This document shows, one piece after another, positions 1 to 64,000 of a stretch of 64,000 nucleotides of DNA. This DNA comes from an uncultured Nitrososphaeraceae archaeon. GTDB taxonomy: Archaea > Thermoproteota > Nitrososphaeria > Nitrososphaerales > Nitrososphaeraceae. Below the pieces are notes generated by a model, which searched no databases, was not told where the DNA came from, and saw nothing but the letters and a program-made list of their open reading frames with translations. Each line of letters opens with the position of its first letter. The stretch's first letter is position 1. Position numbers and translations under genes: made by a program. The stretch spans positions 32,001 to 96,000 of the forward strand of contig CAVSMN010000018.1 in the NCBI GenBank assembly GCA_963729045.1, in the 5' to 3' direction.

Positions 1-435
1 GATCAATTAAACAAATCCTCCGAGGATCTAAATTTGAATCTTCTTTAAAGAACCGATATCGACACTAATCCCCACGGATGCATGCAACATGATACAAGGG
101 ATTAGACTTCCTAAAGAGAAGACAATTTAGATTAATCGTCTGTCGTTATCTTTGATCTTATCCATAGTGTATCAAATATTGTAGCATAGGAAATGAACTC
201 CAGTGTCCATTTGATGTTAAAAATTTAGCAGAGTAATTACAAATCTTTGCCATCAGTAAAAATCTCGAAAAATTAAATATACCATAATAACAGCATAATT
301 TAATATATATCAACATGATGGGACACATTTGTTCTAAGCATAAAGAAGAATTAGAGCGACACGGATTGATTTGTCCCAGAAATACAAATTTTACAGAGGT
401 GGATTCTATTGACGTCATATCGCGAGAATAAGAAG

Positions 436-753
436 ATGGGGGATAATATAGCAGAGAATGACTCGATTAGATTTATACCTATACTTCCTGCGTTGACCAA
501 TATTTTATTAGAAATAGTACAAACTCAAGATATTTTTCATATTAGGTTTCAACCTGAATTCAGTGAATGTGATATTAGTGTATACGAATTCAGAACTTAT
601 CTTGATATACGAAGGGAAGTTTTGCAAGAGTTGATCGATTACAAATTTCCTCATGGACAGATACACTTTTTCCTTTTGAATATAGACAAACAGTCAGAAG
701 AGATAGATAATAATATCGAATATTTTGGAGTTGCCCATTGTTGGTCAAACTAA
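436..753 (+). CDS. hypothetical protein
   Basis: ORF 409..753; ATG at 436 is the more likely start; no recognisable motif. Confidence 0.45.
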   Translation: MGDNIAENDSIRFIPILPALTNILLEIVQTQDIFHIRFQPEFSECDISVYEFRTYLDIRREVLQELIDYKFPHGQIHFFLLNIDKQSEEIDNNIEYFGVAHCWSN

Positions 754-1098
754 CAATGACTGAGGAACTGATGAAGTATCTTTCTAAATTTGAATTTAAT
801 AAAGGACAACTTTTGAAATTAGAATTTAATCAGATACAACAATATTACTGTCTATAGCATTTTTACTATCAAAATAGAATTGTCAACTTTTTTATATAAT
901 TACTTGACCCGGGCATGAATATTCGTATATGATGACCACCTATTAAAATCAATTAATAATTCTCTCCCCATTTCAGATTACTTATGATCTGATTGTATCC
1001 AACCTTGAATCATATCTCCACGGATGTATCCATGAGGCAGATAACCACATGGATAAATACAAGTCATTTTTATATATCCTTTTTAATACATTTAGTTG

Positions 1099-1677
1099 AT
1101 GAAAAAACAACCAGCAATTTTAGTTTTAATCGTGATGGTGGTAACAACTATCTATGCACTTTCATTAGGAAATACAGGCTATTCACAACAACAAGGTGAA
1201 AACAGTATTTTGGATTCCATAGATGTGAAAAATACTAATCTGACTCTTGGTAAACCTTTCTACACTGAAAAATTTGAATTTCCATCAAGTCAAAATTCCG
1301 GAGACTCTGAAAATAATAGTGCTTCTGCCAATTCTGTGTACTCCTTTGAAGGTAATGGAACATTAGACAATTTGCAAATAACTGCTTCTGGAAGTGGTAA
1401 TGAAGTTTCAAGAGATGATGGAACTAACTTTCTTACTGGTAGAGCGCTTTTTACCTCTTCTCAAAACGGTACTGCAAGTTATTCCTTTGAGGCCATAACA
1501 AATACTACTGAAGAAGGCATTAGAACAAGTCTAGGGGCTGCATTCTTTGATGCTAACGCAACAGGAAATCTAGAATCGCTTAAGAGTATTGTAGGAGTTT
1601 ATGAATCATACATAGACGAAGGTCACGGAAAAGGGATCTTTGCAATGTGGCATATTAAAGACCTATTACCTAAATAG
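1099..1677 (+). CDS. secreted/membrane-anchored hypothetical protein (beta-rich)
   Basis: N-terminal MKK plus hydrophobic signal; many N-x-S/T sequons; TTTATATA box at about 1069-1076; T-tract after the stop. Confidence 0.75.
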   Translation: MKKQPAILVLIVMVVTTIYALSLGNTGYSQQQGENSILDSIDVKNTNLTLGKPFYTEKFEFPSSQNSGDSENNSASANSVYSFEGNGTLDNLQITASGSGNEVSRDDGTNFLTGRALFTSSQNGTASYSFEAITNTTEEGIRTSLGAAFFDANATGNLESLKSIVGVYESYIDEGHGKGIFAMWHIKDLLPK

Positions 1678-1989
1678 TAGTAGATTATTAATCTATTTTT
1701 TTATCAGTGTTTGATATTTAGGATTATCTATAACGTTGAATCATATCCCATGGATAAGGAATGTTTAGAAAATTAGGAGGCCCAATAAGAGTTGAAGAAG
1801 AGAATAGATGCCCCTATATTTATCGTCAAATAATTTCAGAATGAGCATTAAACTATTATTGATGTGACGATCGTAATTTAGCAATTCGATACTTTCGGAC
1901 ATAGAGAAAGATTTATTACGATATTATATAATCAATTTAAGTGCTAATAATTTTTAGAAAAAGGACATTAACCTAGTTTTTTATTCTTG

Positions 1990-2427
1990 TCATTCCATTA
2001 TACCAATTTGCTTCATCATTCCCGTCAAATCATAGAACAATTTTTCCTCTACTATTTCTTCATTTTTCCAGTGCGCAACGGTACAAAACTCTATTTGAAA
2101 TTTTTTGTTTGTTGGCTCTATAATTTTTCCGCCAAATCCATTCATTGAACCCTTGAACGTTCCAGTAAAATTTGCTACTGAGCATGTCCAGTCGCCTTGA
2201 CCAAACAGGATTTTGTATGGATCATTTTCAATATGATTGTCAGGAAACGTCTTGAAAAAGTCTACTGCCTCATTTTTATGATTTGGTCGTCCTCTAGTTG
2301 GTTGTGACTGTCCCGGCCAGGTTATTTCTACGGCCTCAGCATGACGTTTGTTGAATGTATCCCAGTCCTGTCTATTCCAGGCATCATCCAATGTTTTCAT
2401 TAGTTTTAGATTCCCTTCTAAACTCAT
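1990..2427 (-). CDS. SnoaL-like ester cyclase / NTF2-fold protein
   Basis: DDAWNRQDW...FPD...GDW...FTGTFKG...I.PTNKKF...IVEE..FYD pattern typical of SnoaL-like proteins. Confidence 0.85.
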   Translation of the reverse strand: MSLEGNLKLMKTLDDAWNRQDWDTFNKRHAEAVEITWPGQSQPTRGRPNHKNEAVDFFKTFPDNHIENDPYKILFGQGDWTCSVANFTGTFKGSMNGFGGKIIEPTNKKFQIEFCTVAHWKNEEIVEEKLFYDLTGMMKQIGIME

Positions 2428-2991
2428 CCTTTCTAGATGACAAACACCAAATAAAAAGGATTTACTAGGTATATCCTGGTATGTGGTAAGTTTGAACTAA
2501 CTTTTGGTATTAAATATCTCGAATGTGTAATATATCTATAAATATCAATAATAATATCAACATGAATGTTGATGTTACTTTTGTTTCTAATCCTTTTCTA
2601 AAGATCGATTGTGTTCATCTGAAGGTATCAAATTTGAAAATATCTATTCAATTTTATCAATCAATTATTATCTGAAGATAACAATAAATCCTCATCCTCA
2701 ATATTGATTCTAACTCAAACAAATATTGTCAAGGAAAAGACTTATCAACCAAATACCTTAAAAAAATGAGGACGGACTTACCAATACGGTATCATATGGC
2801 TAATGCGAAATAAAGACATATTGGTCCGAGTTTTATTCAAGGTAACCTTTCATTAATATTGAATGTAATCATCTCTTCGTTGTATCTGATCCAAAAAATA
2901 TAAACATCAACAAGGTTAACTGAATTTCAATTTTATCATTCTACCAGATCATAATTTATATAGTCGGATAGTTTATCCAATACTATATAAA

Positions 2992-3231
2992 TTGGTTCAG
3001 CAATGTAAAGACATATGTTCTAATGTTCTAGGAAACATAAGAAGGATCAGGGGCATTAGTCCTTATAAACAAGGATTGAAATGGTGTTCGGTTTGTAGAA
3101 AATTTCTTCAAAATATAGAAACCCCCATTGACTGTCCTTGTTGTGGAACTCAATTACGCAAAAAACCAAGAATAAATAGACACAATAAGGAATTATATAA
3201 TGAGTTTCTAGGAGTTAGACGGATCGAGTAA
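2992..3231 (+). CDS. small Zn-ribbon protein
   Basis: CSVC and CPCC pairs followed by LRKKPR; TTTATATA box about 30 bp upstream. Confidence 0.7.
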   Translation: MVQQCKDICSNVLGNIRRIRGISPYKQGLKWCSVCRKFLQNIETPIDCPCCGTQLRKKPRINRHNKELYNEFLGVRRIE

Positions 3232-3447
3232 CTATTGTACCGTGTTCGATTTGATTAAAGAAACTATACCATACTTGTATTCACTGATAAATAATTTTTA
3301 CATAATTAACTAACTAGTTGAAATTCAAGATCAAGTTATACTCAAATACATCCGGATCTTTCATTTCAAGTTGTAATTGATACTGGTATATGATTGAAAA
3401 TACTGTGACCGGTTAATGCTATTGACAGTGAGGAAAAAAGGCTGTTG

Positions 3448-4170
3448 TTAGGCAGTTATTCTGGCTGTTTCATGGGGTTTAAATTTATTCCACATAATTC
3501 CAAATATAGCACCTAGAACTAAATAGAACATAACCATTGTACCAAAAGTAACGGCTCTAAATGCGTTGACTAAATCCATTGGTGCAGTTATTTCATCAGG
3601 ATTTGCTGGAAATACGGCATAAATAAAAGCAACTAGGCCCAAGTAAATTATGGGAATTACATACTTAATGTAACTGATTTTACGTAACTTATACACGAGA
3701 ATACTGACGCCCAAAGCGATTAATCCAGATGCCAGTTGATAGCTAGTATACAAACTATCTCTTAATCCAATAGTCTCTGGATCGCCGACGGCAGGTGGGT
3801 TTGCAGGATATTTGATGAAAGGAACGATATATAATGATAAACACATTATGGCTGCTAAAATGAGTGCTTTTTTCCTATCATCCGAAGAAGGCAAATACTT
3901 TCTCGATATTACATAAACGATTCCTAAAATCGCACCATATGTTAACCCTAAGAATGCTCCTGCAGCAAAAGTTCCTTCCTTTTGCCACACCCTGTAAGTA
4001 CTTAATTCATCAAAATCAACTACTTCACCAGATGCGATGCTGTTATCCACCTCAATTCCTATCGCTTGATCTATGAATGGCTCTGCAACAAAATAATTAA
4101 CGCCTGCTAAAATTACTCCAGCTATAACACCTGACAAAAGAGATACAAAAATAAATGTTAAAGATTTCAT
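3448..4170 (-). CDS. cbtA: cobalt transporter subunit CbtA
   Basis: Five TM segments, EPFIDQAIGIE and VPFIKYPANPPAVGDPETI motifs; directly downstream of CbtB. Confidence 0.9.
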   Translation of the reverse strand: MKSLTFIFVSLLSGVIAGVILAGVNYFVAEPFIDQAIGIEVDNSIASGEVVDFDELSTYRVWQKEGTFAAGAFLGLTYGAILGIVYVISRKYLPSSDDRKKALILAAIMCLSLYIVPFIKYPANPPAVGDPETIGLRDSLYTSYQLASGLIALGVSILVYKLRKISYIKYVIPIIYLGLVAFIYAVFPANPDEITAPMDLVNAFRAVTFGTMVMFYLVLGAIFGIMWNKFKPHETARITA

Positions 4171-4214
4171 GTTCTATAATCTAATTCACATATGAGGATA
4201 TAAAATGACAAATA

Positions 4215-4433
4215 TTAATGGCACGGAAATCCCGCTGCATGTCTTATATCATGAGTAAATTCATGAAGCCACATTGTGTCATATGCTTCATTTCCTTGTA
4301 CCAAACTAAATAATTGGCCTTGATCATATCCGACTATGTAAACACTAAAAATTGCAATAATGGCTAAAACTGCGATTGAAACCTTTGGAATTCCATCTTT
4401 TTCTACAACCCTTTGATCATGATGTAGACTCAC
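4215..4433 (-). CDS. cbtB: cobalt transporter subunit CbtB
   Basis: One TM helix plus the C-terminal HEFTHDIRHAAGFPCH signature. Confidence 0.93.
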   Translation of the reverse strand: MSLHHDQRVVEKDGIPKVSIAVLAIIAIFSVYIVGYDQGQLFSLVQGNEAYDTMWLHEFTHDIRHAAGFPCH

Positions 4434-4745
4434 ACTGCATTTACCTTTTTCGAGATATATAAAGTATTGTATGGTTTATCCAACATTTTGTGTTTAGGAC
4501 TATATGGGAAGTCGGAGAAAATAAAGTAACAATGGAATCTACAAATCTGAATTTTTTTTAATGGTTCAATACTATGTGTTTTATTAGATAAAATTTTAGA
4601 TCAAGATTATGAAGATTTATTGACACACAGTAATTTGGAGTCTAACTATTCAGAATCTGATTTTGACTTATTAATTACTGCATCAATCATGAGAAACAGA
4701 TAAAAAAAGAGATAAAATTAAATTTGTAAGATACTAACTTATAAT

Positions 4746-5411
4746 GTGCATCTTGTGGTCAATACCCTAAAAGCCATATCTAGCAGATACGCACCTAGTA
4801 GAATTCTTTCTTTCAACTCTGCTCATGTATTCAAGACACTACAATTATTAAAAAGGGACGGGCACGTTAGTAGACTTTTACTGATTAATGAGTTGGGTCT
4901 AGGAGAAGGTTCCATAAAGACTTTGATAAAGCATCTTAAAATGGAAAAATTAATTCTTACAACTCAAAAGGGAACTATGATGACTGAAAGGGGGGAAAAG
5001 ATTTTTGAAGAGATGTCACAATATATTTGCTCTGAAACACAAGTGCCCAAAAGCTCGATATCTATTGCTGAATATAATCATGCCATTCTTTTAAGAAATT
5101 TGAAATTTGCTATTAAGCAAGGCGTTGAGCAAAGGGATGCAGCAATTAAAGTGGGGGCAAAAGGAGCTACAACACTTTTGTATAATAATGGGAAATTTCT
5201 TATCCCGGGTTCTAAATTTAATGCTCTAAAAGAAGAAAAAGCTATAGAAAAGCTGTTAAAAGATAATCTAAAGCCCATAGAAAACGATATCATCGTGATT
5301 GGAAGCGATGACAATAACTACATAACAGCCGAGCTTGCATCAAAATCAGCTGCACTTCAGACGCTCGAAAATCATGAAGATCATAAGGGATTAGAATTTA
5401 TCATTAGATAA
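4746..5411 (+). CDS. winged-helix protein, DUF2111/DUF4443-like, probable regulator
   Basis: SRLLLINELGLGEGSIKTLIKHL wHTH and GVEQRDAAIKVGAKGATT motif; divergent from cbtBA. Confidence 0.75.
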   Translation: MHLVVNTLKAISSRYAPSRILSFNSAHVFKTLQLLKRDGHVSRLLLINELGLGEGSIKTLIKHLKMEKLILTTQKGTMMTERGEKIFEEMSQYICSETQVPKSSISIAEYNHAILLRNLKFAIKQGVEQRDAAIKVGAKGATTLLYNNGKFLIPGSKFNALKEEKAIEKLLKDNLKPIENDIIVIGSDDNNYITAELASKSAALQTLENHEDHKGLEFIIR

Positions 5412-5620
5412 TTCAAAACATAATAATAAATAATAAAAAAACAGGAATAAGCAAGATATAATATTCACATAAGCAAATTAAATGTCAATTATGATCAATA
5501 AGTAATGAAATAAATTGGAAACATAGTGTCGGGCCTGTTCTTTCTTAGTGTGTATACCCATAGAACATATCCCGATCAATATTACCAATTCTTATTAATG
5601 TGACCTTTTTTAAAACTTAT

Positions 5621-6034
5621 ATGAATAATCTAGTGAAAACTACTTTCGAAGAATTAGTAAAAGATGTAATTTTACTTGATGACGTTATGTTATCGATAAG
5701 AAGTGATGGTGCAATAGCAGAGGTCAAACTGGAAAAAAATACACCTTTTCGAATTAAGGAACAATGGGCCACTATAGGAGATGAAAAGGGGGCATGGCAT
5801 ATTCACGTTAATATTCAAGAAACAAAGGAAGCCAAGTTCATCATAGAATCAAGCGAAGATGGTAGAAGAAGGTATAGCATTAGATTCTTTAATTCTGGAA
5901 ATAGATTAATCTTGCGTGTGAATTTCATGAAAATGTATACTGCAGAAAATGAGGTAATTAAGGAAAGTTTAACAAGATATGAAAATTTATTCTCAAAATA
6001 TGGGAAAAAAGAAACAATAGTGTTACAATCCTGA
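5621..6034 (+). CDS. ChuX/HutX/HemS-like tetrapyrrole-binding fold protein
   Basis: GAIAE...WHIHVN...KF...YSIRFFNSGNRLILRVNF resembles the ChuX/HutX pattern; start uncertain (5600/5621/5633). Confidence 0.6.
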   Translation: MNNLVKTTFEELVKDVILLDDVMLSIRSDGAIAEVKLEKNTPFRIKEQWATIGDEKGAWHIHVNIQETKEAKFIIESSEDGRRRYSIRFFNSGNRLILRVNFMKMYTAENEVIKESLTRYENLFSKYGKKETIVLQS

Positions 6035-6531
6035 TGTTACTAAAGACGATCATTACAAAATGGTCCAAAGAATAAACTATTCCAAACCAAACTATTACTC
6101 ATAGTCGCTACATCTAGCTAGAGATAAGGTCGCTTTTTTTATAATTAGAAATCAAATATTGACAACAGCTTTAATTAGGTGGTAACATATTAATCCTAGA
6201 AAACGAATTTGTCGTTTTATCGATTTCTAAAACGAACTATAAAATCATATGTTATAAATCTATCAAAAATCGCATAGGATGAACTTTTTTGATTCTTTCT
6301 AAGTCAAAGTTTGTGAATATTAAAAAATCCAAAATTAATATGAATAATGGTAGATTACTCCCAGAAATTGATATATAGGAAAAAGAGAAAATTCCAAAAA
6401 GTTATGGTAAAATCAATAAATTCTACAACATAAAACAACAAGGTATATCTTGATCCTTTATTTTTTGATATAGTTGTGAAAAGATTTTTCTATTCCTTTG
6501 ACACCCATTCAATAGAAATGGAGGCAATTAA

Positions 6532-7581
6532 ATGAAGGCAGCAGTTTTTCGCGAGCATGATAAAGACCCCGAGAAGGTTGTAAAAATAGAGGATATTGAA
6601 GTCCCAAAATTAAAACCTGATGAAGTCTTGATAAAAGTTGAAGCAACTTCATACAATTATAATGATTTGTGGGCTATTTGGGGGAGACCAATTAAAGTTC
6701 CAATGCCCCATATTTCGGGGACAGATATTTCGGGTACAGTGGTGGAATTAGGTGAACAAGTCACCTCTCTTGCAAAGGGTGATAGGGTGGTATCTCATGG
6801 CAACCTAAGTTGCAGGATTTGTAGCATGTGTACATCAGGTAGAGAATATGATTGTGAAAAAAGACTAGTTTGGGGTTTTCAAACTGGTCCACTATGGGGA
6901 GGATATTGTCAATATGCTCATCTACCAGAAGTCAATGTAGCAAAAATAAACGACAACATATCATTCGAGGACGCAGCGGCGATCTCGATGGTAGGAATGA
7001 CTTCATGGCACATGCTAGTTGATAGAGCCAGAATTAAACCGGGGCAGACAGTTTTGATAATGGGTGGAACAAGTGGCGTAGGAATGGTAGGTATTCAAAT
7101 TGCAAAATTATACGATTGCACTGTCATTGCAAGTGCAGGCAACCAACAGAAAATGGACAAATGCTTAGAACTTGGCGCTGATTTTGTTGTGAACCACAGA
7201 CAAGAAGACTGGTATAAGAGAGTAAGAGACGTCACTCAAAAAAAGGGAGTCGATATTGTGTTTGAACACATAGGTAAAACCGTGTTTCCACAAGAGGTAT
7301 CTCTTTTAAAAATGGGAGGGACATTAGTATCTACAGGGGCTACCACAGGATACGATTCTACAATAGATCTGAGGTATCTTTTCTTTAGAGGAATAAACAT
7401 AGTGGGTGCAACACAAGGTACTAAAGCAGAGCTCGAGGAGGTTTTGTTTTGGACTTCAAAGAAAAAAATTAAACCATTGATAAACGCTGTGCTACCCTTT
7501 AATGAAATGGTAAAAGGACACGTGATGATGGCTAAGGGAGATCAAATAGGTAAAACTATCACGACGCCACAAAAACTTTAA
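6532..7581 (+). CDS. zinc-binding MDR-family alcohol dehydrogenase/reductase
   Basis: Structural-Zn CRICSMC...C, GGTSGVG nucleotide-binding loop, GroES-like N-terminus; GGAGG upstream of the ATG. Confidence 0.92.
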   Translation: MKAAVFREHDKDPEKVVKIEDIEVPKLKPDEVLIKVEATSYNYNDLWAIWGRPIKVPMPHISGTDISGTVVELGEQVTSLAKGDRVVSHGNLSCRICSMCTSGREYDCEKRLVWGFQTGPLWGGYCQYAHLPEVNVAKINDNISFEDAAAISMVGMTSWHMLVDRARIKPGQTVLIMGGTSGVGMVGIQIAKLYDCTVIASAGNQQKMDKCLELGADFVVNHRQEDWYKRVRDVTQKKGVDIVFEHIGKTVFPQEVSLLKMGGTLVSTGATTGYDSTIDLRYLFFRGINIVGATQGTKAELEEVLFWTSKKKIKPLINAVLPFNEMVKGHVMMAKGDQIGKTITTPQKL

Positions 7582-7710
7582 ATTCAAATGAAGGTATCAA
7601 TTCATTAGAAAAAATTAAAGAAATCAAAAATATGGTGAGTGAGTGAGTTAGTAACACAAACGTATGACCACTCCACCCCTTGTATTATTTATTATTGATC
7701 CTCTGATTCC

Positions 7711-8290
7711 TCAAGTATGTCCATAATACTGACCGTGAATTCCAAATGGAATATGATGCGGTACTAATGCTCTTGCAATTTCTTTAAATGATTTTGAATC
7801 TAGAATTAGTAAAAAGGATTGACCACTATTCGAATCAAGTACAGACCGACAAAATAACCCCGTCATCTTCCCTTTTGGCACCAAGTCGAGGGACAAAAAC
7901 TGGTTCTCCGGGTTGACAATTCTGTTCACTCCAACTAACAAAGTCTCCAGTTTGAACATTAATCTTGACCAATCGGTTTGTAAAACTGGTAACTGAGGAC
8001 ATCCCTACAGCGTATAAAAAGTCATAATTCTTCATATTAAGATGATTATTTATCCTTGGTAACTCTAATCCCTCATGCATTATCTTGTATCCCACAGAGC
8101 CTATTGTCTAGACTTATCGTAAAACGACGATATTGACTAACAGGAATATCCATAGGCTCGTTTCCTCTTAATATATCAAGATAGAGAGAATTTATGATAC
8201 TATTATCTTCAACGTTATCATATCAATGACTACATTATTATCTACTTCAAATGCGTTTATATGATGAAATGCAAAGAAAGACTCACTTAA
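7711..8290 (-). pseudogene. carotenoid cleavage dioxygenase (RPE65/CCD family), 5'-truncated with three frameshifts
   Basis: Minus-strand frames give [28 protein letters not shown]...EDDGVILSV and [19 protein letters not shown]; frame changes near 8212, 8096 and 7843; N-terminal half absent. Confidence 0.88.
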
Positions 8291-8397
8291 GTTAATTCCA
8301 TCCGGTTTGTTAATACTACTCGAATTTGGAATGGATCTTGTTAGGTAGATATATTTTTACTAATAGAACATGAATATAAAAATAAAATAGGGATTTA

Positions 8398-8929
8398 CTA
8401 GTAATCAACTACAGTAGTTTTATTTAACAAATTAGCCATTAATGCAGGAGACCCGATTATGGACCCGTCTATTATATCAGAATTATCATATCCTGCTATT
8501 TTCAAGCATACTTCACAAATCACAACATTTCCTCCATTATCAATAAAATCAGAAACATTTTTTGTCAAAGTGTTCTAATCCCAGATAATGGTGAGGATTC
8601 TTTACACCTATCTGTACACCCTCTATACTAAGCATCAAAGTCACATTATAACCCATTTTTAACATGGTTTGAGAATCCAATATGGCAATAGTAGATCTCC
8701 AAGGTTCATCACTACTTAGATGGTAAACAAGCTTGGTTTTATTAACTTCCTGCGCGAATATAGAAGGTACAGAGAGATTAGAAAAAGAATGTATATCGTT
8801 AAAAAAAATCATACTAGCGGTTGTATAAAAAGAGATTAGCAATCCAAAGATAAGAAGAATGGAAATAGACGGATTAATTTTAAATTTAATTGCACCTAGA
8901 CTAGTCTCAATCATATAACATAATATCAT
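8398..8929 (-). pseudogene. secreted DsrE/DsrF-like protein with one frameshift (or sequencing indel)
   Basis: Signal/TM, then KLVYHLSSD...VTLMLSIEGV; after a +1 shift near 8570 it continues LTKNVSDFIDNGGNVVICEVCLKIAG...VVDY* to the stop at 8398. Confidence 0.75.
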
Positions 8930-9284
8930 TTCAGGTGACTATTAATCTTTATAGTTTTAGTTTGATAAATGCGGGTCCTAAAATGGACTACTTTTCTTAA
9001 TGATATCATATTTTCTTTATTTTAGTTTTAATACTTTCCACAGTTCATGAAAATAATTCAAATAGTGACTGATTGTGAATTTTGTTTGAATCAGGTCTCT
9101 AGTCCTGTTTTTGTTTCTATTTTTAATGTCGGATCTAAATAATTTACTAAATACAAAATAAATAATAAAGTAAGCAGATAATGATATCAATTACAAGCCA
9201 ATTCATTGCCTGATTACCTCCCTCCCTCCTTTGATACTCGATTTTTATGAAAATCACAAGAAATTAGATGTTTCGTGCATACAT

Positions 9285-9737
9285 CTACTGCTGAGCAGCT
9301 GCGTTGCTTCCTGTATTTTCTTGACTTTGGACGTTGATGTTGTTACCAGAACCTATTGTATCTGCACCTGATACTACTTGGCTGTTTTGGCTGGAGGATT
9401 GAGATTGGCTGATGCTTTGTTCTGCAGAGTTTCCACCCTGTCCACCTTGTGCTAATGCGTTGTTTCCACTGTTCTTTTGGTGTTGGAAACTAAGGTTGTT
9501 GCATGAGAGAAAGGTTGTTCCACCTGATACACATCCAGCATTTTGGTTTGATGATTGTGATTGGTCTATGGACTGTTTTGCTTTATTTTTCTTGTTGTGT
9601 GTGGCTAAAGCATCATCTACATTGAGCATTGGACTGACAAATAGGGTTAATGCTACCACTATTGCAATTGATGCGACAAAGATTTTGCTGTTTTTGTTTT
9701 TGTTTTTGTTTTGGTTGTGAATATTTGTTTTATTCAT
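9285..9737 (-). CDS. secreted Gln/Ser/Asn-rich two-repeat protein, copy 1
   Basis: Signal peptide ending ALA, two ~48-aa imperfect repeats; second copy at 21430..21882. Confidence 0.85.
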   Translation of the reverse strand: MNKTNIHNQNKNKNKNSKIFVASIAIVVALTLFVSPMLNVDDALATHNKKNKAKQSIDQSQSSNQNAGCVSGGTTFLSCNNLSFQHQKNSGNNALAQGGQGGNSAEQSISQSQSSSQNSQVVSGADTIGSGNNINVQSQENTGSNAAAQQ

Positions 9738-9816
9738 ACCTTTGATACTATGGAAAAAATATATTGGGATTGCTAACTAGGTGCAATACTCTAATATTCT
9801 AGCAGTTTTAGAATTA
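9300..9816. repeat. 517-bp direct repeat, copy 1 (copy 2 at 21445..21961)
   Basis: Reads identical by eye at offset 12145; covers most of the CDS plus 79 bp of upstream promoter. Confidence 0.93.
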
Positions 9817-9991
9817 TCAATATTAGTTGTATTTACAAATGATAAGAATTTGTGTTTTCCAACTCATTTGATTTTAATAGCAAAACAGTAACAGATTACC
9901 ACATTACATGCCACAGTTTGTAATAATCAGTAATCCAAAAAAAAATAATAGCAGAATAAAAACTATAATGTAGACATTCTTTTGGTTAAGC

Positions 9992-10904
9992 ATGTCTGAA
10001 GGGCCCGAGGTAAAGATTATTGCAGACAAGATATGGAATGCACTATCGGGTAAAAGAATAATCAATATTTTGCATAACAAAATTGACAGCAGTCTTAAAG
10101 ATAAAATAATCGGATCCTCTATCTGAATATGTGAAGACATTCGGAAAAAATATTATCATTAAATTTTCATCTGGGGTATATCTAAGGAATCACATGATGA
10201 TGTGGGGAAAATGGCGAATTTATGAAAGAACTGAATATGAAAGTGGGATTGCAAAATCACCACCGCGTTCCTCCTATGGAAAAAGAAAGCATAAAAACAC
10301 AGATAAAATTCAAGTTAAAAGAGATGAGGTATCGGATGTGAGGAAAGACTCTAGGACTAGATTAACCATTATTACATTGGATAAGGTTTTGATTCAGTTT
10401 AATGGTCCCATATTGCAATTTTCATTGAATGATCCTGCAACTATGGAACCTATCGTATCGTTGGGCCCTGATGCATTGAGCCCTAATTATGACAAAGATA
10501 TAGTAATGGACATCATAAAATCAAAATCTAAAAATACGGAAATGATAATCTCAAATGCCTTATTAGACCAGAAAATATTGAGTGGAATCGGAAACAAGTA
10601 TAAATCAGAAATTTTATTCTTAAATAATATCTATCCTCTTGAAAAAGTGACGAAAGTCTCTAAGGATGAATTGAATAACCTTGTAATGGATGTACCCAGA
10701 ATATTGAAATATGGTTATGAAAATAACGGTAGAATAAGAAAGCCCAAGGATAAAGAAAAGATCTCATGGGATACAACGCATTGGGTATTTAGAAGATCTG
10801 GAAAACCTTGTTGGATATGTGGTACCAAAATTGTATCAGAAAGAAAATTAACAACAAGGCCTACTTTTTGGTGTCCCAATTGTCAACGAATCAACGTCCA
10901 CTAA
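9992..10904 (+). pseudogene. Fpg/Nei-family DNA glycosylase/AP lyase with a +1 frameshift near 10124
   Basis: ATG at 9992 gives MSEGPEV...; stop at 10124; other frame continues EYVKTFGK...HMMMWGKW...LGPD...LLDQKILSGIGNKYKSEILF (H2TH) and CWIC...CPNCQ zinc finger. Confidence 0.88.
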
Positions 10905-10948
10905 TATTGGCAGATATATGCCAAGTCTTTTTAATCATGTAAGTTGCA

Positions 10949-12826
10949 TCAGGCAGCTTTAAAACTATTTTTTGATTTACTTTTATTTTTTATATGGAAT
11001 TGATTTTGGTATGTAGCCTCAATTTTTTCTAATCCATCAATGTCTTTTAGTTCTTTGTCATATCTGATATTTTTTATTCTAGGAAAACGTAAAGCATATC
11101 CACTGCTGTGTCGATCGCTTTTTTGAACGGTATCAAAAGAAACCTCTAGAACAATTTCAGGTCTTACAATAATCTGGCTACCTTCATCTCTTATTATAAT
11201 TGACCTCAATTTCTCGGTCATATAATCAATCTCTTTATTGGATAGACCCGAATATGCCTTACCGATTATTTTCAGATCACCAAAAACATTATTCCCATTT
11301 TCCGATGCTAATTTGTTGTCGACAAAATTAGTGGTGTAATCTTTTACTGCCAAAGTATAATCTGAGAGTGTTCCTGCTCGTTTTCCATGACCATATTCAG
11401 CAATTACTACAACCGCATCAATCGTATCTAACTCCTCCTTCAATTTTATCCAATATTTTCCTCTTTTACCAGGATAATACTGCGATAAAGGATCTTTAAA
11501 GACCAAGCCCTCATGCCCTTCATTTCTACTTTTTCGAAATCTATTGGTTATTTCATCTACAGATGAAACTAACTTGCTTTGAGCAATAGAAATAATAGAG
11601 TCTTTAAACTGAAAATTTGCCAATAATCTCTTTCTAGATTCAAGAGTATCTTTGATTACCTGTCTTTGATCATAGAGCATTACATCATATACAATATAAC
11701 AAACTGGTATTTCAGATAAAATGGAGTTTGTCATGCTTTTTCTTCTCAACCGTTTTTGTAGTTCTTGAAATGGTAATGGTCTATCATTTTTGAAAGCTAT
11801 TAGTTCACCATCCAAAATGAAATTTATATCGTCACGATCGATATCACTGACATCACTTTTATCAGAAAGGATATTATGCTTTTTTTGACTTGTTTTTACT
11901 TTTTTTCTTCGTACATCCAACGCAGAATTAGTTAATTCTGGAAATGCATATGAAATATCAGCAAGATTGCGAGAGTAGAGTTTGCAAACCTTCCCGAATT
12001 TGTGCAATTGTACTCTGATACCATCATATTTGTATTCACAAAGAAGGGGCCTATCAAAATATTTGACAATCTCTTCTGCAGTAAACATGACATCAGCCAA
12101 CATGAAACTCATAGGAACAAATGGTTTAATCGTTACTAAGTTCAATTTATCTCTTTTCGACAATAAAGCTACATTTGCAATATCACCGGACATCAGCATT
12201 GCTTCCCGAATACTTTCAATATTTTTTTCAAATGCTTTTGCAATGGCTATTTCTATAAGGCCATCATAGGAACCTATCCGCATTTCATTTGATATTATTT
12301 TTACAAGGTACTTAGCCTCCAAAGGTGAGCATCTCAAAAGTAATCCTTTTAAGATATTTTTTTTGTCGTTGTTAGACCGTGGACCTCTAAGATTTGCTAT
12401 TCTTTTAAACTGATCATATATTTCCTTTAAGGTTGGTTTTTCTTCCAGAGTTTCTACGATATTGAAAAGTGTTACTATCTTTTTTTTAGAAATTGCATAC
12501 TCGGCTATGGTTCCCATATCGCCGTGTTCTAAATGAATTCGCATAACATCTGTCTTATCTAATCTAGAGATTTCTAACAGAGACTGTAGTATTGTTCTAA
12601 ACCCTACATTTAGATTATGAATTGATCCCCTTGGGAAAATCTTTCCAGACAAAAATAGAACTGCAATAGGTAGAGAATCTTCATCCAAGCCTGAAATATA
12701 TTGTACGATTAAATCGACTTTTTTATTCTTGCTTGTCGTAATCCGTATGGATTCACATGTCTCAACCAAGGTAGAAAAATAAGATACCTTGTGGCGAATA
12801 TCATCTGTCAAGTCAATCCCACTCAA
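10949..12826 (-). CDS. lig: ATP-dependent DNA ligase (DBD-NTase-OB)
   Basis: EYKYDG motif I, ILDGE, VYDVM, EGLVFK, WIKLK and ALRFPR motif VI. Confidence 0.95.
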   Translation of the reverse strand: MSGIDLTDDIRHKVSYFSTLVETCESIRITTSKNKKVDLIVQYISGLDEDSLPIAVLFLSGKIFPRGSIHNLNVGFRTILQSLLEISRLDKTDVMRIHLEHGDMGTIAEYAISKKKIVTLFNIVETLEEKPTLKEIYDQFKRIANLRGPRSNNDKKNILKGLLLRCSPLEAKYLVKIISNEMRIGSYDGLIEIAIAKAFEKNIESIREAMLMSGDIANVALLSKRDKLNLVTIKPFVPMSFMLADVMFTAEEIVKYFDRPLLCEYKYDGIRVQLHKFGKVCKLYSRNLADISYAFPELTNSALDVRRKKVKTSQKKHNILSDKSDVSDIDRDDINFILDGELIAFKNDRPLPFQELQKRLRRKSMTNSILSEIPVCYIVYDVMLYDQRQVIKDTLESRKRLLANFQFKDSIISIAQSKLVSSVDEITNRFRKSRNEGHEGLVFKDPLSQYYPGKRGKYWIKLKEELDTIDAVVVIAEYGHGKRAGTLSDYTLAVKDYTTNFVDNKLASENGNNVFGDLKIIGKAYSGLSNKEIDYMTEKLRSIIIRDEGSQIIVRPEIVLEVSFDTVQKSDRHSSGYALRFPRIKNIRYDKELKDIDGLEKIEATYQNQFHIKNKSKSKNSFKAA

Positions 12827-13368
12827 TCAAATGTATGGTTAGATAATTTTACCCCAATATTAGGTATTGTGAGAACATTTCAAGATAATATTGTTCAAAA
12901 ATATAAAGATATAATTATAAATAAAGAAATTATTTACTTTGGACATTCAATTCATAAGTTTTCATTGTTTCAAGATGCTCAATTCAGCAGGGACCGTTGA
13001 ATTTTAGAATTGGAATATGTCATATGACCAGGTAAATCTTTGGTACAAATATTCCCTTCTTCATGTTGTTTTTTATATTGCGATTATTATTCTTCAGGTT
13101 AAATCTATTCCACCATATTTAGTATGTCTCTAAAACTATTATGCTTCATATTTTTGACATATTCTTATTAAATCCAACTTGCTGTGAATTATTGTATGAT
13201 GACTGACTAAGTTCAGGGACAAGCGATTGACAGTCAACAATACGTCCAAATAATTTATTCTACTTGTATGTATTGATAATTTTTTTCTTATATCGTATTA
13301 TGTTTATTAAATCTAGATTCCATCCTGATCATTTTAAAATACCTTTCATTAATATCACACAGCATAAC

Positions 13369-14229
13369 ATGAATAACAATAATCAAGATAATGAAAGCAT
13401 ATCAAAGTCGGGAGAAAGGGTAGCAGTAATAACAGGTTCGAGTAAGGGAATAGGCAGGGCTATTGCCTTAAATTTTGCAAAATCGAAGGATTATTCATCT
13501 ATAGTAATTAATTCAAGAAGTATAGATGAAGCTGAACTAGTAGTACAAGAAATAAAAAAAACCACTAAATGTGATTCAATTGCTATCCCAGGAGACGTTG
13601 CACAAGAGAAAGACTGTATAAGATTGATTGATGACACAGTAGATAAATTTCAAAGATTGGATGTATTAGTTAATAATGCAGGAATTCAAAAAGAAATTCC
13701 ACTGACTGAAACAACTCTTCAGGATTGGTATAACATTATATCAGTAGATCTTACTGGTCCTTTCATCTGCAGCAGAGAAGCAGTTAAACAAATGAAGGTA
13801 CAAAATAATCCTCGCGGCGGATGTATAATTAACATATCTTCTGTTCACCAGATTATTCCAAGACCCCATTATGTACCATATGCAACCGCAAAAGGTGGAA
13901 TCGATATGATGACAAAAACCATGGCACTAGAGTTGGCTACCGAAAACATACGAGTAAACATTGTCGCACCAGGTGCGATAGACACGGATATGAATATTAA
14001 TTTACGTACTGATGCTCAGGAACGTGAAAACACCTTAAGAAAAATACCCATGGGTAGAATAGGAAAGGACGAAGAAGTAGCAAACGTGGTGGAATTTCTT
14101 GCATCCAATAAGGCTAGCTACATAACTGGAAGCACTGTGATAGTTGATGGAGGAATGACCCTGTACCCCTCGTTTTCTCTTGATTACGATCATAATTCCA
14201 CTCATATTTTTCCAAAAGGTTCAATGTGA
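13369..14229 (+). CDS. SDR oxidoreductase, glucose 1-dehydrogenase-like
   Basis: TGSSKGIG, NNAG, SSVH, YATAK, PGAIDT; ATG at 13369 preferred. Confidence 0.92.
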   Translation: MNNNNQDNESISKSGERVAVITGSSKGIGRAIALNFAKSKDYSSIVINSRSIDEAELVVQEIKKTTKCDSIAIPGDVAQEKDCIRLIDDTVDKFQRLDVLVNNAGIQKEIPLTETTLQDWYNIISVDLTGPFICSREAVKQMKVQNNPRGGCIINISSVHQIIPRPHYVPYATAKGGIDMMTKTMALELATENIRVNIVAPGAIDTDMNINLRTDAQERENTLRKIPMGRIGKDEEVANVVEFLASNKASYITGSTVIVDGGMTLYPSFSLDYDHNSTHIFPKGSM

Positions 14230-14421
14230 CACGATATAAGAAGGTAGATAATATTAGATCCCGTACTACCAAAAAATCAGATTATAAATGTAGATCTAAA
14301 AAAGCTGCTACAAAAATGTGAAGAAATATTAGATGAAATATTACCATTAATGATTATCGGAATAAAAAGTATGGGATAAAAATTATTGAATCATTCAATA
14401 ATTTTGTCTTTTCGGATCCAA

Positions 14422-15294
14422 CTAGCTTTGTAAATACTTACCTAAAAAGTCTAGAGTTTTTTTCCATGCATCTGCTGTCTCTGTTGGGGCGTAATTATCA
14501 TTAGATGGATTTGCAAAGGCATGACCAACATTAGGATAAACATAGATCTCATTTGGCACTCCAGTATCATTTAAAGCCTTTTGGAACTGCTTGACAGAGT
14601 CAACCGAAATTGACTGGTCCTTCCCTCCAAATATTCCTAGAACTGGTGATGTAATATTCGAAATCGCTTGGGAATCATTGGTTAGTCTACCGTAGTAGAT
14701 AATTGTGGCGGCAAGAGGATCATCCTTGCTGTTGAGGGCCAATTGCAATGATTGTTGACCCCCAAAGCACCAACCCAGGGATGCTATCTTTGACGGGTCG
14801 ACATTGTCAAGGGATTTCAAATAATTTACAGCTGCTTTCATGTTTTCTATCGCAATGTCTGGATTTTCCCTAATCGCCCCAGTTAGTTCTCCTGAGCGTT
14901 CCGAATTGTTGGTGACGACTTCGCCATTAAAAAGATCCACAGCTAATACCACATATCCGTTTTTGGCAAGCAGATTGGCGGATTCTTTGATAAAGTCATT
15001 CAATCCCTTGTTTTCATGGATCAGAATGACAGCAGGAAGTACTGCTTTTTCGCCGCTTTGGTTTTGGTTTGGATAAACCAAATAGCCTGTGGTGTTTCCT
15101 CCAAAATACGTTACCGTCTTGTTTTCTATTGATTGAAGATTTGCGCCGGTAGATGAACTATTGTCCCCAAAACTCACCAAAGTCATAGCGGATAAACCGG
15201 TACTTTGTTGAGCATGGATTGTCGGTGTAGACGCTATCAAGAAGGAGGGAAATATAAAAATTGCTAGTAAAGTAATTATGGTAGATTTTTTCAT
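14422..15294 (-). CDS. secreted dienelactone hydrolase family protein
   Basis: Signal peptide; IHE..GL, GWCFGG nucleophile elbow, G.KD, GHAFAN. Confidence 0.92.
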   Translation of the reverse strand: MKKSTIITLLAIFIFPSFLIASTPTIHAQQSTGLSAMTLVSFGDNSSSTGANLQSIENKTVTYFGGNTTGYLVYPNQNQSGEKAVLPAVILIHENKGLNDFIKESANLLAKNGYVVLAVDLFNGEVVTNNSERSGELTGAIRENPDIAIENMKAAVNYLKSLDNVDPSKIASLGWCFGGQQSLQLALNSKDDPLAATIIYYGRLTNDSQAISNITSPVLGIFGGKDQSISVDSVKQFQKALNDTGVPNEIYVYPNVGHAFANPSNDNYAPTETADAWKKTLDFLGKYLQS

Positions 15295-16027
15295 CAAGAA
15301 TAAAAACATATTATTGCTTTTAACTATTTTGTAAATCCGATAATGTTTGAATTAGACTGGTAAAACTTAATTTCTATTTATTGTACGGAATGATTCCAAG
15401 TCGTCAAATAATGTGATAAAAAGTGTCAATTGGAGAAAGGGTTTGGATAATATACCAAAGTTAAATAATGGTTTATTCCCAAGATTGCAATGACTGTCTA
15501 ATTTAATATCAAAGTACAAGATGGCTAACAAGTCAACGGTTAATGTGCGCTTACATATAGGTCACAGAATAATTTTAATGATACTGCTATACTCAAAACT
15601 TGAATTGTTAAACAGACATCACAATACCAGTTACAAAGTCTTAGGAAATATTGGCAATTAGCTAGCAAGGGTAAGAACAAAGAATAGTATAGTATGTATA
15701 TAAATATTTTATTTATTTTTTGTTATAACATTATTGAATATCCTATTTATACCAAGTCGGAAAGATTTTATCTATACGGCTAAGGTGTTCACTGCATCCG
15801 TATAGTCCAATAGAAATGAGGATTAAAGGTTTATTGCCATAGACAATAAACTCATTTCTTGGTCTCTAAACAAATTATGATTTAATATTCTAAAATACTA
15901 CTAATGCTTTAAAAAGATGAGTACCTTCATAAACATATTAAAAGTACTGTTGAGATTTATCAGAAATGGTCAGCTAATATCAAGATCTCATAATAAAATT
16001 TATTAAGATTATCAACAAAAATTGCAA

Positions 16028-17073
16028 ATGAACGATCACAAGTCTTCTATCATTTTTGATTTGGATGGAACAAAACCTCAATTCTCTATGCCACATGGTA
16101 ACAGAACGGTAATGAATGCGGATAACTTTCCAGTTTTAAAGGGGATGGGAGCAGTCTTACTTCGCATGGAAAAAGGTGGAGTTCGCGAACCCCACTGGCA
16201 TCCTAATGCGGCTGAGTTGAATTACTGCATTTCAGGAAATGCTAAAATGACAATTTATAGTAATAATGCTCGAAAAGATACAATCATGATAAATCCAGGA
16301 CAATTGACTTTTATACCTACAGGATGCTGGCATGATATTGAAAATATAGGTGAAGAAGAATTGAAAATTGTTATTGTTTATGATAATGAACGCTTTGAAG
16401 ATTTGGGGATATCTGGATCAGTTGGATCTTTACCTGCGCGGATTTTGAATAGTATCTTTGGAATCAACTCCACGGGATTATTTGATGAATTAGGTGACGG
16501 ATCATCTGAGGATGTAATATTTGGTAGGAAAACAATCAATATTTCTAAAATCATAGTGACAACGAGATCGAAACCTCAAATCCACATACCTTGAATCTTA
16601 GTGATACTACTCCCCAGGTCCAAACTCCTGGTGGAACTGCTGTTTTAGGAAGTGTACCCTATTTTCCGATACTCAAAGGCTTATCGGTATTTCTCCTGAA
16701 TCTGAAACCAAAAGGGATAGTAGAACCCCACACCCATCCAAATGCGGGAGAGTTGAACTACGTGATAGAAGGAAAAGTTCGATTTACCGTATATGGTCCT
16801 AATAAGGAGATAGAGACATCCGAAATTGGTAAAGGTCAAGTCTTTTTTGTTCCTGCAGGATATTTCCATTATCTAGAGAATTCAGATGATGTAAATAACG
16901 GTACTGTAGCTTCCTTTTTCGGTAATGAAAATCCAGAGTTTATAGGACTGGTTGGAGGCCTCAGCTCATATTCTGACGAGGTCCTTGAAGCTGTATTTAA
17001 TACAGACCAGAAATTCTTTAGTAATCTTCCACGACTAGTGAAAAATGTGTTAATTGCTCCCGGATTAGATTAA
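16028..17073 (+). pseudogene. oxalate decarboxylase-like bicupin split by one frameshift
   Basis: REPHWHPNAAE (domain 1) and EPHTHPNAGE (domain 2); linker NEIETSNPHTLNL is in frame with domain 2; shift near 16545-16552. Confidence 0.82.
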
Positions 17074-17537
17074 GACATCCTCGAATAAATCTATGAAATT
17101 AAACTCGGCAGACATTCTATTTTTTATGTCAATATCCTTAAATGAAATCCTATTCCAATTATGATTATAATTGTATCCGAGTAGGCAGCTACAATAATGT
17201 TCTATAAAGGCATTTTAGGGGATTTTAGGAAAGTTCGTGAAATTAGAGACACATCAATTAGTCTATTTGAGCAAAAATGTAGTATGCGGTCATTGCGCTA
17301 CTAAAATATGTTTTGTTTTGATTATTTCTAGTAGATTGAGTTGACAAATCTAATATGGTTGTTAGCAATAATATCTAAAAAATCAATTACAAAATATAAC
17401 TTAAAAAATACCATCGTCAATTCATCCTCCGATCCATAATGGAATGAGCAGACATTTAAGCCGAACAACTAATTTCTACTAGCACAGGTATATCATCAAG
17501 AAAGTATAAACGACTACTTTTATCACTAGAATGTAAG

Positions 17538-17978
17538 TTGAAAGAAATTCTTACAGAGATCGATATTAGCGCATCTGCTAGTAAGACATGGGAAATACTA
17601 ACAGATTTTAAGAACTTTCCACAGTGGAACCCTTTTATTCGTCAAATAGAGGGAACACCGATTGTTGGCGCAAAGCTCAAAATATATCTTCACACATCAG
17701 GTGGAAAGAATAGAACTTATCAACCAACAGTAACTAAGGTAGAACCTGATCATGAGCTTCGTTGGTATGGAAAATCATTCATACCAGGATTTTTCAATGG
17801 AGAACGTATTTTTACAATTGATTCGTTTGAAACAAATCACGTGCACTTTGTACATAAAGAGGTCTTTACGGGGATTCTTGTAGGTATCGTAGGAAATAGT
17901 TTGGATAAAGATATGTATCAAAGTTTTACGAAAATGAATGAGGCCTTAAAACAAAGGGTCGAACAGATGGCCATTTGA
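17538..17978 (+). CDS. SRPBCC/START-domain protein
   Basis: EIDISAS..KTWEILTDFKNFPQWNP...ELRWYG...HKEVFTG...MNEALKQRVE. Confidence 0.88.
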   Translation: MKEILTEIDISASASKTWEILTDFKNFPQWNPFIRQIEGTPIVGAKLKIYLHTSGGKNRTYQPTVTKVEPDHELRWYGKSFIPGFFNGERIFTIDSFETNHVHFVHKEVFTGILVGIVGNSLDKDMYQSFTKMNEALKQRVEQMAI

Positions 17979-18450
17979 TCGACGATATGTAATTTTCAAA
18001 CTATATTTCCTAATAATCACGATGTTAATTGATATTTTTGAAAAATAAATATAACAATAAATTCCACCTGACAAGGATCGATTCTGTAACTTTATCGGTA
18101 TCTAGGATCTTTTGATTGATATGAGAAATGATTAAGATTTAGATAGTTATATGTTCAGAACAGGATTATTATAATCGGACGCTTAAAGAACCTTACAGTT
18201 TGCAACGAGTATTTATCTTGATCAACTTTTAATATTTTTACAGACATGTTCATAACAGGAGCTTGACAACCTATCATAAATTAATGTAAGATCAATAGAA
18301 AGGTGTAAAGAAAGATAAAATCCCAAAGGTTATTGATGAGATAAACCTGTCTTGATCGCAAATTCAATAACGGTAACTAGTCTCTAATTATTCTACACGA
18401 GATAAAAAAGGAAACAGAATTTTCAAATTTTTCATAAAACTAAATTGATC

Positions 18451-18990
18451 CTATGTTTTCTCATAAGCTTGAATTAAAGTTTGTATATCGAGCTTTTGCA
18501 TTTGAAGCATTGCTTTCATCACCCTTTGCGATTTTATTTGATCCTTGTCTTGTATCATTTTAGACAGCACCTTAGGTACTATTTGCCAAGAAACCCCATA
18601 TTTGTCCTTGAGCCAACCACATTGCTGTGCGTTTTTGTCTCCGTCTTCTGACAGTTTCTCCCAATAATAGTCCAGTTCTTCTTGAGTGTCACATAACACT
18701 TGAAACGAAATGGCTTCGTTGAATTTGAACACTGGACCACCATTGAGGGCCATAAATTTTTGATTTTCTATATCAAAATCTACTGTCATTACAGTACCTT
18801 CTTCCATGCCGTGAATCTCATATCCTTCTTTTCCATATCGGGTAACTTGACCCATTTTTGAGTTTTTAAAAACTGAGACATAAAAATTTGCTGCTTGTTC
18901 AGCTTGATTATCGAACCAAAGAAACGGAGTAATTTTCTGTATATGGCTTGATTTCTCTTCACCTATTTTTGATACATTTGATTCATTCAT
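18451..18990 (-). CDS. VOC-family PhnB-like protein (3-dmu-9_3-mt domain)
   Basis: QKITPFLWFD..AE.AA.FY, ALNGGP, EAISF, CGWLKDKYGVSWQIVP. Confidence 0.92.
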   Translation of the reverse strand: MNESNVSKIGEEKSSHIQKITPFLWFDNQAEQAANFYVSVFKNSKMGQVTRYGKEGYEIHGMEEGTVMTVDFDIENQKFMALNGGPVFKFNEAISFQVLCDTQEELDYYWEKLSEDGDKNAQQCGWLKDKYGVSWQIVPKVLSKMIQDKDQIKSQRVMKAMLQMQKLDIQTLIQAYEKT

Positions 18991-19358
18991 CAAGAAAGAT
19001 ATAAGTTGAAAATATAAAAGTGTGCAAGGGATCAAAAGTATAGTCACAACAATAGTTCAAAGATTTAAAAGGGCATGTGTTGCGAATGCAATTTAGACTA
19101 TGAATGCAATTTATGTTCCATACTAACGTAAGGCTCATTCTAAAAACATCATTAAAGGAATGGAAATATCCTTTAAAACCCGCAAACTAGCTAATTTTTG
19201 CTCCCTTATCTCTTCACCCATATCTCTACAAAACGGACTTTGTCGTGGATGATAGTTCTTTTTTAGAATTTTAATCTTATCTCCCAATAATACAATATGA
19301 TACTAAATTCATTTTCACTATAGTAAATAATTAATTAGCTTGATTCTAAATACTCTGT

Positions 19359-19661
19359 ATGTCTGATAACCCTATGCGGATGCGGGAATTTCTGGATGCC
19401 AATTCGCCTTTTATTTATTTTTTCTTTGAAGGTTTAACACATGAATTAATAATCGATTTCGACAAGGAGATCTTAGTTCTTCGTCCATCTAATGATGATA
19501 GAAAATCCCATCGTAATGAATATGAAAAATCGGGTGGTAACCTTTTGTATCTTAATTTTTTACATGATGCAAAAGAAAAGTCGATTACGATAACAGATCA
19601 AAATGGTATAGAGATTATTCACTTTAACTACCTTAGCTATTTTAAACATGGAAGGCTCTAA
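19359..19661 (+). CDS. hypothetical protein
   Basis: ATG ORF of 100 aa with an AT-rich box about 30 bp upstream; no motif. Confidence 0.55.
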   Translation: MSDNPMRMREFLDANSPFIYFFFEGLTHELIIDFDKEILVLRPSNDDRKSHRNEYEKSGGNLLYLNFLHDAKEKSITITDQNGIEIIHFNYLSYFKHGRL

Positions 19662-20287
19662 TCAATATCCTTCTCCGTCTGATTTACATTTGCTGAAAAC
19701 TATAAAAGTAGTCGATGATCACTTGACTAATTAATTCTTAAAATTTTCCTTATTTTATTTATGCGATTCAGCTATAAAATATCTAGTTCCTCCTCATTGA
19801 AATCTAATACCTTACTAAACTCCAACGAATGTAAGAACGACAATATGTTTACCAGAATTCTTATATTGTACTCTGAAATTTCTTGAGTTTTATGCAAATT
19901 CTTTGATATATATTATTTTATTCCTGAAAAGTTTAACTAACAACAATCATACCGACTGGGTTTTATTCTTAAATTCTTGATGAATCTTGTGTTAAACCTA
20001 AAATTAGATTTCAAAAAGTTTTTTAATATGTTCAACGAACACTAAAACTCACGACAATATCCTCCCTATAAGGTCTTGCGTTTTACCTGTAAGACCTTAT
20101 TGAAATTTCATACTTTTCTATCTATTACTTAGGAAAAAAGACGTTGATCAACTTCACGTAGATACTCAAATATGAGTAACATGATTAAGTGTTCCTGCCG
20201 GGCAGTTGATATAATAAATCAAAAAATGGAAACCATCCCAATTAGAAAAAATAAAATATTTGAAAAATTTTGTAAATATGGTTCATC

Positions 20288-21184
20288 TCATAATAACCCC
20301 TTGGCAATACATGATACAAAGTTTTTTGCAATAGAACCGCTAGCATCTAGATTTGGATTATAGATAGTTATGGTCATTCCAATTGCCTTTTGAGACGAAA
20401 TGAGGATTTTTAGAAGGTAGGATAATTCGGAAAATTCTAGCCCCCCATTACCCAACCTATAGTCAACCGCGGGCATTATTCTGTCATCCAATACATCAGC
20501 ATCTAAATGAATCCAAAAACCCGACAAATCCTCACTCGTTAGAAAATTTGAAACCGCCAGAGAGGCGGCCTTTTTTATTCCTAAATTTCGTACATCAGAA
20601 AGATCCAATACCTGCATTCTGGTATTTCTTACATCATTACTTCCGTAACTCATTGATTGTTCAGCATCACGATATCCAAAAACAACGATATCGTCATCCA
20701 GAACAAGTGGTTTCAGGCCGTCAATATTAGAAAGAATATTTGCCCCTCTGCCTGACACAACAGATAATTCCATATCAGCAACTTCCCCAGTTGTTGATGC
20801 CCGAGGTTGATAAAAATCAGAATGTCCGTCAATAAAAAATAATCCATATCTTCCAATTTTTCTCAATCCTAAATGGACGCCAATGAGAATGCTGCAATCA
20901 CCTCCTAAAACGATCGGAAAATTCTTTTTTTCTATTTCAATATTTACTATTTTAGAAAGGTCTTTTGAAAATAACGCAATAGAAGTGCCATTCAACAAAT
21001 GTGTGATAGGGTCTCGTATTGGATCATAATGCATTGATGGTTGAACACGACCAGCAAAAGTAGCATTCAATCTATCCATTAACCCTGCGTTCTTCAATGC
21101 CTTCGGAAGATTTTGTACTCCCGTATTTCGTAATCCAAGTGTTGAAGGGGCATCTATTATTACATATCTTGGTCCTTTTGCCAA
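20288..21184 (-). CDS. arginase/ureohydrolase family protein
   Basis: GGDCS, DGHSD, HLDADVLD...PAVD, YNP motifs. Confidence 0.92.
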   Translation of the reverse strand: MAKGPRYVIIDAPSTLGLRNTGVQNLPKALKNAGLMDRLNATFAGRVQPSMHYDPIRDPITHLLNGTSIALFSKDLSKIVNIEIEKKNFPIVLGGDCSILIGVHLGLRKIGRYGLFFIDGHSDFYQPRASTTGEVADMELSVVSGRGANILSNIDGLKPLVLDDDIVVFGYRDAEQSMSYGSNDVRNTRMQVLDLSDVRNLGIKKAASLAVSNFLTSEDLSGFWIHLDADVLDDRIMPAVDYRLGNGGLEFSELSYLLKILISSQKAIGMTITIYNPNLDASGSIAKNFVSCIAKGLL

Positions 21185-21429
21185 CCTAGATCATGAATCA
21201 AAGTTATTTTTTAGGTTATGTATAATATTTTGTTTAGATGGACTCAGACTCAGAGCTTTTATGGTAAATATTTCAGAAAACATATGTCGCTACTTCTAAA
21301 AAAAGGAAAATCGAAAATAATCTTCTATAGTTGAGAGAAAATGTTCACGGGTATTAGATTCATAGGTATACAATATGTTATATTTGAAGTATCAAATGAC
21401 TAAATAGAAAAAAAGGAGGAGAAGGTTAT

Positions 21430-21882
21430 TTATCCTTGTGCTAATGCGTTGCTTCCTGTATTTTCTTGACTTTGGACGTTGATGTTGTTACCAGAACCTA
21501 TTGTATCTGCACCTGATACTACTTGGCTGTTTTGGCTGGAGGATTGAGATTGGCTGATGCTTTGTTCTGCAGAGTTTCCACCCTGTCCACCTTGTGCTAA
21601 TGCGTTGTTTCCACTGTTCTTTTGGTGTTGGAAACTAAGGTTGTTGCATGAGAGAAAGGTTGTTCCACCTGATACACATCCAGCATTTTGGTTTGATGAT
21701 TGTGATTGGTCTATGGACTGTTTTGCTTTATTTTTCTTGTTGTGTGTGGCTAAAGCATCATCTACATTGAGCATTGGACTGACAAATAGGGTTAATGCTA
21801 CCACTATTGCAATTGATGCGACAAAGATTTTGCTGTTTTTGTTTTTGTTTTTGTTTTGGTTGTGAATATTTGTTTTATTCAT
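21430..21882 (-). CDS. secreted Gln/Ser/Asn-rich two-repeat protein, copy 2
   Basis: Same as 9285..9737 except the C-terminus (ALAQG instead of AAAQQ). Confidence 0.85.
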   Translation of the reverse strand: MNKTNIHNQNKNKNKNSKIFVASIAIVVALTLFVSPMLNVDDALATHNKKNKAKQSIDQSQSSNQNAGCVSGGTTFLSCNNLSFQHQKNSGNNALAQGGQGGNSAEQSISQSQSSSQNSQVVSGADTIGSGNNINVQSQENTGSNALAQG

Positions 21883-21961
21883 ACCTTTGATACTATGGAA
21901 AAAATATATTGGGATTGCTAACTAGGTGCAATACTCTAATATTCTAGCAGTTTTAGAATTA
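21445..21961. repeat. 517-bp direct repeat, copy 2
   Basis: Matches 9300..9816. Confidence 0.93.
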
Positions 21962-22223
21962 GACTGAAAAGAACAACTCCTAATAGGCAAATAATGAACA
22001 AAATTTTTTACAATTGCGGACAATTATCTAATCTTAGATTGACAGATTATCGTCAAACAATTTTTATTATGCGTTTTTTCGCCACTCAAATTAATGAATT
22101 ATACCATATTTGGATTGTTCCATTTGATGACATTGATATATTATACAACGCATGGTTTGACTAAATCGCGTAATTCTTAGTTCTACCAAAACTTTTAAGA
22201 AGCATCATATCTCAAAAATAAAC

Positions 22224-22373
22224 ATGGTCAGAAATTTAATACCTACTTGTAGTAAATGTGGTAGCTTCGTCAGTGATCACATAGAACCAGAAGTAGAAAA
22301 AGAAGGCCAAATTAAAGAAGGAAAATATGTTGACAATGTTTGGGTTTGTAACGAATGTCTAAAAAATAAATAA
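22224..22373 (+). CDS. 49-aa Zn-finger microprotein (not in ORF track)
   Basis: MVRNLIPTCSKCGSFVSDHIEPEVEKEGQIKEGKYVDNVWVCNECLKNK*; two CxxC; TTTTAAG box at about 22193. Confidence 0.7.
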   Translation: MVRNLIPTCSKCGSFVSDHIEPEVEKEGQIKEGKYVDNVWVCNECLKNK

Positions 22374-22594
22374 ATATATTAATATGAATACAAAGTAACC
22401 GACCTATCACTCCGCATGAAAATATGATTGATCGGATCTAAATTATTCAATTAGATACTTTGCATAAAGTTCGATGTCAGTTATTGCCTTGAGTCTATAA
22501 TTGTGGAAGTTCATATCATGACCTATCACCATTGTTAAAACTTCGACTACGAATCTCAGTGCTTTTATTGAATTGATTTCTAGCAGTATGACCT

Positions 22595-23063
22595 TTAGGT
22601 ATCATCTTTGCCCAAATCTTTGTCAATTTTTTTCTGTAATTCTCTATATTTCTTGTATTTCTTGTCCCATTTTGAAAGAACAAACCACTGCCTGATCCCT
22701 ATGCCCATCCACACGATAAAAACAATTACAGGAATTAGTGGCAGGTATCTAAAAGAAGAGTTAAATCCAGAATTAGAAGTAGAACTGGAGTCATCTCCCC
22801 AATGAACCATTTCTTGTCCAATTATTATAGCCATCATCATGAAACGGAAATCCAAATAACATAAATGTTAACATAAACGCTATCGGAGGAATAATCATAA
22901 TAGTTAGTAACATTATAATGAAAAGTTTCTTGGTTTTATTTAGTTGATCAATTATCCCATCCATTATGTAAAAAATACTAGAATCTGATCTTGTATTGTT
23001 GTTATCAGAATTATTTTTGTTGTCATTGTTATCTTCGTTATCATTATTGTTTGATTTTTTCAT
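22595..23063 (-). pseudogene. two-TM membrane protein with one frameshift (or sequencing indel)
   Basis: ORFs 22791..23063 (TM1) and 22595..22855 (TM2 plus IRQW..LSKWDKKY) join into one protein; start overlaps the stop of the upstream HTH gene. Confidence 0.7.
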
Positions 23064-23365
23064 TAGTCTCGCCTCTCCTTTTCATTATTTCTTGGAAATA
23101 GTTCTTCATAAGGTGCCAGAATTTCATTCAAAATTAATCTTCCTCTTTCTGAGACTTTGTAGTTGATTATAACTTTGCTACCCCAATTTTCTTCCATTCT
23201 ATTGATCAATTCTTTTCTGACCATATCATCCAAGATTTCTTTATGTTTAACATTATTCAAACCACAGTAACTCATAAGCTTACTCTGATTAATTTCACCA
23301 TATTCACAAAGTTTCAAGAGAATATCCTTCCTGATAAATATTCGATCACGGTATTCATGAACCAC
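23063..23365 (-). CDS. winged-helix transcriptional regulator
   Basis: YRDRIFI..DIL, SKLMSYCGLN, ELI, YKVSERGR: archaeal wHTH pattern. Confidence 0.85.
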   Translation of the reverse strand: MVHEYRDRIFIRKDILLKLCEYGEINQSKLMSYCGLNNVKHKEILDDMVRKELINRMEENWGSKVIINYKVSERGRLILNEILAPYEELFPRNNEKERRD

Positions 23366-23570
23366 AATGAATCAATCAGAACAGACAAAATGTTTTCATA
23401 TGTCCAATTAGGGTATCGTTTGACCATTCTGCAAATATATTCATATGTATGTACTTTTTCATCGTATAAACATAGTATAACAAACAGGATTATGTATAAA
23501 ATCATAAGGGAACAAAGTTACGTCTCAAAGGTCCAGCATAGTTAATATAATCAAATATAATATTTTCAGG

Positions 23571-24164
23571 ATGATAAAATCACAAAAATTAAGAATAGAA
23601 AAATCTGTAAAAGCTACTGCCACTAAGGTATCACTAACAACAGTAGCAATTATTGCATTTTCAACACTACTTGTTTTGTTCTCTGGACCTAGCAGTAGCA
23701 CTACTACTACTATGACAGCTTATGCAGAGCAAACAGACACCATCAATGCTACAAAGGTAGTCAATGCTTCAAAGGATAAAGTGTGGAATATCATTTCAAA
23801 TGTGGACAAGAATCCAGATTATTGGCCAATTTCGATTGTAAAAAACATTAGCAAATCAGACAACACTGTAGAAAGAGAAGTTACTGTTCCTGCACCGCCC
23901 TTTATGGATAATAAAGCTCATCAAATAATAACCATTATTCCAGAACAATTTACAATTGTTGAAAATCAAACTCAAGGCGCTGTTACTGGGGTAAAAACCA
24001 TATCTTTACAACAGGCTGGGAGTGACTCCAATAAGACCGAAGTTAGCATAGTATGGAATCTAGACATGTCTAAAATACCTGGCATTGGAAAGGGATTCGC
24101 AAAAGACGGTATAAGTAACTCTGTAGATGAAGCACTAAACAAGATTGCAAATGCTGCTAAATGA
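23571..24164 (+). CDS. secreted SRPBCC-domain protein
   Basis: Long signal ending AYA; VNASKDKVWNIISNVD..PDYWP; C-terminal helix EALNKIA. Confidence 0.8.
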   Translation: MIKSQKLRIEKSVKATATKVSLTTVAIIAFSTLLVLFSGPSSSTTTTMTAYAEQTDTINATKVVNASKDKVWNIISNVDKNPDYWPISIVKNISKSDNTVEREVTVPAPPFMDNKAHQIITIIPEQFTIVENQTQGAVTGVKTISLQQAGSDSNKTEVSIVWNLDMSKIPGIGKGFAKDGISNSVDEALNKIANAAK

Positions 24165-24611
24165 TTAGATTAATAAAAAAAGGGTATGTCCTGAAAGTAA
24201 TTAGTAGGTATTCGTCTACCTATTGACGTCAGAAAGAGAAATACTTGCTTATCAATAAGTGTTCAGATTTTTTATATTACCACTCAGCAAGGGAGAATTT
24301 CATAACAGTCCTAATTACTATTTTTAATTACTTGTATCATTTGGATTTCGGTTTGGATTTAAAACAAAGCCTCCTATATTATGTTCTTCATGTACCGAAC
24401 AATTTTTGATACACAATAGATTGCAGGTCGATATTTAATTTAATTTAATTTGATTAATTGAATTTGAATATATCATTTGAAACATTTGTGACGGATATAT
24501 CAAGATGGAATTAATTGTAGAATGAAAATAAATAATCACAGTATTGTACAAGTTTGTAAAAGAAATGAAGTTAATGCATTTATACCAACGGATACAGTTT
24601 GATCTTTGTAT

Positions 24612-25151
24612 ATGCCAATGCCAACCCAAGGGGCAACTAAAATTAGTAAAATAATGACCAAAAAACTCGAAACTGTCGGATCTACCTCCTCTGCACAGGA
24701 GGTCGCCATAAAGATGAGGGATAAACAGGTTAGTTCAATTGTAGTGATGGATGATAGATTCGGCATACCTCTAGGAATTGTCACCGAGAGGGACCTTGCG
24801 AGAAAAGTGTGTGTTACTGACAAGAATAGTACTCAATTATTAGCAAGCCAAGTAATGTCGTTTCCTCTAATTACTGTTAATGCGGATTTATCATCTTCAG
24901 AGGCAGCAGACTTGATGTTAAAGAACAAGGTAAGACATTTACTCGTCATATCTAAAGATTCAAAACAAAACATGGATAATAATGACGCGTTAGAAGATAA
25001 AGATCTCATTAAACCGGTAGGAATAATCACTACAACAGATTTTATAAAATTTAGTCTAATCTCTGATACGGATTCGGATAAAGATGTAAATGAAGACAAG
25101 AAAACCGAGGAAATTTTAAAATACTATAGAAATGATTCGGATCATTCATGA
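24612..25151 (+). CDS. CBS-domain protein
   Basis: IMT...M....VSSIVV...GIVTERDL; second CBS VRHLLV...GIITTTD. Confidence 0.9.
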   Translation: MPMPTQGATKISKIMTKKLETVGSTSSAQEVAIKMRDKQVSSIVVMDDRFGIPLGIVTERDLARKVCVTDKNSTQLLASQVMSFPLITVNADLSSSEAADLMLKNKVRHLLVISKDSKQNMDNNDALEDKDLIKPVGIITTTDFIKFSLISDTDSDKDVNEDKKTEEILKYYRNDSDHS

Positions 25152-25276
25152 TTATAACTTTTGAGTGGCTTGGTCATTATGAACAAAATAATTTATCAAC
25201 TAAAGTCTGCTTACAATAATCCCATAGATAGACTCACTTAATTTCTTTTATATGTGATAATATAATAAATATATCA

Positions 25277-25510
25277 TTGTCTGGGAATAACAGAGAAACT
25301 ATCAAAATTGGATCAACAGTAAGAGTGATAAAAAAAAGCGACCAAAAGACAGGAAAGGTAAGTGAAGGAAAAGTAAAGGAAATATTGACCAAATCCAAAT
25401 TTCATCCCCACGGAATCAAAGTAATTTTAGAAGATGGAATAATTGGTAGAGTTAAGGAGGTAGTAAACGTATCAGTTAATAAGGACATATCAAAAGAAAA
25501 CCTCCTCTAA
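25277..25510 (+). CDS. YwbE (DUF2196) family protein
   Basis: K.DQKTGK..EGKVKEILTKSKFHPHGIKV.LEDGIIGRV. Confidence 0.9.
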   Translation: MSGNNRETIKIGSTVRVIKKSDQKTGKVSEGKVKEILTKSKFHPHGIKVILEDGIIGRVKEVVNVSVNKDISKENLL

Positions 25511-25861
25511 GAAGGGGAAATGCTCATCTACTATTTTGAAAGTGTATATTCCGTATTCATGGTTACTATTCCATAATTCCATTCCTTTATCAAAGTAATT
25601 CATCCTCACATATTATTTTCATATCATAAAATAGATCGATCGATCCTACTATGATAACAAAATGGAAAATCTCAATTTGATTTGTCCTTTATTTTTGACA
25701 TCTATAAATACTGTTATGGCACGGTGGCCCAGTAAAGTGCTATAGGTAAGGCAAATGTGGAAAGAACACCAAATACATAGTGAAGCCTACTACTAGATCG
25801 ATATCCATAATCATTGGAATCAGTTAAATTGATTGATCATGTTCTTTTATTATATATTCAA

Positions 25862-26323
25862 TTATTTTTTCCCTTGTTCAATCTCTCTCAAAAATTTTTC
25901 TAGTCTTTCTTTAATGGCTTCTTTCGAAATAAGGCTAAAAGACGCAAAAGGTTTCTTTAGTCTTGCCTCACGAGCCCACAATTCGTACAATATTTCCTTG
26001 ATTCTATTTACATCACTATTTGTCTTTGATTCTTTTAAGACATTTATAAGAAATGACAAACCTTCAGAGGAAATAGATAGATGTGATTTAGATAGGACGA
26101 CATCCTCATCGATATGAATTAGACCATCACGTTGCAAGTCCTCCAAGAGATTCCACAATTCAAGAATTGTTGGATAGTCATAAACTAAACTTAACTTTAG
26201 CAATCGCCAGACGTCAATCAAAGTGAATGAATGGACCTCATCAGGTTCTGAGGCCTTTTCCGTTGATTTTACATACCCTAAGTGAAATAATATCCACATC
26301 CGGACGAATTCATAATTCTTCAT
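25862..26323 (-). CDS. hypothetical protein, possibly winged-helix
   Basis: 153-aa ATG ORF; LEDLQRDGLI...ISSEG resembles a wHTH wing. Confidence 0.6.
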   Translation of the reverse strand: MKNYEFVRMWILFHLGYVKSTEKASEPDEVHSFTLIDVWRLLKLSLVYDYPTILELWNLLEDLQRDGLIHIDEDVVLSKSHLSISSEGLSFLINVLKESKTNSDVNRIKEILYELWAREARLKKPFASFSLISKEAIKERLEKFLREIEQGKK

Positions 26324-26805
26324 TTTTATAAACTACACTACATTCTATTCTGCACTTTTTGTTCAAAAACTTTCCAAACTTATGTGGCTACAGTTAAAAA
26401 AATCAAGAATGAGGGGCATTGTTTTACTCAACTTCTTCCTGTAATTAGTTGTAAGTACAGGATAGAATGGATGGTGATATTCTTTTTTGTTATTGTCATC
26501 ATTGTAGTTCTCAATTTCATTATTTTGGTTATTGTTTTGGATGGGAGTCTATTCATATCATGGACATCATAGAAAAATATATTAGAATTGCCAACTGATT
26601 GCACTAATTAGTCTCTAGCCATTTTAGAATTTGAATAGAAAGAGAATATTTGAATAGGAATTTAAGTGGTTTTTTCCAAATATTAGAAACAAGAGCTTCA
26701 ATTTTTTGACATCAAGAAAATAGAATCGATACAAAGCATACAGATCAGATTTTTTTGATTCAATTTAATAGAAAACTTTTTTTCATTAGACTCTCATTTG
26801 TGTGT

Positions 26806-27876
26806 GTGACACTCCCTGAAATTGACAGTTTATCGATCACCTTATTAGTGGATAATTATACTGACAGGTTGTTACCATCATCATTAATTGCAATTCGCCC
26901 ACCAATGATGAAAAATGAACAATTTCTTCCTCCTCCTCCACCCGTGGCGGAGCATGGTTTTTCAGCTTTGATTAGAGCTGTATCTAATGACTATATGACA
27001 TATCAAAACAAAGACCAATCACTCAATGAAAACGTAATTCTATTTGATTGTGGAACCAGTGAAAATGGTGTTTTATCTAACGCTGAAATATTAGGAATAA
27101 ACTTCAATTCCATAAATTCTATCATACTTAGTCATGGACATTTCGATCACTTTACTGGCCTATTAAGTATCCTCAAAAAAATAGACAAGCCTGTTAGATT
27201 AATTTGCCATCCCGATGCCTTTTTGAGAAGATGGATAATATTCCCCAATGGCAAGGATAAGGCAAGATTGCCATTTCTCGATAAAGAGGAATTACGAAGA
27301 CAAGGAGCAGTTATAATGACAAAGAAAGACCCCAGTTTAATTTCTCAAGACAGAATAGAAGAATATCAATACCCCTTGAACGACTACACTGTTGTTGACA
27401 ATTCAATACCTAAATTACTAGTTACTGGTTGGATTCCACGAACGACTACTTACGAAAAGGGATTTCCATTGCAGTACAAAGAAGACCTCAATACAAGTAC
27501 CCTTATTCCCGATCCTTTAGTAAATGATGATCAAGCTATTGTCGCAAATATCAAGAACAAAGGATTGATAATCATTAGTGGATGTGCACATGCGGGTATT
27601 ATTAATACAATTAAATACGCCAAATTGCTTACTGGAATCAACAAGATATATGCAGTGATCGGGGGTTTTCATCTAACTGGTGGAGGAATTTATGAGGATG
27701 CAATCGAACCAACAATAACAGAATTAAAAAAGATAGATCCAAGATATTTGATCCCTTGTCACTGCACGGGATGGAAAGCTACCAACCGAATAATTCAAGA
27801 ACTACCTGAAAAATTTCTACAACCAAGTACCTTGTACTACCTTTACCTTTACATTCGATTCGACCCTTTAATATAA
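26806..27876 (+). CDS. MBL-fold metallo-hydrolase (MJ0448/DHPS-like subfamily)
   Basis: ITLLVDN, AEHGFS, LFDCG, SHGHFDHFTG, SGCAHAG, GGFHL, PCHCTG; probable +1 shift near 27831 alters only the last residues. Confidence 0.9.
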   Translation: MTLPEIDSLSITLLVDNYTDRLLPSSLIAIRPPMMKNEQFLPPPPPVAEHGFSALIRAVSNDYMTYQNKDQSLNENVILFDCGTSENGVLSNAEILGINFNSINSIILSHGHFDHFTGLLSILKKIDKPVRLICHPDAFLRRWIIFPNGKDKARLPFLDKEELRRQGAVIMTKKDPSLISQDRIEEYQYPLNDYTVVDNSIPKLLVTGWIPRTTTYEKGFPLQYKEDLNTSTLIPDPLVNDDQAIVANIKNKGLIIISGCAHAGIINTIKYAKLLTGINKIYAVIGGFHLTGGGIYEDAIEPTITELKKIDPRYLIPCHCTGWKATNRIIQELPEKFLQPSTLYYLYLYIRFDPLI

Positions 27877-28336
27877 CTACATTTGGTAAAGTATACAAAA
27901 ATTTAGTATTTACTCAAGTGTACTGAGAGATCACCTTTCATTTGAAATGCTTAAGACATGACCATCATAACATACTGCTTTTTATCGAATTCAAACGAAT
28001 TACAGTAACAAAAAATGGTGAATGAATGAATAACAAATATTGACCACTTACCCCAATGTCTCTTGGCCCGAACTAATTCTTGCTACAATCGACTTGCATC
28101 TTCATGCAGACAATATTTGACTTATATACTACAATGCGAATCTTAAATATTTGAATTTGTTAAAATAACACTGCTATTTTTTTCTGCTTTAGTATGATGT
28201 AATATAATTATGAAATTATGAACTGAATATATTAGATGAACTACATCACATAGTCAAATATGGATATAATAAAACGACAAGATCGAGCATGGAACAAATA
28301 AAATATTTTTACATGTGTCGAATGTATAACCATTAT

Positions 28337-28579
28337 ATGATCTTTGAATGCCCGGTTGGACACATTTGTTTTAGTAAAGATGAACTAACCATTTGTGGAA
28401 TGCGAGGATGCAATAAACAAATAGACATGCTAAGCCCTGACGATATCGAATGGTTTTACAAAATAGATAAGAATGGACTTTGTATTACTAGGACTGACCT
28501 TCACATGATAATTGAAGATCCTAATATGCCAAAAGACGTAAAGAAGCAAATACAAAAATTATTTACCAATATTTCTTGA
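28337..28579 (+). CDS. hypothetical protein with Cys/His metal-binding N-terminus
   Basis: FECPVGH.CF....ICGMRGC; ATG at 28337 preferred. Confidence 0.65.
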   Translation: MIFECPVGHICFSKDELTICGMRGCNKQIDMLSPDDIEWFYKIDKNGLCITRTDLHMIIEDPNMPKDVKKQIQKLFTNIS

Positions 28580-28870
28580 CAGTTCATAACAAGAAATCAT
28601 AAAAGAATTAAGAATTAAGAAATAAGAATTCATAGTAAAAATTAGAAAAATTTCTCGATACAAATCTAACAATAATGATAGAATTATTTTGAGGTCTCAA
28701 TCTTCATATTTAGTATGAAAATGACTTCACCTTAATATCCTGGTGCTGCGTCTCTAGTAACAGGTTCCGATAAAAAGTAAAAGTAAAAGTAAAAATATGC
28801 CAGTTTTTTAGAGTTAAGGGAATATTTTTGATATATTAGATATTAATAAAGATGAAGTCGATCTTCGATG

Positions 28871-29980
28871 TCAAATATCAAGATCAACCCATAAGGCAGC
28901 ATGATCCGAGGCTGCATCTTTGGCGGTTTTCATCTCAGGAAAATGGGCAAAAAGATCACCGTTTTTACCTCCCCACACACCTCTTCTCTCAATTCCACCA
29001 AGTTTAGCCTTTTTGGCCAATTCTGGAGACATTAATATATAATCTAATTTTCCTGATTTTGTTCCATTACCATGGGTACCTGGTCTATCATCTCCCACAA
29101 ATTTTTCATGTTTCATAATATCTAATAAATTGGAGTTACTACCTAGTAGAGCACGTAAAGGAGCACTATCAGGAGTATCGTTCAAGTCTCCTATAACAGC
29201 AATAAAATCAAATTTTTTATTTAATTCATCATAAATCTTTCGTACTTTCTTTGCTTGACGTGTACGTTTTTTGTCATTGTCTTGTTGAGCACCAAAGCCT
29301 TTACTCTTAAAATGATTTATTAATAAGAACAGATCATTTCCCGAAGGAGTAGTTAAATGATATTCTGCACAATCTCTACTAAATATTAATCCATCTGAAT
29401 CAATATCATCTACATGGCTAGTCATCGATCTTATTTCAAATCCTTTTCTACTGATAATACCAACATCAATACCTCGTTCATCATTGCCGTCTATAAGCAT
29501 AGTGTGATCGTATGACTGCCCATTTACCTTTGGTATCACCATATCATTGAACCGCTTTAGTGCAATCCTATTTTCTGCTTCAACTACACATAAAATATCT
29601 GCTTTTAATTCATTAATAACTCTCGCAGTATTTTCAATGGCTAATTCTTTGATGGTATCTTTTTTGAGTTCAAACCATCCTATCCAATCATCTCGCCCTT
29701 TTGCTAAGACGACATATACACCTTGTTGCTTTTTAACTAGCTTTGCTCGGACTTCTACAAGACGAATGAATTTACTTTCACCTTTTGTTAGTAACCCAGT
29801 ATTTCGTTTCATTATTTGCAGTATTTCCTTTTTGATTTGTTCAGAGTATATCTTGTTTTGGATCAAATTAATTAAATCATCAAAATCCTTTAACACTGTT
29901 TTACCATCTTCCCATGATGGCAAATTCATTACCGAAGGCCTTTCAAACATATTTTCTACATTGAACGAGGCTAATCGCAT
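28871..29980 (-). CDS. endonuclease/exonuclease/phosphatase (EEP) family protein
   Basis: MRLASFNVEN, ADILCVVE.E, GND.RGIDVG, FSRD, NHFKS, GDLND, LDYIL, ASDH. Confidence 0.92.
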   Translation of the reverse strand: MRLASFNVENMFERPSVMNLPSWEDGKTVLKDFDDLINLIQNKIYSEQIKKEILQIMKRNTGLLTKGESKFIRLVEVRAKLVKKQQGVYVVLAKGRDDWIGWFELKKDTIKELAIENTARVINELKADILCVVEAENRIALKRFNDMVIPKVNGQSYDHTMLIDGNDERGIDVGIISRKGFEIRSMTSHVDDIDSDGLIFSRDCAEYHLTTPSGNDLFLLINHFKSKGFGAQQDNDKKRTRQAKKVRKIYDELNKKFDFIAVIGDLNDTPDSAPLRALLGSNSNLLDIMKHEKFVGDDRPGTHGNGTKSGKLDYILMSPELAKKAKLGGIERRGVWGGKNGDLFAHFPEMKTAKDAASDHAALWVDLDI

Positions 29981-30430
29981 ATACTCATCTGTTATGATTA
30001 AGATAATATAAATATGTTTTATTATATTGCCAATAAGTGACAATTTCAAATTAAATGTATTAATCAAAATAACAAAATTTGAATGTAGAACCACATCAAC
30101 CGTATTGTGATTAACTGTTAGGACATTTTGTATTCTTATACTTCACTTTGATGAGATAAACATAACTAAACCGAGATCTTTATCAAGACAGGATCATACT
30201 AGGTTTATCAAGAACTCATCATATGTATAAAAATAATTAAAGAGACAATTAACTAAAAAAATACCAGGCTGCTACTTTCTAAGAAGGATTTGAATTCTAT
30301 CAATTTTTGATTTTCTTGTGCATCCATATCCTTATACTCTGTGGTTATATGATGCAAGACAAATAATTATTGCACAGATAACTATCGTCGAAATTAAAAA
30401 ATATAAGCCCTAGAATCCAAAATAGCTCTT

Positions 30431-30859
30431 GTGAAGGATAAACCATTCAATTTTCATGGTGCAATATTTACTATAAAGGTTCTCACTTCTGAGACAAATG
30501 GAAAATATACGGTAATGGATGTAATCCACCCACCTTACTTGGGTCCTGCGTTACATATGCATCCAATGGGCCCTGAGACTTTTTACATAATTGAAGGCGA
30601 ATATGAATTTATGTTGGGTGAAAAATCGTTAATGGGTAAATCAGGGGATACAATTTTTGTTCCAAAAGGAACTCCACATAGATTTGAGGTAGGCCGCAAA
30701 GGTGGACACGCTCTTATAATGAGTCCTCCCGAACTAGAGCATTATTTTTTCAAGGTTGGTGAATTATTTGGCAAAGGCAAGGTTTCTTACAAAACAGAAT
30801 CAAACATAGCAGAGCAATATGGTCAAATTTTCCTAGATAACAGAAACCATTGGAAATAA
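30431..30859 (+). CDS. cupin-domain protein
   Basis: GPALHMH...ETFYIIEGE...GDTIFVPKGTPH. Confidence 0.9.
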   Translation: MKDKPFNFHGAIFTIKVLTSETNGKYTVMDVIHPPYLGPALHMHPMGPETFYIIEGEYEFMLGEKSLMGKSGDTIFVPKGTPHRFEVGRKGGHALIMSPPELEHYFFKVGELFGKGKVSYKTESNIAEQYGQIFLDNRNHWK

Positions 30860-31305
30860 CTAATTCTACTTGACTTTTGGATTTCTCAATATTGTAATTT
30901 GATTAAATTTAGATTTTGTTGGATTAAAGTATTCTAATCAATCGTGGTTTTATGACTCTAATTCAATCAGCCTAGCCACTAGACAATTACATGATCCATC
31001 TAATACTAATTCTCAATCACATCAAAGAAATCAAGTATTCAAAAATGATTAGAATTTAGTTTAGATTTTAATTTGATTCTAATTGTTTTTAAATCCATAT
31101 TTTCTTAACATGGTCTCTATTAAGTGAAAAGACAGACATTGAAATTGGTGTCAACATTGTTAACGCGGTATTCTACTGTCACTATATTCTTTTATGATTT
31201 CTAACATTTCTGAAACCATGACTTAACCTTTTTGTACGATTATTTCACAAGAATTTAACTAGTAAATATTTGACTATGTATTTTAGTCTTTAATGAAATA
31301 TTATA

Positions 31306-31548
31306 TTGATGATACAATATGCAGTCATTTTGATGATATTGCCAATATTGATCTCGATGAATTCCTTCGGTTCCAATGGTCTCGTCCTCCAAAACATGTC
31401 TGAAGACATCAACTATTTGTTTAGTAATTTAACACCAGACAATCTTGGAGTCAAAGAGTATTCTAATCAATCTAATAGTATTTCCAGTGTTCAAAAGGAT
31501 CTCCAAGAGTCCGCAAGTAGCTCAACTGATAATAATATGACTTTATGA
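31306..31548 (+). CDS. small hypothetical secreted protein or gene fragment
   Basis: Hydrophobic N-terminus, S/N-rich tail. Confidence 0.4.
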   Translation: MMIQYAVILMILPILISMNSFGSNGLVLQNMSEDINYLFSNLTPDNLGVKEYSNQSNSISSVQKDLQESASSSTDNNMTL

Positions 31549-31915
31549 CAAGAGGCTTTAACACTAGGATAAAAAACAATAGAAGGTAAAGTTCTTATCA
31601 AATATTACTTTTATTTTAGTTATTTACGGATTACCACAATGTTAGCTGAGCTAGCACATACTTTCAATAATAACATAACGGCAATAAAAAATGAGAAACT
31701 TAGAATTTCTAGACTCTCCTGATATGTTAGAATCTATGATCAAAGTAAATTTAAGACTACTACCGAATGAAGAAGAGATATGATCACACTTTTTTATTTA
31801 ATTAACAATCATATTTGCTCTTATTCTCTACTAATTTAGAGCAAACTTGCTATTTAAAGTAAAAATATAATATATTACTGCTTTCATATATTTTCTAATT
31901 TCTTCATCACTCATC

Positions 31916-32122
31916 TTGGTTGAGTCTGGTGTTTGGAAATTATCTCAGCCCATTGATGTTAATCTAATGGATTTCCTGTTAAAGACCATCATAGAATATA
32001 TAAAAGATGTAAAGAAATTTGATAACTATTACTGCCGGACTATAATAATATTGATTCTTCAGAAGCTAGGTTTTTGTGAATCAGAATCTAGATACATGTT
32101 GCACTCATTACCACTAGAATGA
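31916..32122 (+). CDS. hypothetical protein
   Basis: 68-aa TTG ORF downstream of an AT box; no motif. Confidence 0.4.
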   Translation: MVESGVWKLSQPIDVNLMDFLLKTIIEYIKDVKKFDNYYCRTIIILILQKLGFCESESRYMLHSLPLE

Positions 32123-32610
32123 CTGCTACTACAGTATTAGAGAAACAAGTTTCAACAACAAAGGATAGTAAATAGTGGGTTGCTCCGTCGTTACTACCAG
32201 ACGATAGTTATCTTGTTCATCTATTTCCATTAGATACTATCCTTTGTTTGTTTTCATCAATCTACTATTTGACAATACCGCTTTACTCGCGTCCCTTGAT
32301 AAATGATATACATGAACCTGTTACATACCTTTCCTCTTGGTTTTTGAATGCATTTGCGATCGTAATGACAAAGTTCCAAATGAAAATAGAATAAGAAGAT
32401 GGATAGAAATTCATCCATGATATGGATCCATACGGAAGCATATTGGTCGTATTACCTTTCTGCTAATAGACGGTTCCAATTATCTCTTAAATAAAAAATG
32501 ACGACAAAAAGCTACTTACTATCTTTTGTAAAAAAATACTAATTCAAAATAAAATGATAATGTATGTATTGCTATAAATACACAGATAGTCATGTTGTTT
32601 TAGATTACTT

Positions 32611-33471
32611 GTGGGAACCAGAAGTATTTGGAACGGCAGTATTTCATTTGGGTTAGTAAACATTCCAATAAAGTTATTTACAGTATCTGATAGCAGTAAC
32701 GAATATTCGTTTAACCAGTTGGATGAAAAAGGACATAAAATTCAGTATAAAAGATGGTGTCCAATAGAGGAAAAAGAAATCCCGTATGAAGAGATAAAAA
32801 AAGGGTACAAGATTGCAAAGGACGAATATATAATAATAGAAAAAGAAGATTTGGATAAAATTAAAGCAGAAACTACTAAAACAATTGACATCAAAGAATT
32901 TATTGACATCAAAGATTTTGACACTATTCTTATCGAAAAGAGTTATTATGTCTCCCCTTTTACGGATAAAACAAGTGGAAAAAGAAAAAGCAAACAAAAA
33001 GAAAGTGTTGTATCGGCTTCTACCAAGGCCTATAGATTATTTGTTAGTTCCCTTAAAGAAACAGACAAAATCGCAATAGGAAAGGTTGTGTTAAAAGATA
33101 GAGAACATGTGGTTGCCATTCGTCCATATCAAAGGGGTATGGTAATGCATCAACTAATGTACCAAGAAGAGATAACACCAATAGATGAAATAGACGGAAT
33201 GCCGGGGTCTGAATCTTCTGCATCTTCGGTACCTATAGATGAGAAAGAATTGGAACTTGGGAGAATGTTAATAGGAAATTTGACTAGTTCACAATTTGAC
33301 CAGACACAATATTCGGATGAATATACAAAACAATTAGAAAAAATGGTAACTGCAAAATCTAAAGGGATCACATACAAAACTGAAGAAAAAGAAGGTTTAG
33401 TGGATACTAGTAATAACCTATTAGAGGCTTTGAAAGCAAGTGTTCAAAGAAGCAAAACTGTCAAGAACTAA
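32611..33471 (+). CDS. ku: non-homologous end-joining protein Ku
   Basis: RSIWNGSISFGLVNIPIKL, EIKKGY, TIDIKEFI, EKSYY, AIGKVVL..REH..AIRP, Y.DEY, LLEALKASV. Confidence 0.96.
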   Translation: MGTRSIWNGSISFGLVNIPIKLFTVSDSSNEYSFNQLDEKGHKIQYKRWCPIEEKEIPYEEIKKGYKIAKDEYIIIEKEDLDKIKAETTKTIDIKEFIDIKDFDTILIEKSYYVSPFTDKTSGKRKSKQKESVVSASTKAYRLFVSSLKETDKIAIGKVVLKDREHVVAIRPYQRGMVMHQLMYQEEITPIDEIDGMPGSESSASSVPIDEKELELGRMLIGNLTSSQFDQTQYSDEYTKQLEKMVTAKSKGITYKTEEKEGLVDTSNNLLEALKASVQRSKTVKN

Positions 33472-33584
33472 TGCAAAATATGAACAAAAAAATCTTGCCG
33501 GGTATATCTGCCTTAGAAGAAGAAGTTGATGTAATAGTACATCTTTTTAATGAAGTTAGTTATTGACAGGTTGTTATATTTTTC

Positions 33585-36566
33585 TTAAACTTTGAAATCG
33601 GAAATGCGTTCAAGAATTTCTTCAAGATTTTGCTTGTGTGATAAAATATCCTTCCATGGATCTATTTTTCTCTTATAAAGGTCAGGTACTGTCTTTATTG
33701 TAAAATCGGTAGGGATAATGTCTACCAGTTCTTCCCATATTAGTGGAACTGAAACCGTCGCATCTTCTACCGGTCTTGTTGAAAAAACAGACGCCAGTGT
33801 TTTCCCAATAGAATTTTGATTATAATCTAAAAATACTTTTCCTTTTCTATCCGTTGTTTTCCATTCTGTAGTAATTTGACCAGGATTGCGTTTATTCAGG
33901 ATTTGAGATATTACTCGGGCAAATTCCCTCGTTTGCTTGTATGTATACATGTTAATTACTGGTAGGAATATGTGCAATCCTGTTTTTCCCGAAGTTTTAA
34001 CATATGATTTTATATTCAATTCATTAAAAATATCTTCCAAACCTAGAGCAATTTCCACTGTCGTTCTAAAAGCAGCTAAACTATAGGCTGGTTCCTTTGA
34101 TTCATTTTTATTATCAATGTTTATGTATGGATCCAAATCAAAAACTATAAAATCTGGATAATTTAATCCACATTCTTCCGTTTCTATTACATCCATTTTA
34201 TTGCATTGATCATAATCATTAACCCGACTATTCCATGGATGTATTTCAATACATCCCAAATTCACAAGCCATAGTAAAGTTTCCTTGTTATTACATACTA
34301 TATAGTTGATCTCATCATTATTTGATTCTGAATATACCTTTACTGTTCTAACATAGTGTGGTTTTATATTTTTCCAATCCTTTTGATAAAATGCTTTTCC
34401 ATATATTCCATCTGGATACCTACTAAGAGAGATGGGCCGGTCTTTAAGATAAGGTAGAAGAAGTTCGCTTATTTTATCGTAGTATTCCATTAAATCTCCT
34501 TTTGTAATAGCTGGACGATATTTTGTTGCGCTCCAAAACTCCTTTTTCAAATTGGAAAATTGTTGGTCAAGTTTAGTTATGGGATCACCGTTCTTATTAT
34601 TGGTTATTTTTAAGTCATTATCATCTTCATCCTTCTCTATGGTATCTGCAAACTTTGAATTTGTAAGACTTGAAATTTCAATGACACATTGGTATGGCGG
34701 CTTGTCTTCTCTAATTCTTAGAAATATAGGTGCCCGCATTATCTTGTTACAGGTCCAATTATTGAATTTCACTTCTACTACTGTTATGGGTCTTACCCAT
34801 ACTGTTTCCCTGTTAAGATATGGAATGTAATCAACAGGACAATATGGAATTTCTATTTCTCTTAGTTTTTTATGAATTAAGGAGAGGCTTTCAAAACTAA
34901 ATCCACTACCCGTATGACCTATGAATCGTAAGTTACTAATGTTATTTTTGGAATTGTCATTATTATTATTGGTATTAGTATGAATATCGTTTTGAGTATT
35001 ATCGATTGCCGCAAGTAAGAGAGATCCAAAATAATTCTTTCGGTTGCCTTCACCCCTTGTATAGCCTATCACCAAACAGTCCTGGGTTTTGATATTTTTT
35101 ATTTTAAGCCAGTCTCTTGTACGGATACCAGAATGATATTTGCTGTTCCTCTGTTTTCCAATTATCCCTTCCAAGCCCATCCTCTTTATGGTCTGAAAAA
35201 CATCTATCCCAAATTCCTCGACAAAGTCAGATATTCGTATTTTTGAGTTCTCTTTCTTAACCAGGTTGACTAGTATCTTTCTTCTTTCTGCAAATGGTAG
35301 CTGCATGAGGTTATTGTTGTCTAAACATAATATGTCGAACACATAATAAACTGCCGGATAATGTTCAGACAAAATTTCAATACTCTTTATAGAATCAACA
35401 TTCATCCTTTTTTGATGGTTTTGAAAATCGGGGTATCCATCATTATCTAAAATAACAATTTCCCCATCCAATATGACAAAGTCTTTGAACATATCTTCTT
35501 TTAGGGCACTTTTAAAAGTGTTCTCAAGTTCAGGATAGCGTTGAGTAATAGTATCACCTACACGTGATTTAATCGTGCAAGTTTTATTTAGCCTATCCAC
35601 AAGAGTGATAGCCCTTACCCCATCCCACTTTATTTCAAATATCCAATCCTTATTGTTAAATGGTTTATCCGTAAGAGACGGTAACATAGGTTTTATTCCT
35701 TCAAAGCACATTTGTTTTAAGGATCGATTAGCAGATGCCAGATTCATAGTGTCAAGACTATGATCCTCCAATTTATCCAGTATATCTGGATTCTCTGGGA
35801 TCTCCGCAGAGTATTTTATGATATTGTTGTCAACTTTTACATCTTTTTTTAGAGTCTTGCTGGATTTGTATTGCATTAAATCTCTATTTTTTTTGCCTGT
35901 TAACACCGATTCAGGTCTACTCTCTGTTATTTCTTTTTCACCATTCGTGTCGCCGTTGTTTGAGCCACAAGCAAAATCATCCTTTAATTTAATTAATAAC
36001 CACTGATTTTTGGTCCTAGTTTTCACCAAAGAAAATTTGCCTCTTAATTTCTGTCCATATAATACAAACGTAATCTTTCCATATTTTTTTTCTAGCTCAG
36101 ACACGTCTAAACCTTCTGGGATATCCTCTTGGTGTTCTTTCGCAGAATATTTCGTTAAAGATCTTTTTTCCAAGCTGTATTCACCAATATCCCATACTAT
36201 TACAGTTCCAGCACCGTAGTTTCCTTCAGGGATAACTCCTTCAAATGACAAGTAATCCACAGGGTGATCTTCTGTTTGTATTGCCAACCTCTTTATGGAT
36301 GGATCCAGCGATGGTCCCTTAGGGACGGCCCAGGATAAGAGAACATCCTCCTTAATAGATTCCAATCTAAAATCATAATGCAATCTTGTCGCTTCATGTT
36401 TCTGGACCACAAACCGAGGTCTTGATTTTGATTGGTTAAGATCGTCAGTTGAGATGATTGCATCGCCTGGAGCTGGAAAATTTTCTTTACTCAGATTGTT
36501 ATTTCCAATGGGCTCAGGAGATGCCTTAAAATTCCTTTTCTTCCTGTACTCGTCTAACATGTCCAA
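33585..36566 (-). CDS. ligD: multifunctional NHEJ DNA ligase D (phosphoesterase-ligase-primase/polymerase)
   Basis: PE: FVVQKHEATRLHYDFRLE, SWAVPKGPS, EDHP; LIG: EIKWDG, LDGE, VFDIL, EGII.K, WLKIK; POL: RYPDG, FYQK, FDLDP, KTSGKTGLH, LDYNQN. Confidence 0.96.
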   Translation of the reverse strand: MDMLDEYRKKRNFKASPEPIGNNNLSKENFPAPGDAIISTDDLNQSKSRPRFVVQKHEATRLHYDFRLESIKEDVLLSWAVPKGPSLDPSIKRLAIQTEDHPVDYLSFEGVIPEGNYGAGTVIVWDIGEYSLEKRSLTKYSAKEHQEDIPEGLDVSELEKKYGKITFVLYGQKLRGKFSLVKTRTKNQWLLIKLKDDFACGSNNGDTNGEKEITESRPESVLTGKKNRDLMQYKSSKTLKKDVKVDNNIIKYSAEIPENPDILDKLEDHSLDTMNLASANRSLKQMCFEGIKPMLPSLTDKPFNNKDWIFEIKWDGVRAITLVDRLNKTCTIKSRVGDTITQRYPELENTFKSALKEDMFKDFVILDGEIVILDNDGYPDFQNHQKRMNVDSIKSIEILSEHYPAVYYVFDILCLDNNNLMQLPFAERRKILVNLVKKENSKIRISDFVEEFGIDVFQTIKRMGLEGIIGKQRNSKYHSGIRTRDWLKIKNIKTQDCLVIGYTRGEGNRKNYFGSLLLAAIDNTQNDIHTNTNNNNDNSKNNISNLRFIGHTGSGFSFESLSLIHKKLREIEIPYCPVDYIPYLNRETVWVRPITVVEVKFNNWTCNKIMRAPIFLRIREDKPPYQCVIEISSLTNSKFADTIEKDEDDNDLKITNNKNGDPITKLDQQFSNLKKEFWSATKYRPAITKGDLMEYYDKISELLLPYLKDRPISLSRYPDGIYGKAFYQKDWKNIKPHYVRTVKVYSESNNDEINYIVCNNKETLLWLVNLGCIEIHPWNSRVNDYDQCNKMDVIETEECGLNYPDFIVFDLDPYINIDNKNESKEPAYSLAAFRTTVEIALGLEDIFNELNIKSYVKTSGKTGLHIFLPVINMYTYKQTREFARVISQILNKRNPGQITTEWKTTDRKGKVFLDYNQNSIGKTLASVFSTRPVEDATVSVPLIWEELVDIIPTDFTIKTVPDLYKRKIDPWKDILSHKQNLEEILERISDFKV

Positions 36567-36722
36567 TTCATTGTAATCGAATATCTTTGAATAATTGGAA
36601 AACTATAAAATAAACATATAGATACATTTTATGACTTAATGGTAGAATATAAGATCTAAAGAAGTAGAATAACTAGCATTTCTAATTCGGTTTAAAAAGA
36701 TCCACTCCATTTCATAGGTCAA

Positions 36723-36947
36723 CTACAAGGCTTTATTCTGGTTGTTCAACTTATTCATATATAGACTAAAAAAAATAAATCCACCAAATCCTAACAACAT
36801 CATTCCTGCAAACATAAAAAACAAAAGATAGAAGGCACCCATTAACCAATAGGCAGTAAAAATAAATCCCATAATGATAAAAAAGAAGGATAAACAGTAT
36901 AAGGCAATCGTTCCCAAGTTGTTTTTAAAATTGTCTCGTCTACTCAT
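36723..36947 (-). CDS. small two-TM membrane protein
   Basis: Two hydrophobic helices; ATG start with an AT box upstream. Confidence 0.6.
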   Translation of the reverse strand: MSRRDNFKNNLGTIALYCLSFFFIIMGFIFTAYWLMGAFYLLFFMFAGMMLLGFGGFIFFSLYMNKLNNQNKAL

Positions 36948-37088
36948 TTTGCAGTTTACTCTTTTTCTTATGTATATTATCAGCTATTAACATTGCATCA
37001 TTCATAGACTTGAAGATATATCCTTATTTATTATTGAAAGAAAATATGGTTATTACATATAAGACTTTCAAATGAATCATAAAGTTTG

Positions 37089-37505
37089 TTAGTTTGATGA
37101 AAGTTCTGATCCGCAAGTATTGCAATATTTCGAATCTGTAAGGTTTATTACTTTGCAATTTAGACATTCGATACTAAATCTATTTTCAAATTCCTTTTGA
37201 ACTCTATCAGAGGCAATAGATTCCATGTTATTAGCAAATTCATCCATCATTGTTTTGCATATTGAACCAAGAAAAATTGATGTAAATGGATCAGCGGCCA
37301 GGTGATATTTACCCCCCTCGCGTTTTTGTACATTTATTGAAATTTCAGCAAACTCTCCCTCATGAAGACCTAGATGTTTAGTTGAATATAGTTTGTCAAG
37401 ATTTGACTCTATTTTATGAAAGAAATAATATTCTTGAGGATAATTTTTCCTAAACCAATCGGTAAATTTTCTCCTTGATTCTTCACTAGGCATTTCACAT
37501 AACAT
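37089..37505 (-). CDS. hypothetical protein with C-terminal zinc ribbon
   Basis: C-terminal CLNC...N...SKYCNTCG. Confidence 0.7.
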   Translation of the reverse strand: MLCEMPSEESRRKFTDWFRKNYPQEYYFFHKIESNLDKLYSTKHLGLHEGEFAEISINVQKREGGKYHLAADPFTSIFLGSICKTMMDEFANNMESIASDRVQKEFENRFSIECLNCKVINLTDSKYCNTCGSELSSN

Positions 37506-37635
37506 CTAGAAACGAAAATATTTAAAAGATCAACTTTTAGACCTCAATATTGGATATTAGTGAGATTATTTTTCAAGTAATTGTATCATTAATGATAATA
37601 TTCGATTAATTATTTATTTTTTCGATTTAAAAAAA

Positions 37636-37758
37636 TTAGGCAGGTATTGACCCTTCTTCTACCTTTCCAATTTCTGATTGTTGCTGGGATATCTTCTTTT
37701 CCTTCTTTATCATTTTCTCTTGTTCTTCTTTCTGAGGTAATTCATATTCAAAGCACAT
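37636..37758 (-). CDS. 40-aa charged microprotein (not in ORF track)
   Basis: MCFEYELPQKEEQEKMIKKEKKISQQQSEIGKVEEGSIPA*; TTATATAA box at 37781-37788; T-tract after the stop. Confidence 0.55.
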   Translation of the reverse strand: MCFEYELPQKEEQEKMIKKEKKISQQQSEIGKVEEGSIPA

Positions 37759-38446
37759 ACATTATCTTAGGAAACATCATTTATATAATTAGTATTGAAA
37801 GAGAAAAAACAAGGGAATTTTAGGCTTAGGTAGAGGATAGAATTATCAAATCCATCTTACAAGACAAACTATGAATTTTCACCGAGTTCCAGATCTAGTT
37901 TCGATATTATGGTTGCATTTGTATCGGTACCAATGTTTGTATGAATATAAATCCAAAAGATCTGTTGATGATTAATGTTACTATCATTGGCGGATTCATT
38001 TTTTAAGCTAAAAAGATGCTTTTAATACATGAAATATTCCGAATATTTTCACTAAGGGTATGGAGTTTTTGCCCCGATTATAATCACAGAATCAAGCAAC
38101 TTAATTTGCTTTTTGTCTTTGAGTTTACCTTTCACATATTCTGTTAACCTATAATCAGTTGAAGGTTTGATCTTATTGGTAGATATCACTCATTAAAAAG
38201 AGTGCAAAGTGTACCACATGAAGACAAATACTGTTGTTATTAGTTTGGATTTCTTGAATAGTTTAAACAGTGTTTGTTAATTCAATTCTAATTAACTAAC
38301 TAGAATGACATTCATAGTTATTCATTTTCGTTTTACTAATTTGGATTAAGAAATTCACTTTCTATTTGTTATTGGCATATTAAATGTCTCAGATCAATGA
38401 ACTTTGTTATTATTTTTATATACAACATCACTATTTACTATAGTAG

Positions 38447-40162
38447 TTGAATATCTCTGAACAAACTACACTTCGTAATCGAAAAACTGATTTGATATAT
38501 GATATGGATACTGCAGTAAGTTACGGAATTCGTTTTTTAGAGAATGTCAGTGAGAGAATGGACATTTGCGTAGATAAGAATGGACCTTCTATAATCATAA
38601 AATCAGATATTTATAAGAGTAATTATATTAAAGCAAAAAATCGGGGTGCAAAAATCAGATTCATCACAGAGATTACAAAAGATAATATTCAATACTGCAA
38701 AAAGCTAGGTGAAATTGTAAGTGAACTCAGACATCTTGATGGAGTGAAGGGATCTGTATGTGTAAATGATTCGGAATTTTTAGGCATGTCAACTTGGAGT
38801 GAAACAAAACTTTTGAATCCTGTTATATACAGCAATGAAAGAGAAGTAATAGAACAACAACAATACATATTTGAAATGTTTTGGAAAAAGGCTGAACCTC
38901 TTACACAAAAACTAATGGAAATAGAAGAGGGAATTGTTCCCGAAGTTATGCAATCCAGGAATAGTCCTGTAGACATTCAAAATAAAGTCTTTGATCTTTT
39001 AAAGTCTGCTGAATCTGAAATACTGGTAATAATGTCTACTTCAAAAGCATTTCATAGACAGGCTGAATCAGGTACTTTTCAGTTATTAAAGGAGTTAGGA
39101 GATGCTAAACCATGGATAATTATTAAAATTCTAACTCCAAAAGATAATGAAATGGAGAGGCTGATAACAATACTAAATAAACCTAATTTTATAATCCGAT
39201 GCATTGAACCACTATCTAAAGTGTCAATACTGGTAATAGATAGAAAGCAGTCTCTCGTTGCGGAAACTAAAGATGATGCAAAACAAATCATATCAGAGGC
39301 TGTCGGATTTGTAACCTATTCAAATAGTGCACCCACAGTACTATCCTATGTAGCAATATTTGATAGTATTTGGAAACAAACAGAGATCTATCAGGAACTA
39401 AAAGATGCACATGAAAAATTAAAAATTCATGACAAAATGCAAAAGGAATTCATAAACATAGTGGCTCACGATTTAAGAACGCCTCTTACTCCAATCATCG
39501 GACTGACTGAGTATGTGAGAGATAAGACAAAAGATGTACATCATATGGAATTACTGGACAGAGTAGTAAAAGATGCAAAGAAATTATCCTATTTGAATGA
39601 AAAAATTTTGGACGTTACTAGATTTGAAAGTAAATTATTTAAACCAAATAAAGAGGTTTTTAGCCTTAATGAATTGATAGTGACCGTAATTAAAGAATTA
39701 GAACACATCTTGGATGATACAAAAAAAATAAAATTTGAATGCCATTTTGATACCGAATATCTAGTGGATGCGGATAGCAGAAGAATAGGACAAGTAATTT
39801 CTAATTTAATTGATAATTCTATTAAATCAATTTCAGAACAAGATACAGGGAGAGGAGTTATATCAATAACTACAAGTATTGAAAAGATAACTAGTACCAT
39901 TACCACTTCCAGAGACGACCATTACCCTCAACATATGGTTATTGTTAGTATAAAAGACACAGGTATTGCATTAGATAATGAGATATTACCTAGATTGTTT
40001 ACCAAATTTGCGACAAAGTCTTTTCAAGGTACAGGACTGGGATTGTATTTATCGAAAAATATTATAGAAGCGCACGGAGGTAAAATCTGGGCTGAAAATA
40101 ATAAAGATGGAATCGGAGCCACCATTTCGTTTAATTTACCTTTAACAAATAAAATAATCTAA
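38447..40162 (+). CDS. cytoplasmic sensor histidine kinase
   Basis: H box AHDLRTPL, N box QVISNLIDNS, DTG, GTGLGL, AHGG; duplicated TrmB/PLD-like N-terminal modules (RFITEIT, LRHLDG). Confidence 0.93.
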   Translation: MNISEQTTLRNRKTDLIYDMDTAVSYGIRFLENVSERMDICVDKNGPSIIIKSDIYKSNYIKAKNRGAKIRFITEITKDNIQYCKKLGEIVSELRHLDGVKGSVCVNDSEFLGMSTWSETKLLNPVIYSNEREVIEQQQYIFEMFWKKAEPLTQKLMEIEEGIVPEVMQSRNSPVDIQNKVFDLLKSAESEILVIMSTSKAFHRQAESGTFQLLKELGDAKPWIIIKILTPKDNEMERLITILNKPNFIIRCIEPLSKVSILVIDRKQSLVAETKDDAKQIISEAVGFVTYSNSAPTVLSYVAIFDSIWKQTEIYQELKDAHEKLKIHDKMQKEFINIVAHDLRTPLTPIIGLTEYVRDKTKDVHHMELLDRVVKDAKKLSYLNEKILDVTRFESKLFKPNKEVFSLNELIVTVIKELEHILDDTKKIKFECHFDTEYLVDADSRRIGQVISNLIDNSIKSISEQDTGRGVISITTSIEKITSTITTSRDDHYPQHMVIVSIKDTGIALDNEILPRLFTKFATKSFQGTGLGLYLSKNIIEAHGGKIWAENNKDGIGATISFNLPLTNKII

Positions 40163-41030
40163 AATAGTTCTTGATGTATGTTTCTATTTTAAAGGTTAAA
40201 CAATTAATAATTCGCGACGGTTTTTACATGGAGAAATAATCACACTCGACAAGTGATTATGACTAAACTTTAGTCTACTGATTTAAATTTGTTGGTAACT
40301 TCTGTATCATCATCATAAATCTAGTTTATGACCTCAAATATGACTTGCTAATTCTATATAAGAATAAAGGTTTTCTGTCACAAGATGTACAAATTAAATG
40401 TAATATAAAATATAAAATTTTGCCATATCATAATTACTATTATATCGTCATGGGCCGCGGGTTGCCTTTGTTCCTTTTCCTTGTTGTAATTATAACTTGG
40501 AGTTTGGTTCTTTTTATCATCCCGTAAATATTTGAGAAATATATTTTATATATGTTTTATCACAAAACATCAATACATTCAAACATATGATTTCTTTTAT
40601 GTGAAAAAAATTAGCAATATTTAGTAAATTATTCAAAAATATACATTAGTTAAGGAGCCATCATTTGGTCACATCTATTACTCCATTTTCTATTAATATG
40701 GAAGTAAACGAAATACGAAAATTATAGGAAAGAGACTTGGATGACATACGTGTCCTACTCCTTCAGAAATGATATGGAGAATCTTTTTTATTAAGAGTAA
40801 AATCTTCGTTGCGTTATTTATCATTTTTATCAATTCATGATTTAAGATGAAAGAAGTCCGTAGTCGACGAAAGTATTTGATCAAATATTAGAGGATTTAA
40901 CAGGAGGATCATTAACAGGCACGCAGTCATGTTCATACTGTTGATGCCACGTCAAACTTGACATCTAAATTAATTTGATAAAGTCTAAATTATATAAACC
41001 TGAAGATGACAAGTTTATCCTAACCGCCTA

Positions 41031-41267
41031 CTAAAAATTATCATTTTCTGGTGCCCCATTAAAAGATTTACAATTAGGACATTGCAATATTATGTCGCGA
41101 TAATTATAAACCATTACATTTTCTGCCAAGACAAATCCACAATATCCACAAATGTGGGATTCTAGTGCGATCCCTTTGAACAAAACATCTTTATCATCCA
41201 AAGTAAAAGTTGTATTCGTCTCTGTGTTTGGTGGCGATATGACTTGTAGTTTAACTATTTTAGTCAC
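41031..41267 (-). CDS. small Zn-ribbon protein
   Basis: CGYCG...LA and CPNCKSFN. Confidence 0.7.
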   Translation of the reverse strand: MTKIVKLQVISPPNTETNTTFTLDDKDVLFKGIALESHICGYCGFVLAENVMVYNYRDIILQCPNCKSFNGAPENDNF

Positions 41268-41515
41268 ATGACATTCATTTACATTATCGGATTTAAGGCA
41301 TCCTTATTTTTCTTATAAAGAAAGATAATCGAACAATAATACTTCAGTCATGATGATTTATTCGGACATTTAGATCTACCTGATTCTGTGTATATGCTGT
41401 TGACATGATTTTTTTTCTATAACAGGTTTAGTTATTACTCGCCCGTAGGGACCAACTTCCTTGTTTTATTGGGATTTTATCCAAAGAAAAAAAAGATTGT
41501 GTCAGCTAAGTAAAA

Positions 41516-42514
41516 TCACGACATGTTTAACAATTCCTTGGCTTCGTAGAAAGCAGATAATTCTTTTGATATATGATCAGCGAAAATTCCAAGTAATTCA
41601 AATTCAATAGGTGACAGAGTCTTTTTACTAAACATTGCCAGTACTCCTATAGGTTTTCCAGCATGGGTTATTGGATAACCTGCAAATGATCTCAGCTTTT
41701 CTTTTTCCGCCCATATGGGATACTTAATTCTGGGATCGTTTACTACATCATTTGTAATGACTGGTTTATTTCTCTTAACAATTGTGCCTATTTTGCTGTT
41801 TAACTTTATTGATACTTTCGAAAACTCGCCGTTGTTGTTTCTGTATTTTCCTGAGCTGAATTTTAAGATAAGATTTATGCTATCTTTATCTAACAACCAC
41901 ATTCTTGCAAATGTAGCATCAAAATATTTGACCAAGCTGTCTACTGTGAGTTGAAGCTTTGTGTTGAGATTTTCTGATTTCCTTAATGAATTTATTATTT
42001 TGTAAATTCTGAATTTCTTTTCGTTGGATTCTTGTTCGTCTAATATAGAATAAGGAGTTGCTTTTATGATTTTAGAATCATAAGTTCGATATTCTGAAAC
42101 CAACTCTGTAAAGCGGTTGATAAAATTATCACTTTCTAATTCATATTGTTCTATGGAATCAAAAACAAAATGACATATGAAATCAAAGTCTCCACTCATT
42201 CTAGCAGAAAACAAACAGAAATCTGAATTTTCAATGTATTTGTTTAATCTTTCCAGGAGGTCAGAAGTATTTCTAGTAATTTTGAATTTTAATAGAATGG
42301 TTCTGCTTATTTTATCCGAGATAAGAGATGGATTGAAGATGGGCGAATATCCCAAAATAGTATTAGATTGCTCTAACCTTTTTAACCTATATCGTATAGC
42401 TCTCTCCGTTATTTTATGTTCCATTTGTCGAATATGGTCTGCAATTTCAGCCACAGGTATACGAGCATTTTTACTTAAATCAGAAAGAATTACTTTATCG
42501 ATTTCATCAATCAT
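41516..42514 (-). CDS. Lrp/AsnC-family regulator fused to a C-terminal GAF domain
   Basis: DEIDKVIL..L.KNAR...EIA...AIRYRLKRLE HTH; SGDFDF RAM domain; FARMWL...TNDV.NDPR...SFAGYPI...GVLAMFS GAF. Confidence 0.88.
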   Translation of the reverse strand: MIDEIDKVILSDLSKNARIPVAEIADHIRQMEHKITERAIRYRLKRLEQSNTILGYSPIFNPSLISDKISRTILLKFKITRNTSDLLERLNKYIENSDFCLFSARMSGDFDFICHFVFDSIEQYELESDNFINRFTELVSEYRTYDSKIIKATPYSILDEQESNEKKFRIYKIINSLRKSENLNTKLQLTVDSLVKYFDATFARMWLLDKDSINLILKFSSGKYRNNNGEFSKVSIKLNSKIGTIVKRNKPVITNDVVNDPRIKYPIWAEKEKLRSFAGYPITHAGKPIGVLAMFSKKTLSPIEFELLGIFADHISKELSAFYEAKELLNMS

Positions 42515-42546
42515 CTTTATGACAAACTAAGATAAATTGATCTTTA

Positions 42547-42570
42547 TTTCTATTTCGGAAAAAATAGAAA
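42547..42570. promoter_or_regulatory. inverted repeat TTTCTATTT-N6-AAATAGAAA, candidate operator
   Basis: Perfect 9-bp arms in the divergent promoter between the Lrp-GAF gene and 42683. Confidence 0.4.
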
Positions 42571-42682
42571 ATCTAGCTGTCCTGTCCATCAGAAAGGCTC
42601 CATAACATTATTTCCGTTTCAGAAATATTGTGACATTTTTGTTTCAATGAAGAATATTACTTGGACTTTCGTATAATATATC

Positions 42683-42994
42683 ATGCAACTAGATTTGTTT
42701 GAAATTGACAGAGTAATTGATGATATGGCAAGGGGATATGCGGCTCCATGTGCTACAACATGGTTTAAGGTAACAAACAACAAGAATCCTACAAAGGAAG
42801 AGTATAGAAAAAAGGTGGTGGAATTTATGAAACATTTCGAATATGTTTTGGCTAATCTGTATCCTTCAAATACACAAACAGAATATCTCAGAGATTACGT
42901 AAAAGGTGGATTAAGAAAAGCAATCCATAGCATAAATAGTGGAAACAATAAAGAAGTAGAAAGACGCTATACATACTATACAGATTATTGCTAA
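42683..42994 (+). CDS. hypothetical protein
   Basis: 103-aa ATG ORF divergent from the Lrp-GAF regulator. Confidence 0.7.
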   Translation: MQLDLFEIDRVIDDMARGYAAPCATTWFKVTNNKNPTKEEYRKKVVEFMKHFEYVLANLYPSNTQTEYLRDYVKGGLRKAIHSINSGNNKEVERRYTYYTDYC

Positions 42995-43020
42995 TCTTCA
43001 AAATAAAAGGTAGACAGAAT

Positions 43021-43629
43021 ATGTTAAGATTAGCAATACCATTAATTATCATTTTTATAATTGCAGGAGCTGTAAGCTTTTCATTAGCGTTCACCTATTA
43101 TCCAAAGAAGAATGTGAATGTCAATGTTGATGGTATCTGTTATGAAATTTTAGGACCTGCTTACGCAGACTATAAAGACCTTGAAGCTGAAAGAGAATTA
43201 CGAGTCTTAGCACATGAATATAATGCAATAGAAAAACCAAATTCAATTATACCTATAGTGTATACGGGAACAAAAGATCAAGTGCAGGATTTTATCTCAA
43301 AGTACAATGTCAGAGTAACTGATAATCAAGAAATTGGTGGTGAAATGTATTATACTAATGACTATATCGGTAAAACAATCATCAAAGGAGAAATATCAAA
43401 AGCAAATTTGCTAAAGGTCATCACGGACTTATCTTCACCCAAAAGAGTCATGAATGAAAACGTTCTTTACAATTTGGGAATACAGAACAACACATTCTTA
43501 AGTTCGGAAGAAAGAGAAAAAATTTCATCAGATTCAAATAGCTTTATGCTTGAAGGAATACAAAAGATATTAGAAAATAGAAAAGATAGTATCAAGCAAG
43601 CAGAATGTCGGAGTCAAATTCAAGTATGA
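43021..43629 (+). CDS. membrane-anchored hypothetical protein
   Basis: ATG at 43021, N-terminal TM, two Cys (GICYE and ECRS) that could form a disulfide. Confidence 0.75.
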   Translation: MLRLAIPLIIIFIIAGAVSFSLAFTYYPKKNVNVNVDGICYEILGPAYADYKDLEAERELRVLAHEYNAIEKPNSIIPIVYTGTKDQVQDFISKYNVRVTDNQEIGGEMYYTNDYIGKTIIKGEISKANLLKVITDLSSPKRVMNENVLYNLGIQNNTFLSSEEREKISSDSNSFMLEGIQKILENRKDSIKQAECRSQIQV

Positions 43630-43790
43630 GATGGAATTAGCATTCTTGTCTTCTATTCTGTGGAAATTGCACAATTTGAGTCACATTGAGTTTCTACCAT
43701 TTCATAAATCACTTTGTGTTATTAACTATAATAAGGTAAGTATATAAACTGGTAAGTGATTAATCTGTAAGTAGATATAGGGTTGTTAAG

Positions 43791-44246
43791 TTGGTAGAAC
43801 TCAAAACCTCAGAGCAGTATCAAGAAAAGAAAGAAAATCTAAGTCACCAAAAGCTAATAGAGGATATGGAATGCAAATGTTGTCCTGTGTTTAATACCTT
43901 TAATATAATTGGCAAAAAATTTTCTCTTTTAATATTACGCAATATGCATTACGATAAACAAAAACGATTTAACGAATTTTTGAATTCTATAGAAGAGATC
44001 AACCCAAAAACCTTGTCAATACGGCTAAAAGAGATGGAAAAGGATGGTCTTATTAAACGTCATGTATACAATGAAACTCCAATTAGGATAGAATACTATC
44101 TTACTCAAAAAGGTAAAGAATTACAACCAATAATGGAACAGATGGCGTTGTTTTCGCTCAAATATTGTTGTGATCAAATATTTGACAACCCCGATCCTAT
44201 TAAAATTGAAAAGATAACCGCCAAATCTATACGAAATTATATGTAA
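43791..44246 (+). CDS. HxlR-family winged-helix regulator
   Basis: CCPV...IIGKKF.LLILR, RFNE, INPKTLS.RLKEME.DGLI.R, P.RIEY.LT.KG. Confidence 0.92.
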   Translation: MVELKTSEQYQEKKENLSHQKLIEDMECKCCPVFNTFNIIGKKFSLLILRNMHYDKQKRFNEFLNSIEEINPKTLSIRLKEMEKDGLIKRHVYNETPIRIEYYLTQKGKELQPIMEQMALFSLKYCCDQIFDNPDPIKIEKITAKSIRNYM

Positions 44247-44737
44247 ATTAGCAAACCTTTGCACTTATTTGAAAAGTTATTCCTAGATTCTGATTTAATA
44301 AGTTTATAGAAAGAGAAAATCAGAAATATTGGCAGGTTTACTATTTAAAATGCTTGGCAACTCTCTTACAAGATATTAGTATTACATGTTTTATTTTCTT
44401 TCCTAGGGTCTCTTATCGCATAATGATAAAAAACAACAATTAAAATGACTACTCATATATTTCATTTCAATATCTCGATTTGGTATAAATATGAATAAAT
44501 TATTTGAACGTCAAAATTAAAGATTTTTGTTGGACAAAGTTTATTCATTTGATATATGACTGAGTCAAATAATAATATCCCATCTTTTATCATTACTTTG
44601 TATAGAATCTATAGGTTAACTTTTTATATCTCTTTTTAATAATTATTTATTCTTTGAATTTCTTTCTACTTACCAAATCGTCACCTACTATTTTAAATAC
44701 TTACTTTATTATAGTTAATGAGATAAGGTAAGTTGAT

Positions 44738-46231
44738 ATGATCAAAGATAGGAATGAAAAAAATAATATGATTAACGCAACGACGGTTGTAAGTCGCCAT
44801 GCGTGGTTAACTTTAGCAATTCTTAGTAGTACTCTATTGACAGTTTTTTTCTCAGAAACCATGCTACTTCCTGCAATACCAGAAATAATTGATGATTTGG
44901 ATATATCTTATGGAACGGCTGCATGGATATTCAGCGCATACTTAATTGTAGCTGCAGTGATGACTCCAGTTGCTGGTAGACTTTCTGATCTGTATGGGAA
45001 AAAGAAAGTTTTACTATCATTACTTGCAATATATATAACAGGACTCACCGCCGGCGGATTTGCAGATAACATAACTTTTCTACTTATTAGCCGGATTATT
45101 CAGGGTGTTGGGTTAGCAGCTGTTCCAGCAGCATTTAGTCTTCTTCGAGATACGTTTCCGCCTGCTAAACTATCTATAGCTGTAGGGGTTTTTGGTTCTG
45201 CATATTCAGCTGGTTCAGTAGTTGGACTATTGGTTGGAGCTAGCATAATCCAAACCTTTGGTTGGCATGCTACTTTTCTAGCTATAATACCTTTCGCTAT
45301 TTTGGTAACATTATTAATTGCAAGATTCGTAAAGGAATACAAAGTACCAAATCGATCAAATAATTCAAAAATACAAAGAGATGTTTCAGAGAAGAAGGGA
45401 AAACCGTTTTCTATAGATATTAAAGGTATAGTGGCTCTTTCAGTTACAATATCTTCATTTCTCATTGCACTTACTGTCATTCAAATTGGTGTAAATAATG
45501 AAAATATATTACAAATTGCGGGAGCATTCATAATATCTGCAATCGCATTATCTGTCTTTGTTATAATAGAAAGAAGGGCTATACCCCCATTCGTTAACTT
45601 GAGATTGTTAAGAGATAAAATCCTTCTACCTTCATTTATCCTACTAATAGCTACAGGAATCACTATGTTCATGATTTATCCAACGATAGTCCAGTTGGTG
45701 AGGAGTCCAGCTCCGTTAGGTTTCGGAGGTGATTCGATAGACGCTGCAAACGTTCAGCTACCTTTCATGATCAGTTTCTTGGTGTTTGCAAGTATCACTC
45801 CATTTATCATAAATAAGATAGGCAGTACAAAACCAATAATAATTGGTGGAATCGTTAGCCTATTTGGAACATTTGGATTACTAATGTTCCATGCAACGGA
45901 GTTCATAGTTTCTGTAAACTTGGCCATAATCGCCTCAGGTCTATCGCTTACAATGACCGCAATTTGGAATATAATAGTGTCTTCCTCCCCAAAAGAATTT
46001 ACTGGAATATCCGTGGGAATTGGTGCACTATTATTGTTCATAGGTATGGCAATAGGTCCGGCCCTGGCTGGAGTATATATGGCTGATCATGAAAATATCG
46101 GAACCAAAGTATCATATCCATCAGCTCAGTCATATGATCTGGTATTTTCCACTGCAGTATTGCTATCGGCAGTATCCCTTGGATTTGCATTTATACTAAG
46201 AAGAAAAACGATACATACTGCGGCGGTTTAA
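44738..46231 (+). CDS. MFS transporter (14-TM DHA2-like)
   Basis: PAIPEI, WIFSAYL, GRLSDLYGKK motif A, RIIQGVG, D.KG. Confidence 0.92.
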   Translation: MIKDRNEKNNMINATTVVSRHAWLTLAILSSTLLTVFFSETMLLPAIPEIIDDLDISYGTAAWIFSAYLIVAAVMTPVAGRLSDLYGKKKVLLSLLAIYITGLTAGGFADNITFLLISRIIQGVGLAAVPAAFSLLRDTFPPAKLSIAVGVFGSAYSAGSVVGLLVGASIIQTFGWHATFLAIIPFAILVTLLIARFVKEYKVPNRSNNSKIQRDVSEKKGKPFSIDIKGIVALSVTISSFLIALTVIQIGVNNENILQIAGAFIISAIALSVFVIIERRAIPPFVNLRLLRDKILLPSFILLIATGITMFMIYPTIVQLVRSPAPLGFGGDSIDAANVQLPFMISFLVFASITPFIINKIGSTKPIIIGGIVSLFGTFGLLMFHATEFIVSVNLAIIASGLSLTMTAIWNIIVSSSPKEFTGISVGIGALLLFIGMAIGPALAGVYMADHENIGTKVSYPSAQSYDLVFSTAVLLSAVSLGFAFILRRKTIHTAAV

Positions 46232-46499
46232 GCAACAATACTAGGATAGTATCCCCCAATTTTTTTAGAAACAATACAGAATTGATATTTTTTTAAAAAT
46301 CTATTTGATATTTGATTATCTATCCTTCAAGCGTTGATAACTGTTATAATGAATTAAAGAATCATAAGGGCTTTTGTAATCTGATAAATTAGATATATGA
46401 ATCGTTAATTTTCTTACACATTTCACTCGTAGTAATTTTTCTTAAGTGCTGTATCTGTTCTTGTTATGTATAATAACGAAAATAAATTGGTCAATGTCC

Positions 46500-47159
46500 T
46501 TATTTACGAGGCATCATCCTAAATCGTTTAAGGAATTTTTCATCTCCTTTGGTTCTTATAACAAACTGTTCTCTGTGTAATTTTAGTGGTCTGTCCTCAG
46601 GTTTTGTCAATTCAATTCTTATTCTTGATAGAGTATTAATTTTAAAGATCAATCCCTGAGATGGATCGATGTTTAATTTGTTTGGGACAATTTCTTTTGT
46701 ATTGCTTTCTATATTAATTGGTATAAGGATTTTCTTCATCTTTCCAAGTTCTGGATAGTTTACAACTAAATCTGCCTTAGCATTATTTACTGTATTTGTT
46801 ATCAAATAAGTGCCGGGTCTAATTACCATCGCAGAGAAAATCACTCCATCCTTTAATTCTTTGCTATCAAATGTTTTTATTTGTGATCCCCTTTCGAATC
46901 GATAAATCTCTATCGAATAACCGCCGGCGCCTGTAGAGACATAGAAAACAGCATAGTCCCCTTTTTTTAGTGTATAAATACTCATAATATTGCTTAAATC
47001 GATGTTTACCTGATTAGAAGTATCATTTACTTGCTTATTTTCATTAGTGAGTTGAGAAACATCCTTAGAATTTGTCGTAGATAAAGATGATAACCTATTA
47101 GATGATCTTTCCTCGATTTTGATAATCAGAGATCTTGAATCCGTCAAAATTAACTCCAA
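46500..47159 (-). CDS. hypothetical protein
   Basis: 219-aa ORF; FDSKEL..G..FS....RPGTY.ITN hints at a cupredoxin-like sandwich but no Cu ligands are visible. Confidence 0.65.
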   Translation of the reverse strand: MELILTDSRSLIIKIEERSSNRLSSLSTTNSKDVSQLTNENKQVNDTSNQVNIDLSNIMSIYTLKKGDYAVFYVSTGAGGYSIEIYRFERGSQIKTFDSKELKDGVIFSAMVIRPGTYLITNTVNNAKADLVVNYPELGKMKKILIPINIESNTKEIVPNKLNIDPSQGLIFKINTLSRIRIELTKPEDRPLKLHREQFVIRTKGDEKFLKRFRMMPRK

Positions 47160-47562
47160 TTTTCATTGTTTATCTAAACCTTATTTTCATTAACTATAAA
47201 TATTTTTAGCTTTAAACCAGGTTATCGATTACTAGACCAACTAGAGTCTAGGAGTCAAATTGATACTTTTTACTGATATCAATGTATAATGATTACGATT
47301 AATGTCTAGTTGATCACATATTGATAGTAGTTCTCATTCGTGGGGATCATGTTTCCTGCGGTATTAGGATTATAATGCAAATATGGACATTTGATTTCAA
47401 AAAGAATTCGACAGGCTAGATAAGCTAGAAAAAAGTTACATCCTTACCTATTATTGCAATTGCAATTCTAGTTTATCTTGCAGAGATATCTACTACACAC
47501 TTATTGGAGGAAAGAGTCAATCTATTACATAAGAACGACCCCATATATCAGCATTACAATAA

Positions 47563-48621
47563 TTATGTGGTCACCTTATCATTAGAAACTGGAGACCGAC
47601 CTTTGCGAACCGTGTAGTAAATCGCTCCAAATCCTATACTAGTCACGATCACTTGGGCTATTTGACCAAAGTAGGGAATAGGAACTATGTACAAAAGATT
47701 GAGTATGACAAATCCGATTAAAAAAGAAGAAATATTGTTGATATCTCCTGATGACGGCTTTCGCCCCAATAACTCGAGGATTTTTTTTCCTATAGCAAAC
47801 GATACCATTAAAGATGAGAAGATTAATCCAATGAGAAGAACCAATAAACCAAAAACTGAGACTGGTATACCTACCACAGTGATTGCCGATAGTACTATTA
47901 CAACTACGAACAATATGATTAATAGAAATCCCACCACCGTGTTTTTTATTATGGATTTTTTCATAACCAACCGAACTGAATCAAACTGATTCGGTAGTAA
48001 CTTGACAAGTATGATACCTAAAATACCAAATCCTATTACAAACAAAATACCAAAAAGATTAAGCCATCCTTCTATATCCGGCATCATTGAGTCTGGGCTC
48101 CTTACCTCTAGGTCTCCGATAGTGCCATTGTTTTGGAAATTGTCAGTCATAGCTACCAGTTGTCCTGATATATTACCCTCATTGGTGATAGTTCCGCCTG
48201 CAACATACGCGTCCTTAGTTACCACAGAAGTTGGATCGAAATGTATGTTGTTAGCTGCTAATATTGCATTTGTTGATTTTCCCCCTAAATCTATCATACT
48301 TCCAGCAGCTACAATTTTTCCTGAAACATCTGCATTCACCGTTACTTGTCGCCCTGCAGCAAGAAGGTCACCCTCTATCGGTGCATTGACATGAATAATA
48401 TTCGCAAATATTATCGCTCCTTTGACAGGGGCGTCAATATTTACCGTTTCTCCAAAGATTACCACCTCATCTTGTATAGGTTCTTGTATTGAAATCTGAT
48501 TTCCCGAAATAACTTGCAAAGCAAAGGCGGTATCTGGCATAACTAGTGGTACTAAAACTAGAGCTGTTATACAGAAGATGAAGAAATATTTTATTCTAGC
48601 AGAAACGCTATTTCGCAACAT
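47563..48621 (-). CDS. bactofilin-like beta-helix plus multi-TM membrane protein
   Basis: Signal ending AFA; repeats of G..V.I...V.G; C-terminal TM bundle with ITVVGIP and VPIPYFG. Confidence 0.8.
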   Translation of the reverse strand: MLRNSVSARIKYFFIFCITALVLVPLVMPDTAFALQVISGNQISIQEPIQDEVVIFGETVNIDAPVKGAIIFANIIHVNAPIEGDLLAAGRQVTVNADVSGKIVAAGSMIDLGGKSTNAILAANNIHFDPTSVVTKDAYVAGGTITNEGNISGQLVAMTDNFQNNGTIGDLEVRSPDSMMPDIEGWLNLFGILFVIGFGILGIILVKLLPNQFDSVRLVMKKSIIKNTVVGFLLIILFVVVIVLSAITVVGIPVSVFGLLVLLIGLIFSSLMVSFAIGKKILELLGRKPSSGDINNISSFLIGFVILNLLYIVPIPYFGQIAQVIVTSIGFGAIYYTVRKGRSPVSNDKVTT

Positions 48622-49245
48622 TTTATTAGATAACCAATACCTAGTCAAATTTAAATTTATAGGGCAAACATTTTATCTATTACCATCATCCTTTACATTT
48701 ATTAATACTTTAATTTAAGCAAAAATATGACTTTACCCATTTAATCGATATTTGAGAATATTTATGGATGCATAAACAAACAACCTCAAGTCAAATAAGA
48801 GAATAAAGTCGTTGAACAGCACTATGGACAGAGAATAAAACTTATAGTCAGAATAATTTTGTAATAGAAGAAGGCCTCTATTACAATATCCACAGTCTCT
48901 GGGCATTGTTGCATAACCCCATTACCTTCGCCTTGTGTCTATATCAACCACGCACCGGTTGTTTTTTCTGTTATTTTAATGAATTAATCGGTAGAGATAA
49001 GATATAATATCTTCGAGTCCAGTCATGACCAAAGAGCTGCTCTGCGGGGGATTAAGTTCCTAGTGGCACTAGGTTCGAATAAAGATGGATTGTACATACT
49101 CGCCCTAATCATGCTAAATCTTTTTTAATTAGGTTTTGTCATTTGGTCTAAAGATTTGCGATTATGTTGTGAATTTCAAACTACCATTTCCATCTCTGAG
49201 CATGATACAGAACTGAAATTTATAATACCGTCATGATAATATAAA

Positions 49246-51220
49246 ATGACTTTAGCTGAATAACCTTCCACAACCCCTTACGAAATCTAATCTAGTAGAG
49301 AATTTCCCATTTTCAACACAGCGAGAAAATCAGAAAAGGGTATTAGAGGACATACGTACTGCCTTTAATTCTGGTTACAGATATGTGTTATTAGAAGCTC
49401 CGACCGGATTTGGAAAAAGTGCAGTAGCCATAGCACTTGCTTTGAGCTTAGGTTCAAGCTATATCTGTACATCTACCAAAGACTTACAAACCCAATATTC
49501 CAATGATTTTCCATATATTAAGGCAGCTAAGGGAAAAAATAACTTCCCTTGTTTACTTAAACAAGACTTTGTAGACAATGGAACCTATCAATGTGGAATA
49601 TGTGCTTCATCTAATCCAAATGAATGTTATCACACAACTGTTGAATATGGACATTGTATGACTAATGAATCCTTTAAAGAGGATGGCTGCAAGTACAGGA
49701 CGTTTGCGAAAGACTATAAGACAATTAATGAAAGAACAAAAGATGAAAAAATATACATTGACAGTGATACTAAACGAAAATATCAAAAACAATTTTCTGA
49801 ATGGTTACCTATAAGCAAACTAAAGATACGAAGAGAGTGGAAACCTTGTGAATACTTTAATCAACTAAATATCGCATTGGCATCCAGTCATTCTATATTC
49901 AATTATTCTATTTTTCTTGCATTCTTACCATATAATAAACGCCTCTCTGAAAGGGAACTTTTGGTATTGGATGAGGGACATCTTTTAGAAACAGAAATTG
50001 TAAAGTTTAGGGGATTATCAATATCTAAAAAGAGATGGAAACGGTATGTGGGTAATTTTGATATAGTTGATTATGGTTATGACAGTATTGAAAGATGGAT
50101 TGATTTTTTAATAGATCTTGAAACCAAAATGTTATCTGCAATTGGCAATGATTCTTTGGCATCCGTACTGGATATGGAGAGAAATGTTAAATTTGAATAC
50201 TATAATTCAAGAAAGTTATTATCAGAAAACCGAGATTACAAAAAGAGAATAGTTTCTGCAACTGAATTGTTTGAAAGTGATGAAGAAATAGCAAAGAAAT
50301 ATGCTAATGTTGAAATTGCATCAAAAGATAATACAAAAACTCTTGGCGATGAGCTTACTGTTGATGCTATTAAAGACACAGAAAGGTTGACAAGAACAAT
50401 AAACAGCATACTTGCAAACCCAAAAAATTGGATAATTTCAGATATCAAAAAAGACAATTACAAAGTAGAGAAAGTGGAATTAAAACCCCTAGATATATCA
50501 CCCTACTGTAAGGCTGTCTTTGAAAAGGGATCCAAAACGCTGATAATGAGTGCGACTATCCTAAATAACAAGGCATTTTGTAAAAGTATTGGTTTAGATT
50601 CTGATGAAGTAAAATTTATTCAAGTTGAATCTGATTTTCCAATAGAGCATAGAGCAATTTATCCCCTAAATGTTGCATATCTTAATTACAGTAACTTACA
50701 ATCTATTGATATTATGTCTAAAATTTCTAATGTCGTTGATAATTTAATGTCTACTCATAAAAATGACAAGGGCATAATCCATACAACATCGTATGAGCAA
50801 CTTAACTTTATCAAAGAAAATCTATCTAAGGAAAATGCAAGAAGGCTCCTAATTACTGATCCAGAAATACCAAGAGACGAAATTATATCTCAACATTCTT
50901 CCACTCCAAAACCAACGGTACCTATTTCACCCTCACTTCACACAGGACTTGATTTGAAGGATGACCTGTCAAGATTTCAGATTATAACTAAAGTGCCATA
51001 TCCAAACAAAAGTGATAGGTGGACTAATGCAAAGAGAGAGGTTGATGAAGAATGGTATTATTGGCAGACAGCATTGAGATTAATACAGGCATATGGAAGA
51101 TCAGTTAGATCCAAAGATGATTGGGCAAGGACATATGTTTTGGACTCGGCTTTTAACTATTTTATAAGAAAGAATAGAAACACACTACCCGGATGGTTTA
51201 TTCAAGCAATCAAAGGTTAG
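49246..51220 (+). CDS. DinG/XPD-like SF2 helicase
   Basis: Q motif FPF..QRENQ lies in frame upstream of 49385; EAPTGFGKS, DEGH, MSAT, KVPYP, QAYGRSVRS.DD, VLDS; ATG at 49246 is one base out of frame (or CTG start at 49256). Confidence 0.9.
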
Positions 51221-51441
51221 CGGGTAGAAAATTTTGCTTATCATTTTATCATATTTACACATCTGAATTCCTTGTCATATTGATCTCATTATTTATCTAT
51301 ATTCTATCAACTATTGGTATCTAAAATATACATATACTATAATATAATAACAATTAAGATTCATCATGATAAATGTAGATGATAAACAAGATCAATTAAG
51401 TAATAGTGAACCAGAAAAGATCTTAATATGAAATAAAAAAA

Positions 51442-52719
51442 TTAAGGATTATTCATTAGTATTTGATCAAACCAATCAAATATCCTTTGATTAGTAATTG
51501 CAGGAGCCCCAGATTGACAATGTTCCTCAGCGCCTTCTTCTTCAGTAAAAAGTATATATTCTTTGGATGAAGATGGAACAGAAACTAGCCCATCGTAAAC
51601 CTTTTTAGGTTGACCTGGAAATGAGTCATCCTTTTCAGCATCTAACACGAGGGTGGGTGTTTTAATATCTTTTATAATATCTTTGATTGAATACGCTTTT
51701 GCTCCAGTAATTAGTTTGTAGGGTGAATTGTTTCCGGTAGTATGCATCCCATGTTTCATATTGAATTTTATGTTTGCATCTGTTTCTATCAAACGATTTA
51801 GGTATGAATTTACAAACTCTGAGTCACCTTTTTCAACTGCATCTGATAATTCTGATGGGAATCCAGATTTTATAGAATCATATCCGTCATAAACGCCATT
51901 ATAAAGAACACATGCAGATATACGAGGTTCAAATGCAATGGTCCTTGCAGCCAAATACCCACCCATACTTATGCCCATTAGAGCTATTTTTTTTGGGTCT
52001 ATATTATATTCACTCTTTCTTGATAATGCAAAATCTAGTACAGGAGTCACAACTTTTTCCCAATCATGTCTAAAAGGAATTTTCTGTTTACGAATTACTT
52101 CTCCCTGGCCTGGTCCCTCAAATATCAAACAATTATATCCTCTTTCTATTGCTGGTGCAGCTGCAAGAGAATATAGCTCTTCCAATGTGGAATCAAAACC
52201 GCCATGAGCTATTAATGTTGGATAGAGAGTGCCTTCATTATTGTCAAGATTTTTTCTACTATTTGTTAGATCATCAATTAATACTTGATTTGACTTTGGT
52301 ACGTGAAAAAAGTAACCTGGTAGAGTGGTTCCTTCATATGGAATTTCCACTTGTTCCACAGGAAATGGAAATAACGCCGTAGCTTTCTTAAAGCATTTTT
52401 TACTTGATTCTATAGTATTTTGAATTCTTGGATCATCAGGCTCGACCAACAAGAATGCAGATACACGATAGTAATTTGATGCTCGTAGATAAGCATCTCG
52501 TGCACTCACTTTATGATGTTTATTAATACAATCTTCCGCATAAGTATGGATCCTTTTTGCTGTCTTTAGCCATTCTTCATACCAACTATCAAAATTACCT
52601 TCCTTAATCCGATATGCTGTTGACAGACATTCTCCAATATCAGCTCCTCTAGAATATGTTTCACTAATTGCTCTCAGCAATTGTAAAGAAAATGTAGGAT
52701 CTTCAAAAACTAGCTTCAT
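51442..52719 (-). CDS. alpha/beta hydrolase (FrsA/DHPON-hydrolase-like)
   Basis: GGFDS..EE, EGPGQG, GISMGG nucleophile, E.D, EEHCQ. Confidence 0.9.
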   Translation of the reverse strand: MKLVFEDPTFSLQLLRAISETYSRGADIGECLSTAYRIKEGNFDSWYEEWLKTAKRIHTYAEDCINKHHKVSARDAYLRASNYYRVSAFLLVEPDDPRIQNTIESSKKCFKKATALFPFPVEQVEIPYEGTTLPGYFFHVPKSNQVLIDDLTNSRKNLDNNEGTLYPTLIAHGGFDSTLEELYSLAAAPAIERGYNCLIFEGPGQGEVIRKQKIPFRHDWEKVVTPVLDFALSRKSEYNIDPKKIALMGISMGGYLAARTIAFEPRISACVLYNGVYDGYDSIKSGFPSELSDAVEKGDSEFVNSYLNRLIETDANIKFNMKHGMHTTGNNSPYKLITGAKAYSIKDIIKDIKTPTLVLDAEKDDSFPGQPKKVYDGLVSVPSSSKEYILFTEEEGAEEHCQSGAPAITNQRIFDWFDQILMNNP

Positions 52720-52978
52720 TTACTTATATCATATGAAGCCAATGAATTATTAGTATATAAATAAAATAATTTCAAGCTTTATCATATGTGAATTATTTTT
52801 CATATCTCCAAAGTCAAAAACCACCTCCTAATAGTCAAATTTATCGGAGTCCAGTTGCGGTTAGATCTCTAGGGTCGGGTTCTATCACAAGGAAAAAATC
52901 ATGATCCTAGGATGATCATATTTAAGAGTCCAAAATTATGAGTGTCACTAAATACTTTCATGATATACTTTATAATAT

Positions 52979-54809
52979 ATGAATGAATATGAGAATTTTA
53001 AAACGGCCGATATTGTGGCTGAGGCACTCATAGATTGGGGTGTAGATGTTGTATTTGGGTTACCTGGTGATGGTATCAATGGTTTTATTGAAGCACTAAG
53101 ACAAAGACAAGACAAAATAAAGTTTGTTTTGGTGAGACATGAAGAATCCGCAGCATTTATGGCTTGTGCTTATGCTAAATATACAAAAAAGTTAGGAGTT
53201 TGTGTTGCTACGTCCGGGCCAGGTGCCATACATCTTTTAAACGGATTGTATGATGCCAAACTTGATAGTACACCTGTCCTGGCTATTACAGGTACCACCT
53301 ATTCTGATCTTATTGGCTCCAACTATCAACAAGATGTCAATCTTTTGCAGCTGTTTTCTGATGTGGCTACATATAACAACATGATAAACTCACCAGAACA
53401 TGCTGAAATGGCAGTAGATATAGCATGCAGAAATGCTTTGGGCCGTAGAGGAGTGAGTCACTTGACCATTCCAATAGATGTCCAAGAACAAAAATTAAAA
53501 GGTAAATATTCCCCACATAAGGTAAAGGGCCATACCTCGGATATTTTTAACCATGACGTTATTCCAAGTCCGGAATTACTAAGAAAGGCTGCAAATATTC
53601 TCAACGAGGGAAAAAAGATAGTAATACTGGTCGGTCAAGGAGCTCTAGACGCTAGTGACGAGGTTGTTACCATTTGTGAAATGCTTAATGCCCCTGTAGT
53701 CAAAGCCCTTTTGGGAAAAGCCGTAATTTCCGATTACAGTCCCTACAATCTTGGAGGTATTGGCATGTTAGGAACGAGTCCCGCCAGTGACGCAATGAAT
53801 GAAGCAGATACGATACTAATGATAGGAACATCCTTTCCATATATTGACTATCTTCCAAAACCCGGACAAGCAAGAGGAATTCAAATTGACATTCTACCTG
53901 AGAGAATCGGATTACGATATCCTGTGGATATAGGGTTGGTTGGAGACTCCAAACAAACACTGAATTCTCTGATTCCGCTCCTAAACAAAAGATATAAAGA
54001 AGATAACGAATTTTTAACATCAAAACAAAAAGAAATGAAAAAATGGGCAAGTTTGTTAAAAGAACAAGGCAGTCGGTACTGACAAGCCCATTAAACCTCA
54101 AGTCATAGCTACTGCTGTTTCCAATGAATTAGATGATGATGCCATTATCTCCGTAGATAGCGGAACCAATACTATTTGGGCCGCCCGGTATATTTTTGTT
54201 CATGATAAAATGAAATTTTCGCTCTCGGGTACTCTTGCAACAATGGGATGTGGTTTGCCATATGCAATAGCAGCCAAAATTGCATTTCCAGATAGGCAAT
54301 CGGTGGCTTTTGTCGGGGATGGAGGTTTCACCATGTTAATGGGGGAATTTGCAACAGCAGTTCAATATGATTTACCAATCAAGGTTGTGATAATAAAAAA
54401 TAACACATTAGGAATGATACGGTGGGAACAAATGGCTTTTCTCGGAAACCCCGAATATGCTGTAGAATTTACTCCTATTAATTTTGCAAGTTTTGCTGAT
54501 GAATGCGGTGGAAAAGGCTATACTATTACAGAACCAGGAGATGTAGGACTAATCATTCACCAAGCAATGAAGGAAAAAAAACCCACAATTATTGAAGCGT
54601 ATGTAGATCCATTTGATCCTCCAATGCCTCCAAAAGTGGAACCGGAGTTTGTAAAGAACATTGCGGAATCATTTGCAAGGGGACAACCATATGCCTCCAG
54701 GATAGGCTTAACACTCTATAGAAATCAGATCCATGAAAGATTACGAGGTCTCCATCATCATAATTCATTAAAAGATCATGATCACAAGAGTTCTTATAAT
54801 GAGACATGA
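52979..54809 (+). pseudogene. thiamine-PP-dependent pyruvate oxidase/dehydrogenase-like enzyme with a +1 frameshift near 54077
   Basis: FGLPGDG, RHEESAAF, SGPGA.HL.NG; after the shift TDKPIKPQ...VDSGT...SGTLATMGCGLP, GDGG...NN ThDP motif; the two track ORFs are one gene. Confidence 0.9.
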
Positions 54810-55201
54810 CGAAAAAGGACTACAGGCCGCCGACAAAGAAACACGTAAGAGAGTATCAAGAGAAGACGATAAATCTTGATTAAATTTCCTGCCAATCTTT
54901 TATTTCGATACTATCAATAATATCAGTTCTAATCCGTGCGGATTAAGTTCCATGTGGTAGTATGTTCTAGTACGACTTAATAGTAATCAATTTCAAAGTG
55001 GATTAGTTTACCATGTATATGAAATTCCCAGACCAAGTGCTCTGTTACAATATCCGTTTCATTAATGGTAAAAACATCTAGTATTTCTCCTGCTGGTATC
55101 TTAATTACTCCAAAGCCAATATATGGTAGAATGGGTTAAAATTCATATCCGGCATAAGAATCTTGTTGGAATAGATATTTGGGCATGATGATAGAAAGAC
55201 C

Positions 55202-55588
55202 TTAAGGGGTAAATTTGACTTTTAATTCATTATTGTCGTTAATGACCTGATACGTTTGCATATTGTTTGTCCTAACAAATGAGATCATTTCTCCAGCTTT
55301 TACGAAATAATCTTGTATATTTTCTGGTAAGGAACTCATATCCATTCCAGCCATTATGGGATCACTTAGCTTTTGACCAGTAACGATATCGAAGGTGGCA
55401 TAATGCAATGAGCAAGATATTATTTTCTTTTCACCATTAATTCGAATTTGGCCCTTAGACATAGGGGTATTCATATGTCCACAACGTTCTTCAATTGCAT
55501 AGAACTGTCCATCAATATTTACAAGTGCTATCTCTTTTCCACCAATGTCTATGTGCTTCATTGATTGAGGAGGAATTTCGTTTGCCAA
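55202..55588 (-). CDS. Rieske [2Fe-2S] ferredoxin
   Basis: CGH and CSLH ligands, FDIVTG; frame open upstream to about 55624, start uncertain. Confidence 0.88.
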   Translation of the reverse strand: MANEIPPQSMKHIDIGGKEIALVNIDGQFYAIEERCGHMNTPMSKGQIRINGEKKIISCSLHYATFDIVTGQKLSDPIMAGMDMSSLPENIQDYFVKAGEMISFVRTNNMQTYQVINDNNELKVKFTP

Positions 55589-56056
55589 TGCAACTTTGAC
55601 TAAATCATTTTCAACGTTCGTGATCTAAGTAAACACAGATTTACATATAAAGTTATCGTATGTCCGATATATTACCATTTTCCGATTATTTACAATGAAT
55701 TTCTAAATTGTATCTTAAAACAAGCTTGTCAAATATTTCTACATCCCATAACTTGCAAATTCCTTATTAAAATATTCTAAGCGTTCTAGATTGTTTTGTT
55801 GTCGATCTAGTGATTTCTTTGGTTTAATGTCATTATTTTTTTAGTTAATTCTATTTGTTTGATAATTTAAAAAAATTTAGTTCCAAATCAGTAAGCGGAT
55901 CTGGTTTGAGACTGTTAATACTTCTTTTACTACCACTATTTTCCAAGCCAGCAACAAGTATAATAATAAAAATTAAGTGGGAGTTAATTGTGTTAGATAG
56001 CTTTGTTCCCTGGTTCGCAAACTAAAATTAAAAGTCTTTGGATCTTGGACAGTGTT

Positions 56057-56479
56057 TATACGGTAAAAATTAGTGGTGATGAAACCCAAGGGAGATATAG
56101 TGTATGAGAAATTGAAGTAGCTCTCCGTAATGGGTCTTCACCTCATAAACATTTAATGGAGGATGAGGCATACTATGTTTTAGATGGAGATTTTTCATTT
56201 CTGTATGGCGATAAAGAGACAAGGGCTGGTAAGGGACAGTTCATATATGTTCAAAGATGGAAGTTTCACACTTACAAGAATATTGGTAGCTCTTCTGAAA
56301 AGTTGTTATTAATTATCACTCCACCACAATTTGAAAAATTCTTTGAAGAAATTGGAATACCAGTTAAAGACAAATTATCATTTCAAACTCCCCAGATAAC
56401 GCCTGCCATTATTGAAAATGTTGTAAAAGCGGCAGCAAAGTATGGCGTTGAAATAAAAATACAGGCAATTGACCAATAA
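56057..56479 (+). pseudogene. cupin-domain pseudogene
   Basis: YTVKISGDETQGRYSV*EIEV...PHKH..EDEAYYVLDG: in-frame TGA at 56105 and degraded 5' end. Confidence 0.75.
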
Positions 56480-56892
56480 ACCTCTATGTATGATCTTGCT
56501 TTGAAATGACGTTTCAATCAGTCATTATTTTCCAAATTCCTACTCTTCCCCTTGGTGTTATTCTGCCTGTTTGATTTCTTCAATTCGTTTGGTTGATACT
56601 GAATTTTGTTCTATCATTGAGCATATTTACAATTCCATTCACGAGTCGATTGGTCAAATTCAAATTGATACCCGTGGCTTCTGTAAGACCTTGACGTTTC
56701 TGTTGTAATGATATCCAAACAATTTAAGCTACCGTTTGATATGCTTTAGAATTTCATTAATCTGATCAAAACAAGATTTTGGGATCCATCTTATAATAGT
56801 AATATCACCAAATATTATCTACTACTTCTTTGAAGTGTTTTTATCATCTCCAGAGCCGTCACCTATGCCGGTGCCATAATCGACTACTTTAT

Positions 56893-58101
56893 CTAATTTT
56901 CTGCCAACTTGTTCTTAAATGATTTTTTCAACCAGATTGGAGTAATTATTGTAGTGGTAGCCACCATAATAATTATTGATGTATAGATATCTGTAGAGAG
57001 TACTCCCGATGTTACCCCTACACCGGCCACAATCAATCCGACCTCACCACGAGATATCATCCCTATCCCCACTCTCATCGATCCTTGTTTATCCTTAAGA
57101 AATATCAGAGATGGTAACCCACATCCGACTAACTTTGTGGAAATTGCTATTGCTATGATTATTCCAGAAATTATCAAAACATCTATATTAACACCTCTTA
57201 GATCAACTTGAGCACCTATAATTGCAAAAAATAGAGGTGCAAAAATAAATTGTAATTTGTGAGCATATTCTTCAACTTGTTTGACTAACTTAGTGCTAGC
57301 TACGGCCATTCCTGCAGCAAATGCACCTACAATCGGAGATAGACCTACATAGGCGGCAAGACCTGCAATACCAAAGAAAATGGCTGTAGTAATTCCTTCT
57401 ATACTACCTTTTGACCTCCACAATTTTTCTCTATGCAATATTCTTGGAATGAGAAAGATAGCACCAATGAGTAACACTGCAAATAACCCAAGGATTTTAA
57501 GAATTATGAATGCGATATCCATTATTTGAGGTGTAGTGTTACCTGATTGAACCATAGTAACAACAACTGATAATATGGCTATCGCAAGGATATCGTCGAC
57601 TATTGCTGCTCCAAGTATAAGTCGAGCCTCTTTTGATTGCATCCTTCCTAATTCGGTTAATACCTGAATAGAAATCGCTATACTTGTAGCTGTTAATGCC
57701 GTGGCTATGAGTAGTGTTTCAAATGAATCGAAGCCATATATTGAAAGAACTACAAATCCAACAGAGAATGGCACGATTACACCTAATGCGCCAACTGTAA
57801 ATGATGCCATTCCACCTCTTAGAAACTCTCTTGGTGTAATCTCAAGTCCCGCAATAAACAAGATTATGATGGCAGCTAATTCTCCGATATATTTGATGGT
57901 TTCATCAAGCACCACCAAAGGTTCACCTCCAAATAACGGGAGTCCACCCAAAGCATAGGGGCCAACAATTATGCCTGCTAATAATTCACCTAATACAACC
58001 GGTTGCTTTATCCGTTGGAATATTTCTGCAAATATTTTGGCAGAAAATAGAAGAATAGAAAGAGAAATGATAATATGAATAAAGACAGATTCAGATGCCA
58101 T
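56893..58101 (-). CDS. cation/H+ antiporter (CPA2 family)
   Basis: P.VLGELLAGIIVGP, LFIAGLE, TATS, AAIVDD, GAF.AG, RGEVGL. Confidence 0.93.
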   Translation of the reverse strand: MASESVFIHIIISLSILLFSAKIFAEIFQRIKQPVVLGELLAGIIVGPYALGGLPLFGGEPLVVLDETIKYIGELAAIIILFIAGLEITPREFLRGGMASFTVGALGVIVPFSVGFVVLSIYGFDSFETLLIATALTATSIAISIQVLTELGRMQSKEARLILGAAIVDDILAIAILSVVVTMVQSGNTTPQIMDIAFIILKILGLFAVLLIGAIFLIPRILHREKLWRSKGSIEGITTAIFFGIAGLAAYVGLSPIVGAFAAGMAVASTKLVKQVEEYAHKLQFIFAPLFFAIIGAQVDLRGVNIDVLIISGIIIAIAISTKLVGCGLPSLIFLKDKQGSMRVGIGMISRGEVGLIVAGVGVTSGVLSTDIYTSIIIMVATTTIITPIWLKKSFKNKLAEN

Positions 58102-58212
58102 CGACTACAAATATCCTAGAATATTTTCATTATAATAATATAACAGTAAAGTAGATTGCTTTTCTTAATTGTACCCAACGAACTAATTCTACATACACGA
58201 TGCTTAACAATC

Positions 58213-58650
58213 TTAGAACAAATTTTTTGGTATATCATCCAAATCGTAGTAGTAACCTAATATGTTATCAACCGTGTGTTCTAGCTGAGTATTACTGTTT
58301 ATTAGAACGAATATAGTTTTCTCAAATTCATAGATTTTTAGTATTCGTAAATTTTCATATTCTAAAACTACCCATTTTAATCTTCCAAGAATATTGTTAT
58401 TTACTACTGCTGCATGTGGTATTTTTTCTGTTTGAGGTGTTTTATCATCTCTGACGTGGTTAAGGTTCAGCCCTAAAGCTGGGACTATTGCAGAATCAAC
58501 ATAGTTTTTATCAATGCGGGAATTCTCGGCAATATACAATTCTTTCATTTGAGAAGATACCATAATAAAAACAGCCAAAATGTCATCGTCAACTTCTACT
58601 AGATGCCTTATTTTATCGTAGTTTTTATTTTCCACATCATATTCTTTCAC
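58213..58650 (-). CDS. hypothetical protein (possible roadblock/profilin-like fold)
   Basis: D.DILAVFI...LG.LKWVVLEYENL pattern; weak. Confidence 0.6.
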   Translation of the reverse strand: MKEYDVENKNYDKIRHLVEVDDDILAVFIMVSSQMKELYIAENSRIDKNYVDSAIVPALGLNLNHVRDDKTPQTEKIPHAAVVNNNILGRLKWVVLEYENLRILKIYEFEKTIFVLINSNTQLEHTVDNILGYYYDLDDIPKNLF

Positions 58651-58998
58651 TGATTTAGTATGAAATTAGACGAATAAATCATTTTAATTCAAAATCTCTG
58701 AATCACAGTCGGAAAGAAAAATTATTTCTTGTTATAACATGCTTGACTCAAAAAAATTATGAATTTCCTTAACTTAATTTCTAAACTACTTTTTTTCCAG
58801 ATAAATAGATTAATTTTCAGATGTATAAAGGAAAGAATTACAAACTATTGAAGCAAGTAGGTCCCTAGTTTAGTAGGTACTTTGATTTGCTTGCAATAAA
58901 ATGAATGGATTATCAAAATAAAAAGCAATCATCCATAAAAAATCATCTTTGAAAACCAAAAGATATCTGGTTTAATAACCAAAGCAGGATTATATCCC

Positions 58999-59367
58999 TT
59001 ATTCTGGTTTCTTTGCATAATCTCCCATACCAGTAAAGTCAATAGAAACACAGGGTTCATCTCCTACTACCCAAGCATCGTGCCCTGGTGGGATTACTGC
59101 GGTATCTCCGGGTCCCCCTTCAATTTCGGTTCCATCATCCATTCTTACTTTCATCCTTCCGGAGATAATTACTGAAGTATGCGGAGCCTGACAACTATTT
59201 GTGTTGACTAATGGTTTTACACATTTCCCCCAACTCCAACCTGGCTCGAGGATTGCTCTACCAATTATGACATTGCCTAAGTTTACAATCTCAACTTTTC
59301 CCTTTTCAAAGGTTCTTACTTCATCAGGAGAGTCGAAATTTTTTGCTAGTAATTTTGTTGTTGACAT
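58999..59367 (-). CDS. cupin-domain protein
   Basis: FDSPDEVR.F, EPGWSW, CQAPH, SGRM, GD..VIPPGHDAWVVGDEP. Confidence 0.9.
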   Translation of the reverse strand: MSTTKLLAKNFDSPDEVRTFEKGKVEIVNLGNVIIGRAILEPGWSWGKCVKPLVNTNSCQAPHTSVIISGRMKVRMDDGTEIEGGPGDTAVIPPGHDAWVVGDEPCVSIDFTGMGDYAKKPE

Positions 59368-59412
59368 TTTATTATCAAAAGTAGGTTTGTAATGCTTTGA
59401 TTATAAGCATTA

Positions 59413-59445
59413 TTCCATATCTATTCCAAATTTATTCCAAATTTT
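59413..59445 (-). promoter_or_regulatory. triple 11-bp direct repeat upstream of the cupin TATA box
   Basis: ttccatatcta ttccaaattta ttccaaatttt; TTATAA at 59401-59406. Confidence 0.75.
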
Positions 59446-59619
59446 TGAATAACTCCAATTATTTGTATAGTACAAAATGATCTTGTCATGTCAAAAAGTA
59501 TCGATATACTAGCTTCCATTCAATGTATGTATGTATAAAGCCAACATAAACAAGAATATTTCACAGATTGTTACTATATTAGTAACTGTAATGGATTGAC
59601 TAAATCTACAATTTTTTTC

Positions 59620-60273
59620 CTATTGAACTTTGAGTTCTGCACTACCAAATAGAACCGAAAATGCCTTACACCATATCAGGGCGGTGTCATATTTTGACAA
59701 GTCAGTACCAGGAGGAATATCATAATTTTGATTTCCATTATTAGCTTTTAGTTTCCCAAGATTTACAAAATCTAATGCATTCTTATCTGTTGATAAATAA
59801 ACATACAGATCAGGTCCATTTGTTACCTTTAGATTTTCTAATCTAAGTACATTTGTATCGTCCTGGAGGGGAATAATTTTTGCTATGCCCTCTGCATTGT
59901 GAATTCCATCGTTAACACCGGTAAATACACCTGAAATTAGTGGTTGATTTGGATCAAATGAAGTAACAGTTTTATTTATAGATTCATCAATTTTGTTGTT
60001 ACTGCTATCATTGCTTGAATTGGCATATTGAATCATCAGTTGGTTTTTCTGAGAATTGCTCATATTCTCTGCGGCTCTGACCCTTTCATCCTCGCCCATT
60101 TTGCTATACTTCTCAAAAGATATTGAAGAAGCGGAATTGGTAGGAAATTGCTCATTTATTTCTGTTGATATGAACAATGGCGAAGCTAGATAAACTGTTA
60201 TCATCAAGGCAACTACACCAATAGTTAGATAAGTAATTTTCTTAAAAATAGGGTAATGTCCATTACCATTCAT
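59620..60273 (-). CDS. membrane-anchored DM13-domain protein
   Basis: G.F.G...H.AEG, LRLEN...NGPDLYVYLS, LG.LK.N.GNQNY.IP, IWC..F.V.FG.A.L. Confidence 0.92.
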   Translation of the reverse strand: MNGNGHYPIFKKITYLTIGVVALMITVYLASPLFISTEINEQFPTNSASSISFEKYSKMGEDERVRAAENMSNSQKNQLMIQYANSSNDSSNNKIDESINKTVTSFDPNQPLISGVFTGVNDGIHNAEGIAKIIPLQDDTNVLRLENLKVTNGPDLYVYLSTDKNALDFVNLGKLKANNGNQNYDIPPGTDLSKYDTALIWCKAFSVLFGSAELKVQ

Positions 60274-60308
60274 AAAGAATAGATTAGATTGAAAGACTAT
60301 AAAGGATC

Positions 60309-60341
60309 TTCCATATTAGATCCAAATCTGTTCCAAATATT
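60309..60341 (-). promoter_or_regulatory. triple 11-bp direct repeat upstream of the DM13 TATA box
   Basis: ttccatattag atccaaatctg ttccaaatatt; TTTATA (minus strand) at about 60298-60303. Confidence 0.7.
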
Positions 60342-60468
60342 AGTTTTGGTATTCTGATAATTTTATGTGCAAGTCAGTGAGTCATAATGATGCAAAAACA
60401 AGATCTTAAAAATTGAACTGAAAGGAAAGATATGATATACTTTTGTTGAATTTTAGATAGTGTAGGTT

Positions 60469-61686
60469 TTACCCAAATGTAAATGTATATATCTGAAATC
60501 CTTTGCCTTTCACATCAATCATTATTGATCTTGGCTCATAGTCGTCATAAAGCCCTACATTATATAGCCTTTGTTTGTCGACTATAACGTTTCCATCTTT
60601 TTGGACATCAATAGCATGATTATCAATGCCTATTTTTGACAGGTTGCTTTCTAAGATAGATACTTGTTGACCATTACCTGATGCAACAATGTTGATCGCT
60701 TTTGCATAATAGGTCAGAATGATTTTACCATCATCACTAATTAATTCCATATTGTCTTTATTGTTCTTCCAAATTCCATCAAAGTAAACGATATTAGGTT
60801 CTAAAGACGTTTTATTTGGATCAAATTTGTAGTCGACTGATTCATCCGGTTGGAAGCTCTCTATATTACCTAATGGAGATCTGGCTGTGGAATATCCAAG
60901 ATAAATTTCAGGGGAGAGATTTTGATTAGGGTCAACATAATCAAGGCTACCCGAAGTCATACTAGACAACATTGATTTGTTTAGGTTAAACGTTATTTCG
61001 GTCTTATTTTCTAAAGAAGCCTTTTCTGCAAGCAGTGTTTGAATGGTCTTTTCGGTCTCATTATAGCCGCCTTCTCCAATGTGATCATCTCTAATATATC
61101 CCTGAGAATCTATTAGATAGTGCCTTGGCCAATAATTATTGTTATAAGCATCCCATGTCTTGTGTTCGCTATCGAGGACTATAGGGTATTTGATACCAAA
61201 CTCTTTTACTGCATCCTGTACATTCTCTAGATTTTTTTCAAAATCAAACTCTGGTGAATGTACTCCTACAATAACAAAACCCTGGTCTGAATATCTATCA
61301 TACCAATCGTTAAGGTATGGAATAGTTCTAATACAGTTTATACAAGTATACGTCCAAAAATCCAAAAGTACTACCTTGTTTCTTAAATCAGACAGTTTTA
61401 CAGGTTGATTGTTTGCTGTATTTATATAAGAATCAATTCCGGTTAACTCAGGAGCCTTAACAAACCCACTCTTGTCTATGCTTGTAAAAGCGGTTTTATT
61501 TAACTTTAAGGTTACCAAATCACCACTCTTAATTAATGACTTGTCGACTATGTCTTCTAATTGTTTTTGTTGTAAATAGCTTTGAGAGGTATTTATATAA
61601 AAGTTAAAATAAATACCAAAGCCAGTAATTAACGAGATTACCGCCAAGGCAGTAAGAATTGCACTGATATTGTCTTTGTTCATCAT
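60469..61686 (-). CDS. membrane-anchored thioredoxin-like protein, DipZ-type (redoxin plus C-terminal domain)
   Basis: DFWTYTCINCIRT, GVHSPEF.FE, NNYWP..YLID, GEGGY, PEIYLG, RLYN, terminal YTFTFG. Confidence 0.92.
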   Translation of the reverse strand: MMNKDNISAILTALAVISLITGFGIYFNFYINTSQSYLQQKQLEDIVDKSLIKSGDLVTLKLNKTAFTSIDKSGFVKAPELTGIDSYINTANNQPVKLSDLRNKVVLLDFWTYTCINCIRTIPYLNDWYDRYSDQGFVIVGVHSPEFDFEKNLENVQDAVKEFGIKYPIVLDSEHKTWDAYNNNYWPRHYLIDSQGYIRDDHIGEGGYNETEKTIQTLLAEKASLENKTEITFNLNKSMLSSMTSGSLDYVDPNQNLSPEIYLGYSTARSPLGNIESFQPDESVDYKFDPNKTSLEPNIVYFDGIWKNNKDNMELISDDGKIILTYYAKAINIVASGNGQQVSILESNLSKIGIDNHAIDVQKDGNVIVDKQRLYNVGLYDDYEPRSIMIDVKGKGFQIYTFTFG

Positions 61687-61712
61687 TTAATCATTCCATC
61701 TCCTCATCAGCA

Positions 61713-62504
61713 TTAACTGCCAATCAGCTGTCCAACAAATGGAATATTAATGAGAAGTGTCAATTGATTGAAAAATATCAATAGTCCTATTACTATTAGA
61801 ATACTCCCCATTATGAGATTGAAATATTTCAAATGTTTTGTCAGCTTCTTGATTACTCCTGTAGCTTGTGAAAAGAACGCCCCTGTAATTAAGAACGGAA
61901 TTCCTAAACCTAATGAATATGCTAATAACAGGTTATAAGCTGTTCCAGGGTTTGTGGCAGCTAATGTAAAAGTGCTCCCCAAGATAGGTCCTACACAAGG
62001 GGTCCATCCCGCAGCAAATGCTATACCAAATACAAAAGAGGTGATATAACTTGTCTTGAATTTAGGAATTTTAGTAAACTTTCTTTCCATATTAAGTCGA
62101 CTTATTTTTAAAGAAAGAATCAAATTTGCTCCAAATGCGATAATAACAATTCCTCCTATGTAAGACAAATATTGTTGAAAATTGTATCCAATGGTTGTGG
62201 CAAAAATGCTATTCAGAATGACACCCAATACTGAAAATACGAGTGAAAATCCCAGTACGAAATAAATTGTATTTATAAAAATATTTAGCCGTACCTTTTT
62301 TGAAACAAATATTATTTGATTACTATTTGGACTTTTATTTTCTTGGCTACCTTGGACTTTTTGTATGTCATCATTTGTTGCCTCTCTAATTGATGAGCTG
62401 GACAGATAAGACAAAAATCCAGGAATGATGGGCAAAATACATGGAGATAAGAATGAGCCCAATCCAGCAAGGGCAGAAAGCAAAATGGGAGTTTCTATTG
62501 TCAA
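61713..62504 (-). CDS. ccdA: cytochrome c biogenesis / thiol-disulfide transporter CcdA
   Basis: AG..SFLSPCILP and AAGWTPCVGPILG, YSLGLGIPF; TTG at 62504 preferred. Confidence 0.93.
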   Translation of the reverse strand: MTIETPILLSALAGLGSFLSPCILPIIPGFLSYLSSSSIREATNDDIQKVQGSQENKSPNSNQIIFVSKKVRLNIFINTIYFVLGFSLVFSVLGVILNSIFATTIGYNFQQYLSYIGGIVIIAFGANLILSLKISRLNMERKFTKIPKFKTSYITSFVFGIAFAAGWTPCVGPILGSTFTLAATNPGTAYNLLLAYSLGLGIPFLITGAFFSQATGVIKKLTKHLKYFNLIMGSILIVIGLLIFFNQLTLLINIPFVGQLIGS

Positions 62505-62593
62505 TCGAACATTCCCAACCTTCTTTTCTTTGTATAGTCTGTGGTTGCAATTACAATTGTCAATGCAATACAAATCAAAAAGTTTTTGTTCAT
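62501..62593 (-). CDS. 30-aa ORF upstream of and overlapping the ccdA start (not in ORF track)
   Basis: MNKNFLICIALTIVIATTDYTKKRRLGMFD*; ATG about 25 bp below a TATTAA box; TGA overlaps the ccdA TTG (TTGA). Confidence 0.5.
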   Translation of the reverse strand: MNKNFLICIALTIVIATTDYTKKRRLGMFD

Positions 62594-62628
62594 GGAAACA
62601 CTAGTCATAAAAATGCATTAATAGTTAT

Positions 62629-62661
62629 TTCCAGATCTATTCCAGATCTATTCCAGATCTT
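62629..62661 (-). promoter_or_regulatory. triple 11-bp direct repeat (TTCCAGATCTA) upstream of the ccdA operon promoter
   Basis: ttccagatcta ttccagatcta ttccagatctt. Confidence 0.8.
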
Positions 62662-62764
62662 GTTTGACAAAAATGATTTGATTTTATTTAAAGGATTGGT
62701 GAGTTATATACTACTGCTAAAAAACAACAATCCAACAACGAGAATAGTTGAATGACTCGGCAAT

Positions 62765-63052
62765 TTATTCCAGAGTTATCTTTAGGAATATGATTAAGCC
62801 CGCCATTTCAGCAATGGAAATAGTAAGTAGATAAGGTACAAGTAAATCAGAAAATAACATTGACATGGTAATGTACGAATAAACAGATATTATGCTATTT
62901 ATCATAAGCAAGCTGCAAAAGAAGATCAAGCCTAAGGTAAAGTTGGCTCTGCTGTTTAGGTATATTTTTGCAAATGTAAATACCAAAGCACCTAGCAATC
63001 CCAAATTTACCATATTAATAAGTGCATTGATTGTACCCATCCAAACGTCCAT
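62765..63052 (-). CDS. small three-TM membrane protein
   Basis: Three hydrophobic helices, Y...R..FTLGL..F pattern; adjacent to the ArsR-like gene. Confidence 0.8.
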   Translation of the reverse strand: MDVWMGTINALINMVNLGLLGALVFTFAKIYLNSRANFTLGLIFFCSLLMINSIISVYSYITMSMLFSDLLVPYLLTISIAEMAGLIIFLKITLE

Positions 63053-63098
63053 TTAACTAAATCGTATGTAAATGCAGTGTAAGTATTTATTTATTTAT

Positions 63099-63120
63099 TT
63101 CCAGATCTATTCCACATTCT
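63099..63120 (-). promoter_or_regulatory. double 11-bp direct repeat upstream of the membrane-protein gene
   Basis: ttccagatcta ttccacattct next to an ATAAATA box. Confidence 0.7.
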
Positions 63121-63123
63121 AAT

Positions 63124-63435
63124 CTAGGATTTGTTTTTTCTGGATTTTTGTATTTTATCTTTTACTTCTTTAAAAGCCTCCATGTTTACCTCTAAATAAG
63201 TTGATATAAAGTACAAAATACCATATTTTTCTCCTTCCTTTGTAATTAGATTATTTTTTTCTAAAACGTGTATATGGTGTTGTATAGCCTTGTAGTCAAT
63301 TTTGATAATATCCGATAATTGATTGATATTGTATGGTTGTTCAATTAGCAATTCTATTATAGATATTCGATTCATGCCACCCCTTGACCCTGCAAATAAA
63401 AACCAAAACAGTTTCTTAGCGTTAGGGTCGGCCAT
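63124..63435 (-). CDS. ArsR-like winged-helix transcriptional regulator
   Basis: LFWFLFAGSRGG.NR..II..L...P.N.NQLS..I..DYKAIQHHI.VLEKNNLI...G.KYG..YF. Confidence 0.9.
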   Translation of the reverse strand: MADPNAKKLFWFLFAGSRGGMNRISIIELLIEQPYNINQLSDIIKIDYKAIQHHIHVLEKNNLITKEGEKYGILYFISTYLEVNMEAFKEVKDKIQKSRKNKS

Positions 63436-63636
63436 TATCCATCTTATTTTTGATTAAGCATCTAATAGATACTCTAGATAATAAGTTTGACATATTTAGT
63501 ATTGATAATCAAATTCAGATTAGAGCAGTTCTCATCCATGAGTATTGAGTTCCTTGCAATAACAGAATCATGTATAAGCAATTTACAACTGATTTGACAT
63601 TAGGTTTTGGTCTAAAGTTTTAACCATGGCAAGTTA

Positions 63637-63999
63637 TTATCTAACCGCCAAAGCCCAAGGATGTTGTAAACGATATTCCTTAGGCCAAGGAATGTCTAAT
63701 ATATTCCACGATATTCCAGAATCTTCAGAGCAATATATACCTCTATTATTCAAACAATAGAATTCATCCTTGATCTTGGGATTAGATTGAAGAATAGAAA
63801 TTACTGTTCCCTTTGATTCAGGTAAACCACTATTAGACAAAACCCATTCTTGATTTTCTTCGTCAGAATCACGTCTATATACAAAAGTCTCTAGATCTTC
63901 TATGGCGTGTGACTTCCAAGCATTACTAGCTGCCGATACTATAATATTATAAGGGTTATCAGAATTTACTGCAACACTATAAAGATAAGTATGATTTTC
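63637..63999 (-). CDS. BNR/Asp-box beta-propeller protein, partial (5' end outside the window)
   Basis: Frame open to the window edge: YLYSVAVNSDNP...GLP...GIYCSEDSGISW Asp-box. Confidence 0.75.
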   Translation of the reverse strand, partial: ENHTYLYSVAVNSDNPYNIIVSAASNAWKSHAIEDLETFVYRRDSDEENQEWVLSNSGLPESKGTVISILQSNPKIKDEFYCLNNRGIYCSEDSGISWNILDIPWPKEYRLQHPWALAVR

Positions 64000-64000
64000 T

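Follow-up and report, generated by a model that had tools for sequence, protein, structure and literature searches.

Head-to-tail 11-bp repeats abutting the core promoter and a predicted winged-helix regulator with a DUF8036 membrane partner in ammonia-oxidising archaea

In Pyrococcus furiosus, TFB-RF1 (PF1088) activates transcription from a site just upstream of the TFB recognition element (BRE) and TATA box at a conserved distance, its gene is paired with that of a small membrane protein (PF1089) which is itself a target, and an ABC exporter is found among the targets (PMC5937170). In Bacillus subtilis, the ArsR-type regulator SdpR is encoded beside the membrane protein SdpI, by which it is sequestered (PMC2910880), and in mycobacteria the regulator-partner pair SigK-RskA controls dipZ and exported proteins (PMC9861118). 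The locus described here resembles all three in part: its predicted regulator adjoins a small, potentially sequestering membrane protein whose gene is a target, and a DipZ-like thioredoxin is among the other targets; with the ArsR/SmtB metalloregulators (CzrA, SmtB, HlyU) it shares the fold and the Pfam family HTH_5. Regulators of the PhoB/OmpR type are known for winged-helix domains that sit head-to-tail on direct repeats spaced 11 bp apart.

Repeat arrays and core promoters in the window

The window, i.e., the whole stretch of 64,000 nucleotides that was analysed, belongs to a Nitrosocosmicus-like soil ammonia-oxidising archaeon (genome of 2.85 Mb, 87% complete). A sequence-only reading had pointed out four repeat arrays, whose coordinates, common orientation and 11-bp period were all borne out when the letters were rechecked. 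On the gene strand the repeats run head-to-tail with the consensus nAGATHTGGAA and a period of 11; compared with the consensus proposed earlier, the DM13 array and the distal membrane-gene copy are more degenerate. Three copies (AAAATTTGGAA/TAAATTTGGAA/TAGATATGGAA, gene strand throughout) precede the cupin gene (59413..59445, minus strand; TATA box 59400-59407), three (AATATTTGGAA/CAGATTTGGAT/CTAATATGGAA) the DM13 gene (60309..60341, minus strand; TATA box 60296-60303, ATG 30 nt later), three (AAGATCTGGAA/TAGATCTGGAA/TAGATCTGGAA) ccdA-dipZ (62629..62661, minus strand; TATA box 62616-62623) and two (AGAATGTGGAA/TAGATCTGGAA) the membrane gene (63099..63120, minus strand; TATA-like box 63086-63093). 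The arrays do lie just upstream of the TATA box, at a distance of exactly 5 bp in all four rather than the roughly 10 bp first given; the last base of the proximal copy is at the same time the first of the BRE (position -6). Such a site, directly upstream of the BRE at a fixed distance, is of the TFB-RF1 type.

Single copies are not enriched in the window (58 matches vs 49.0 +/- 6.6 in shuffles). The enrichment is in the tandem arrangement: triple RATHTGG at period 11 occurs twice in the 2.85-Mb genome, with 0.002 expected, and at periods 10, 12 and 13 it was not found in the same genome. The four promoters took ranks 1 to 4 among 72 candidate site-plus-TATA positions of the host genome when scored with a matrix whose training set came from other genomes (51.0, 42.3, 32.1 and 23.3; next candidate 17.5), and no further regulon member with two copies and a TATA box was found in this 87% complete genome. 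The upstream region of the regulator gene, checked for the 11-bp motif only, is free of an array, as had been claimed (best pair score -6.3). The four TATA boxes fall in the 0-7th percentile of 268 genome promoters, although these were chosen because they fitted well, and this choice exaggerates how weak the four boxes look; BRE percentiles are 21-68.

The repeats are best read as direct and not palindromic, again as claimed, because TGG is nearly invariant without a mirror image and the C at position 6 is variable: position 3 is G in 38/53 copies, the C that would mirror it at position 6 is found in just 19/53, and the off-centre GG is present in 53/53.

The predicted regulator, its membrane partner and the target genes

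The likely repeat binder is an ArsR-like winged-helix protein (wHTH) of 103 aa without cysteines (63124..63435, minus strand), as judged from its HTH_5 match (E 4e-8, 33.4 bits vs cut-off 22), its structural model and the loss test described below. The model (pLDDT 94) has the ArsR/SmtB fold, with TM of 0.60-0.63 to CzrA, SmtB and HlyU; its structural neighbours are mostly repressors, which counts against activation. The traits of ArsR/SmtB metalloregulators are missing, given 31.2 vs 55 bits for NCBIfam NF033788, no cysteine ligands and, instead of a palindromic operator at its own promoter, a directional motif that is absent upstream of the wHTH. The SdpR model scored 28.5 bits (cut-off 100), and no Pfam match to the sigma-70 domains of an ECF sigma factor was found at the locus. 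The wHTH family occurs in 84/101 genomes of the family Nitrososphaeraceae and 174/401 of the phylum; no description of it was found in the literature searched.

The predicted partner is a three-helix membrane protein of 95 aa (62765..63052, minus strand) belonging to DUF8036 (PF26119), a domain present in 46/46 of its homologues (Atlas score 0.96). Its gene adjoins the wHTH gene in 52/66 non-redundant wHTH loci, and as expected it is itself a target, having its own two-copy array; some membrane-gene promoters carry a single-copy site. A search for the SdpI family matched 0/52 partner membrane proteins, and a fold search with the membrane-protein model gave 0 matches at E<=0.001.

The gene identities proposed earlier (cupin, DM13, DipZ-like thioredoxin, CcdA and HTH_5) were all upheld. 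The CcdA/DsbD transmembrane protein (263 aa; 61713..62504, minus strand; likely TTG start at 62504) has the two expected transmembrane cysteines, Cys22 and Cys170, and 26 bp behind it, without an array of its own, lies the gene for the membrane-anchored DipZ-like thioredoxin (60469..61686, minus strand), with CxxC at 115-118 plus Thioredoxin_10 and mycobacterial DipZ as its best solved relative (E 2.5e-50). The DM13 protein (217 aa; 59620..60273, minus strand; PF10517, E 9e-20) is N-terminally anchored. The cupin (122 aa, three Cys; 58999..59367, minus strand) has no evident signal sequence or N-terminal hydrophobic segment and looks cytoplasmic. In this lineage the regulon's output consists of an electron-export line made up of CcdA and DipZ, together with DM13 and a cupin.

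In the ccdA leader, a 30-codon ORF (62501..62593, minus strand), absent from the earlier note, starts 30 nt after the TATA box, its stop overlapping the likely ccdA start, and a similar ORF of 25-36 codons is present in 9/10 long-leader ccdA promoters. A Cys-rich N-terminal extension of CcdA from TTG 62573 was ruled out, as the frame is not conserved; no conserved hairpin was found in the leader, where folds differ among relatives. Contigs from two soil RNA runs span the whole cupin gene but the membrane gene only in part, and carry no level, strand or start.

It had been suggested that the regulon would tie DM13 and the cupin to the CcdA pathway; they do share ccdA's regulon, which means co-regulation and not membership of its electron pathway. 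The suggestion that msrB belongs here mostly failed: a single genome has an array, while 0/30 loci fetched via the protein have a tandem one, ruling msrB out as a general member; 2/30 reach a score of 14, neither of them tandem. Approximately 146 nt upstream of the host msrB, a single perfect copy precedes a TATA-like box, an arrangement not kept in close relatives. As a label, 'envelope thiol-redox repair' fits this lineage only and is overstated, because the wHTH has no cysteine, the cupin lacks an N-terminal hydrophobic segment and distant targets differ.

Conservation of the repeats and loss of the regulator

In loci fetched via the wHTH protein and not the motif (pair score >=10), the repeats are conserved at orthologous promoters, at 26/30 for ccdA, 8/9 for DM13 and 6/6 for the cupin, with 0 on the opposite strand; in the 4 ccdA promoters below this score, a TTTGGG variant occupies the same place. 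A scan of the genus gave 100 matches, some in coding DNA, in 31/34 genomes, vs 3 with the reversed pattern, and a family scan with the TATA box gave 69 matches in 55/120 genomes (control 0). In one genome (G054) the DM13 and cupin arrays are kept though 80 kb from the wHTH, and in two others (G014 and G079) the DM13 array is kept more than 1.4 Mb away. The arrays can be regarded as marking a real regulon, with top-ranked sites that are conserved at orthologs, also when the targets are unlinked from the wHTH.

The wHTH-DUF8036 pair and a related repeat are also found in haloarchaea and further Thermoproteota, there in front of different genes for exported proteins. In distant lineages the repeat precedes MacB-type ABC, ferritin-like, DUF4397, CHRD and Lipoprotein_15 genes. 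Matrix arrays reached p<0.05 in 11/20 other-Thermoproteota and 8/17 haloarchaeal wHTH loci, although period 12 also scored in distant loci (in other Thermoproteota, 7 vs 10 loci at >=15), an effect due in part to the position of the site within the last wHTH codons. On haloarchaeal plasmids the motif and the pair travel together, and in three archaeal groups the 5-bp spacing between array and TATA box is invariant, extra copies being found only upstream.

A natural loss test was provided by the ccdA promoters of a sister family, in which the TATA box was placed independently and TGG scored at the same offset. TGG is intact in 14/14 genomes with a wHTH-family gene vs 0/9 without (absence rechecked by profile); these nine represent five genera, three with wHTH-positive congeners, and the Fisher p of 1e-6 overstates the contrast because kin are not independent. 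In G456 all that is kept is a broken wHTH, and in G443 the membrane gene is kept and the proximal ccdA copy has decayed. Two drafts of 200-250 contigs (G022 and G019) are exceptions, keeping arrays with no wHTH or membrane gene found. Since relatives without the wHTH also lost the repeat, there is strong comparative support for the claim that the adjacent wHTH binds the repeats. Loss was not compensated in the core promoter (ccdA cores no stronger, p 0.78); ccdA cores in this family come close to the consensus even with the regulator present, as would be equally expected of a repressor's targets.

Residue 50, in the recognition helix of the wHTH, tracks the base after TGG (Ala/Gly with 194 GGA and 11 GGG; Thr/Ser/Asn with 22 GGA and 40 GGG), which amounts to 2-3 independent contrasts in the same direction and is no more than a lead (for the 2 well-supported pairs, a sign test gave p 0.5). 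The pair test left out 18/77 array loci, because they had <2 scored copies, a different residue or a sequence that could not be used, and the tree was built with the trait column included. One locus (L061) is mixed.

Proposed mechanism and comparison with known systems

We consider it probable, if far from secure, that the wHTH binds the array and activates via TFB-TBP, the DUF8036 protein being predicted to hold it until a stress signal. One wHTH would be loaded per repeat on a single DNA face, with the last repeat reaching just to where the TFB recognition element begins, and contact with the TFB-TBP complex would raise transcription. Activation is proposed with moderate confidence from the genomic arrangement, because the 5-bp spacing is invariant, copies are added only upstream, the TATA percentiles are low, the wHTH promoter has no site and TFB-RF1 activates from just upstream of the BRE (PMC5937170). 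With weak to moderate confidence, the membrane protein may keep the wHTH bound at the membrane, to be released by a stress signal, a sequestration amounting to negative feedback since its own gene is a target.

A serious though unlikely alternative is repression, in which the wHTH would block TFB at the BRE and be sequestered by the membrane protein upon a signal, derepressing the targets including the membrane gene, as in the SdpR/SdpI logic. The base shared with the BRE would suit such a block, the nine regulator-less genomes keep ccdA without a stronger core, as if constitutive, and SdpI does sequester SdpR (PMC2910880), to which the wHTH has a weak match. Steric repressors, however, need no invariant spacing, yet 5 bp is kept in three archaeal groups; neither the TATA box nor the start is covered by a copy, the wHTH promoter has no site and none of the 52 membrane proteins matched SdpI. 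It is highly improbable that the repeat is recognised by another factor, e.g., an unlinked regulator or a paralogue of TFB, with the wHTH and membrane genes as neighbours or targets: the loss test, the joint movement of motif and pair on plasmids and, within its few contrasts, the residue-50 covariation all argue for the wHTH, even though arrays persist in the two drafts in which no wHTH was detected, the BRE next to the site is read by TFB, and the host genome has 12 other HTH_5 matches. The ArsR-fold structural neighbours of the wHTH are dimers, which would fit symmetric binding. The perfect ccdA array can also be read as AGATCT-N5-AGATCT, an inverted repeat centred on GGAAT; that a symmetric dimer binds it in this form, much as TFB-RF1 binds TCTG-N5-CAGA (PMC5937170), is very improbable, given that the symmetry C is the most variable core base, that all arrays are oriented alike to the TATA box and that single-copy sites occur at membrane-gene promoters.

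In conclusion, DM13 and a cupin are grouped with CcdA-DipZ as members of one regulon, and an uncharacterised archaeal regulator family is given a predicted operator and a predicted regulon, DUF8036 a predicted role. Within the literature searched, this is the first handle on how the transcription of redox-envelope genes is controlled in ammonia-oxidising archaea. Since module and motif occur in haloarchaea, for which genetics is available, the sign of regulation and the trans-membrane signalling are directly testable there. Archaea are not known to have sigma factors. Rather tentatively, the module might be a widespread archaeal equivalent of ECF sigma/anti-sigma pairs, with a head-to-tail wHTH activator beside TFB, a membrane anti-activator and extracytoplasmic repair genes, that spans ammonia oxidisers and haloarchaea alike and has DipZ as a point of convergence.

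The thioredoxin is indeed closest to DipZ, a SigK-RskA target, but the parts lack homology (wHTH vs sigma factor), making this an analogy only, and SigK senses through a disulphide (PMC7826278) whereas the wHTH has no cysteines. SdpR differs in being an autorepressor, with the wHTH scoring far below its cut-off and DUF8036 as the partner here. Metalloregulators of the ArsR/SmtB type share only ~17% identity, the wHTH having no Cys and using direct repeats upstream of the core promoter, and PhoB/OmpR-type regulators differ by their receiver domain, absent from the wHTH, which works with archaeal machinery. In TFB-RF1, the 13-bp site is palindromic as opposed to the directional 11-bp arrays found here, pf1089 and tfb-rf1 form one autoregulated operon whereas the present wHTH gene precedes that of its partner and lacks a site, and the PF1088 termini (from published primers only) do not resemble the wHTH family.

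Repeat arrays and genes of the cluster

All four arrays of 11-bp tandem repeats that the sequence-only reading had placed before the minus-strand cupin, DM13, ccdA-dipZ and membrane genes were found (59413-59445, 60309-60341, 62629-62661 and 63099-63120), the unit on the gene strand being nAGATHTGGAA, and the promoter of the wHTH gene (63124..63435, -) carries none, as that reading had said. Single copies occur at chance level in the window, with 58 found vs 49.0 +/- 6.6 in shuffles; in the window's genome (2.85 Mb, 87% complete), period-11 triples number two vs 0.002 expected, both lie within the window locus, and triples at periods 10, 12 and 13 are absent. A scoring matrix built from 53 repeat copies found in other genomes, combined with a TATA-like box 5 bp downstream, placed the four window promoters at ranks 1-4 among 72 candidates. 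The core-promoter model, derived from a set of 917 upstream regions, has the form R-N-A-A-N-R and then a T-rich TATA box, which lies some 30 nt ahead of the ATG; in the register of this model the last base of the proximal copy is BRE position -6 in each of the four promoters and an invariant GG occupies -9/-8. The window TATA boxes are weak, at the 0-7th percentile of a reference set chosen for good fit.

The proposed identities of the cupin, DM13, DipZ-like thioredoxin, CcdA and HTH_5 proteins were confirmed, mycobacterial DipZ being the best solved relative of the thioredoxin. The membrane protein (62765..63052, -) belongs to family DUF8036 and is modelled with three helices, this model having no match in the fold search. 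The modelled wHTH adopts the ArsR/SmtB fold at ~17% identity; it has no cysteines, and its closest named relatives are Candidatus Nitrosocosmicus records (79-96% identity), which assigns the window to a soil ammonia oxidiser of this archaeal group. A second, frameshifted wHTH copy lies at G000:C9:161353-161520 in the window's genome (G000). The likely start of ccdA is TTG 62504, and 26 bp separate ccdA from the thioredoxin gene. The ccdA leader holds a 30-codon hydrophobic ORF (62501-62593, -) that starts 30 nt past the TATA box and whose stop overlaps the likely ccdA start; versions of 25-36 codons are found in 9 of 10 long-leader promoters, possibly as a small protein or a translational coupling element.

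Beyond the cluster, a Na+/H+ antiporter gene and a 145-aa ORF without family match (56893-58650, -) have no arrays. On the plus strand, a thiamine-dependent oxidase-like gene seemingly split in two ORFs (52979-54809) and a cupin ORF with a seemingly truncated start (56070-56479) may each reflect a frameshift or assembly error.

Conservation and range of targets

Among loci retrieved via the wHTH protein, counted as distinct upstream regions, arrays precede ccdA in 26/30, DM13 in 8/9 and the cupin gene in 6/6, with none on the opposite strand of the same regions; the four ccdA promoters scored as misses carry a TTTGGG variant in the same position. Unlinked target genes keep their arrays. Within the genus, a search for the two-copy pattern yielded 100 matches, part of them in coding DNA and spread over 31 of 34 genomes, against 3 for the reversed control, and the pattern plus TATA gave 69 matches (one from unpublished genome G543) in 55 of 120 genomes of the family, against 0. 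The wHTH family itself is present in 84 of 101 genomes of the family, a tally that includes the unpublished G077.

Arrays were further found before DipZ paralogues, DUF7482 exported proteins, a methyltransferase, a CMD protein, one msrB and a second wHTH paralogue. The DUF7482 cases come from some genomes of the genus (loci L121, L139 and L146), and the partial homologue in the window's genome is without an array. A single perfect copy with a TATA-like box lies ~146 nt upstream of msrB in the window's genome (G000:C11, 72386, -) and is absent from close relatives. A longer wHTH paralogue of 127 aa (loci L277 and L278, near position 1500) has an array in its own promoter, which suggests a cascade or autoregulation. 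In the sister family f2 of the same order, which we take to be Nitrosopumilaceae, the membrane-gene site sits in the final codons of the wHTH gene. At the 3' end of the wHTH gene in loci L070-L097 and L177-L196, this site and its TATA-like box overlap coding sequence, the same bases being both code and promoter.

Within the phylum, 174 of 401 genomes have a match to the wHTH; matches also occur on 19 haloarchaeal plasmids, of which 17 were examined, and a hydrophobic ORF follows the wHTH in 52 of 66 non-redundant loci. Matrix arrays at p<0.05 (40 shuffles each, period 12 scoring too) were obtained at 11/20 loci belonging to the phylum's other families and at 8/17 haloarchaeal loci. Targets in these distant lineages include MacB-type ABC, ferritin-like, DUF4397, spondin, plastocyanin, CHRD and Lipoprotein_15 genes. 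What links the targets as a theme is export of the encoded proteins rather than thiols alone; the envelope thiol-redox label proposed earlier is overstated.

Probable binding and mode of action

In family f2, ccdA promoters were compared with the TATA box set by the core model and start codon, independently of the motif, the ccdA search having matched 24 of 31 genomes (one being G022, of family f1). TGG is kept at the same offset in 14/14 genomes with a wHTH-family gene vs 0/9 without, core placement being poor in two of these nine. These nine genomes belong to five genera, three of which also have wHTH-positive members, and in several of the nine one base of TGG is changed and the TATA box unaltered. 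A profile search upheld the absence in eight and returned a wHTH fragment in G456. In G443, which retains the membrane gene, the site before that gene still reads TGGA, although the proximal copy at ccdA is decayed; in G271 the main wHTH copy is broken, and a paralogue and the site are both retained. As a counter-case, however, arrays are kept in G022 and G019, two fragmented drafts in which the wHTH was not found. The base following TGG varies with recognition-helix residue 50; the tree shows three changes, but well-supported independent pairs number only two (p 0.5). We strongly infer that the repeat is bound by the wHTH.

The wHTH probably activates the array promoters, since spacing is invariant, copies are added only upstream, the window TATA boxes are weak and TFB-RF1 provides a precedent for activation (PMC5937170). 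The proximal copy does touch the BRE, and ccdA promoters are no stronger after regulator loss (p 0.78), both of which would suit repression by the wHTH, an unlikely reading overall. The DUF8036 protein would be a partner acting on the wHTH, a role suggested by the pairing of the two genes and by its own promoter being a target.

Comparison with known systems

A literature search at the level of listings, covering few subscription journals, returned no description of the wHTH-DUF8036 family, motif or regulon; this archaeal module is uncharacterised, and judged by its sequence record the regulon is real and conserved. For head-to-tail repeats at a wHTH, PhoB offers a comparison. For dipZ the comparison is with SigK-RskA, as treated in PMC9861118, and the ECF gene neighbourhoods listed in the PMC7826278 supplements bear on the same analogy; for the pairing of regulator and membrane protein it is with SdpR/SdpI, as covered in PMC2910880.
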